Under the pieces are notes generated by a model. That model was not told the DNA's origin. It saw nothing but the letters and a program-made list of their open reading frames with translations, and did no database searches. This document shows positions 1 to 64,000 of a DNA stretch of 64,000 nt, in pieces (within the stretch, counting starts at the first letter, position 1; the number at the start of each line of letters is the position of its first letter). The stretch is from Phaeosaccion multiseriatum (Eukaryota > Protista > Ochrophyta, other classes): contig OZ218960.1 of NCBI GenBank assembly GCA_965112735.1, forward strand, positions 372,001 through 436,000, read 5' to 3'. The position numbers and the translations under genes were made by a program.

Positions 1-3000
1 AATCACGGGGGAAATAGACCCCCTTGCCCCCGAGTGCGACGCTGCTCCGACGAATCCTCCGACTGCTGCACCGACTGCTGCACCGACTGCTGCACCGACT
101 GCTCCTCCGACTCAGGTATGTGAAATGACATGGCTGATGCCCTCTTCTGTCTTGCTTGATTGCCCTCCTCTCTCCTCTTAAGCCTCGACTCTGACTGGTG
201 CTTCATCACTCTCCCACCCACCCTCGTCTGCACTCCCACGACCCTCCATCGTCGTTCTCAGGCTCCCACGGCTCCTCCCACGGCTGCACCGACTGCGCCT
301 CCAACTGCGACACCGACTGCTCCTCCGACTCAGGTATGTGAAATGACATGGCTGATGCCCTCTTCTGTCTTGCTTGATTGCCCTCCTCTCTCCTCTTGTA
401 CTCGACACTAAGTGGTGCTTCACCACTCTCCCACCCACCCTCGTCTGCACTCCCACGACCCTCCATCGTCGTTCTCAGGCTCCCACGGCTCCTCCGACGG
501 CTGCACCGACTGCGCCTCCAACTGCGACACCGACTGCTCCTCCGACTCAGGTATGTGAAACGGCGTGGCTGGTGCCCTTCTCTGCCTTGCTTGCTTCCTA
601 TCCTCTCTCCTCTTGTGTCTCACACGAAGTGGTGCTTCACCACTCTCCCACCCACCCTCGTCTGCACTCCCACGACCCTCCATCGTCGTTCTCAGGCTCC
701 CACGGCTCCTCCCACGGCTGCACCGACTGCGCCTCCAACTGCGACACCGACTGCTCCTCCGACTCAGGTATGTGAAATGACATGGCTGATGCCCTCTTCT
801 GTCTTGCTTGATTGCCCTCCTCTCTCCTCTTGTTCTCGACACTAAGTGGTGCTTCACCACTCTCCCACCCACCCTCGTCTGCACTCCCACGACCCTCCAT
901 CGTCGTTCTCAGGCTCCCACGGCTCCTCCTACGGCTGCACCGACTGCGCCTCCAACTGCTACACCGACTGCTCCTCCGACTCAGGTATGTGAAATGGCAT
1001 GGCTGGTGCCCTCCTCTGCCTTGCTTGCTCCTTTTTCTTGTTGTTCTAGACACTAAGTGGTGCTTCATCACTCTCCCACCCACCCCCGTCTGCACTCCCA
1101 CGACCCTCCATCGTCGTTCTCAGGCTCCCACGGCTCCTCCGACGGCTGCACCGACTGCGCCTCCAACTGCTACATCGACTGCTCCTCCGACTCAGGTATG
1201 TGAAATGGCATGGCTGGTGCCCTTCTCTGCCTTGCTTGCTTCTTTTTCTTGTTGTTCTCGACTCTGACTGGTGCTTCACCACTCTCCCACCCACCCTCGT
1301 CTGCACTCCCACGACCCTCCATCGTCGTTCTCAGGCTCCCACGGCTCCTCCCACGGCTGCACCGACTGCGCCTCCAATGGCTGCACCGACTGCTCCTCCG
1401 ACTCAGGTATGTGAAATGGCATGGCTGGTGCCCTCCTCTGCCTTGCTTTCTTCCTATCCTCTCTCCTCTTGTTCTCGACACTAAGTGGTGCTTCACCACT
1501 CTCCCACCCACCCTCGTCTGCACTCCCACGACCCTCCATCGTCGTTCTCAGGCTCCCACGGCTCCTCCTACGGCTGCACCGACTGCGCCTCCAACTGCGA
1601 CACCGACTGCTCCTCCGACTCAGGTATATGAAATGGCGTGGCTTGCCCTCCTCTGCCTTGCTTTCTTCCTATCCTCTCTCCTCTTGTGTCTCGACACTAA
1701 GTGGTGCTTCATCACTCTCCCACCCACCCTCATCTGCACTCCCACGACCCTCCATCGTCGTTCTCAGGCTCCCACGGCTCCTCCCACGGCTGCACCGACT
1801 GCGCCTCCAACTGGTGCGCCGACTGCTCCTCCGACTCAGGTATGTGAAATGGCGTGGCTGGTGCCCTCCTCTGCCTTGCTTGCTTCTTTTCCCCCTTGTT
1901 CTTGACTCTGACTGGTGCTTCATCACTCTCCCACCCACCCTCGTCTGCACTCCCACGACCCGCCATCGTCGTTCTCAGGCTCCCACGGCTCCTCCCACGG
2001 CTGCAACGACTGCGCCTCCAATGGCTGCACCGACTGCTCCTCCGACTCTGGTATGTGAAATGGCGTGGCTGGTGCCCTCCTCTGCCTTGCTTGCTTCTTT
2101 TCCCCCTTGTTCTTGACTCTGACTGGTGCTTCATCACTCTCCCACCCTCTTCTGCACTCCCACGACCCGCCATCGTCGTTCTCAGGCTCCCACGGCTCCT
2201 CCCACGGCTGCAACGACTGCGCCTCCAATGGCGGCACCGACTGCTCCTCCGACTCTGGTATGTGAAACGGCATGGCTGGTGCCCTTCTCTGCCTTGCTTG
2301 CTTCCTCTCCTCTCTCTTCTTGTTTTCGACTCTGAATGGTGCTTCACCACTCTCCCACCCACCCTCGTCTCACTCCCACGACCCTCCATCGTCGTTCTCA
2401 GGCTCCCACGGCTCCTCCGACGGCTGCACCGACTGCGCCTCCAACTGCTGCTCCGACTGCTGCATTGACTCTGGTATGTGGCATGGCATGACCGGTACCT
2501 CCCTTTCCTTCGCCTCGCTTTCTCCCCTCCTGATACTCACATCCCTGCTTTCCCATCCTCTGCCCTGCCCTCCCCTGTGCCGTTCCTGCCTCGTCTCATC
2601 TTCCTCAGGCGCCAGTGGCCACCGCCCCTCCGACCCTCGCACCATCGACCGCCGCCCCCACGACGCCTCCCACCACGCCTCCCACCTCTCCCCCTGCGAC
2701 AGTCTCGGAGGACGTGGACTGCACGCAGCTGGACTGGAACGGAGAGTGTGGCGCCTACACCGACGCTGCTTCGTGCAACTGCTGGACTCTGTCGGACTTC
2801 GCGTGCGTGTGGTCCGACGACAGCTGCGCCACTGGCAGCGGTGACGGCACTAGCCCCACCCCCACGCCTTCTCCCGTCGCTACCCCGCCCCCGACAACTC
2901 CCCCCATTGAGGTGGACTGTCCCTCGCTTGGATGGGAAGGCAGCTGCGGCGCCTTCACCGACGCTGCCTCGTGCAACTGCTGGACTCCGTCGGACTTCGC

Positions 3001-3496
3001 GTGCGTGTGGTCCGACGACAGCTGCAGCCGAGACTGTACCTCGCTTGGATGGGAAGGTAGCTGCGGCGCCTTCACTGACGCTGAGACGTGCAACTGCTGG
3101 ACTCTGTCGGACTTCGCGTGCGCGTGGAGCAATGGCAGCTGCAGCAGTGGTAGTGGTGACAGCATCAGCCCCACCCCCACTCCCCCGCCGGTGACTGCCG
3201 TGGACTGCACGCAGCTGGGCTGGGGCGGTGCGTGCGTTGGATACACCGACGAGGCCTCGTGCGAGTGCTGGGCTCTGTCGGACTTCGCGTGCGCGTGGAG
3301 CAATGGCAGCTGCAGCAGTGGTAGTGGTGACAGCATCAGCCCCACCCCCACTCCCCCGCCGGTGACTGCCGTGGACTGCACGCAGCTGGGCTGGGGCGGT
3401 GCGTGCGTTGGATACACCGACGAGGCCTCGTGCGAGTGCTGGGCTCTGTCGGACTTCGCGTGCGCGTGGAGCAGCGCCGAGCAGCGGTGCGGCTGA
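1..3496 (+). CDS. 3' part of secreted metalloprotease-mucin-Cys-repeat protein (paralog A, 5' end outside window)
   Basis: Starts ITGEIDPLAPEC, matching LITGETDSLSPEC of paralog B. Exon to 115, then eleven 72-nt phase-0 exons (262, 479, 696, 913, 1124, 1335, 1552, 1768, 1979, 2186, 2402; APTAPPTAAPTAPPTATPTAPPTQ) separated by GT..CTCAG introns. Terminal exon 2609-3496 has five 6-Cys repeats; stop TGA 3494-3496. Confidence 0.85.
116..2473 (+). repeat. Tandem array of about 207-218 bp intron+exon units (11 copies)
   Basis: Near-identical units GTATGTGAAA...GTTCTCAG + 72-nt exon. Introns are 135-146 nt; exons are always 72 nt. Confidence 0.95.
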
Positions 3497-3935
3497 TGCC
3501 CGGATGGGTAGGGCTGCAAGACAAGCAAAGGCGCGCAGGCGGCGGGGCTTAATGGCTTTGCTCCGCTCGGCAGTACCTTTTGGTCGTCCAGCACTCTAGT
3601 TAGATAGCCTAGATGCAGGAATCTCTTGGGATTCCATCACTATAATAAAGTATCGTTTAGTCTTCCTTCCAGGGCATGTTATATCTCTTACGCAACCCAC
3701 AGATTGCATCGATGAACTAATTCTCTCACGTACCCTTTCAACCTCCCCGCACCAGATGTGGCTCTCGGAGCGAGAGCGCGCCTTCCTGGCTCGGCTCAAC
3801 CGCGGAGCCGGTCCTGCACTCCCCCTCCCCACCCTAGAGGGGGAGTAACCGGCCCCTTTTATTCGACCCCTGATACACTATCGCCCACTTTCTCGATAGC
3901 GCGCTATCGGGCGGCGCCGTCCTTCTCGATTTTAT

Positions 3936-3972
3936 ACTTTCAGTTTCTTAGGTGATTCCTATTAAGTCAATA
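3936..3972 (+). repeat. 37-bp dispersed repeat, copy 1
   Basis: ACTTTCAGTTTCTTAGGTGATTCCTATTAAGTCAATA; exact reverse complement at 32736-32772; partial copy near 41356-41376. Confidence 0.85.
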
Positions 3973-4393
3973 AAGTTCACCCCGCCCAAGAGGGGGAGAA
4001 ACCGGCCCCTCGAGGGCCCCGGAGACACAGAGATACACACTCACCCTGACATGCTTCTGAGACAGGCCAGCCCAGAAGCAGGAAGCAGGCCGGTGGCGGG
4101 AAGGAGGGACCTGGAACCTGCCTTAACTCCACCAAAGTCCTCTTTCCTCTTAAGATCTTTATTGCTACTGGACCCCAATTGTAAGGAATATAAAAAAAAT
4201 AGAAAGGCAGCTGTAAAAAGAAGAAAAATGAGGGTGATGGAACGCTCCCGGGAGCGTGAGGGTGAAGGAACACTCCCAAGAGCGGGGCACCAGCTGCTGC
4301 AGAGCGGAGGAGACGCCCAACAAATGCGAGACCATCCACAAACCAACAAGCGCCGTGCCAATCATGGTGCTGTTCCAACAACCACAAGCCAAG

Positions 4394-7300
4394 ATGCTGC
4401 TGCTCGTACTGCAGCTGGCACTGCTGCTTCCCTTTCAAGCGGCAGCCGCTGCGGCATCAAGAAAGCGTGATTTGGCCTCGCTGAAGGCTGACACGCAAGC
4501 GGGAGGCTACACGGCGAAGCTGATGCCCAGAGGAAAAAGGACCGTGCACATTCCACTTTTTTCGGACCCTTCGATGGGCCCGTCGCACACGAGAGTGGAG
4601 AGGGTCGAGGTGGATGGGCAAGCAAGTGGCGGTGCGAGAAGGAGATTGGCACCCGACTGCGACTACTCGCCGCTGTTTGACGTGACCTTCTCTCCGAGCC
4701 CAGCCCCGGCTGGGGACGTTAGGCGGGCAGAAGCCGCAACAGAGAGAGCTCTGTGCATGTGGGCTGATATCTTCGAGCCTGGAGAGGGTCGTATCCGTAT
4801 CCTTATCGACCCTGTGGCGGACCTGGCCGACGTCATATCCACCACTGACACGGACGCCATCGCGGATACGTTGGCCGGTGCCCTTGTCGCCCTTCTGACC
4901 GTGGAAAGGACATTCGATGATGGGGAAACGGAGGTGGTGGACTTTGCCCCGGCGCAGGTTCGCTATCTCGGCTTCGCGAGCGACGAAGAGCTTGAAGAAA
5001 TTGGAGTGGAGTACGACGGCGAGATAGTATTCAACAGAGACATTGACTGGCACTATGGAGACGGCGCGGATATCGCTTCCAACGAGGTGAGGCAGTCACT
5101 CTTGCCTGGCCACGCCATCTGCTGAGCTCCCTAGGAGGATGCTGTCATGACTCGCTCCCTCAGAAACCCAAGCAAGAAGCAAGAAGTGTCATGTGGAGTT
5201 ACGTGGAGATTGGTCTGCTCTGCTGCTGACCCTGTCGCTGACTCCACTACACCCCTTCCCCCCCACGCATCACCCACAGTTCGACTTCACGACGGTGATG
5301 GCACACGAGATTTCGCACGTGTTCGGTTTCCTTGAACCCTTGATTGTAGTTGACAGTCCGCTTACGGGCGAAACCGTAGGCCTCTGGCCGGAGTACACAG
5401 ATGAACAAGTGAGCCAAGACTTAGTGAGACGGGAGGGAAAGAGAGAGAGAGAGCGGGAGGGGGACAGAGCGGGAGAAAGCGAGAGAAATCACGACAATGG
5501 ATCAATAGAGGACAAGCGCTGGTGTGCTTTGTTCCTCTCGGTGGGAGCGATGGCCTGGCTTGCTGCTGCTGCTGCTGCTTCTTGAGGTGGTGTGTGGTGT
5601 GGAGGTCTGCATAAGTCTCCTGGCCGACGTTTACACTCATCCCGCCCCCTTCCTCTCGCCCTCTCTCTCGTTCTCTCTCCCCCTCCCACAAGGGAAACGT
5701 CACCCCCAACTACCTTGGCTCATTGTACTCGCTGGCCATGACCGACCGTTACGGAGGCCGACAACTCAATCCCAACAACTTCCCGACCTCCGTTGACACA
5801 TTCACGAGTAACCCCATCTTCACAGCGGGCAGGCTTTGCATTTTGGACGAACCAAGTGAGTTCGCGTCGTCTCAGTCAGTCATAACAACAAGGACAGAGT
5901 CTTTGGGGGGAGACACTTCGCTTAATATCGCTCACGGTCTTGTGTTCCTCTCCCTTCCTCCCTTCCATCCCTCTCCCATCCTTCCTCCCTCCCTCCCTCC
6001 CTCCCTTCCTCCCCCCCCCCCCGCGCAGCGGACACATGTGTGCCCATATTCACACCCAGCATTTACTTTGCCGGATCGTCCATGAGCCACTTCGACGAGA
6101 TGTACTTCTCTCCAGGCACTGTCAACAGCCTCCTGACCCCGGTTCTCCAGGAGGCCGAGGTCGTGCGCTGCGTTGGTGCCATCACGGCGAGAGTCTTCGG
6201 GGAGCTCGGGTTCGACCTGTCCACCGACTGCCGCTCCACCTGCGGCAACTTAATCACGGGGGAAACCGACTCCTTATCCCCCGAGTGCAGCACTGTCCCG
6301 ACCATTGCGCCAAGCGCCGCCCCGACTGCTGCTCCCACTGCTGTTCCAACTGCTGCCCCATCTGCTGCTCCCACTGCTGTTCCAACTGAGGTGTGTGACG
6401 AGGCGGGTGCCCTCCTCTGCCGTTCCCTTCCCTCTCATGCGTCTCGCTTCCTCTCCTCTCTTGTTGTGCCTCTGACTCATGCTTACACCCATATGCGTAC
6501 ACCCATCTACTCCCATCCTCCTGGACTCCCCTGCGCCCCCCCTTCGTCTTCCTCAGGCGCCAGTGACCACTGCTCCGACTCTTGCGCCAAGTGCCGCCCC
6601 GACTGCTGCTCCCACGGCTACACCGACTGCGACACCGACAGCGACACCAACTGAGGTGTGTGACGTGCCCTCTTCTACCCTTCCCTTCCCTCTCATGCGT
6701 CTCGCCTCCTCTCCTCTCTTGTTGTGCCGCTGACTCATGCTTACACCCATATGCGTACATCCATCTACTCCCATCCTCCTGGACTCCCCTGTGCCCCCCC
6801 TTCGTCTTCCTCAGGCGCCAGTGACCACTGCTCCGACTCTTGCGCCAACCGCCGCCCCGACTGCTGCTCCCACGGCTACACCGACAGCGACACCAACAGC
6901 GACACCAACTGAGGTATGTGACGTGCCCTTCTCTGCCCTTCTCTTCCCTCTCATGCGTCTCGCTTCCTCTCCTCTCTTGTTGTGCCTCTGACTCATGCTT
7001 ACACCCATATGCGTACATCCATCTACTCCCATCCTCCTGGACTCCCCTGCGCCCCCCCTTCGTCTTCCTCAGGCGCCAGTGACCACTGCCCCGACTCTTG
7101 CGCCAACCGCCGCCCCGACTGCTGCTCCCACGGCTACACCGACTGCGACACCAACAGCGACACCAACTGAGGTATGTGACGTGCCCTTCTCTGCCCTTCT
7201 CTTCCCTCTCATGCGTCTCGCTTCCTCTCCTCTCTTGTTGTGCCTCTGACTGATGGTTACACCCACATGCTTACACCCATCTACTCCCATCCTCCTGGAC

Positions 7301-7861
7301 TCCCCTGTGCCCCCCCTTCGTCTTTCTCAGGCGCCAGTGACCACTGCTCCGACTCTTGCGCCAAGTGCCGCCCCGACTGCTGCTCCCACGGCTGCTCCCA
7401 CGGCTGCACCGACTCAGGTCTCGGAGGACGTGGACTGTACGCAGCTGGACTGGAACGGAGAGTGTGGCGCCTACACCGACGCTGCTTCGTGCAACTGCTG
7501 GACGCTGTCCGCCTTCGCGTGCTCGTGGTCCGGCGACAACTGTGGTGGTGACAGCATCAGCCCCACCCCCACGCCTCCTCCCGTCGCTACCCCGCCCCCG
7601 ACAACTCCCCCCATTGAGGTGGACTGTCCCTCGCTTGGATGGGAAGGCAGCTGCGGCGCCTTCACCGACGCTGCCTCGTGCAACTGCTGGACTCCGTCCG
7701 CCTTCGCGTGCGTGTGGTCCGACGACAGCTGCAGCCGAGACTGTACCTCGCTTGGATGGGAAGGTAGCTGCGGCGCCTTCACTGACGCTGAGACGTGCAA
7801 CTGCTGGACTCTGTCGGACTTCGCGTGCTCGTGGAGCAGCGCCGAGCAGCGGTGCAGCTGA
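4394..7861 (+). CDS. Secreted zincin-like metalloprotease with Pro/Thr mucin stalk and three Cys/Trp repeats (paralog B)
   Basis: Signal peptide MLLLVLQLALLLPFQAAAA. Exons 4394-5086, 5280-5408, 5693-5855, 6029-6390, 6557-6655, 6815-6913, 7073-7171, 7331-7861 join in frame with GT-AG introns. Motifs FDFTTVMAHEISHVFGF (HExxH) and GSSMSHFDE...SLLTP...GAITARVFGELGF. Confidence 0.85.
6391..7430 (+). repeat. Tandem array of 258-bp intron+exon units (about 4 copies)
   Basis: 99-nt phase-0 exons (APVTTAPTLAP..TPTE) with near-identical 159-166 nt introns. Confidence 0.92.
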
Positions 7862-8097
7862 TGCCCGGATGGGTAGGGCAGCAAGACAAGCAAAGGGGCT
7901 CCGGCGGCGGGGCTCAATGGCTTTGCTCCAGTCCTTTCCCTTTGCAATCCAACTAGTCAGAAAGTCAGTTAGCCTAACTGTGCAAGGAATGTCTTGCGGA
8001 TTCCTTGCACTATAGTAACACGTACCGTCACAAAGTGCCGTGACCCCTCGATATCTTGTATCTTAGCTTTGGTGCCATCTGTGCTGCCTAAAAGGAA

Positions 8098-8700
8098 CTA
8101 ACTTTCACCTCTCTGAAGCGCGTCATGCTGCAGTGTTCCTAACCCCGATGGTGTGCAGCTCAGGATGTGTATCCATCTCAGCAAGCCAGTGGTGGGGTGC
8201 TTGTGGCAGGGGCTGGGGTGGATGGTGCTCACATCCGCTCCATGTAGCCTGCGCAATGCCCTCGTCAGCTCCGGTGTGGTCATGTGGTGTGCTCTCCCGG
8301 GGCGCATTGGCTTGAGCTGGAGCCATGCGCCAGACAGCCCTTCTGTCTCTGACTGCAGTACTAGCTACCGAGCCTTGCTTGTGGCTGGGGCTCTCGAAAC
8401 TTGAAGTCCATTGGGTCCGCTGGGTCCGCTGAGCTTCTCAGTGAAGCGGCGTTTATCCGCTCGGCTGATTCCACTATCTCCAACTCCCCCTTCCAAGCTG
8501 CTGCGAGCACCCCTTCATTCCATGGGCACCACTCCTTGCCGCAGCGAATCCTCCGTCCGCAGCAATAGGACGCTCAATCCGTACCTCTCGTTCCCACGGA
8601 AGCATTGCACACGCACGCTCCAACCCCAGCTACAGTCTATGCTGCGAAGTCAAGAGCCTTGCATACAACCACTTCTCCGTATCCACCATCCATCCACCTC
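8098..8700 (-). mobile_element. Degenerate non-LTR retrotransposon fragment (CRE/RLE-like C-terminal region)
   Basis: Minus strand reads SGAWLQLKP..MTTPELTRALRRLHG..C..HILSC..GLGTLQHDAL, resembling the AWL..P..EF..ALR.RLG..C..H.L.C..RHD signature. A possible eroded RT motif GCMQGS lies near 8650-8670. Confidence 0.7.
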
Positions 8701-9917
8701 CAGCCCTTGAAGTCTCCCTCCCCCTTACTCCCCCCACTCTCCAACAAAGCCTTCCACCACACACACATTCCCCCAGTTAGCACTCACCTCGCACTCCAGC
8801 CAGCGCCCGAATACCTACCGAGCCCATCAAAGCTCTAGCTAACATACGTCTCCGTACTCCGCAGCAGTCCGAAATGTGCCCCCAGCCAGACGCCGCTCAC
8901 AGCCGTACTTCCTGGCCCAGCTCCAGCGCTCGACAGACTCCACCACCCTCCTGCTGCGAAGCGTCGTCTTGCGGCCGGCCGGGTAGAGCTGTCTGTTTTG
9001 TCCGTTCCATGCCTGGCTCCCCGCCGCAAGCAACGAAGAAGTCTTGGCCTTCCCCAGCCCACTCGCTCCATGACTTTCAAGGGCGGCCGGAGGGGGAGCA
9101 GCTGCCTATCACCCTGCCGCGGCGGCACTGGCACCACCTCCTCCAGATCCAGGGGAAAAGTCCAACGTACGGCCCCTGAGTAGGAGGTGGGCTGCGCCTC
9201 TTGCCGCCCTACTTTTGGTTCCGCCTCCCCCTTTTCCGTCTTCAAGCAATACTCTTCACGGATCAAGGCGCGTCTGGTTGTGCTTTCGATGCCCTCTGCT
9301 CTCATCAGGAAACCTGGATGACGAGAGAAGGGACGGAGGGGAGGAAAGAAACTAGATGTCGCAATTCGTAGCGACCATTCCTCTCCCATCCTCTTGCCTT
9401 GCTTGGCACTGTCCTTGTAGGAAATATACTTCGTAAAGATTTTCCTCGGCCACTGACCCTCTCCTCCTCGATCCACTCGTGCTCAAACGAAGCCCTCTCT
9501 CTCTCCATCCCTTTCTCTGCCTCCCTACTCGCCCACCCTCACCCCCGCCGCCAAGGGAACCCCTCTTCTCCCCCCCCCCGGGGATATCGAGTACCAGAAT
9601 AGAGGGGGGGGAACAAAGGGGAGCCCCCCCCCCCTATTATCCCCCCTTCCACTTTACCCCTCTTTTGGATCTTGTCAGCTTGTCAGGCAGGACGAGGAGA
9701 TCCTGAGGATCTCCCCACCCCCCCCCGTTTTTCCTACGGGAGTCAGATGATCTTACTACTTCGTACAGTAGTAGTGCAATTTTCGGGAGTGGAGTCCAAC
9801 CAGTTTGCAACCAGTTTGCGTTTCAACGGGGGGGGATGGCGGGGGTTCCGCATCGTTTCCGCCCCCCTCCTCCTCAAGTGCTTATTGCACAGCTGCGTAA
9901 GAAGAACAATCATCAAG

Positions 9918-10167
9918 ATGTGCAGGAAGGTTACTTGCAGCACCTGTTCCAAGCCCACCTGGGGTACGTGGGTTATGAGTGGAAAGAGCGGTTCTGTTTT
10001 TCTGGAGTTTAGTTAGCTATCTTCTAACTCATTCACTCCTTGTCCGTCGCCCTCCTCCCCTTCCCTCACCTTCTCTCTCCCGTGCAGCGGGCTGTGGCCT
10101 TCACATTGAGCAGGCGCTCGCCGATGTGCCCAAAGAGGACCGATGCACATGCCCAAGGGCCAAGTGA
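9918..10167 (+). CDS. 41-aa Cys/His-rich small protein MCRKVTCSTCSKPTWAGCGLHIEQALADVPKEDRCTCPRAK
   Basis: Exons 9918-9963 and 10088-10167 with a phase-1 GT-AG intron. The pattern MC..VTC..C.K.TW.GCG.H......VP...RC.C is that of a conserved uncharacterised small-protein family. Confidence 0.85.
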
Positions 10168-11114
10168 GTGAGACAGACGTAAGTCTCGCACCAGTGGAGG
10201 CCGAATAGCCTCAGAGTCTCATCTCCATATTGGTGCTCTCCCCCACCCCTCGCACACACAACAGGGGTGGTTTCTGCAGTGTGTCGTAAAGCTGCATCAG
10301 CCGGACGGGCGAGCGACTCCACTCTGCCCGAGCACTGACTTGTGTGGGGTGGGCTGGCACGAATGCGAGCTGGCAACGTTTCGCATTTTGTGTGCAACCC
10401 ACCCGACACAGTAGTGACTCAGGCTCAGTGCTTGGCAGAGTGACGCTCGCCCGCACGGCCCTCTCTGTATAGATACCATGAAGTCTCGTCTCGCGTCGTG
10501 CGTGCTGTGTGGGTGGACTGCAGGAGTGTCACCCTTGCTGGAGGGAGAATGAGCGAGCAACCCGCTCACGAAGCGTACCGACCGTCGATAACCACATACA
10601 TCATATATCCGGCGATAGCGGATGTATGTACGGTTCCAAAGGCTGGAGGTTGTGCTCACTCTCCACCGTGTCGGAACACAAAATTCAACTTTCTGTTTCG
10701 ATTGTAGTGTGGTACTCAAAAAAGTACTAATGAACTGAACCCTACCAACCTCTATTCAAGCCCGCATCCTTTGTACTCTGTGTCTACGTATGACCAACAT
10801 ACTAATTCGAAGTACTACCTTTGGGCTCTCCAAACCTTGTCTGCTCAGGGCAGGTGGGGAAGGTGGAAGGAGTGCTGCGGCTGCTGGCATCTGGGGGTGA
10901 AAGTGGAGCGGCGGTAGTGTCGCCCTTGCTATCGCCGTCTCCACCAGCAGTGGGCAAGAGAGCACAAATGTATCCACGACACGACAGCACAGCAAGACTC
11001 TCTCCCTCTCAGTGTCCCGCTGTCCCTCTTGCTCTCTTGCCCCACCGCACGGCCTGGGAAGGCTTCCAGATTGAAGCATTGTCGCCCTCGCCGCAACAAG
11101 CAACGCGACCCTCG

Positions 11115-11153
<39 letters not shown>

Positions 11154-11419
11154 ACCGGGAGTCTACGCCGCCCGCACCCCACTCACTTTCGGCTCTCTCC
11201 TCTCGGCCCTTTACTCTCTCCTGCCCTGCGCCTCTGGCGTTTCGATGCTGTTTGCGACATGTCAAGCCTTTCCCCGAAGCCCCCCCCCCCCCCAACACAC
11301 ACACACACACATCCACAATGGGAGCAGTGACTACTATAGACTATAGCACAGCACAAGCATAGATCGATGTGCTGTCCGCCTGCCCTCTCGCACGGGTCCT
11401 ACTCCTCCTACGGAGAGTC

Positions 11420-12792
11420 CTAAGGAGGAGCGAGCGCCTCTTGGTAGGCTGCGAAACACTCCTTGTGCACCCTCCCTCCTCCACTTCCACCCCCCCCGCT
11501 GCTGTTGCCATCTCCGGCAGCGATGGCCAGATACTCTCCTGAGAAGGTATCGTTCTTGACGCAGGGCCCAGCACAGTGCAGACACTTGTCCGCAACGGAC
11601 GCAGCGAAGGCTTCGTAACACTCAGCGTGGCACTTTCCATGGCCTTGCATCGCAAAGTACTCTCCCGAGAAGATGCGGCGGCTCTTGTCCTTGTCCTTCC
11701 CGGCCCCTCCTCCTGCTCCTCCGCCGCTCCTGCTGCTGGCGACGACTGGCTCTCCGCAGGCACAACAGCGCTCGGCATGCCGCTCGTGATAGGCGTCTCG
11801 GCACTCTGCATGTATCTGGACCTGCACGACCTTCTTCTTGTTGTTGTTGTTGCTCCTCTTCTTGGAAGCCTCTGCCTCCTCCTCCTTTGCCCCTTCAGCC
11901 TCACCCTCCTCCACCTTCTCCCCCTCTTCCTCCTCCTCCTCGTCCTCCTCCTCCTCGCCATTCACAGTGGCCTCCAGGGAAAGAAAGGCGCCGCTGAACC
12001 TTCCCTGCACCACGACGATGGCGAGCCCACACTCTGCGCACTTTGGTACCGCCGCCTGCCACACAAACACATACGCACGCTTTGCATCAGGGCGAGTATG
12101 GGTACACACTGCAAAACACAGGGCCCGTGGGGAAGTGAAGACTGAATGACTGATTGGCAGATGGACAGACACTTTGACAGAAAGACGAACAGACTGCCAG
12201 CGATGTCCTCACCTCCGCAGCTTGGAACGCCTTCCAGCACTCGGTGTGAACCTGCCTCGTGCGCGTTCCTTCGCGAGTGAGCTCTTGAGCCTCGCGGTAC
12301 TCGCCCGAGAAGCTTCCCGGCACAGCGGCGACTGGACCATCGCAATGCAGGCACTTGGGAGCGACTTGAGCCATGTACGCTGCCCAACACTCCTCGTGGA
12401 TCTTCTCTTGGTCCTCCTCCGTTGACGCGCTTGCAGCCCCTCCCTCGAGGGAGGTGGAGTCTACTTTTCGTTTGTGCACACGCGCAAGGGAGGAGGGGGG
12501 GAGGGGAGAACACACAAGAAGAAGAGAGACGTGAGAGGTATGAAGGGGGCAAAAGGTGAGTTGGGGGGAAACGAGAGACATGCACACACACAAACAGTAC
12601 AGAGATAAAATGAGAGAGAGAGAGAGCAATTGAGACAGAGCAGCGCTGCCTCTTTGTACCTCCGTGCTTCTTTGTGAGGAAGAATCGGCCCGAGTGCGTC
12701 TCCTTCTTACTGGGCGCGAGGCCCTTGCCGCAGTGAGCGCACGTATCCGCCTCCCCAGTCTTCTTCCTGAACTTCTTCATAAAGGACGCCAT
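11420..12792 (-). CDS. Protein with five tandem LIM-like single Zn fingers (CxxC...SGx[FY]...HxEC)
   Basis: Exons 12792-12660, 12463-12213, 12055-11420. Fingers: CAHC..HEEC, CLHC..HTEC, CAEC..HAEC, CCAC..HAEC, CLHC..HKEC. Confidence 0.8.
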
Positions 12793-12996
12793 CGCTTAGC
12801 CTTCTCTGATTGTCTCTCATTGTCCCGAGGTAGTATGTCAATGAAACCTAAGTCAACGACGCCTTTAACGGCGTGGCCGGTGAGGCCCAAGGACTCTCTT
12901 TCAAGGGCTTGCTTCTCTTTCCCCCATGTTCCTGAGATCGCTGGAGGCACAGGAGTAGGAGAAGAAGCACCAGCAGATAGAAGGATGCGTGGAAGG

Positions 12997-15900
12997 ATGA
13001 GAGCGTCACCGCAGAAGACGGCAGTGCGTGCGAGGAGAGGGGGGATACGCCCCTCTCGCCTGCCGCTCTCCCTGCTGCTGCTGCTCGTGCTGGGCGGATT
13101 GGTTGGCAGCTCATCCATCAATCTGGACGGTGGAATTTGGGACGTGGAGGAAGACGGTGAGTCTTACGCTTAGCTGACGCTGCTTTCTGTGGAAGATCTT
13201 CCTCCCTCAAACTTCATTCTCTACGCTGCGGCTTCTCTCCGACAGACGCACCAGCAGGAGAGGAAGCTGACACGACAATGGCTGGCAGCGCTCCTGCTGA
13301 ACAAGAAGGTGCCCCGACTTCCACAGCCGGCGCGCGTGAAGCAACATTCTCGACCAAGAAAAGAAGCAGTAGCAGCCGCCAAATAGGCCGAACCAAGTCG
13401 CCCCCCGCTGTGGCGCAGCTGAAGCAGGCCATGCTGGACGTGGTGAACCAACGACACTCTTGCCCGGCAATGGGCGACTTCGATGCTGGACAGGTACACG
13501 TGGACGTGCATTTGGGCAGACTTGGAGCGGGGAGTTTTTTTGGAGGAGAGGGGGCATCTTCTTTTGTGTATGTGAAGGGTGGTCTTCCCTGTATTTCTTT
13601 GTGTCTTCTATGTCTCGGGCTGGAGTCGTGGCCAACCTGTGCTCTTCTGTGCCTACGCCGTCACGAAATGCTCTACCTCGTGGATGCCTTGTGGAGAGCT
13701 CTGTGTGTGAGGAGGAGCAGCAGCACTGGCAGCACCCCCCCCCCTTTGTCTCTCCCTCCATCTCTCTCTCTCTCGCTTGCTCAACAACCAACAATCGAAC
13801 CCACCCAACTTCTGCCTCCTCTCCCGTGTCTCTTCCCGTCCCTTCCCTTCCCTTCCCTTTCCCTTTCCCTTGTCATTTGCAGCTCTCTATGCAAGAGGGG
13901 AGGTTCGACTGTGCCATTGACATATTCGGTGCCCGCCTGCGCAGCCACAGCGGCAGAGGCGCCGAGAGCCCCGAGGCCCGAATGGAACTTGCGGAACACT
14001 TCTACAACTACGGAGTGGCAACCGGCCTCAGCTACGACTCACTGCATGGCATTGACCGCTGGCAGTTGCTAGAGCACGCACGACGGGCCTTCTGGGTGAG
14101 TGGAGGGACGGAGGGGGGGGGGCGGAGGGACTGAGGGAGGGAGGGGGTGAGTGAGGGGGAAGTGTTTGAGTGAGGAGTGAAGAAGGAGTGAGTGAGCTCC
14201 TTAGGATGGTAGTTGAGCCCCTGGGCGAGACTAGGTGTCACTCTCAGTGTACTGTGTTCATACTTTAGACTGTGAGGGAAAAGGCTCCATCTAAATGCTC
14301 ACGTCTCTCACCACCCCTCCCCTCCCCTCCCCTCCCCTCTCCTCCCCTCCCCTTCCCTCCCGCTCTACCCCTTCCCTGTATCACCAACCCCTTCAGGTGT
14401 GCATTGACCTAACCAATGCCCCTGTCCGCACGCCAGAGGGAGGGGTCATTAACCACCCCACAGAGGGAAGGGGGAGGGACATCAATCCGGGTAAGCGATG
14501 CATGGAACCAGCATGCATGGAACCAGCATGCATGGGACCTGCATGCATGGAACCTGCATGCATGGAACCAGCATGCATGGAACCAGCCCCCACCCCCACC
14601 CCCAACCCCAAAGCTTGACCCCCCCTGCCCACCAACCAGTGCCACCAACCAGTGTTCAGTTTCAGTTTCAGCTTTCAGTTTAAGTGAACAAAAGGGGGTC
14701 GTTACCGAAGGTGTGAGCTTACTCCATTGACCCCCAATCCTAACAGTTTCAGCTTTCAGTTTAAGTGAACAAAAGGGGGTCGTTACCGAAGGTGTGAGCT
14801 TACTCCGTTGACCCCCAACCCTAACCCAACGCCCACCCCCTCCCAAACACCCGCACCACCACCAACCGCTTGATGTGGGAATCTCTCTCTCTCTCTGTGT
14901 GTCTCTCTCCCTCCCTCCCCCTCTCTCTCCCTCTCTCTCTCTCCCTCTCTCCCTGTCCCTCCCTCCCCCCCCCCCTCTGTCTCCCTCTCCCTCTCTCCCT
15001 CTCCATCCCTCCCTGCCCCTCCCCCCGCTCCCCCCCCCTCTCTCTCTTTGTCTCCCTCTCCCTCTCCCTCTCTCTACCTTCTCCCTATCCCTCTCACTCC
15101 CCCTTTCTCTTATCTCTCAGAGGTGGAGGAGGTGCTAAGCGTACTCTACGATTCCTGTATCAGGGGTCTTGCAAGGGTCACCTCCCCCCTCTCCCTCACC
15201 TACCTTCCCTGGCGGGCATCCTCAGCGTTTCTGGAATGGGACAGACGGCCCTCTCGACATCTGGAGGATCCTGAGCTCCAACAGTTGGCACAGCCCAGCG
15301 ACGCGGAGGAGGGCAAGGGGAAGGGCAAGGGCAAGGGCAAGGGTAAGGGCAAGCAGCGGGGTGGCGTTGGCGTTTCAGAAACGCCCGAGCAGGAGGCGCA
15401 GCGCACGTTCGAGCAGTTGCAGGTATATGTGTGGCAATGTATCGTACATTGATTAGGGACGGAGGAAAGGGAAGGAAGGATGGAAGGAGGGAAGGAGGGG
15501 ATCAGGGAAGGAGACCATGAGGGAGGTCCTTGCTTGCTTGGGCTTGGGCTTCGTGCAATCGGCAGCAGGGAAGCAGCGCACTCCTGTGTTCACTTCCATC
15601 CCTTACTCCCTCCTCACACTGCACTGCCCTGCCCCTGCCCATCCACTACCATCCCCTCGCACACCCACTTCCATCTTCCTGCGCTCAGTCTGGTCTCCTT
15701 CATGGCCTATTCGGACGTACCGACTCCTCCATCGAGCTGCTGAGTACCTTGTGCAGCCGAGGAGACGAGGAGGCGTGCAGCGGGTGAGTGAGTGGGAAGC
15801 AACCCACCCAACAACAGCAGTTGGTGATACGTCCCAGCGCTCATCTCCCTTTGTCCGAATCCGAGCCATTGCTGTTCTGTTCCCCATTCTCAAACCTCGT

Positions 15901-18900
15901 TCCTATGGTTGATGTCCTCTCCCTCCCTCCCTCCCTCCCTCCCTCCCTCCCTCCCTCCCTCCCTCCCTCCCTCCCTCCCTCCCTCCCTCCCTCCCTCACT
16001 CACTCACTCACTCACTCACTCACTCCCTCACTCACTCTCTCACTCACTCACTCACTCACTCCCTCCCTCACTCTCTCACTCACTCACTCACTCACTCACA
16101 CACTCACGTACTTCCTTTCCTACCCTTGCGCTTGCGCTCTCCTTCCTCGCGCTTTGTCGTCCTCTTTGTTGCGTTCCTTGCCCCCTCCGCCCCCCCTCCT
16201 CCCCCCCTCCTCTCGCTCTCACGCTGTATCACATGCATTCTCTCTCCCCCCCCTCTCTCTCTTCACCCCCCCCCCCTCCCTCTCTCTCTTCTCTCCCCCG
16301 TCCCTCTCCCTCTCCATCTCCATCTCTCTCTCGCACTCTTCTCCCCCCCTCCCTCTGCCCCTCCCTCTCGCCCTGTACCACGTGCATGGGTCTACGCGTG
16401 TATGTATATACATGTAATGTATGCTTTATGTATAGGGTTGGGCTTGTGAAGCAATACGCCCGCGCTACCACAAACCTCATCGAGGATGATGTGTTTGACA
16501 AATTCCTACCCGCGGGGGGGAGGGGAAGAAGACACGGGGCGGGGTTCGAGATCAGCGACGAAGAGGAGGAGGAGGAGGAGGAGGAGGAGGAGGAGGAGGA
16601 GGTGGCCGAGCAGAATGGTGCGAGCAAGACTGAGGAAGGGGAGGAGGAGATATTTGATATGGATGAGGAGCAAGAGAACAGGGAGAATAAGACGAAGGAG
16701 GAGGAGGAGGAGGAGGAGGGTGGAAGCGGGGAGACGGGGGAGGAGAGGAAAAAGGGAGAGGATGGGGAGGAGGAGGAGGAGGAGGAGGCGGAGGAAGTGG
16801 CGCCGCCCCCCACGGTGGGCATCTTCCTCATCTTAGGTGACGAGAGAGTGTTTCTGGCTCAAGTCTACCCACTTCTGTGCCACTCCATGCTGCTGCTGTA
16901 CCGATCCGAGGAGCACAAAGACATTGTCTCGAGGAGTCGAATCCACATACTCGCCAGCTATGTAGACGACCCGGAGAACGCGCAGAGACTGTTCCGAGAG
17001 GGACTGGGGGAAGCCCGGAATGAGCTGTTTGGAGGACTGCACCTTGTTCCAGGCAAGGACAGCCCCTACCGTCCGTGGGACGGCAATTACCTGAGGAAGA
17101 TGTTTGCCATGCACGACATTAGCGAGCGTATGGGCTATACACACGTCATCTCGGTGGACGATGACGTCATTCTATCTCCCTTCGCGCTGTCTTTCATGAT
17201 CGACCACAGCTTTTTGGTGGAGCAACCGGATTCGAAATGGAAGTCGTCGTCGTCTTCCACCACTCCTCAAGGGGGACAAGAAGAGGATGGCAGTGGATGG
17301 GCAGGGGCTCTTGGCGACGACGAGGATGAGGAAGAGGAGGGGGAGCAGAGTTGCGGGGTCCTGACACCGATCCTTTCTACAGGCATCCCCACAACAGAGA
17401 TGTGGATCGAACAATTCCTCAGTGAGGAGGAGGCGGATCAAGTGTTGGCGTGCTTCTCAGACACCCCCGTACCACCAATGTACCACCCTCATGTGGGGGA
17501 CTCCCCTCGCTCCTGGGACGCCGGTCACTTCTACAAAAAGGCTTCTATGGTGAGTGTCTCTGGGGGGAGGGGTGGATGGGTGGGGATGTGTGTGGGGCGT
17601 GGGTGGGTATGGGTGGTTGTGGGGGTGAGTGTGGGTATGTGCGCCTGTGGGTGCGGGTGTATGTGTGTGTCTGTGTGTGTATGTGGGTGTATGTATGTGT
17701 GTATGTGTGTATGTGTGTGTGTGGGGGGGGGGGGTTGGGTATGGGTGGTTGTGGGGGTGAATGTGGGTGTGTGGGCCTGTGGGTGTGTGTGGGTGTGTGA
17801 GCCTGTGGGTGCGGGTGTGTGTGTGTGTGTGTGGGAGGGTGTGTACTTGTGGGTGGTTGCGTTGTCCTCTCTGTGCTGTTCTGTTCCTTCCGCCTCACTC
17901 ACTCACTCACCCACTCACTCACCCACCCACCCACTCACCCACCCACTCATTCCCTCACTTCCTCCCTCCCTCCCTCCCTCACTCACTCACTCACTCACTC
18001 ACCCACTCACTCACCCACCCACCCACTCACCCACTCACTCATTCCCTCACTTCCTCCCTCCCTCCCTCCCTCACTCACTCACTCACTCACTCACTCACTC
18101 ACTCACCCACTCACTCACCCACCCACCCACTCACCCACCCACTCATTCCCTCACTTCCTCCCTCCCTCCCTCACTCACTCACTCACTCACTCACAGGCGC
18201 AGAGCTCGCTACTCGTAGCAAACAGCAACCACCACCCTCGCTACGGCGGGGCCATGCATCCTCTTCTCTGGAACCCCACCTGCGCTCTGCAACTTGGGCA
18301 CCTGAGTGAGGGCAAACTCAAAGCGGAGCTTCTTCGAGAGAAGGACCATGAGATTACAGCAGCCGAGGCCAATGAGTACTACCTCTCCAACAGTGTGTGG
18401 ATGGCGAGTTTGGGCCTGCTGAAGGAGGTGATTTCAAGGCCGGCGTGGTTGGGTGCCTGGAGCCACCCATTCGATGAAGTGTCGCTCAATACGCTTCTAC
18501 GCGAGGAGGACATGCTCATGTGTTTTGTGGACAATGCGTTTGGACTACACCCCTCCTACCATAAGGCGCCGGATGATCAGGTGAGGAGAGGGGAGGGAGG
18601 GATGTACGGGGTTGAGCGGAAAGTCATAGTCTCGTATCTTGTCATCAACCTTTTCCTCTTTTTCTCTCAGCTTCACTCCAATTTGTTTCATCCACACACA
18701 TCAAAGAAAGGAGCCCCAGCAGCAGCAGCAGCAGTAGCAACAACAACAACAAGATGTCCGCCCCTGTCCCTCAACCTATCTCCCCTCCTCCTCTCCTCCT
18801 CCCATCCACTGCCACTACCCCCCAACCCTCGCAGACCCTACTGCGCGTCCTTCACGCCGAAGCGGACGCCCTCCTACTCGATGCCCTCCTTCCCGATCAG

Positions 18901-20133
18901 CAGCGAGGGCACGACCCTAACGAAGACTGGGCCAAGCCGCCTTCGGACAACCCGCTCGCCGCCGCCGGACAACGCATTCACACGGTACATGGCAACTGCG
19001 GCAACGATACCGCAGTGTACATTGGAAGTGGCAACGACGACGACGAGGAGGAGGAGGAGCAGCAGGGGGGAGAGGTGGGGGAGGGAGGCAAGATTCGCAA
19101 GAACGGTGTGGTGGGTGGAGGAGGGAGGGGTCCGCGGCATCGCGTGGCGGTGTTTATCCACGTGGCGCTCATCGAAGGGTGGAGGGACACGGTGGAACTG
19201 TTTCTGGACCGTATCCTCGCGTCGGGTTTGGTGCAGTCGGTGCTCGAGTTATCCATCAGGCTGGTGGTGGTGGGCGACAGTCTCGGAGATGAGTGCGAGG
19301 GATGGAGCAGAGCCTTCCCAGACTCGCACCCTCTCGCCGACCTGCCCACGGTGGCCTTTGTGGTGGAGTGTTTCCCGCTCCTCATGTCGCTACAGGAGCT
19401 GCCGTCTCAGCTGCGGTTGCGCCAATTCGCCGAGCAGCATCGGAACCACCTTGTGCTCTACCTCACCACCCAGGGGGGCCCTCCTCCCCGACAGGGGGGA
19501 TTGGATCAGCTCAACTACCTGTCGTACTTCCTCATTGAAAACTTTTGCATGTGCCTGGCACAGCTCACCGAGCCCTGTCGGTCGGCGGCAGAGTGCACGG
19601 TCGTGTGTGGGGTCGATATTAAAGCCCAGCCTCGCGTGGGTTTGATGCGCAACTCCTGGTGGGCGAGGTCGGAGTTCATCGCCGAGCTTCCCGACCCGGA
19701 GGACTTGGTGGACTTGGTGGCGCATCCCAACGCGTTCCAATCCTGGACCTTTAATCAGGAGTACTGGGTAGGGACACCGAGGCACAGAGGGGCGGTGGAT
19801 GTGTATGCGGAGATTTGGGACTCCACGTCCAGTGGGTGCACGGAGGAGGAGGAGGAGGAGGAAGGGAAGGAGGGTGGAGGGTGGGAAGGGGGCAGCAGCG
19901 GCAACAACAACAATGGAACCACTACCACCAGGCCTCGGAAGACCTGCGCTGCCGCTGGCAGAGAGAGGGGAGTGCCTGACTTCAACCCGAGTGTCTATCG
20001 CAGTGCTGCCGCGGATGGCTGCGGGTGCACCACCCGGCAGGTACCCAAGACCACCAAGAAAGGACCCAACAAGATGCTCAAGCTTCCCGAGGCGGGCGAG
20101 AACTTCGCTGTGAGCAGCTCTCCGTTCTTTTGA
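12997..20133 (+). CDS. Large secretory-pathway protein with two putative glycosyltransferase-like domains
   Basis: Hydrophobic N-terminus LPLSLLLLLVLGGLVG and about 9 GT-AG exons. Domain 1: HVISVDDDVIL (DxD-like) and LTPILSTGIPT. Domain 2: VFIHVALIEGW..ELP..LVLYLTTQG..NSWWARSEFIAELP..QEYWVG. Start may be 12985. Confidence 0.75.
14498..14586. repeat. 15-bp intronic minisatellite (ATGCATGGAACCAGC)n
   Basis: About 6 copies directly after the 5' splice site at about 14491. Confidence 0.9.
14663..14824 (-). repeat. 81-bp tandem duplication with hairpin and (AACTGA)-like tail, intronic
   Basis: Copies 14663-14743 and 14744-14824. GGGGGTC/GACCCCC stem encloses two small hairpins. Confidence 0.85.
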
Positions 20134-20631
20134 GCGGGGCTGTGGGCTGTTACCATTAATAAGTACTTACATACTTGAAGAAGAGTGTTACTTAGGTGTT
20201 CGTTTTGGTGCTTGTTGCATGCTTAATTCGCTGCTCGTACACGTCCTCGAAATGTGTGCAGTGTGCGAGTAGGCTGGGATATGCACCCACCTGCAGCTTC
20301 ACAGTGGGTCTTTCGACATCGCACGTTTATTTGCTGCTGTCCAGAGCACGATGCTGGGAGGGAGGGAGGGAGGGAGGGAAGGGGGAAGAGCAAGAGAGAG
20401 AGAAGAGGGAGGGAGGGAGGGAGGGAGGGAGGGAGGGAGGGGGGGAGGGAGGGAGGGAGGGAGGGAGGGAGGGAGGGAGGGATGGAGGGATGGAGGGAGG
20501 GAGAAATAGGAGAGAAAAAAAGCAAGCGAGAAAGTGAGTGTGTGTGTGTGTGAGAGAGACATGGAAAGAGGGGTGAAAAAGCGTGAAATAGAACACTTAC
20601 TGCCGTAAAGAGTAATCTGATTGATGTGATG

Positions 20632-21300
20632 CCTTACCTTGTGAAGGCGTACAAAACGCAGTCGATGCTGCTCAACTTGTCCCTAAGCACAAAGGGACCC
20701 ACCCCTAGCGACACCAATGTGTCTAGCGCACTCATGTCCTCCCACCCCAGCCAAGCTTTGCCGATCTGCCTTTGTTCGAAGGCCCACCCCGTGGCCGTTA
20801 GCTCGCTTGAACGTCCCGCTACGCCCTCTCCCAATGGCCATCCCAACCATAAAACGCGGCAGCCCCAGCCAGCCCCTCGAGGTAGCTCGGTCCTGTGACT
20901 GCCTTGCACTGCTGCTGGTCAAACCAGCGGTACTCGGAGTTGACTGTCCAGTAGGCTGAATCCTCGATGGTGCGCCGGAGGAGGTGCGAGGTGGCTATCT
21001 GGGCCTTGGTCAGGTGCCCATCAAGCCTCGAGTCCTCAGCCACGCTGCTCTCGAGATGATCAATGATCTACTGCGAGTCTCCAAGCAGTTGGCCGCTGTC
21101 ATTGAGGGCGACGAAGGGGATGAGCCCCTTGGGCTTGGCGGGCCGCTTGGTGCCGTTGACAATCGACGAGTAGACGAAATATGTCACTCCGTGACAACCA
21201 GGTAAGATAGGAGCTTCAAGCAAAAAGGGCTGCAGTCCCCCACGAATGCTCCGTTCCCCTCCAGCGACCGAAAGCCGTAGAAGGTGAGCGTGGAGTCATT
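20632..21300 (-). pseudogene. Metaxin/FAX-like glutathione S-transferase pseudogene
   Basis: Across frames: TFYGF..DCSPFCLKLLSYL / PKGLIPFVALN..LGDSQ*IIDHLE..LDGHLTKAQIATSHLLRRTIEDSAYW..YRW / GHGVG / EDMSALDTL..PFVLRDKLSSIDCVLYAF. One in-frame TAG and about three frameshifts. Confidence 0.8.
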
Positions 21301-21458
21301 GACCGACGTGTAGGGGGGGCTGCAGCGAGATACAAGTCTCTGCCCCCTTTTCTCCTTCTCGACGCTCTAGGATTGGGGATACGCTTTCCGTTACGACAAC
21401 TGTGATTCTGGAATCGCTGCTGAGCGAGAGCGCACAGCAAAAAAACAAAACAAACGCG

Positions 21459-21974
21459 ATGCCGTCCTTTGATAACGCGCCCATGATTATAGAGCTCGGA
21501 GACGACGGGTTCGATATTCCCTCCACCCCAGCCCCCGTAGTAGAGAAGCCGGCAGCTGCAGCAGCAGCAACACCACCAGCAACACCACAAGCAGAGCCAG
21601 CGTTGGAGAGTGTCCAGCAGCACCAGCAGCAGGAGCAGCAGCAGGAGGAGAAGGAGGAGGAGGGTGAGGCTCTCGAAGCTGCAGACGTACCGGCGAAGGG
21701 GTCCTTTGACATCTACGAGTTCAGCAGTAGCAGCGACAAGTCTATCGAGGTTGTCGCGCACCTTCCTCTTGACGAGGCTGTCAGCGATGGCCCCAAGGAA
21801 GAAGTTAACGTGGCCGTCTCGAAGGAAGGGAGGGCCCTGGAGGTTGCTTCCTCTTCACTGTCGCCACCCTTTGAGATACTGCTCCCTGTCGCCATCGTCG
21901 CTGCCTCTGTTCAAGCCTACTACCTGGGAATGGTTTTGACGATTCGAGCTCAAATCGATACCAAGGCTGAATAA
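21459..21974 (+). CDS. Small acidic protein with C-terminal HSP20/alpha-crystallin- or CS-like beta-sandwich
   Basis: Intronless ORF; IEVVAHLP..EVNVAVS..LEV..FEILLPVAI..VQAYY.GMVLTI fits an ACD-like strand pattern. Confidence 0.6.
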   Translation: MPSFDNAPMIIELGDDGFDIPSTPAPVVEKPAAAAAATPPATPQAEPALESVQQHQQQEQQQEEKEEEGEALEAADVPAKGSFDIYEFSSSSDKSIEVVAHLPLDEAVSDGPKEEVNVAVSKEGRALEVASSSLSPPFEILLPVAIVAASVQAYYLGMVLTIRAQIDTKAE

Positions 21975-22876
21975 CGAACAATGGATGCAAAGGGCTTTGG
22001 TGACCTACCAAGCTGTGAGGCAAGGGGGAAGACGACCGAGACGAGGAGGACAGGTTTCATGGGCGGGGGGCATCGCTCAGGCATGAGTCCTCGGTCTCCA
22101 CGCTCCGCTCTCCACATGCTCTCTTCGTGAGCAAGCTTCCGTGGGCGGTAGAAGGGCCTTCCTTCTTTGCCCGTTCTATGGCCTTATGCATGTGCAGGGG
22201 TTTCTCTCAAGACAACGACAGGCAGCAGAGATGCTGTGTTAGAAGGGAGGAGAAAGCAGCAGGGGCTTGGACGATGAGGAGGAGGAGCGCCACCACCGCC
22301 TTCCCTCCCCCCTTCCTAACTACTACTGTATTCGCCCATACGGTATTCAGCGGGGTATGGGGCGAGTGGTGCAAGCTTGGCAGTGGAAGAGTGGCGAGTA
22401 GGGGCCAAGCAAGGCCGGGGCCGAGACTTAGAGAGGACCGAGGACAGAGGAAAGGAGGGAGAAAAATGTATGTATGTATGTACGTGCAGAGGTTTCGCAC
22501 CATTACCCCAGTCTCACGATCGCAGCAAGACCTAACGTCGGCTGGGTCAAAGAGAGATGGGAGTCAACGAGATGGAGTCAAAGAGACACACACGAAGGGC
22601 TCTCCTGCGGCTGCCTGGTGGCTCTGCGCTCAAGCGCAAACTTCAAAACTTCGTGCCCATACTATGGAGCTGCCTTACAGACAAGCCATCATGGTTACCA
22701 CGGATCTTCCTTTCAATCTATATATATATATTACTACTAAGTATATACATCGTGGGGGCCGTACTCCCAAGAGCTATGTCCCCTCCTCCTCCTCCTGGTG
22801 ACCCAGCACGCCGTCGCTAATAATAAGCAATGGCAGAGCAGAGCCTCCCTTGGACCCAAGCAAGCCGCAAGTCCAA

Positions 22877-22990
22877 CTGACCTGACCTGACCTGACCTGA
22901 CCTGACCTGACCTGACCTGACCTGACCTGACCTGACCTGACCTGACCTGACCTGACCTGACCTGACCTGACCTGACCTGACCTGACCTGC
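22877..22990. repeat. (CTGAC)n pentanucleotide microsatellite
   Basis: Perfect run of more than 20 units. Confidence 0.97.
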
Positions 22991-23116
22991 TGGAGGCTCG
23001 TGCGTGAAGCGCTTCAAAATATGTATATGCGCTACGATAGCAGAGGGGAAAAGCATGAGGAGATACTGACTGTCTCACAACCTCCCTCTCTCGGTCATAT
23101 GTTTACACAAAAGTCC

Positions 23117-24726
23117 TTACACAAAAGTCCTTTCCAGGTTCCCATCCCCTCTCTGCCCTTCCTCTTCCTCTTCCTCCTCCTCTTCCTCCTCCCTCTCAGG
23201 AGTGTCTTCTCGGAGAGGCTCCATGCTAGTAATAGTAGTGCCTCCTCCTCCTCCTCCTCCTCCTCCTCCTCCTCCTCCTCCTCCTCCTCCAGCCGCAGTA
23301 CCGCCGTCACCATCACCCCCGATGCCCCCCTTCGCACCCCCCCCAACGGACCTCAGAGACCTCCTCGAGCCGCTCCCTGCTCTGACTTGTCTCTCCACGT
23401 CGGGCTCGGGGTCAGCTTCATCATCAATGCTCCTGTGGCTGCTCATGCTTGCCGACCGCGAGCGAGGTACAGGCCCGCCGAAAGCACCCCCCGCCCGCAT
23501 CCACGGCTGAGTATTGCTGAGGGAGGAGGAGGAAGAGAAGCAGCCGCAGCAGACCTGAGACCAAGAGGCTTTCTTCATCGCCGCGTGTACGGTATCTGTG
23601 AGTCCGTAGGCAATCGCGTTGAGCAAGCCCTGAGAGTGCCAAGCAAGCCACATGATAGCAAGCATAGCAACAAGAGCAAGCATAGTCAGAGAAAGCGTAG
23701 CAACAAGAGCAAGCAAAGCAAAAAGAGCAAGCACACTTCATCAAGCCATCATTGGGGTGGGGCGACGGATGAGGGTTTGGCAACGCCCTGCTGGGTATCT
23801 CACCAACACGCATAGCAAATGCATACGCAATCAAGCAAGCAATTACTCAGCGATGGAAGAAAGAGGGACAGGTAGGCAGGCGGATTAATGCCCACTGCAA
23901 GGGAAATACTGGGGCATATATAAGTGTGTTTCTGAGTTTCCTACCTGCAGTCGGACCGTGATAGTCGCGGCGAGAGTCAGCTCAAAAATGGCATCGTCGG
24001 GAGAAACCGAGTTCTGTCATATTTATAATGGCAGAGCAGAGGGGGAGGGGAGGAGGGAGGGCGGGGAGGGGCCAGAGGCAAGGGGCAGGGTGGAGGCAAG
24101 TTTTAGAGAGTAGACCTTCATCAGTGTCAGTAAGAATCCAAGAAGTCCATGTCGAAAGCTTCTGTGGTCAACTTGAACGCTTGATTCGAGCCGCCGCCTG
24201 AAAGACTGAGCAAAGAGAATAGGGCCCGCGCTAAGTAACACGTAAGCAAAAAGGAGAGACGTTTATGTGTGTCGTAGTTTTGGTACAAAGAGAGGAAAAA
24301 GAAAGAAAAGAAACCGATACTCACGTGAATTCGGTTGCAGGTGGGCAGTGTCCAACAGAATATGAGAATGGCAGGGTAGATCCACAGGCGCCGTATGAAC
24401 CTGTAAGTAATACAATATTAAATTAATAAAAAGGAAGTCGCATAACACGAGCGATTAACACAAGGGAGGGGACGGAGGAGGAGGGAGGCGGTGAGAAAGG
24501 AGAAGCGAAAACGAGAGACAAAAAGAAAAGATGTGGAAGTACAAAACAAACAAACAAACAAACATACAAACAAGCCAATAAAAAAGATGACACGAAGCCG
24601 CTCCCCCGCCTGTGCAGGCTTTCTCCTGCCCCATAACCTCATCTCATCTTACCTCACAAGGCGCTCCTCCTGACATGAGACGGACACAGCAAGAGCACAC
24701 GAGAGGCAGGCAGGCAGGGAGGCAGG

Positions 24727-24769
<43 letters not shown>

Positions 24770-24842
24770 ACAGGCAGGTAGACAGGCAGGCAGGTAGACA
24801 GGCAGACAGGCAGGCAGGCAGGCAGGCAGGCAGGGAGGCAGG

Positions 24843-24915
<73 letters not shown>

Positions 24916-24922
24916 AGGCAGG

Positions 24923-24986
<64 letters not shown>

Positions 24987-25072
24987 TAGACAGGCAGGCA
25001 GGTAGACAGGCAGACAGGCAGACAGGCAGGCAGATAAGCAGGCAGGTAGGGAGGCAGGGAGGCAGGAAGGCA

Positions 25073-25149
<77 letters not shown>

Positions 25150-26580
25150 ACAGGCAGGCAGGAAGGCAGACAGACAGGCAGGCAGGCCAGCAGGCAGACA
25201 GGCAGGTAGACAGGCAGACAGACAGGTAGGCAGGCATGAGAAGCAGCGCACACAAAACACACCACATCACATGCATTACCTCATCCAGATCGATCGATCC
25301 GGGACGCAAAGGAGAAAGCAAAGCAAAGCACATACTTCGTAGTAAAAAACAGTTAAGACACTCAAAACTCAAATTCAAACTACAACCGTTCCACCCCCGT
25401 CCATCCCCTCCCCTCCCCTCCCCCACTCTGCAGCTCCTCTCTGTGTGTGCTACTTACGCTACTTACCAGCGCGAACACCTCACCCTCCGTCTGCCGAGAG
25501 GACCGGGGGCCAGCGAGAGCCCCATCCACCGAGCCTCTCCGAAGCGGACCTGATGCTCCCCCTCCTGCTCCGCCGTCCGTCAAGCTCCCATCTTCACCAC
25601 CACTGCCACCGAAGGCGTGCTGTGAAGTAGGGAGGGAAGGAAGGCCCGAACCGAGGCGACCAGAGGCTGAGGCTGAGGCGGATGCGGAGGACGCCTCACT
25701 GGCATGCATGTTATGCATTCGCATCGTTCGGCTGCGGAAGCGAGCAATGTTCCTCGAGATGATTCCGTAGAGCACCACTTCGTAACCGACCACGACCCAC
25801 AGAGGTATGTAGAAGGCCACGTATCGCCACGTTGTTCCGAGGCTTCGATAATCACCGTTCCTCTCCGCCTGAGGCCTGACGTCGATCCAGCACCACGCGC
25901 CTGTGGGTCCGTAGCTCTGCGTGATGAGCGGGAGTACAGTGAAGAAAGCCGCTGTGGACCACATGAAGGCCTGTGGGTGTGTGCGTGTGTGTGTGCGTGT
26001 GTGCGTGCGTGCGTGTGTGTGTGTGTGCGCGTGTGTGTGTAAAGGGGGAGGGGGAGATGTCTTGCCCTGCTCTGCTCTCTCCCAAATACCTCGGCTCTTA
26101 CCCTGCCCTGCCCTACCCAGCCCTGTCCATATGTCTCTGCTGCTCACCCACACACCCACACGCAACCGCATCCACGCACCCACACGCAACCTAGGCACCC
26201 ACCTGGACCCTGACCAAGAAGATGGCCCGCTCCGTGGTGCTGAATACGCGAAGCTTGAGCGCGACAAGGCGCATCACAAAGGCGATAGAGGCCGCACACG
26301 CCCATGACGCAATGGGGAAGAACTGAATCGTTAAGGCCTGGGCACTGCATAGAAGCGATCCCTGCTCCGGGGAACCGATGATGTACCCAATCGAACTCCC
26401 AATGTCAGTGATCGCTAAAAGAGTGACCAGTTGAAAAGACAGTATTCTCAGGGCGGGGAGCCGCCAGTAGGTGATTAAGATGAGCAAGGACCCGCACAGG
26501 GAACAGCTTGCACACACGCGCGCAACCAAGACCAGTGTGTCCACCTGCTCCTTAGAGAATTGATTGATTGCCCCAGCCAT
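23117..26580 (-). CDS. 7TM receptor of cAMP receptor-like/GCR1 type
   Basis: ATG 26580. TM segments [59 protein letters not shown]...[12 protein letters not shown]. Exons about 26580-26203, 25970-25467, 24669-24653, 24400-24325, 24013-23945, 23632-23117. The 3' end may splice on to about 22775. Confidence 0.88.
24705..25235. repeat. (GGCA)n/(CCTG)n intronic tetranucleotide tract
   Basis: About 530 bp imperfect tract in a GPCR intron. Confidence 0.97.
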
Positions 26581-27093
26581 GTTTGGAACCCTTGCCGGAC
26601 AAGATAACTGCGAGGGGAGGATATGGGACACGGGAAGGGAGGAGGGTGAGAGATAGGGCCAAAGACAGCAAGAGGGAAAGGGGAGCACGGTAAACAAACC
26701 TTTCTTTCCCCGCAGAACAAACCTTTCTTTCCGGGTGATCAGTCTAATTAGCTGTTGCCATAACCTTCCCGACCTCCCTGCCGATTGGAGATCTCCAACA
26801 ACTTAGCACCTCCCCCTCCCTCTCCCTTGCTATCGGATTCGGAAGTGAATTGAAGGAGGGGGGAAGAGAAGGGGGGGGGGAGAAAAGTAATAATTCTGTC
26901 GACGCCGACACCAAGTATTGCCTGCCCCAACGATCTCCCCTCAGCACAAGAGAGAGAGAGAGAGAGAGAGAGAGGCTTTCCTTCGTTTGAGCTTGTGTAC
27001 GTTCGTTCCATCAACAGCTGCGACGAAGCTTGTCGTTGCAGCTGGATCGGGTTGCCCCATTGAGAAGAGAAAAGCTCTCCCTTGGGTGGCACG

Positions 27094-27666
27094 ATGGCGG
27101 AACGGAAACAGGAGCCGGCGCCAAAGGAAGGAGGAGGCAAGACCTGGGGCGGGTGGTTAAAGCAGGTCCAGTCTCAAACGAAGAATTTGGTGGTGCAGGT
27201 GAGGTGCTTGCTCCTTCTGCTGTGGCGTCAGGGGTTGTGCTATGATGCTTCCTTCCCCCCCCTCTCCCATCCTTCTTTGTCGCTCCCCGCCGGTGCTCTC
27301 ACCACCTCAACGCCGTCCTCTGTCCGTCGATTCGATCCGATTGGTGCATCTGTTTGCCACAGGCGGGCGACAACGTGGAGCAGGCGCGGAAGAAGCTTGA
27401 GGAAAACAACCCTTCGGTAGGTGGGGAGGATGGATACAAGCCATGCTGCTTTGGTCGCACGTACAACTTGCCCTTCCACCTGTCAGCAAATGTCTGCCGC
27501 AGGGGTCTGAGCAGCTGCAGGCAGGAGAGATGGAGCTTCGGACTCTACCTCTTTCACACGCCTCACATGCAGTCGGGATGTCGCCCCAGCGGAACGCCTC
27601 TTCCTCCCTGTCCCCTCTGATGCAACTTTACGCACTCCTCTAACTGCCTTCCCTGCCCACTGCACG

Positions 27667-27698
<32 letters not shown>

Positions 27699-28978
27699 CC
27701 GGCCCATATGCTTGCCCATATACCTATCTGCCCATGCCTGGTGACAGCGCTATGCGGCTCTGGCCAAGCTTGGCGACGACGTGCACAAGGGCGTGAAGCA
27801 AGGGGTGCACCACCTGCACGTCAACCTGGCCGTGCACACAGGCTACAACAGACCACCTCCGACAGGTATGTACCTACCCACAAGCGATGCGAGCAGAAAG
27901 ACAGAGAGGACAGATAGATGGAGAGAGATGGTTTGGGTATTGTAGCTACTTCACTGCCTCTGCATCTGGCCCTGGCCTTGGCCCTGGCCCTGACCCTGAC
28001 TCCGCCCCTTCACCAGCGGACGAAGTCGGCCAGCTGGACTTGTGCTACGTGACAGAGCGAGTCATCGCCATGACCTTCCCCTCTGAGAGCAGAAGGGACT
28101 CTGTCCTCGCCGGCTTGGCAGGAGTGGGAGGAGGAGGAGGAGGAGGAGGGGGAGGAGGAGGATCAGGGGCGGGGGCGGCATCGGGTCCAAGACGCGGATC
28201 TGCTGGGGGGGCGGGGTCGGTGGCTTCATCCGCTGCTGCAGCCTCCTCCTCTCCCCCCCCCCCCGGTGGGAATGATATTTCAGTGGTGAGCGCGTTGCTT
28301 CGGAGCAGACACCCGGGAAAGTTCATGGTGTATAACGTCAGCGAAGAGACCTACGACTATCGATACTTCGATGACCAGGTAGGGAGGGGAGGGAGAGGGG
28401 GGGAGAGGGGGGGGGAGCGAGCGAGGGAGAGGAGGAGATGGGGAGTGAGGAAGGGAGGGAGGGAGGGAGGGAGGGAGGGAGGGAGGGAGGGAGGGAGAGG
28501 GAAGGAGTGAGGGGAGGTGCGAAGGTAGGCAGGGAGGGAGGTCGATACCTGTCATCCGTCCTTATCCTTGCCCTGTATCACGGTCTGGTCTCACCATATG
28601 ACTTTTATCACCACGTGACTTCATTACTACCACTGCCAACCATCACTTTCATCCCCTCTCCACTCCACTCCCCCCAAACAAAAGGTGCTGGAGTTTCGCT
28701 TCCCCGGTCATCCCGCGCCCCCCCTGGGTATGTTGTTTAAGATTAGTACCTCCATCGAGAATTGGCTTGAAGCAGACCCGCAGAACATTGCTGCGGTGCA
28801 TTGCCTCACGGGCAAGGGCAGGACGGCCACTGTGCTGGCCAGTTACCTTGCTTGGGTAGGTGAGCTTGGGAGCCCATTCGAGGCCCTCCAGGTAGGTGGG
28901 GTGAGAGAGTGACGGAATGGAAACACACACTTGGACTTTCATTGACTTACAGGAGGAGTAAGTCTAGGGCATAGATAC

Positions 28979-29030
<52 letters not shown>

Positions 29031-32000
29031 TGGATTGATGGCACTGTGCCACAGCACCACGCGAACGTCAATCAATTGATGTACATATCCGCCACGATAC
29101 CAACCAACCCAACCCCCCTTGGCGCTCCCCCCCCCCCGCTCCTCTACTCAGCTGATAGCAGAGAGGAAGGGGGTGGAGATGGAACGTCTCACTATCCCGA
29201 GTCAGCGCCGCTACCTTCAATACTTTTCGAACATGCTGGATGGGGTCCGGCCGAGGGCGGAGCCGCTGCTGCTCCGAAGGGTAATCATGAACACGATCCC
29301 TCGCTTCGGGACCAAGGTGGGGAAAGGGAGCCGGGGGGGAGGGCTTGGACTTTGACTTTCAGCGGTTACAGTTGCAGTTTCAGTTTGTGGAGTCTTCGTA
29401 GGGCAGTGGCAGTATGTGTGGTGGTTGTACGGAATTCGTTCATTGTGTAGTAGCACGTTGGATGAGCTGTCCCAGGGAGGAAGGGAGTGAGTGAGTGAGT
29501 GAGTGAGTGAGCCAGCATCTTGCTTCTTGCACCACCACCTTCTCACTTACCTCCTCCCACATCTCTCTTGTGTCGCCCACTCTCTGAAGGCGGGCAAGAT
29601 TATCAAGAATGGCTTCGGTATTGCCGATAGCGACAATCCGGGCTGCTGCCCTTACATTCAAATCTTCAAGGGGGGCAAGCTTATCTTCACCACCACTTAC
29701 AAGCCACTCGAGGCTCAGGGAACTTCCTCCAATGCATCCACACCCTCTCGAGCAGCAGCAGCAGCAGGAGGAGGAGGGGGGGCGGGCGAGGGGAATGGCA
29801 CCGACCAAGGGGTGAGGGCTCCGCCCTCGCCCTCAGGGGGGGCAGGAAACAAGGCGGACAGCAGTGGTTCAGCAGCAGCAGGAGGAGGAGCAGGCGCAGG
29901 AGCAGGAGCAGGAGCAGCAGTTGGTGATACAGCAGCGGCCTCGGACTCCTCCCAGCCCCTCCCGTGGGCCTACCCCAGCGACGAGTCCATCTCGTTTGCC
30001 CTGGACTGTGTGGTGCAGGGAGACTTGCTCATTCGCTGTCGCCATTTGAGCGTCACGGGGCAGCGCGTGTCCATGTTCAGAGCGGCGTTCCACACGGGCT
30101 ACGTGCCCTGTGGGGTACTCCGGCTCAGCAAAAGCCAAGTAAGATACCTACGGGGGGGTTCCTAAGGAGGGGGCGTGTGGAGGGTGTGCCAGGGCGCAGA
30201 GGACAACAGTCAACAGTCAGTGACGTACCGGGCGGCCCCCTCTCTCTCTTTCTGATCTTGTTCCAAGCCTCACTTCCTTCTTCAGCCATGTCCCCCCCCC
30301 CCCTCTCTCTCTCTGTGTGTGTGTCACTCTCTTTTGTCCCTTGCCTTTCTGTGCACTTTGAGCCTCTCTCTCTTGTGTGTGTGTGCGTGTGTGCATGTCA
30401 CTCTGTGTATGCCTTGCTCTCGGTGCACATGACCCTCTCTGTCTGTCAGTATCTCTCTTTCTATATGTCCTGCTCACTCCCTGGTTCTCTGCCACCTCTC
30501 ATCAACTCCTCACCGCGTATACCCTCCTCCCTCCATGCCCTACCCTACCCTACCTTCCTTTATGATACCCTACCCTACCTTCCTTTATGATACCCTACCC
30601 TACCCTACTCGTACCCTACCCTACCTTCCTTTATGATACCCTACCCTACCTTCCTTTATGATACCCTACCCTACTCGTACCCTACCCTACCCTACCTTCC
30701 TTTATGATACCCTACCCTACCTTCCTTTATGATACACTACCGTACCTTCCTTTATGATACCCTACCCTACCTTCCTTTATGATACCCTACCCTACCTTCC
30801 TTTATGATACCCTACCCTACCTTCCTTTATGATACCCTACCCTACTCGTACCCTACCCTACCCTACCCTACCCTACCCCACCCCGCCCTCCACAGCTCGA
30901 CGGTGCTTGCGGCGACTCTCGTTTCGACCAAAACTTCTTCCTCGACCTCATTTTCGATCCCGTCGATAATCCTGACACCACGCGCCCTAAGAGCCCCATC
31001 GGGGGGGCAGTTGGTGGTACAGGGGCGGCGTCGGCCTCGGTCGAGACAGAGAACTCTGCTGCGAGGAGACGCAAAGAGGGAAATGGAGGAGGAGGAGGAG
31101 GAGGGGGGGGGGGAGGAGTGTGCCTACGATTCACTGCTGCGGAAGGATGCGCAATTCTGGGATGAAATCGCAGCGAGGAAGAAGCGGAGAGAAGCGAGGA
31201 TAGCGGCGGAGGAAGCGGGGGGTGGCGTCATGGCGTCTGTGGGAGGGTCGACTGCCCTGAAGGGCGGGGGGGGCAGCGGCGTGGGGAGCGTTGGAAGTGG
31301 CGCTGCTGCAGCAGGTGGTGGTGTGCGTCCTGCCGCCTTGGTTTGTCGCAAGGGGGATGCATTGGTGCCTTCTGGGGCGGCTACGGTAGATGGTTCTGCT
31401 GGTGGTGGTGCTGCTGCTGGTCCGGTGCAAAAGTTTAGCATTTTCGATGGAGATGGCTCCATGGAGGATGATGATAACATGGATGGTGATGAATTCGGGG
31501 TGGGAGGAGGCGGAGGAGGAGGAGGGAGGGGGTCTTCGCTCGGGTTGCGGATAGGGGATGGAGGAGGAGGAGGAGGAGGAGGAGGGGGGGGGCTCGTGCC
31601 AGGAGCGGGTTCGCCCGCTGCTGCTCAGGGTGTGGCAAAGTCGCAGAGCCTCCGTTCCAAGCAGCACGACTTGTTGGCCGAGCTTGCTGCGTTGGAGGGC
31701 GGGGGGGGCGGGGAAGGTGACGATGCCAGTAGCGGTGGTGGTGGAGGAGGAGGTGGTGGTGGTGGTGGAGAAGAAGAAGAAGGAGGAGGAGGAGGAGGAG
31801 GAGGAGGAGGTGGTGGTGGTGGTGGAGAAGAAGAAGAAGAAGGAGGAGGAGGAGGAGGAGGAGGAGGAGGAGGAGGAGGAGGAGGAGGAGGAGCAGGAGG
31901 AGGAGGAGGAGGCGGGGGGCGGGTGAAGGGGAAGGAGGGAGTTGACATTTCGTCCGGAGACGGCGGCATCGCAGCGGCAGCGGGCCTTGCTGTAGATGGT

Positions 32001-32358
32001 GGTCGTGGTGGCGGTCGAAGTGAAAGCAAAGGGGACGGAAGAAACGGAAAGAACGAAGGAGGAGGAGGAGGAGGAGGAGGAGGAGGAGGAGGAGGAGGAG
32101 GAGGAGGAGGAGGAGAGAAGGAAGCAGAAGGGAAGGTGCCTGCTGGCACTAGCAGCACCAGTACTGAGCTGAACGCTCTAGCTGCCCTGGAGAAGGAGCT
32201 TGGCCTCGATGAGCTCGGTTTGGGGGACTTGTCGATGGCCTCAGAAGGCGGGGCAGGAGGGGGAGGGGCGGGGGGAGGAGGAAGAGGATGACTTGGATTT
32301 AGGGGACCTCGACTTGGACGATCTCGAGGGTTATCTGGAGAGCCTCACCAAGAAATGA
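27094..32358 (+). CDS. PTEN/tensin-type phosphatase with C2 domain and long Gly/acidic tail
   Basis: LDLCYVTERVIAMTFP, FMVYNVSEETYD, P-loop VHCLTGKGRT (HC at 28799), TIPSQRRYLQYF, C2 CPYIQIF..VQGDLLIRCRH..MFRAAFHTGY..LSKSQLD..F.LDLIF. Apparent frameshifts in G runs near 31105 and 32270; C-terminus LEGYLESLTKK*. Confidence 0.88.
30538..30880. repeat. Composite intronic minisatellite (TACCC)n/TACCTTCCTTTATGA
   Basis: Repeated TACCCTACCTTCCTTTATGA units. Confidence 0.92.
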
Positions 32359-32735
32359 TAGGAGAGGCACATGTCATCGTACGTGTGATGTTTGTTCCTT
32401 CTTTTCACCGCTACATCGGACAACAACAATTTCCGATTCCGATTCCGATTCCGATGGAGTCGTACGTATGATACTTCCAAGTCATGGCGCCCCCACCTGC
32501 ACCGGACACTCACAGAGGATAAGAGCCACGTCCAGCCATAGAAGCTACCCCCCTACCCTCCCCCCCCCCACCTCAAGTCAGACCAGCAGCCACCAAATCG
32601 GCATCACTCGATAGGCGCATCCGAAAACACTCCGACGCACCCTTCCTTGCCTCTGAATCTGAAGGACGGACAGGTGTTGAATCAATGACGAGGGCTGAGA
32701 GGTGAGGTGAGGTGAGGTGAGGTGAGGTGGATGAC

Positions 32736-32772
32736 TATTGACTTAATAGGAATCACCTAAGAAACTGAAAGT
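32736..32772 (-). repeat. 37-bp dispersed repeat, copy 2
   Basis: Reverse complement of 3936-3972. Confidence 0.85.
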
Positions 32773-33316
32773 GTGAATGTGAGGTGGATGATGGCGGTGT
32801 GAGGCGCTGAGTAGCGACAGGCCCTGCTCCTCCTCCCCTGTGCCGAGCGATAGAGCCCCTGTCCCGAGAACCGAAAGAGGCCCCTTGGTGAGGAGTTGGT
32901 TGTTCAGGGCCGTTTCCGTAAGGAGAGTGATGATGAGTGGTTGGTTGTTCAGGGCCATTTCCGAAGCCACCTCCAGGGGATAGTTTATACTCCCCTCTGC
33001 TGCGGCGGTACCCCTCTCCTGCGGCGGTACCCCCCTCTGCTTTTGCCAAAGGTGGGATTACCTGCGTGCATCATGTTCAGGGCAGTCTGCGGTGCGAAGG
33101 GCTCCGCAGCTGCGGCAAGGAGGCGCTCTTCGACACGAGTGGAAGCCCCACACTGCCGTGCACAGACCAGGGCAAAGCAAGTCTGGACTCGGACAGATGA
33201 GAGTATCTACAATGGTTTGGGTATTTGGTTTGGTGTATGTAGTATGCAATATGTAAGGAAACGGAGAAAGAATGGGCATACATGTATTTGGTTGGGTATC
33301 GAGGTGACACATGCGA

Positions 33317-36300
33317 CTAAGCCAGTAAGCTACTCTCCCCATCGTAGTTGGCGTCAGTGGTCTTTTGCTGTATGTACACGGTGGCCCCACCCCAACTCAT
33401 CTCGTACATTTCGCTGTCCACTACCTCGAACTGAGGCAAGAGGGAGGAGGGATGGGGTTGGTGGTACAGCAGTTGTGAGTACAGCAGGCAGTGGTGTAGC
33501 ATGGGAGAGAGCAACGCACATGGCAGAGCAGAGAGCAGAGGAGAAGGAAGCGACACTCGGGTAGATATACACTCGGGTAGATATGGGATAAAGCCCCCCC
33601 CCCCCCTCCCTCTGCCCATATGCTTTCCAATTATGCCTCCTTGGCCCATATGCCTGACCCATATGCTCACACCCACCTGATCTGTGGGCAGCTTGCGCGT
33701 AAAGGTGATGAAAAAGGCTCCCTTGCGCATGGCGGCGGCCTGAACAGCGATGGCGGACATCATCGCATGATCAAAGCACGTGCTGTTGGCGAACACAACG
33801 TCTCCGTCCGTCCACTCGCAGACTTCGCTGTCGAACATGGAGCCGTGGAGAAACTTCACCTCTGCGTGTGTGTCAAAGGGGTAGGGAGAGAGAGGGAGAG
33901 AGAGAGAGAGAGAGGGAGAGAAGGAGAGAAGAGGAGAGCACAAAAGAGATACATACGTGAAAGAGAAAAAGAGAACGAGGGGCTGAAGGGTGGAAGCGGC
34001 GACAAAGCCAATCAAAGGAGCGACAAGCCACTCCTCCCCCCCATATGCCTCCATCCACTCACCAGTGGGCGGCTCTCTGCCAAGCTCGTTCCTCGGACAT
34101 GCTTTGCCTTCCTCCCAGGCCTGCTGCATGGCAACACTTGCGGTGTACAGGCCCTCCAACACCTCCACACCCACCACGGACTCGAAGTGGTGAAGGATAG
34201 CTGCGGCGATGACCGGCTTGCCTGTGCCAACGGGCAGAGAGAGAGAGGGAGGGAGGGAGAGGGAGGGAGGGAGGGAGGGGAGGAGGGAGGGAGGGAGGGA
34301 GGGAGGGAGGGAGGGAGGGAGGGAGGGAGGGAGGGAGGGAGGGAGGGAGGGAGGGAGGGAGGGTATGATAAGCATGTGCCCGTCCATCTTCTCTCCATGC
34401 TTCCATGCATCCACCCATCCCTCTTGTCAATTCTTCCTGCCTGTCTGGCTCTCTTGGCCGTCCATCAAATGCCTCTCCCTCTGCCTCCCAAAACCGATCA
34501 TGTCCTTTCTGGTTGAGTTGCCAGTCTCCTCTCTCTCTCTCCCTCTCCCCCTCCCTCACCACCCCTCCCCCTCCCTCCCTCTCTATCTGCCCATATGACC
34601 CTGCCTGCCCACGCACCTGTCCCACTACCGAGGTCGTACAAGGTGTCAGCCCCGTCCCTCTGCATGACGCCCTCCTCGTCTGTGTGGAACGCGCCCGGCA
34701 GGCCTGTGCATCCGTGCGTGCGTGTGAGGTGAGGTGAGGTGAAGTGAAGTGAGGTAAGGTGTGAAGATCTGGGGTGAAGGAACAAATATGAATGCGTCCT
34801 CGGTGTCAGTCACGCATGGGATAAAATCAAATTGGCGCTAGACCAAATCGAGGGCAGTGAAGTGAGTGAAGGTATGAGGTGAGTGAACAAGGGGGCATTG
34901 AAGTGAGTGAAGGTATGAGGTGAGTGAACAAGGGAAGCAGAGCGAAGCAGAGGAAAGCAGAGCGAAGCAGAGGAAAGCACGCACCGAAGTGGCGCTTGAT
35001 CTTGTCGAGGGCAATGGCGAAGGAGTCGAAAGAGATCTCGCCATAGACCAGAGTTCCTCTGAGAGGAGGAGGAGGAGGAGGAGGAGGAGGAGGAGAAGGA
35101 GGAGGTGGAGGAGGAGGAGGGGGAGAAGAAGAAGAAGAAGAAGAAGAAGAAGAAGAAGAAGAAGAAGAAGAAGAAGAAGAAGAAGAAGAAGAAGAAGAAG
35201 AAGAAGAAGAAGAAGAAGAAGAAGAAGAAGAAGAAGAAGAAGAAGAGGAGGAGGAGGAGGAGGAGGAGGAGGTGGTGGAGGACGAGGAGGAGGAGGAGGA
35301 GGAGGAGGAGGAAGAGGAGGAGGAGGAGGAGGAGGAGGAGGAGGAGGAGGAGGAGGAGGAGGAGGAGGAGGAGGAGGAGGAGGACGAGGAGGAGGAGGAG
35401 GACGAGGGGGGGGGGGGGTGGGGGCAGCGGAGCGTCAGTGCTTGTCCCCGCGCCCTTTGCTGGCTGGTACTGCGTTCAAGGGGGGGGACGTAGACGCTAC
35501 ATACATAGACGCACCCATGCATGCAGGGGGATGGATGACAGTGGATGGATGGCAGTGGATGGATGGCAGTGGATGCATGGCAACGAGTATGCTTACTTGC
35601 TAGACTCGCCGATCTCCTCCCTTTCTCTCTTGGAGAGCGCCTTGCCGATGGACACCGGGAAGTCTCCCACCACCCTGTTGTACAGCGCCTCTTTCGCCTT
35701 GAGCTTCTCCACATCAAAGCCCTGAGCAGTGGTGAGGCAGCAGCACGCCGAGGTGGAGAAAGGAGAAGAAAAAGAAGGAAGGAAGGAATGACAGATGTGC
35801 ACAGTCAGTCCCTCCGGCACAGCCGCTTCAAACCGCTTTAGCCAGGTTGTAACGGCAATACGTACGCGCAATGGGCGGAGCGCGCTTGGCGGGGGTTCAG
35901 ACAGCACAGAGGGAGTGGGTCCTCAGAGTCAAAGCGCTCCCCATATTGATGCATGTTTCACGCCTTTCCGAACACTTGCATCTAGATACTGGGGTAGGAT
36001 CACCAGCACCAGCACCAGCACCAGCAAAAGTAGCACAAACACAACACGCACACACCTCCAAGGTTTTGGTCATATCTATTTGGCCGACGACGGCAGAGGG
36101 GTCTTGGGTGTAGCGCTGCGTCCTTCGACTGAGCTCCTCTAGCGCCAGAGCGGCGTCCGCCCTGAGCTCGTCATCCGGCTGGCCTCTTGTGCCGACGCTG
36201 GAAGAAGAAGCCCCTCCTCCACTACCCGGTAGAGAGTCAAGCCCGGCATTCGACCTGCTCGCGTCGTCTGTCCCTCCTCCTCCTTCTTCTCTCTCTTTTC

Positions 36301-36454
36301 CTCCTTCTCCTCCTCTTTCTTCTTCTTCTCCTCCCCCCCCACCACCCCAGCCCTCCGTTCCTCTTTTTTTTTCTGATCCTATTACTTCGTTTTCCTTCTC
36401 GCCTCCCATGCCACTGCCCTCCTCTGCCTTCGCTTCTGTGTCTGCATCAGTCAT
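33317..36454 (-). CDS. DOT1-like SAM-dependent (histone-lysine type) methyltransferase
   Basis: Spliced motifs TLVYGEISF, LYDLGSGTGKPV, VVGVEVLEGL, DVVFANSTCFD, KGAFFITFT, MSWGGATVYI. Confidence 0.85.
35062..35410. repeat. (GAG)n/(GAA)n intronic triplet tract
   Basis: Long pure runs that form the polypyrimidine side of a minus-strand intron. Confidence 0.95.
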
Positions 36455-36930
36455 CCTCGCTTGCCGACGCCAACGCGACTACCCGTACGTGCAGCGATCG
36501 CTTCTTCAGAGCTTCCCGCCGGGCAACCTTCAGATTTTGAGCAGTGGCAAAAACAGCGAAGGGATTCTTCAAGGGAAAGAGGAAACAGCCGCAGCTTTTC
36601 TCGGTCCTGCCCCTACTGCTCTTCTTACATCTGCGATTCGATTCTTGTGGGTGTAAAATTATCTTCTTTCTCTTCTTCGTTGTGCCTCTCGCCAACCTGT
36701 GAGGCCGGAGGTAGGTCCAACACGCGAAGCAAGGAACACCCAACACCACCTTTTATGGTGATTGTCGCCGGAAGGGGCTTCCCAACAGAAACTAGAGAGT
36801 GTCAAAAGGAAAAGAGGCTACTGACAGGACGCAGGACCAGAGGCAGAAGCAGGGAGAGGGTGAAACGCCGATACTAAACGAAAATCTTCCCACCTCCCTA
36901 GAGGTCCCTTTCGATGAGCAAGTGCTTTCG

Positions 36931-38489
36931 ATGGCGTCTTTCCTGTCCCCTGGCGAAATTCTACGGCTCCGCTTCCTCCGCCTCTTACCCTCGAGTTGCG
37001 ATTTAGGATCTAGCCTGGCCATCACCATTGGTCTTACGGACGAGGCAGGGAGGTTTCTTGAGCCCCACCAGCCATACTTGGTGCGCGTACGGTGCACCGT
37101 TCGGAGTGACAACGAAAGCCACGGTCATGCCCCAAGATCTCGGTCGATGGCAGCAACTAGAGGAGTGGCAGGAGGGCCTACATGTCTAGAATCAGAGCTT
37201 GCTAAAGTGGTGGCCACGGGAGATATTCTTCCCTATCGAAACCAGTGCATCCTCCGCCTACAGCTCCCTGAGGAAGGGGTTGTGCGGGAAGGAGCGCCAC
37301 TCCATGTAGTGGTGTCCGCGACGGCGTCCCTGCCCCTGCCACCACCCTCTGAGTGTGATGGCGCGAGAGAAGAAGGGGTGAGAGGAACAGCACCATCTCC
37401 TCCTCCCCGTCCTCCTCCTCCTCCTCCTCCTCCTCCTCCTCCACGTGGGCAAGGTTGGGGCCCCACAAATTGGGCTTCGGGTGGGGGTGAAGAGAAGCAT
37501 GTGTGGGTTGTGGGCTTGACTTCGGCTCCAATTACAGCCAACCGCCGCCAGGGGAGGATGGAGAAAGGCGAAGGATGTGGTTCTTCCAACCACCCTCTGT
37601 ACTGCCTGAGAAGCTTTTCGTTTGGGCAGGCCGCGACAGAGGCGATACGAGGTTGCCAAGTTTTGGAAGACGGTGACCGTGACGGGATAGAGCGTCAACA
37701 TCATCATGATCAGCAGCAGCATCAGCTGGGATGGGGGGCGGAGGAGGAGGAGGAGGAGGGTAGAAGGCCGTGCGCGGTGGGTGTGACGACGCCGGGGAAG
37801 AAGGACGACAACAGGACAGGAGCGCCAAGGGTCTTGACACCTGCCACCAGCATCCTCATTCGGGAAGAGTTCGGGGCGGGCATTGGGGCTCACGTGTGGG
37901 ACAGTGGCATCTTCCTGGCCCAGTACCTGTGCGAGCAACAGCAGTTGGTGATACAGCAGCATTGCACCGGGGGGCAAGGGGGGGAGAAAGCGAGCACTCC
38001 TCGAGTGCCGAGCTTGTTGGAAGAGTTCGGCAGCGGTATGTCCGGGCTTCACTGTCTGGAGCTCGGCAGCGGCTGTGGACTGACCGGCATCCTCGCAGCC
38101 GCACTGGGTGAGTGAGTGCCATCGAGTGCCATCGAGTGCCAAGCGATTGGTGTAATGTCATACGGCGGATTGTTCGATCGATCGTAGACTCTGTCTCTCA
38201 CACACACATGCACTCCCTCTCTCTCTCTCTCTTTCTTTCTGCTCCTGCTGGTGCTAACTGTGCCAGGCGCGAGGGTCATTCTCACCGAGAGAGAGAGCCA
38301 CCTCGAGCTGCTCCGGAGAAACGTTGAAGCCAACCAGGTAAAAAGCACATGGGTATAAAGAGAGTAGCGTAGAGGTATACGGCAGAGTGAGTGAGTAGTG
38401 AAATGTACAGGTGCGTTGTTTGGGTGCAATTGTCTAATCATCCCCCGTAAGCCCACGCGTGCACCGCACCCACTCACCCCGCACACACA

Positions 38490-38536
<47 letters not shown>

Positions 38537-39511
38537 CACACACTCCACACTCGCGCTCACACGCCGTCATAGGAGGTGATTGCCGCCGGGGGTGGTGCTG
38601 CAGTGGCCATCTCTCTGCCCTGGGGTGAGCATCCTGATGCCTGCATGGCGAGGTTAAGGACAGCAGCAAGCCAGCTGAGGAGGCAACAGAGACAGGCATC
38701 CTCGCCAATGCGTGTGCGGCCGAGGAGTGGTGGACATGTTGGTGGTGGTGGAGGTGCAGGAGCGTTATCGCCATCTGCTGAAGCTGCTAAAGCACCAACT
38801 ACTGCTGCTACTGCCGCCAAGGATGGGGCAAAGGAGCAGCAGCAGCAGCAGCAGCAGGAGCAGGAGGAGGAGGAGGGAGAGGAGGAGGATGTGCCTTTCA
38901 ACCTGATCATGGGAGCAGATGTCCTCTACTCAGTCGGGGAGGTCCCTGCCTTGCTTGACACGCTGGACACCGCTTGCGCCTTTGGCCGTTCCCAAGTGCA
39001 GCACTTGGTGATACAGCAGCAGCGGAAATGCGGTGCAACCAAGCGGTGTCCGCAGGAGCAGCGAGGAGGAGACGTAGAAGGAGGAGGAGGAGGAAGGGGG
39101 GAGAGGGGAGAAGGCGGAGGAGGAGGAGACATAGGAGCCGGTGGTGCTATCGTGGTGGTGGCTCAAAAGCAGAGGGGCGAAGGGGAGGGGACCAAGGCGT
39201 TTGGGGAGAGACTCAGGCAGAGAACGGCAGGGGCAGGGGCACGGGAGAGAGAAGCACGGGTAGATGTAGGAACAGCGACTGACACAGAGACAGGGGTAGA
39301 GACAGAGACAAAGACAGAAACAGAAAGAGAAACAGAATCAGAAACAGAAACAGAGACAGAGACAGAAATAGAGACAGAGACAGGGGTGTGGGCGTCGGTT
39401 GGGCCTCGTGAAACGGTTGGGTATCCGTCGATGTTCTTGACTGACTCGCTCACGAAGGTGTGGGACTCTGTGGCTGGGGTGCAGCTCTGGGCTCTGCGGG
39501 GGAGGAGATAG
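36931..39511 (+). CDS. METTL21/EEF1A-KMT-family protein lysine methyltransferase (Methyltransf_16-like)
   Basis: Exons 36931-38107, 38267-38337, 38573-39511. Motifs GIGAHVWDSGIFLA, CLELGSGCGLTGI, VILTE..LLRRNV, LPWG, LIMGADVLY. Confidence 0.88.
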
Positions 39512-40133
39512 GAGAGAGCTGGGTTTCAGTTTGTTTGGCCACCACGGTGCGTACGTGTCTCCCTCCCTATTTACATATTATATGTATGTTATATATAATA
39601 CATTGTATGTTATTTATGTATTTACATATTATCGTATATATACCGATGGAGACATGGGGAAGGAAGTGATCTCCCCCCTGCCCCATGCCCCCTCTCCCGC
39701 TCCTTCTATTTTTTGGCGTTTGGCCACGGCTTGTGTAAAATAAAAAGAAAAAACAAAAAAAGCACCAAAGAAAATGCGGGGTGTGTGTGTTTGTGCGCGT
39801 GTGTTTTGTTCTTTTCTTTGTAGCTGTTTCCTTTAAGACAAATAAACCAATGAACCACCCCAACGACTGCCGGAAGAGAAGAGCTCGCCGTCGTGAGGTC
39901 AACGACTTGAAAGAGACAGAGGGGGGCGGGGAGAGCAACGCAACGCAAAGTAAAGCAAAGGAAGCGGTGGTGCCGCTCTCCTTTTTTATTTATATTTTAA
40001 TTAAAAAAACTAATTAAAATTATACTACGTAGTAGTACGTAGTAAATAAGGAAGGAAGGAAACATCAAGGCATATACGTGTCAATTGCTCGAGCTCAGCC
40101 CCTCCTCTCCTCTCCTCTCATCTCATCAGCTCC

Positions 40134-40620
40134 TCACTGGGACAGGGCGGGAAATTGCCGTAGCTCCTCCTCCCCCTCCTTCTTCTCCCCCTCCTCCTCC
40201 TCCTCCTCCACCACAACCACCGCCCCTGCCCCATAGTCAGCTCTAGCCTCAATCCCAGCCCAGCCGAGCCCACCTCCCGTGCCGATGACGTTCTCTCCCC
40301 AACCAGTCAGTTGGTCCATATCCACCTGCCCCTGATGTCCCATTGCTGTCCAGTCTGCTTCCGGAGGGGGCAAACCTGCAAGCTTCTTCCCTCTGGCCCA
40401 GTACTGAGGAAACCTGGGTTGAGTCGAAAAGAAACGCCACAACTTGTCGTAACTGAAGCACTTGAGATGGGTCAGGAGGTCGCTGGTGACCCCCCCCCCC
40501 CCCCGGAGTGGACGAGCGGCACCATACGCCTGTACATGTGACATGTGTGTTCCATTTGAGGACTCCCCTGTGTGGTGTGTGGAAGAGTGTGGGTGGGTAT
40601 GTGGGTATGTAAGGGCATGT

Positions 40621-40682
<62 letters not shown>

Positions 40683-40768
40683 ATGGGGGGGGTGATACGG
40701 GTGGGTGGGTGAGTGTGGGAGGGAGGAAGTGCCTGCCACCTCCACCTTCCCTTCCAAACGTACACCGA

Positions 40769-40811
<43 letters not shown>

Positions 40812-42498
40812 ATATATATATATAAGTATATATATAAGGAGAGCAAGACAAGCCTGGCAAGCCTCCCTCCCCCTCTTGGCTTGGCTACTCGGTTCTGCCC
40901 ATCCACCCACCACCCACCGCACCCATTCACTCCCCCACCCATGACATACTGCTGTATCCACCCACCCACCCGTCCACCCACCCATTGACATACTATACCA
41001 CCCACTCACCTGGTGCCTGCCCAGTCTGATCATTTTGGCGCACATTCTGGGCTGGGTTTCCTCCTTGGGAGTGAATATGCGTGCAGGCAGCACGTACAGG
41101 CCCCAGGGGGTGATGTGCACCACCTTTACATACGGAATAGATCCCCACGTATCACAGATGACATGTATCGCAGACAGAGAGAGAGAGGTGAAGATGAGTG
41201 AGAGATTCCTACCTATCCACCTCCCTCCCTCCCTCCCTCCCTCCCTCCCTCCCCACCACCTAACCAGAAGAATTTGATACGGGGATGTCTTGATTGAAAG
41301 ACAATTTGTGATGCGATGAAACCGAAACCCCCACCCCTCCTACATATATATAACACTTTCATTCCTATTAAGTCAACAATAACCCTCCTAACACCTTCCT
41401 TCCCCTCACCTTCATGCCGTAATACTGCGCCACCCGTGCGAGGTATATCTCCGGACAGCCAATGTTCTTGACATCTGTGAGCTTGTTGTAGTGAAGGTAG
41501 AAGGAGTCGAAGAGCCCCCTGAGGAGATTGATGCCGGCTTCACGCCCCATGAACTGAAACTTGTCGTTGATGCCGCCGTGAGAGTTGCAACCTTTTGAGA
41601 GAGAGAGGGAGAGAGAAAGGGGGGGACGGAGAGGGGGGAGGAAGGGAGAGAGCTAGGAGTGTGAGAGAGAGAAGCAGAGAGAAGACAAGAACAAAACGAA
41701 AGTCGAGCAACACACGGCATAGAGGAGTCTAATAACAGCCCACCAGCGCTGCTCCACGCCCATACGCCTTTTACTTAATACCCCGTCAAGCAAGCTCTGT
41801 CCCTGCGCTCACACAGCTCTGCTGCTCTTCCTTCCTTACGAGCACCAAGGCCAGCGCCAAGGCACCCGCTCCCCGCCTCCCCACCCTTTCTCTCTCCCCT
41901 CTTTCCCACCCCATACATCAATAGATACATGGATACGCATCGATCCAAAAACACACCCCCCCTTGACAGCTGGCCGCACCTGGAGCCACAAGGGTGTGGG
42001 GTCCCCACTCCTCCACCAAGTCACTAAGCTCAACCGCGTTGATGCGGTCTATTGCCATGATGTCGTCCCTGGTGCGAATGATCACATCGTAGGGCCTTCC
42101 CAAGTCGATCTCCCTCTCCACAAGCCAATCCCCACACTTGCGAGCAGCTACAAACGTCCTCACGTGGTTTTGGACCCTCTTGCGGGCCTCGATTTCCCCA
42201 TGTCGACCTTCTCGATACAGCGTTTCGAAGTACTGCTCGTTTACAACCACATCCTCGGGCTGGCTGAAGCTCACCACCTCCACCCGATCCAATCGGGCTT
42301 CGCTGTGACTCGCTTCGGTAGCAAAGGCCTTCTGCAGTTCCTCGGTGGACTGGAAGAGCATTTTGATCTCCTCCCGGGGAGGGGCCGCGTTTGTGAACCT
42401 GATATTTTCACTGTGGGTATAGGGACCGGCGGAGGGAGGGCGGGAGGGAGAGGGTGAGGCACGTGGGCTCAAAATGACACACACACACACACACACGC

Positions 42499-42541
<43 letters not shown>

Positions 42542-43776
42542 CACACACACGCACACACACACGCACACACACACACGCACAAGCAGAGAGAAGTGTGTTT
42601 GCCCAACACAGCACAGTGTTCAGTTTTCAGTTTTCAGTCGACGTGACCTTGGTCAATATCGAATACCGAACCCGTACATGGACTGATATCGACGCTTCTG
42701 TACATAGCAGGTGTGTGCTCGGATAAGCAAGTGAGTCGACACAAATGCACACATAAGATGAGTACGGACCTTTCTGTGTTGGCGTCTACGACAATTACGA
42801 TGTCGATAGCATCGTACACGCCGTACAAAGGTCGGATGATGTTGGCGAGCTTCAGATTGAGCTCGAACCTCGCTAGCTGCCCGGTCAGGCATATTCCCAC
42901 CCTCCGTCTGTTGCGGCTTCCACCACCACCACCGCCGCCGCCGCCGCCGCCGCCGCCCCCCCCCTCTCCTCCTCCTCCCTCTCCGTCGGTCCCATTGATC
43001 GGTACTTCCTGCCACGAAGGAATGGCCATCTCCCAAATCTGCCTCGGGTCGGGTGGCAGGATCACCTTCGGCCGCATCCACTTCGGCAGCTGCATCACTG
43101 TCAGTGTCGCGTTCTGCTGTTGTGCCACCAACTGCTTCTCCTCCTGCTGTTGTTCCTCCGCGGCCACCTGTAGCTCCCTTCGGAGTTCTCCTCTCTCGTC
43201 TCCTCCTCCTCCTCTCCCTTCTACCCCTCCTCCTCTCCCTTCTACCCCTCCTTCTCTCTCTTCTGCTGCTCCTTCTCTCTCTTCTATTCCTCCTCCTCTC
43301 TCTTCTACTCCTTCTCCTCCTCCTCCTCCTCTCCCTCCTCCTCCTCCTCCTCTTCCTCCTCCGTATTCACCTCTATCTCGTAGATGTGGTACGCTCCGTC
43401 CTGCTACTGCTGTTGCGGCCGTCCTCTCGAGAGCTGTCTCACCCATCCTCTCCTCACTCTTTTTCTGTTCTTGCCCCCGTTCCCGGCCGTCAGCGCCGCG
43501 GTCCTCAGCTCGAGCCGAAGCCAAAAACCCGCCCTCACGATGAGGGACCAGTGCAAATAGCATGATTCCCACCACAAGGAGTACGCGGGGCGGGCGGTGG
43601 CGACGGCATTGTGGGGCTGGGGTGGTTGGGGGTACCATTTGTGTACGTGTTCGTCTCATTTCCACTTCACTGGACTTCTCTCCAGCAGGAGCAGCAGCAG
43701 CAACAACAGCAGGAGGAGGAGAAGAAGAGGAGCGCACCCTCTTACACCCACATCTACGTACGTCCCCTCTCTTCAT
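40134..43776 (-). CDS. Type II membrane putative glycosyltransferase-like protein
   Basis: Signal anchor [13 protein letters not shown]; motifs [38 protein letters not shown] over about 5 exons. Start codon uncertain. Confidence 0.7.
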
Positions 43777-44032
43777 TCTTGTGCGTGAGCTGGGAAATCC
43801 TGCACAACATACATACACCCTAAAGTGCCATTTCAGCAGGCCAGGCGTTTTTTGGTTTTTTGACCCACATACCTGCCTGTGAGTCGAATTTTCCACGGAG
43901 GCCCAACTGCCCCATCTGGTTGCTTGGAATATTTTCGGGAGTTGAAGATCAAGACTTTATCCTCTCTCTCTCTCTCTCTCAGGCTCTCTTCCGCGGACAG
44001 AGTTCACGCAGGAAGTAGGAGGGGGAAAGAAG

Positions 44033-45665
44033 ATGGCCCCTGTCTCGATCCGCACGCTCCTCCCCCTATTCTTGCTGGCACAGCCCTCTTCATCCTTTCT
44101 TCCTTCCTCAGTGCTTCTCCTCCCAAAGCAGCAACAATCACAACTTGCGGGATTTACAGGGGGGCTTCGCCACCGATGCAGCGTAGCCCGCAAGGGATCG
44201 GTATCAAGCGACGATGGAGGCAGGAATGGGGGAGGAGCAGGAGGGGGTAAGGGTAAGGGGGCGGAAGATCGCGCGTGGGCAGGAGGCGGGCCGCCCGCGG
44301 AGCCCACAGTGCTTGAGACGAGCCCTGAGGAAGTGTTGGACTATGTGACGGAGCAGGGCATCAGCGCTGCCACTCATTTCTGGATGGAGCTCAGAGGTGA
44401 CGGGGGGGGGGGTGAGAAAGACAGAGGGAGAGAGAGAAAGAGAGAGAGACAGAGGGCCAGCCTTACATCTACCCCTCCATTCCATTCCCTCACTATCTCC
44501 CCAGTCGAAGACGTCTACTTCCACTTACAACAGACCGCTCTTACACCCCGTAATGACTAACCACTGAACTATCCCCACCCCTACATCCCCCGTACTGCTG
44601 ATCCTTTCATCCTTATGCTTCAGGCAACATGTATGTCGAGTGGCTGGACAGAGTCAAGGAGGGTGGGGTCAGCGTCGAAGACCTCGGCTGGAAGGGCTTT
44701 CTTTGGTCAGCGCTCAACCAGCCCCTCGAGGAGATTGTTGTCAAGAAACTTGTCAAGTTCCCCAGGGGGGGCAGTGGCACCAATCCATACCTCAAAGCTC
44801 GCCAGGTGAGTGAGTGAGTGAGTGAGTGAGTGATTGAGTGAGTGAGTGGGTGAGTGAGTTTGTGAGTGGGTGAGTGGGTGAGTGAGTGAGTGAGTCAGTC
44901 AGCGAGGCGAGAGGGAGGCAATGGGTGAGTGGGAGAGGGAGTGAGTGAGTGAGTGAGGGAGGGAGGGAGTTGCGAGGCCCACTCACTCTCTTCACTCCCT
45001 CATTTAATTTAAAATTAAGTAATAGAGTTCCCCCCAGCTTTGTCTTGCCCATACACCTGACCCCGCCCTGTCTTGCCTCGCCCCTATACCCGGTCCCGCC
45101 TTGTCCGTGTCCACTGCCATCAACTACCATCCACTGCCATCCTCCCAGCCCGTGTCCTTTACGGAAGTGCTGGATCCCAAAGTTGTTGTGCAGCGTCTCA
45201 TGGAAGTGCGATCGCAAGTGGCCAGCGAACTCATCGAGGTACGTGAGTATGGTTGGGCGTGGTGGGGGGTGGTTGGGTGTGTGTCATTGGGCGTGTGTTG
45301 TAGCAGCCGCAGCAGAGAAGAAGAAGGAGGAGAGGAGGAGGAGGAGGAGGAGGAGGAGGAGGAGGAGGAAGAAGCAGAAGAAGAGGAGGAGCAGTAGGAG
45401 GAGGAGGAGGAGGAGGAGGAGGAGGAGGAGGAGGAGGAGGAGGAGGAAGAAGCAGAAGAAGAGGAGGAGCAGTAGGAAGAGCAGAAGCAGCAGGAGGAGG
45501 AAGCTTTCTCACAAGGGTAGTGCTTGCTCTCGCCTTTGGGTGCCTCTCCCGTTGTCACCCCTCTTCTTCTGACGCACCCACCACCGGTCTGTCCGAACAC
45601 ACCTAACCAACTTCTATCTGCCGCCCTGCTCTCTCTCTCTCTCTTTTATCTGCCGTCCTGCTCGG

Positions 45666-45697
<32 letters not shown>

Positions 45698-48014
45698 CGT
45701 GCGTGTGTGTGTATCTATGACTACCATCCCACTCTCTCTCTCTCTCTCTCTCTCTCTGATTTCTCCATTGACTACACCCCCTCCCTGCTACCCTCGCTCC
45801 GCAGGATCTGTCGAACGTGGCCCGAGAGAATGAGCTTCTTCAGACATACTTGAAACGAGCGTTGGAGACCCCCAGCGAGGCCAGAAGGTACGTAAGCATC
45901 ATCTTACCTGTGCCTAGTCAAAGCGTTTAATGGACTTACTGACTGACTCACTGGCTAGTTAAATGACTGTCTTGCGGACTGATATAGACACTTGTGAGTG
46001 AGTGAATGCGTGACTGAGTGACTGATTGACTGAGTGACGGACTGACTTACGGACTGATACTGACCACCTTGACTGACTGAGTGATACTGATTATCTTGAC
46101 GACGGAGTGACTGAGAGACTGACTGACTAGCTCGGATTACTGAATGGATGACTGACTGACCGCTGTACGGACTGGTACTGACTATCTTGTGTGACTGAGT
46201 GAGTGAGTGAGTAAGTGAGTGACTGAGAGACCGAATGAAAAGTCACTTCAGCAGCTGCCTGCATGAGTAGTGAAGCCGAGGAGTGAAGCCGTGCTTCCAG
46301 AGAGCGCTCTGTTAGGCATCCCCACACATCCGCGACGCTTCTCTCCCATAATCTCTCTCCATCTTTTTCTCTCTTGATCTCCCTCTCCATCTCTTTCTCT
46401 CCATCTCTCTCTCCATCTCTCTCTCTCATCTCTCTCATATCACTCTTCCTCTCTCCCTTTCCTCCCCGCTCATCACACCCCCTCACTCTTCCCTTTCTCC
46501 CTCTCTCTGCACTCTCCCCCCCCCCTCTCTCTGCATCTCTCTCTCTCCCTGCATCCCCCCCCCCCTCTCTCTCTCCGCTCTGTCTCTCTCTCTCTCCGTA
46601 TGTGACGCTCCCTGTGGACTGCTTCTTGGCAGGCTGCGATTGGCTCAGTACACCCCCACCATTGAAGACGGAACCCCTGCCCGTTACGAGACGTACGAGA
46701 GGTGAGTGAGGAAACAGATCACATCCAAAGAGCGCATGGAAGTATGTCGAGAGGGGCCCTTGAGCCTTAAGCAACCATCTTGTCTGGGCACACCACGGTC
46801 TGATTAAGCTTGCTCCCCCTCCTCCTCCTCCTCCTCCTCCTCCTCCTCCTCCTCCTCCTCCTCCTCCTCCTCCTCCTCCTCCTCCTCCTCCTCCTCCTCC
46901 TCCTCCTCCTCCTCCTTCTCCTCCTCCTCCTCCTCCTCCTCCTCCCCCTACTCCTTCTCCTCTCATTGCGTCACAAATGGGACAGCATGCTGAAGAAGAT
47001 TACCAACACGGCTCTTGCCAACCTCGAGATTCGCCTCAAACAGAGGGGAGATAAACACATCCTCAGATGGCTGGGTAGATTCGACCCAGCGCAGTTACAG
47101 GGCAGGTGCGTACGGGTAGCTGGGGGAGCGCATCCAGGCTTTGTATCTGTCGGACTCGCTGCCTCACTGACTCACACCCATGTAGACATTCACAGCGTCT
47201 CGCTCTCTCTCCCTTCTTAACTCACTCACTCACCCGCTCTTCTACTCACCTATGCTCTCTCTCTCGCACTCTAAACTCACCCACTGTCTCACTCACCCAC
47301 TTCCTCACTCCCTGACCCACTCACTCATGCACTCCCTCCCTCACTCCCTCTGCACTCACTCACTCACTCACTCCCTCATTCACTCACTCCCTCACCCATC
47401 GCCCACCGCCCGAGATCTCCCACTGCGAGTTAACACGCGTTATGCCTCCCACGTTACTTGTTACGTTGCTTTTTCAGCGGCAACGAACTTGTGGAGGCGT
47501 TAATGACACGCAAGCAAACCACCGTGAACGACATGCCCATCGAGCCTGTCAAGGTGAGTCTGTGTCGTGGCCTCTTCTACCCTCCTTTGCCCGCCACCCC
47601 CGTCAGCACCCCCCTCTCCACTCCTTCTACCCTCCTTCACGCTCCACCCCACCGCCCCGCCCCCGTCCCGAAGTTGGCTCTGGCATAGGCGAGCGCGAAC
47701 AAACAGCCCAATACACGAAGCCATGGCTGTTTATGGGAGCTAACCTCTCAACCCCCCTCTTTCTACCAATCTAAACTGTAACGCCCTCTCTCCTGCCTTC
47801 CTCTCTGCGTGCATGTGCGTGCGTGCGTGCGTGCGTGCGTCCGTGGGTGCGTGCATGTGCGTGCGTGCGTGCTCAGGTGGCGGCAGAGCTGATGAAGCTT
47901 CGTGAAGTGGTGGCGGCCAGAATGATCTTTGAGCTCGAGAACGTTCCGGAGCACCACGAGCGGATCTACGCAGCGCTGAGGAAGAGGGAGGGAGGGGCCG
48001 CTCCGACGGCATAA
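44033..48014 (+). CDS. Probable plastid-targeted protein with two tandem RbcX-like helical domains
   Basis: Exons 44033-44396, 44624-44805, 45149-45238, 45805-45887, 46633-46701, 46986-47105, 47478-47553, 47877-48014 join in frame. Presequence MAPVSIRTLLPLFLLAQPSSS-FLP. Repeats YVTEQGI..E..WL..RLMEVRSQVA and ITNTAL..WLGRF..EALM..LMKLREVVA. Confidence 0.75.
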
Positions 48015-48254
48015 GGATAAAGCTTTATGTCACCTCATCAGTATCGAACACCATGAATGGAATCGATCCAGGCTAGGTGGGAGGGGTAAACTCTTTTTTT
48101 CTCTTCCTTTCCCTTTCACTGTATTGTCTGAAATTGTCTCATCTGTATGTGTGAGTGTATTATATGCACCCTTTGGTGCCATCTGTATGTGTGCCGTAGT
48201 GCGGTGTTCAGTGCGGACAGTCAGAGAACCACTTTCGGGTACGGCCTTGGGGGC

Positions 48255-48692
48255 TACCTACCTACCCACCTACCTACCTACCTACCTACCTACCTACCTA
48301 CCTACCTACCTACCTACCTACCTACCTACCTACCTACCTACCTACCTACCTACCCACCTACCTACCCACCTACCTACCTACCCACCTACCTACCTACCCA
48401 CCTACCTACCTACCCACCTACCTACCCATCCACCTACCTACCCACCCACCTACCCACCTACCTACCCACCTACTTTCCTACCTACCTACCTACCCACCTA
48501 TGTACCTACCTACCCACCTACCTACCTACCTACCTACCTACCTACCTACCTACCTACCTACCTCCCTACCTACTACCTACCTACCTACCTACCTACCCAC
48601 CTACCTACCTACCTACCTACCTATCCACCTATGTACCTACGTATCTACCTACGTACCTACCGACTTACCTACCTTCCCTCCTGTCTTCCCAC
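48255..48692. repeat. (TACC)n tetranucleotide tract
   Basis: About 430 bp tract between convergent genes. Confidence 0.97.
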
Positions 48693-49259
48693 CTAGGGAG
48701 GCACCCGCGAAGTTAACTCACTCGACCTCTGCGAGAGAAAAAAGAGAGAAGCAAGAGAAGAAACGTGCTGTGCAATTGCATCCCCAGGATTTCCAAGTAC
48801 ATTCATTTTGTTTAGTTCTTACGTCTTTTATCCACGCCCGATCTTCAAGTTTTTTTTGCAGTATAAATAATACATAATATATATACACATATATATATAC
48901 ATATATATATTTTTTTCTTTCACATCCATATTGTACTCATAAACGTAAATCACAAGGCAGAGAACAATAACAGGTGGAGCAGGAGCAGAGCAGAGCAGAG
49001 GCATATGGGCAGAGCAGAGCAGAGGCAAACGTGCACCGCATACGACGTATGGGCAGAGCAGAGCAGAGGCATATGGGCAGAGCAGAGCAGAGGGCATATG
49101 GGCAGAGCAGAGCAGAGTAGAGCAGAGCAGAGCCAAGCGATCGATCGCTCACATCATTGCTTTTGAGGCCTGCCTCATCTCATTCCCTCCACTAGCCCCC
49201 ACCCCTGGGGGGCCTGCTTACCCCCCTCCGCCCCCCCTGGAGCCCTGGTCATCATGACG

Positions 49260-52937
<3,678 letters not shown>

Positions 52938-53040
52938 TTGCTTGTGCTGTTGCCCTCCCCTCCCCTTTTTTTTTACTTTTACTGAATTGAAGTAGCGAGC
53001 CCTCGCTTGCTGCTGAGTGAAGCCACTGAACGCGTAGCAA

Positions 53041-53124
53041 TCCGTCAAGACACGACCATGATGCGTCCAGTCCGCCAAGACACGACTATGATGCGTCCTA
53101 GTCCGCCAAGTACGACCAAGGATG
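53041..53124. repeat. About 30-bp tandem repeat (3 copies) upstream of the kinase
   Basis: TCCGYCAAGACACGACYATGATGCGTCC units at 53041, 53071 and 53102 (degenerate). Confidence 0.85.
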
Positions 53125-53212
53125 AACTGTGGAGGAGGGGGAGGAGAAACAACGTAACCTTACGTAACCGTAGGGAACATTGACCCTTTTCCCTTCCCCC
53201 CCTTCTTCGACC

Positions 53213-53898
53213 CTAGGCCTCCACTTCGAGGCGAAGAAGGACAGGCCTCCATTGCTCGGCGAAGCAAGTGGGGAGCGTGCTCGCGTCTTGCTGTAAAGCA
53301 AGGGGGAAGGCTGACACAATGTCTTCGAGCGGTACAAAGAGAAGCCGACCGCCCACGTCGAGGACTGAAAGGACCGGTGCTCGAGATGGCAGTGTGGCCA
53401 GCGATAGCGGCAGTAGCGATGGGGAAGGGAGCCAGAGACCCCACAGAAAGCGCGGCCGGTCCATGCGAAGCGCAAGCAGAGAAAGCAACACCAGCGCAGG
53501 CGGGGATGCATCTTCCAGGCGAGGAGCAAATCGAAGGTGCGATACGCGAGAGAGAGGGGAGGGGAGAGGGGATGCTATGCTCCTGTCCCTTTTGCAGCAG
53601 CTGCTTCTGCTCCTCGTTCTCGCCTTTCTGGTCCACCTTTTTCGGGGATGCTGTAGGGCAAGTAGTCTCCTCTCTCTCTGTTGGGCCTAGCCAGCGCTCC
53701 CTCTCCACCTGCTGACACGCCCTGCTGATGCATGCTCCTTCCTCCTCCAGGTACCTAGCCAGCAGCGGCGGCGACCATGCCTCTGCCAGCCCCGCCCGGC
53801 TCACAAGATCCATGACGAGGAGCATGAGCCCGGTGCCCACCGCTGGAAGTGCCGCTGCTGCTGGCAAGAGAGCCCGGAGCGCAGTAGCAGGCAGATCC

Positions 53899-53952
<54 letters not shown>

Positions 53953-54018
53953 GTGCACGAGTAGATCGAGTAACGTGCGGAGGAGAAGGAAGGCGACGCA
54001 GCCAACCGAGGGAAGCAT
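53213..54018 (-). CDS. Possible uncharacterised gene
   Basis: Protein-like segments LLVMDLVSRAGLAEAWSPPLLARYLEEE and LSVLDVGGRLLFVPLEDIVSAFP lie in different frames; exon structure not resolved. Confidence 0.3.
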
Positions 54019-54181
54019 GATCGGTGCTGATTGCCTGTGTTGTGGGGGTTGGTTGTGCGTAGGTGACATCCCTCTTTAAGCCGCGTCTTGTATCTGAATC
54101 AACTCTTCGACCCCCACGCCCCCGACCTCCCTCCTTCCCCTTCCTTGCTACGATAGGAGCCCTGCGAGAGGCACTAGCCCG

Positions 54182-57100
54182 ATGAGGGCCTCCACAGCAG
54201 TCAAGGCGAAACGAAGGAAGGGCAAAGGAGGAGTTGAGCCCAGCGCTTCATTTAGTTTGGAAGGCACGGGTGGCGGTGGCGATGAGAGCGAGGAGGAGGA
54301 AGAGGAGGAAGAGGAGAATGAACAGGGGACGGGGGGGGGTAGAATTAGGGCGGCAGCACAGCGCAAGGCCGTTACATCGAGCAAGGGGAAGAGTAACAAG
54401 AGAAAGAGTGCCGGAGGGAGCAGCAGCGACGGGAGGGGGAAGCAGAAAATGCGAAAATCTCAAGAGCAGGAGGAGGAGGAGGAAGAGGAGGAGGAAGAGG
54501 GGGAGGGAGAGAGGGAAGATGAAGAGGTTGAAGGGGGAGGTGAGGGAAAACGGGACGCCAACGGCGATACGGGTGCTGGTGGGAGGGCAAGCCCCAAGCC
54601 TCCTGGCCATCGTCGCCAGCCCAGGAGGAGAAGTCCAGGAAGGGGCGTTTCGGTAACGTCTTTGCGTGGAATCACGGAGGCCGACAGCAGCGATGAAGGG
54701 GGGGACAAAGAGCAAGCGGATGAAGCGGCGGAGGGGCGAGACGGTTGTGGGAGGCAGAGTGCAAGAGCAAGCGGTCGAAAGAGAGCAGCCGCAGGGGCAG
54801 GGAAGCAGCAGCAGCAGCAGCAGCGGTCGAACGGTGGTGGCAACAGTAGTAGCAACAGGTCCGTATGGCAGCTGGCGTCGGCCGTTTCAACCGGAGCAGC
54901 AGTGGTGGCGTCTCGAGCAGGAGCAACAGCCCAGTCTATACGCGGCAGCTGTGGTGCTGCCTTATGGCCTCTCGCTGAGAAGGAGAAGGAGGGGGAGGAG
55001 GATATAGCAGCGAACGACACTAACAATGGGGGGGCAGAAAGGCGGAGGAGGGGTCAGAAGCAAGCGCCCATAACAGCCCTACGTGCTGCCCTGAGTGGGC
55101 TGAGAGCAAAGGTCTGGAACCCGAGGGGGAAGGGCAGCAAGGCGTGGTCAGTTATCACGGCACTGGCGCTACTGATGCTGCTGCTGTTCGGGCTTGGCAA
55201 TTATTGTTATTGCCATCACTGGCGGTGGTGCTTGTTCGGAGAAGGGGAAGTACCGGGCGTGGACCGCCTATCAGGAATCATGTCTCTGGGAGGTGGTCCG
55301 TGGGGTGAGGGTGGGGGCACCCACGCGTCTTCTTCTTCTTCGTCGAGCTGGAGTTCGAGTCCGCTGCACGACATTTTTGAGGGAAACTCTGCGGTGCGGG
55401 ACCTCAGACTGTCCATGCAGAAGGAAGACAAGGCGATTGGTCGGCTGGAGGAGGACAATAAGAGGCTATTGAGGCATTTGGAGGCGAGTAGCGCACAGAT
55501 AGAGACCTGGAAGGAGGCTGCGAGGGAAGTCAGGGCACACCTTGAGGGCATCCACCGAGAAGGAGCCCGCCAGAGGCTGGAGGTGAGCAAGGAGGTCAAG
55601 GGGGATAGGAAGGAGAGTCGCAGTGGCAGCGATGTGGGCAGCGATGTGGGTATGATTGGGCGGCATCGACTGGAAGAGGACCCCCAACAAGAAGTAGCCG
55701 TAGACGGAGAGAGGACGAGCGTCGTCGGTCTCACGGCGCTGCAAGCATCATTGCAGCAAAGCGTGGACAGGTTGGTGCAGGAGATGAGCAGGGTAGAGAG
55801 TGCCATGCTTGCTTCTACGCAGCAGAGGCTGGACGCTGGCGTCAGGGCGTCTGCCATCGACGTGAAGGACTACCTCCTCCAGGAAGATGATGACGATGAT
55901 CATGCTGAGGAGAAGGAGGGTGCGAGGGAGGAACGAAGAGGAGGAGGAGATGGGGAGGGGCCACACCAAGTAGAGCAGCAGGGTGAAGAAGCTGATGGTC
56001 GTAGCCATGCTCTCCGTGGGAGTGGGAAGAGTGGTGATACGGTAACATCGAGCCCAAGCCAGTTGAAGGTGATGGAGGAGAAGATGCAGGAGATGAACGG
56101 GGTGATGACGAGGATCCAAGCAGTGCGATCGATGCTACATGGGTCGGAGGCAGAGGTGGTGAAGGCCGTGGAGGACTTTGAAGTGTTGTGGGATGACCTC
56201 AACACGAAGCTCACTCGAGAGACGCTTACCAGCCACAAGCAGGCCTGGGTGGATATGCACTGGGAGAGGATGGCGCTGGAGCGCCGAGAGAAGAACGGAG
56301 GAAGAGGAGGAGAGGGGGGGGGGTCAGGGTTGAAGGAGGAGGAGAAGGAGGAGGAGGACAAGGAGAAGGAGGAGGAGGCATTCGTGGCGCATCTGGGCGA
56401 CGAGGCCACTCTACGGCGGCAGCTTCACGACAAGGTGGGTGGGTGGAGGCGTATGGATAAGCAGAGAGGCGGATTGGGGGGGCGTATGGGTGAAAGAGGA
56501 ATGAGGGGGGCGCTTCTCCAAGCCGTTCGGACTCCTACTAACTTTTTCAGTTGACGCGCCCTTCCTTTTTTCCCTGGTCTTTACATCCTCCCTGCCTCCC
56601 CTTCCACTGCCATCTCCTCCCCGTCCTTACTCCCTCCCTCCCTCCCCATCCATCCATCCATCCATCCATCCGTCCGTCCGTCCATCCACTGCCACCCCTC
56701 ACCCTCGTGCCTCATAGGTGGCTTGGTTGGCCGAAGACCTTTCCCTGGCCATGCTACAGAGCTCCACGAGAGCCCTTGAAGAGGAGGTACACCGAGCGGC
56801 TTCTGCAGCCTTTGTCGCGGCGGCGGGCGGGCGTGAGAAGCGGGAGGAGAATGAAGTGGGCGCAGAAGAAGAAGAAGAAGAAGAGGACGGAAAAAAGGAC
56901 GGCGCGGAAGAAGAGGAGGAGCTGCTGCACGCTTTCGTCAACGCCACAGAGGCCCAGTACTTGGTGTCAGCCTCTGTGGAGGCCCTGGCAGCCACTACCG
57001 CCGCCGCACCCTCTCCATCCGGGGGCTTGTCGGGCGGAGGAGCAGGGGTGGGGGGAGGATGGGGAGGATGGCAGTGGATGGAGGAAGGGTTTCCGCGTCC

Positions 57101-57907
57101 CGACTACGCAGCACTAGTGAATGGAGGGTCGGTACTTAGCGGCGAGCGATACACCTCGCCCACATACGCCGCTGTGATGTTGGATGGGCTGACGAAAGTC
57201 TTCCATGACCTTCGGGTGCCCGGCTACGTGCAGGGGGAGGGGCCTGACGTGGTCATCTCACAGGGGGTGAGGATGGGGCAATGCTGGGCCTTTGCGGGGT
57301 CCTTTGGTCACATTACGGTGGCGCTGGGACGTCCGATCGTACCCACCCATGTTACACTGGAGCATGTACCCATGGGGCGGTTGACGCTGAGTCTCAATGG
57401 GGGAAGTAGCGCCCCTGAGACGTTCCGCGTGGAGGGCTGGCATCACCACCCGGAGACCAGGGGGGAGCGGCCTGTGGTGCTGTTGGAGGGTGGGGAATTT
57501 GCCCCACAGGGCAGTGGGGAGGAGGAGGACGACTGGAAGAGAGGAGGAGGAGGAGGAGGAGGAGGAGGAGGAGGAGGAGGAGGAGGAGGAGGAGGAGGAG
57601 GGGGGGGGGGGGAGCACAAACATTTGAGCTCAACACCCGGGCAGTGAACGCAAGGGCCTTTACGCACGTGACCGTGCACGTGGAGTCAAATTACGGCCAT
57701 CCGGACTACACCTGTCTTTATGGCGTAAGGGTGCACGGCCAGCCTGTGAGTGTGGAGGAGGAGTTGACGGTTACAGAATCTCCGAAACGGCTAGGGGAGG
57801 AGGCCTGGCGAGGAGAGGGAGACTGGGGAGAGGGGGAGGGAAACTGGGGAGACGGGGAGGTGGACGGAGAGGGAGAGGAGTACTACGAGGAGGAAGGGGA
57901 GGGATAG
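54182..57907 (+). CDS. SUN (Sad1/UNC-84) domain nuclear envelope protein
   Basis: Basic N-terminus, TM VITALALLMLLLFGL, coiled coils, intron 56435-56717. SUN motifs DYA..GGSV..TSPTY, GQCWAFAG, VTLEHV..SSAP, ESNYGHPDYTCLYGVRVHG. Frameshift in the G run near 57600. Confidence 0.92.
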
Positions 57908-57971
57908 AGAGAAAGGTGACGCATCAATCAAACATCAAAGCTCGACGCTCTTTTCTACATCAAAACGCTAA

Positions 57972-58575
57972 CTACGCCCTAAAACCCATCATCTTCTTAC
58001 GTAAAGCTACAAGTATGGTTGCCAAAATGTCAGCCAACTGTGCCTTCGAAGCCACGTACTCGAACGCAATAAGTTCGTCCTTCACCGCGTCTTGTAGAAA
58101 ATGAAACCGAACATCAATGTGCTTCATCCTCCGCGTCGATGAATTGCTCTCCGCCAGCTTGATGCACCCCATGTTGTCCTCAAAAACAACCGGCGCCGTC
58201 GACAAGTCATCAGGGAACAAGAAATTCAATACCTGCCTAATATATAATATCTCCTTCACACAATCGCTGGCCGCCATGCACTCACTCTCCAGCGAAGACA
58301 TTGCCACACTCAGCTGCAGTCGCACACCCCAAGTGATAGCCGCACCTCCGTACATCAAAGCGTAACCAGTCGTACTCCTGCGAGTGTCAACACATGCAGC
58401 GTAATTCGCGTCTGCATAAGCTTCCAAAACACACTCGCCATTGCCAAACACCAAGGCAAAATCCACAGTACCCTTCAGGTACCCAAACACACACATAGCC
58501 TGCTTCCAATGCTCAGGGCCGGGGTTCTTCCATATATGCCGCGACAACTCTCGAACAGCAGAGGCAATATCAGGC
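57972..58575 (-). mobile_element. Ty1/Copia pol fragment (RT end + RNase H)
   Basis: PDIASAVRELSR, YLKGT, AYADANYA..DTRRSTTGY, SVAMSSLESE, EDNMGCI, KHIDVRFHF, QLADIL. Confidence 0.95.
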
Positions 58576-58745
58576 CCTGCAGTAGGGGGGGGATGATTGA
58601 AACTGAAACCAATGTCCCACCGGGGGACATTACGCTATTGGCATTTGACTTGGTGTTACAATGTATATGGTCCGTGCGGCATGATGATTACGTAAGGCCA
58701 AGAGTTAATATCGACCCTACCTCCTACGGGCGATTTGGGCGATTC

Positions 58746-61700
58746 TTACGCAAATCGAGTGACGCTCCGAACCTTCGACTTCCCCCCCCCCTCTCCAGCA
58801 CCCGCGCTGCCCGAGGGGGCGCTTCCCGAGGGGGGCACCTCAAGGCCCTGCTGCCTAGGGCTGTCCTTCATGCTCTTTCGGGTCTTCACTGACTTAGTGC
58901 TCTCCGACGGCGCCCCCGCAGGCCGCAGGGATCGCCCCCTGGGGCCCTGCTGCTGCTGCTGCTGCTGCCTGGGCTTAGGTTTGAGCATATGTTTCGGCGG
59001 CTTGGTGGGCTTGCTAGCGTCCCCTCCTCCTCCTCCTCCTCCTCCTCCTCCTCCTCCTCCTCCTCCTCCTCCTCCTCCTCCTCCTCCTCCTCCTCCTCCT
59101 CCTCCTCCTCCACCACCTCCTTCTCCACCTCCTTCTCTCAGTCCTCTCCGTCCTATTTGTGACTTCCTTCCCACCTTTCCTGCCTTAGACAATCCCCTTT
59201 GTCCATTGCCACTACCTCCACTCACTGACGGATTACTCGGATGCTTCACCGCCACCGCCACCGCCAAAATGCTCTTTACAGCCTCGGAAAGTTTGGGTTT
59301 GGTTTTGCGGTGCACCCTGTTTCCGTCTCTGGGTGTGGACCAAGGTAACGAACCACGTGACCCTCCGTTGCTCCCTTTGCCTCGTCCTCGTCCTCCTCCT
59401 CCTTCTTCTCGGATCGTCAAGCGATTCACCGTAACAACCTTCTTGATAGCGTCGGTGAAGAGCTTTTTTTTCCTTCCTCCGCCTCCATAAAGCCGATCTA
59501 CCCACGAACCTCCGCTATCTGAGGCTGGGGCAGGCGTATCGGCCACCTGCCCATGTGCTTGTCCTCCTTGGCCCAACCCTTTTCGCCCCCCACGGCCTCC
59601 TCCCGCCCCCCTATGGCCATGGCCACCCTCTGCCGCCTTCAGTTGGCGCCGTCGATCATCTACTTCCTCCCGAAGCAGTCGAGTTTTGTTCCCGTCTGAG
59701 CCCAGCCCCCCCTCCATGCCCCCCTCCACCCCGGGATCGAGCCCCCCAGGGAGAGGAGGGGGCGATCCCAGGGCCATGGAATCGATGTGGGGCACCAGCC
59801 CCCCGGGAATTCGCTCAGTCATCCTAGAGGCATACAGGCCCCGCTTGGGGTTGGCTGCCGCCGACCCCCCTGTCTGCGGCTGGGGTGACGCGAAAGACGA
59901 ATATAGGCAGAGGGAGATAGAGAGGGAGGGAGGGAGGGAGGGAGGACGATGTATGGGGTAGAGAGAGGCATATACAGGTACAGGTAGAGGCAGGAAGGAG
60001 GCACACATAGGGGCCAGGGGAGAGGTTAAAGCGATTTGTAAGTTGGTTAGAGGAGGGAAGCGCATTTGATCCCCTCTTTTCTTGCCCCCTCATCTGCCCT
60101 CTTGTCTTGGGCCTCTTTCTTTCCCCTCTCCCTCCCCTCCCCTCCCTTCCCCTCCCCTCCCCCTCCGCTCCCCTCCCCTCCCCTCCCCTCCCCTCCCCTC
60201 CCCTCCCCTCCCCTCCCCTCCCCTCCCATCCCCTCCCCTCCCATCCCCTCCCCTCCCCTCCCCTCCCCCTCCCTCACCTCTGTCCCTCCTCCCTCGTCGA
60301 GTGGAGCCCCTACCCTACTCCGACTCGGAAACTCCAGCACCACCTCTGCCCACAACTCGCGGCCGGACACCACCACAGCGGCCTCGTATATCACCTTGGG
60401 GCAGGCATATGGGCAGGCATAGGGGCAGGCATAAGGGCAGGTATATGGGCATAAGGGCAGACATAAGGGCAGGCATAAGGGCAGGCATATGGGCAGGCAT
60501 AAGGGCAGGCATATGGGCAGGCAGTTTGGCAGGCATATGGGCAGGCTTATGAGGTTACAGGTATATGGGCAGGCATATGGGCAAGTATAAGGAAAGACAC
60601 ACGGGCAGGCATATGGGCAGGCATGCATTGGCCAGGCTCAGGACCAGGTGTCGGGACAGGAAAGGGAGGGGAGGAGGAGGCACATGGGCAGGCATACGGG
60701 TAGACATAAATTAGCAGGCATATGGGCAGGCTAGGCAGATACAGGGGCAGGCATATGGGCAAGAAGAGGTACAAGGGCAAGCGGGCAAGAAAAGGCATAT
60801 GGGCAGGCGTACGGGTAGGAAAACTGACACTGCAGCTCACCTGTTGCTCTGTGCCGGCAGTGGTGGTGTTCTCTAAGCGCAGCACTTCCAGAGCCGAGTT
60901 GTCCGCTAGCGCCTTGATAAGAGCAGATGTGCCGGTCTGGAGGGAGGAGGAGGAGGAGGAGGAGGAGGAGGAGGAGGAGGAGGAGGAGGAGGAGGAAGGG
61001 GTGGGCTGCTGGTCTCACCTTGTCAGCCTTAGCCTCTTAGCCCTGTTCTGTTCTGTCCTGTTCATTAGACCTTAACCAATACATCGATCCCACGACCCGA
61101 AACATCGATCCGCACAATCGATTCGAAAATCGATGTCATGTGCTTCTGGCCAACTTGTGCCTTTTCTGAGGTCCTTACAATAGCCACAGAGTAAACTGAA
61201 ACTCTAAACTCCAATAACTTCCATGGCTTCATTGACATTGGCTTCATTGACATACTCACCTTGCCGAGAGCGTTCCAGCCCATTTTGAGAGCTCTTAGGT
61301 AGGCGTTGTGTCGTAGGCTGTCTGCTATCAGCAGGGCCGACTCCTCCCCGAGACGGTTCCGACTCAGGTCAAGGAAGGTCAGAAGGCAACCCCCCCCACC
61401 GCTGCCAAGGTCTGTGGCGAGGGTCTGCCCCACCTGTTGGTTGTACATGCGTGAGTAAGTCAGTGATTCAGTGACGTAGTACATAGGTCAAGGTAGGATG
61501 CGGATTAAAGGTTGCACATGCGGTAGTTGTGACTCAGTACGTAAGTAGTACGTAATCAGGATGCTTCTGATGAGGGAAGCGAATGATGTGGCCATTCCGA
61601 GCACTCGACTACGGTCATGCTTGGTCCCACCCGGGCGTGGGAGGAGGAGAGCAGGGGCTATTGACGTGAAATGGAACTACGTCACTGATCATGAGTGAAT

Positions 61701-64000
61701 GACATGCTCACCTCGTCTGTGAGTCCGTTGAAGGGAAGGCTGAGGCGACGGAGGACGCAACTCACACTTGTGAGGCAAGCGTTGGTGGCCAGCTGAAGGG
61801 GGGGGGGGGGACGGGGAGGGAGAGAGGGAGAGGGAGAAAGAGAGAGGGAGAGGGGGAGAGAGAGTGAGAGATAGAGGAAAAGGGAGAAAGGAAAAAGGAA
61901 GGAAGGGAGGAAGGGAGGAAGGAAGGAAGGAAGGAAGGAAGGAAGGATGGAAGGAAGGATGGAAGGATGGGAGGAAGGAAGGAAGGATGGGAGGGAGGAA
62001 GGAAGGAAGGAAGGATGGGAGGAAGGAAGGAAGGGAGGAAGGAAGGAAGGAAGGAAGGGAGGAAGGGAGGAAGGGAGGAAGGAAGGAAGGAAGGATGGAA
62101 GGAAGGAAGGAAGGAAGGAAGGAAGGAAGGAAGGAAGGAAGGAAGGAAGGAAGGAAGGAAGGAAGGAAGGAAGGAAGGAAGGAAGGGAGGAAGGAAGGAC
62201 GGAAGGAAGGAAGGAAGTGAAGGAAGTGAAGACCACTCTGCCCCTGCCCGTCGCAGTTGGGGGGGGGGGCGCAGCTCAATCCTTTCAGCCCCTTCACTCA
62301 CCTCCACCCCTCCTTGTTCTCGCAGGTCGTTCCATCCTAGATTGAGTGTGCTCAATCTCTGGTTAATCGAGTTGGGCATAGTTGGGCATACATACATACA
62401 CGGGTGTAGGGAGAGGGCTTTTGAGGCTTGTGTTGTGTAATGGAGAGTCCTCAATAGCGGTGGAGAAGGACTGTAACGACAAGGAGACAAGCCCTCCCAT
62501 CCATTGCCATCCCTCCCTCTCTCTCCTCCTCCCCATTCGCCTCTTACTTCTTCTCTCCCCGATGCCTATCCTCACTCTAACCTTGTGAAATCTGCAAATG
62601 TCTGCCATGGCCGAGCCCCCCTGGAGAGAGATGTGATTTCCGCTCAGATCCAGGGAGACAAGGCCCTGGGGGGGTGGTCGGGTTCCAGTTTGAGTTCCAG
62701 TCTGTTGTGCTCTCAATGCTTGCACCCTCAGCCTGTCGCGCAGCCTCTCCGCAAAGGTGTTTCCTAATGTGTTGCTTGCGACGCACAAGTCTGCGATGGT
62801 GCTGCAGGGAGGGAGGGAGGGAGGGAGGGAGGGAGGGAGGGAGGGAGGGAGGGAGGGAGGGAGGGAGGGAGGGAGGGAGGGAGGAGAAGTTCCACTTAGT
62901 ATAGCCGTTGTGGAAGCACCGAGAGGGCCCCATCCCAACCTGACCCCACCCAACCTTACGTACGTGTTCATCCCCAGTAACTCTGCCAGCGGCTCGGCCG
63001 AGTGACTGGTGAGGAGGTTGTCCGACAGGTCCAGCTTGGTCACTTTGGAGTTGAGTTGCAAGGCGAGGCAGAGGTCTCGTGTGCCTGTGTCTCGGAGGTT
63101 TGCACTTTGGGTATTAAGGGGTAGTGGGGGGGGGGGAGGGGCAGACATAAGGGCCAGAATATGGGCAGGCATATGGGCAGGCGTTAGGGAAGACATGTGA
63201 GAAAGCAGGTAGCAGAACAGGCGGCAGGCATATGTGGAGGAGCAGGCCAGTAGAGGCATACGGGTAGGCAGACAGGAGTATGGGGAGGGCAGGAACATGG
63301 TCGGGCGTATGGGGCAGGCAGTGGGGAGACTCATTGGTGAGGGGCGAAGGGTTGTTGGATGAGGAGGGGGGGGCGACAAAGATGAGGATAACCCCCCCCA
63401 GCACCAGCCAGGGCCGCGTTGATGTTTTCGTATGCCTCTAACCTGCTCAGACTGAGTGTCGTGATGTATTGGTTTTCTCCGAGGCCTCTATTGGGCGATG
63501 ATGTGAACAAACCAACAGCAGCAGCAACAACGACAGGAGGAGGGGAGGGAGGAGGGGAGGAGGGGAGGAGGGGGGCTAAGGAGAGTCGAAGTAGAGAGGG
63601 ATGAGAAAACCAGAGACAGAGGGACAGAGACAGACAGGGAGAGAGAGGGGAGCCGGTCCCGTCTCCACCACATACACTCCACTATCTCTCTCTCTCTCTC
63701 TCTCGTAGCTGCAACTGAAGGCAAGATGCTACTCTGTCCACCGTCCCAACCAGAAGACACGGTCGGCCAATGCTACGCTCTCACTTGGCGAGGGCTCGGA
63801 AGTCCCTTGCGGAGAGGAGAGTGTTCCTGAGATGGAGCTGCGGGGACAGGAAGCTGCCCTGGATGTGCGAGCAGGGATGAATTCCCAGCTCCCTACACGC
63901 GGATAGATACTCGGAAATGCCTGTAGATGCGTGAGGGCAGACGCCCCGCGGTGCCACGTAGGGCGGTGACACCGTCTCCTGGTCGACAAGGGACGAATGG
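58746..64000 (-). CDS. RI-like leucine-rich repeat protein (LRRC74/NLRC3-like), 5' truncated by the window
   Basis: Exons with YLSACRELGIHP, VTKLDLSDNLL, LVSLDLSGNHI, LSTLNLGWNDL, LRRLSLPFNGL, LTFLDLSRNRL, LRALKMGWNAL; basic low-complexity C-terminus. Confidence 0.85.
60398..60810. repeat. (GGGCAGGCATAT)n-like intronic minisatellite
   Basis: Imperfect 12-mer repeats; related motifs near 27705, 33615, 49000 and 63160. Confidence 0.85.
61896..62230. repeat. (GGAA)n intronic tract
   Basis: About 330 bp purine tract. Confidence 0.95.

Follow-up and report, generated by a model that had tools for sequence, protein, structure and literature searches.

A candidate tandem RbcX-family plastid precursor in the heterokont alga Phaeosaccion multiseriatum

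RbcX is a Rubisco assembly helper of green plants and cyanobacteria. Its function in Rubisco assembly is said to have been described by Saschenbrecker et al. in 2007, and we know of no function described for the family other than Rubisco assembly. No known Rubisco surpasses the red-type (form ID) enzymes of red algae and diatoms in CO2 specificity, and assembly of these enzymes in plants or E. coli has so far failed, a failure usually ascribed to unknown lineage-specific chaperones (PMC9833100, PMC6508576). Organisms with red-type Rubisco are stated to lack RbcX homologues (PMC9833100, PMC6508576), in keeping with the preliminary description of the locus studied here, in which form ID Rubisco is not known to need RbcX. 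The red-type small subunit has been proposed to stand in for RbcX function (PMC9833100), and the protein that we describe therefore need not have Rubisco as its client. A green-algal RbcX-like protein reaches the pyrenoid via an added Rubisco-binding motif (bioRxiv 10.64898/2026.07.16.738900). Our literature search found no description of a tandem RbcX-like protein in red-lineage algae. What is new here is a tandem, hairpin-bearing variant of the RbcX family in a red-type plastid lineage.

The gene lies at 44033-48014 on the + strand of the window, the 64-kb stretch of Phaeosaccion multiseriatum DNA that was analysed, and has eight exons, all on that strand. Its introns are GT...AG in 7/7 cases, and the spliced coding sequence of 1122 nt runs in an unbroken frame through 373 amino acids to a TAA; the ATG at 44033 is the earliest in its open frame. 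Exon 1 (44033..44396, aa 1-122, phase 0, donor GT at 44397) holds the start codon, the presequence and the start of repeat 1, and exon 2 (44624..44805, aa 122-182), used as a phmmer query, finds the tandem family with E-values down to 2e-13. Helix a4 of repeat 1 begins in exon 3 (45149..45238, aa 183-212), where the partial Pfam RbcX matches of the relatives fall. After exon 4 (45805..45887, aa 213-240), exon 5 (46633..46701, aa 240-263) supplies the linker and the beginning of repeat 2. Helices a1-a2 of that repeat are encoded by exon 6 (46986..47105, aa 263-303), whose W-L and F align to RbcX W40, L41 and F44. Helix a3 and a shortened hairpin follow in exon 7 (47478..47553, aa 303-328), in which a G-P that is invariant across the tandem family is replaced in the 373-aa protein, and helix a4 in exon 8 (47877..48014, aa 329-373 and the TAA).

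Judged by homology, this is an intact nuclear ochrophyte (heterokont) gene. The spliced product was proposed from the DNA alone, and it proved to be a clean 373-aa ORF that is colinear with its relatives, with indels at 0/7 exon junctions when the product is aligned to them; 38/41 residues invariant in the tandem family are present. Every string quoted in the preliminary description (SSS-F-LP, VLDYVTEQGI, ELRGNMYVEWLDRV, RGGSGTNPYL and VVQRLMEVRSQVASELIEDL, together with MLKKITNTAL, RWLGRF, GNELVEALM and VAAELMKLREVVAARMIFEL) occurs in the translation. A tblastn search of the whole 64-kb window with the 373-aa protein returned the eight exons and nothing else. The gene had also been thought hidden at the exon level, and a Pfam scan of the single exons, one by one, indeed gave no family match. 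The domains encoded by neighbouring ORFs are of the Methyltransf_16 and DAG-kinase-like kinds, and no functional link between them and the tandem gene was seen.

The 373-aa precursor is probably chloroplast-bound via a bipartite plastid presequence. A signal-peptide-like segment (44033..44095, + strand, aa 1-21) has a hydrophobic core at aa 8-16, read by eye from the sequence, with a Kyte-Doolittle 9-residue maximum of 2.37. It ends in SSS, and the cleavage-site motif SSS|F at aa 21/22 places at +1 the Phe that the ASAFAP-type rule asks for (Phe, or W/Y/L). At the corresponding position, the relatives from brown algae and Chrysoparadoxa carry A|F or S|F. The transit-peptide-like region and Gly-rich linker that follow (44096..44317, + strand, aa 22-95) are unconserved among the relatives, and aa 22-60 are basic and Ser-rich, as expected of a transit peptide, with 5 K/R, 1 D/E and 8 S/T. 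Core, motif and basic stretch thus agree with the heterokont-type presequence predicted earlier.

Two related repeats make up the rest of the protein. Repeat 1 (44318..46666, + strand, aa 96-251, exons 1-5 with their introns), delimited by aligning the relatives to the 373-aa protein, contains RbcX-like helices a1-a3, a β-hairpin insert and a long helix a4; repeat 2 (46667..48011, + strand, aa 252-373, exons 5-8 with their introns) is an RbcX-like domain. The relatedness of the two halves, claimed from inspection, is borne out by a Smith-Waterman score of 63 between them in the 373-aa protein (shuffles 29.0±5.0, with 0/500 reaching 63) and by hhalign of repeat 1 against repeat 2 (Prob 84%, E 7.7e-6); BLASTP between the halves of a relative is borderline (E 0.058). 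We read the repeats as anciently duplicated tandem domains of the RbcX family. A β-hairpin sits between a3 and a4 in each domain. At the tip of the repeat 1 insert is the loop RGGSGTNPYL (44764..44793, + strand, aa 169-178), for which the family pattern is K..K.PRGGSGxNPYL; all 12 sequences share its G-G-S-G, N-P and L without exception, and its pLDDT in the models is low.

The kinship with RbcX was proposed for each half, and profile comparison upheld it directly for the second half and not for the first taken alone. A repeat 2 profile that includes the Phaeosaccion sequence matched 73 cyanobacterial RbcX sequences in hhalign with Prob 91.6% and P 8e-7, at a score of 45.2 against 12.3±2.6 for column-shuffled controls, more than 12 sd lower. 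Repeat 1 alone gave a weak match (Prob 13.5%, P 0.002, score 26.3 against 13.9±2.9 when shuffled), and is tied to RbcX through its similarity to repeat 2. Pfam RbcX (PF02341) is the best family in 9/11 full-length relatives, with E-values from 1.5e-5 to 0.19; the gathering threshold of 27 bits was not reached, the best relative scoring 25.6 bits (E 1.5e-5) and the others 12-22, and for one relative the database already lists a precomputed assignment to PF02341.21. When the family profile was compared with PDB sequences, RbcX supplied three of the four best matches, colinear and with weak E-values of 0.15-1.1. An hmmsearch of PDB sequences with repeat 2 alone did not list RbcX (top matches eIF3c and SmD2, E about 0.3); plain profile-to-sequence searching is too weak for this purpose. 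Core positions aligned to RbcX W40, L41, F44, G53, R75 and E76 are kept.

Structures were modelled on a 42%-identical Chrysoparadoxa relative standing in for the 373-aa protein, with an alignment of 11 sequences. The AF2 models had pLDDT of 79 and 83 and pTM of 0.73 and 0.67, the value of 0.73 being that of the two-domain model. Searches with these models were topped by RbcX only, which favours the earlier proposal of an RbcX fold in both halves. By VIA-align Z-scores, the top 17 PDB entries for repeat 2 in the full-length model were all RbcX (Z 7.8-10.4, next 5.4), and so were the top 5 among 48,161 PDB representatives for repeat 1 modelled alone (Z 9.7-11.0, next 6.8). In Foldseek, RbcX chains alone reached a probability of 0.75-1.0, with TM 0.58-0.71 by target and poor E-values of 0.2-2.4. 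The superposition spans entire RbcX chains, about 102-112 residues, and as modelled both repeats of the Chrysoparadoxa relative have the four-helix RbcX fold with a long a4. In the ESM Atlas, ranking by language-model features puts RbcX (0.86-0.87) nearest among the clusters that bear a name, and a diatom cluster of 414 aa has the two-domain shape in common (TM 0.85-0.91 by query, over about 284 residues, rmsd 3.0 Å).

The 11 full-length relatives come from brown algae, xanthophytes and Chrysoparadoxa and are about 32-43% identical to the 373-aa protein. Residues 101-355 are colinear with 10 relatives that phmmer and HMMER returned at E-values of 1e-34 to 1e-65, and all relatives of named source are photosynthetic ochrophytes. 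Our sequence searches turned up the family in the brown alga / xanthophyte / Chrysoparadoxa group and Phaeosaccion multiseriatum only. No single-domain or distant relatives came out of word-indexed protein searches, whether these used the family profile or just repeat 1, and a metagenome scan gave one contig (L081). The links of the tandem family to diatoms and red algae consist of predicted shapes alone. Besides the 414-aa diatom cluster, the ESM Atlas contains a 165-aa red-algal cluster and a 168-aa cluster with an RbcX domain.

Our best explanation, in which we place even confidence, is that the gene encodes a tandem RbcX-family plastid precursor, most likely a single-chain RbcX-type chaperone with the form ID RbcL as its most probable client. 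The two domains would most likely pack inside one chain as the protomers of the RbcX homodimer do, a proposal for which the signs are indirect: the pTM of 0.73 of the two-domain model and the two-domain shape shared with the diatom cluster. The mature protein would then be a stromal assembly chaperone of the RbcX type, built as one chain, that grips a client by an extended segment just after folding until partner subunits bind, and that client would most probably be the form ID Rubisco large subunit. The tandem protein is a plausible candidate for a form ID Rubisco assembly factor. A stronger claim, which we consider unlikely, is that eukaryotic form ID (red) Rubisco has in the tandem family its missing assembly chaperone, specific to the lineage and shaped as an RbcX pseudo-dimer in one chain, with hairpins and loop that engage RbcL8. 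Under it, the β-hairpins and the Gly-rich loop would engage the RbcL8 core, and the red-type small subunit, via its own βE-βF hairpin, would then displace the chaperone; if it is true, co-expression would aid red Rubisco assembly in E. coli or crop chloroplasts.

That the exons are joined otherwise than proposed, or are unexpressed, so that the gene is an artefact or a pseudogene, is scarcely credible: three RNA runs contain just 5-6% of the locus words, a figure without clear meaning, and four DNA-like runs also contain such words; the canonical introns, the intact frame and the retained invariant residues all speak for an intact gene, and the junctions are free of indels also against a transcriptome-derived MMETSP Vaucheria sequence and an intronless 1.2-kb contig. 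Convergence, by which a generic four-helix arrangement without shared ancestry would make "RbcX-like" a misnomer, is very improbable. Middling Z-scores come easily with helical bundles, and the poor Foldseek E-values, the sub-threshold Pfam scores and the modest hmmsearch E-values against the PDB would fit such an origin. It is harder to see how convergence would fill the top ranks of two independent structure searches with RbcX alone, above a clear gap, or lift the hhalign P-value so far over shuffled controls; the Pfam E-value of 1.5e-5 (from a single-protein scan), the lead of RbcX in most relatives and its place as the language-model nearest neighbour argue the same way.

It is quite possible, though we do not favour it, that the tandem protein is a re-purposed member of the RbcX family in the plastid, with another client or ligand and without any involvement in Rubisco assembly. 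An altered groove and the invariant Gly-rich hairpin loop would then serve, for example, the tail of some other plastid protein, a component of the pyrenoid or a small ligand that is phosphorylated. The groove tyrosines are unconserved and conservation is highest in a loop absent from RbcX, both of which suit such a change of role. RbcX is moreover said to be dispensable with red-type small subunits (PMC9833100), and the pyrenoid-localised green-algal RbcX-like protein shows the fold decorated for other roles (bioRxiv 10.64898/2026.07.16.738900). Weighing against re-purposing, the RbcX-aligned core positions are kept and the family is confined to photosynthetic lineages. To our knowledge, too, the RbcX family is without any other function.

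Heterokont algae have a conserved tandem protein of the RbcX family, putatively addressed to the plastid, and this contradicts the stated absence of RbcX (PMC9833100, PMC6508576). For the unknown helpers of red Rubisco, the gene provides a concrete candidate that can be put to the test. Even with a client other than Rubisco, the putative fused pseudo-dimer with its hairpin inserts would represent a dimeric chaperone fold rebuilt as one asymmetric chain.

Among described proteins, RbcX (PF02341) comes nearest to the tandem protein, with structures such as those of Thermosynechococcus (3Q20), Anabaena (2PEO) and Synechococcus (2PEM), and of plant and algal RbcX from Arabidopsis (RbcX1/RbcX2, 4GR2/4GR6) and Chlamydomonas (RbcX-IIa, 5BS1/5BS2). 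In each repeat the helix order a1-a2-a3-long a4 and the helix lengths match those of RbcX (Z 9.7-11). Like eukaryotic RbcX, which is nuclear-encoded and plastid-targeted, the 373-aa protein appears to be nuclear-encoded and to carry a plastid presequence. Unlike RbcX, a homodimer with subunits of roughly 105-155 aa, it has tandem domains in a single chain; the family further departs from RbcX in its a3/a4 β-hairpin inserts, with the RGGSGxNPYL loop invariant in repeat 1, in Pfam scores below the gathering threshold, and in being found in algae whose Rubisco is of the red type (form ID), a setting from which RbcX is said to be missing. Tyr17 and Tyr20 of RbcX, which we take to be the groove contacts to the RbcL C-terminal peptide, with Gln29 and Glu32 peripheral, are unconserved in the tandem family: position 17 is mostly Leu, with Tyr solely in repeat 1 of the 373-aa protein, and position 20 is variable, while Thr19 is kept. 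Because the two tyrosines are unconserved, peptide recognition by the tandem protein, if any, must differ from that of RbcX. A Glu aligned to RbcX Glu32 is invariant in repeat 1, in a part of the alignment that is of low confidence.

Two further systems bear comparison. The diatom cluster of the ESM Atlas, nameless and without a Pfam family, resembles the tandem family in two-domain shape when predicted models are compared; its proteins are longer, and no sequence-level match to it was obtained. The Ulva RbcX-like protein UM003_0241 (bioRxiv 10.64898/2026.07.16.738900) belongs to the green lineage with form IB Rubisco and joins a single RbcX domain to a C-terminal Rubisco-binding motif, without the tandem or the hairpin loop, yet it is likewise a plastid-located RbcX-domain protein with an added element.

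The gene at window 44033-48014 (+ strand) encodes a 373-residue protein that carries two repeats related to RbcX, the Rubisco assembly helper (Pfam PF02341), on a single chain, and the structural core of the earlier interpretation is supported. Reading of 43500-48600 with script splicing yields eight exons (44033-44396, 44624-44805, 45149-45238, 45805-45887, 46633-46701, 46986-47105, 47478-47553 and 47877-48014) and seven introns, all GT...AG, for a joined coding sequence of 1122 nt, or 373 codons plus TAA. The initiating ATG at 44033 is the earliest in the open frame, which begins past a stop at 43946. The eight-exon structure put forward in the preliminary description holds, every peptide string quoted there was found in the translation, and the claimed invisibility of the gene exon by exon is borne out, as none of the exons matched any family when searched singly against Pfam, each being too short. 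Within the window the gene is single-copy, since tblastn with its product returned just the eight exon pieces. The introns and 3' flank are rich in microsatellites, with (GTGA)n, (GGA)n, (CTC)n and (TACC)n tracts among 44806-44960, 45330-45470, 46815-46945 and 48240-48600; the (TACC)n tract, of roughly 350 bp, lies immediately 3' of the gene, and 46385-46438 in intron 4 is low-complexity, CT-rich DNA. At its end, an ORF at 36799-38115 (+) matches Methyltransf_16 (lysine methyltransferase; E 2.5e-11) and probably represents a single exon of an adjacent gene. Another ORF, at 51614-52672 (-), matches the diacylglycerol-kinase catalytic domain (PF00781, E 6.9e-9) and probably belongs to an opposite-strand gene for a lipid or sphingosine kinase.

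The 60 residues of exon 2, searched by phmmer against 1.84 billion representatives, recovered ten clear relatives (E 2e-13 to 3e-8) and, more weakly, a transcriptome-derived (MMETSP) Vaucheria sequence (E 8e-5); HMMER searches with a full-length relative as query added more. The named sources are brown algae (Ectocarpus, Pylaiella, Scytosiphon, Ascophyllum, Cladosiphon, Nemacystus, Choristocarpus and Discosporangium), the xanthophytes Tribonema and Vaucheria, and Chrysoparadoxa; the window alga, an ochrophyte, appears about equally distant in sequence from every relative found. A 1.2-kb metagenome contig (L081) carries an intronless 322-residue member at 86-1054 (+), an ORF with no presequence that looks nearest to the Vaucheria sequence. 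The Tribonema minus relative (P0009) contains, near helix a4 of repeat 1 and the repeat 2 hairpin, two short exact internal duplications seen in no other member, an 11-residue DLELIESENER unit and a repeated VVQPLRVAA segment; either faulty annotation or micro-duplication in the recent past could account for them.

Repetition within the protein, as had been claimed, is evident at two levels. Residues 96-262 and 263-373 of the window protein align with a local score of 63, against 29.0±5.0 for shuffled sequences (0 of 500 reach 63), and the repeat 1 and repeat 2 profiles of eleven relatives match each other over 88 columns (Prob 84%, E 7.7e-6). Colinearity across all species places the duplication before their divergence.

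Structure prediction used the mature region of the relative from Chrysoparadoxa (AlphaFold2, 11-sequence alignment; pLDDT 79, pTM 0.73), each half of which is modelled as helix, helix, short helix, β-hairpin and long helix. Foldseek against the PDB with the two-domain model gave probabilities of 0.75-1.0 and TM 0.58-0.71 (by target) for RbcX chains only, with poor E-values of 0.2-2.4. When the Foldseek list was realigned with VIA-align, 17 RbcX entries led (Z 7.8-10.4, 104-112 residues), each of them aligned to repeat 2; the entry ranked after them had Z 5.4. Repeat 1 modelled alone (pLDDT 83) and aligned to all 48,161 PDB representatives placed exactly the RbcX representatives in the top five (Z 9.7-11.0, 102-108 aligned; next 6.8). 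By language-model features, RbcX clusters were also the nearest named ones in the ESM Atlas (0.86-0.87). Since the searches with both repeats were topped by RbcX, both halves are predicted to adopt its fold, in agreement with the preliminary description.

Two explanations would remove this result, and we consider both poor ones. It is very improbable that the gene model is wrong or the gene a pseudogene. The three RNA sequencing runs listed for the locus contain only 5-6% of sampled words. The window protein is colinear with its relatives over residues 101-355 (32-43% identity, E 1e-34 to 1e-65), a MAFFT alignment of 12 sequences places no indel at any of the seven junctions, over which conserved residues continue directly, and 38 of 41 family-invariant residues are retained, the exceptions being a Tyr replaced by Phe at residue 186 and a replaced G-P pair at 314-315, where the hairpin is shortened. 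On the strength of this homology we regard the gene as genuine and intact. The repeat 2 hairpin, in the exon 7 region (47478-47553, residues 303-328), is about 6-7 residues shorter than in all relatives and may be degenerating in this lineage.

Convergence on a helical bundle, with no homology to RbcX, is also improbable. In sequence searches, PF02341 is the best Pfam match in 9 of 11 full-length relatives, on repeat 1 a4 or repeat 2 a1-a3, at E 1.5e-5 to 0.19 and at most 25.6 bits, under the gathering score of 27, and the family profile finds RbcX as three of its best four PDB sequence matches, colinear, at E of only 0.15-1.1. A cyanobacterial RbcX profile, built from 73 ORFs extracted from 80 rbcX loci fetched with a 53-residue RbcX segment, was compared with each half by hhalign beside column-shuffled controls. 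Repeat 2, in a profile that included the window sequence, scored 45.2 (Prob 91.6%, P 8e-7; sixty controls 12.3±2.6, maximum 21), and repeat 1 scored 26.3 (Prob 13.5%, P 0.002; controls 13.9±2.9, maximum 24.2). By profile comparison repeat 2 is demonstrably homologous to RbcX; repeat 1 matches weakly when taken alone and is tied to RbcX by way of repeat 2.

The protein begins with a segment whose hydrophobic core (9-residue Kyte-Doolittle maximum 2.37, residues 8-16) precedes SSS and Phe, then 39 residues with five K/R, one D/E and eight S/T; in relatives whose N-termini are complete, A|F or S|F aligns with this site. The claimed heterokont-type presequence is recognisable here, in a pattern we take to be the bipartite plastid type (ASAFAP motif), and from it we infer a plastid location, as we infer function. 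We give roughly even credence to an RbcX-type chaperone of the stroma, built as a single chain, that acts on the form ID Rubisco large subunit (RbcL): the two domains would pair as RbcX protomers do and keep an extended stretch of the client, most likely of that subunit, bound during assembly. It is possible, if somewhat doubtful, that the same fold serves another client or ligand. RbcX touches the RbcL C-terminal peptide through Tyr17 and Tyr20, and these groove tyrosines are not conserved in the family (position 17 is mostly Leu, position 20 variable), whereas positions aligned to Thr19, W40, L41, F44, G53, R75 and E76 are retained. What gives the gene its interest is that it offers a concrete candidate for the long-sought red Rubisco assembly factors.

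Ochrophyte Rubisco is of form ID. The tandem family occurs in a lineage where RbcX is reported absent, as for organisms with form ID (red-type) Rubisco generally (PMC9833100, PMC6508576). Full-text literature, with most subscription journals outside coverage, yielded no account of an RbcX-like protein from any brown alga, diatom, other stramenopile or red alga; the sole "RbcX-like" paper found concerns the green seaweed Ulva (bioRxiv 10.64898/2026.07.16.738900). In the ESM Atlas, among predicted models with automatic labels, an unnamed diatom cluster (414 residues, 90 members) matches the two-domain model (TM 0.85-0.91, ~284 residues), repeat 1 finds a match in a 165-residue cluster labelled Rhodophyta (TM 0.60-0.64 by that row), and 53% of a 168-residue cluster, mostly labelled Bacillariophyta, carry PF02341. 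If these clusters hold up, RbcX-family proteins are commoner in red-plastid lineages than reviews say, the tandem form is one branch, and the published view that organisms with red Rubisco lack RbcX needs revision. RbcX is a homodimer, whereas the window protein carries two domains on one chain, and each repeat has an added β-hairpin separating a3 from a4. No element of the family is better conserved than K..K.PRGGSGxNPYL, borne on the repeat 1 hairpin (window 44764-44793) and placed by the models in a low-confidence loop. Because the start of a4 in RbcX adjoins the peripheral polar surface that contacts the neighbouring RbcL, the hairpin would presumably emerge near a client-contact site.
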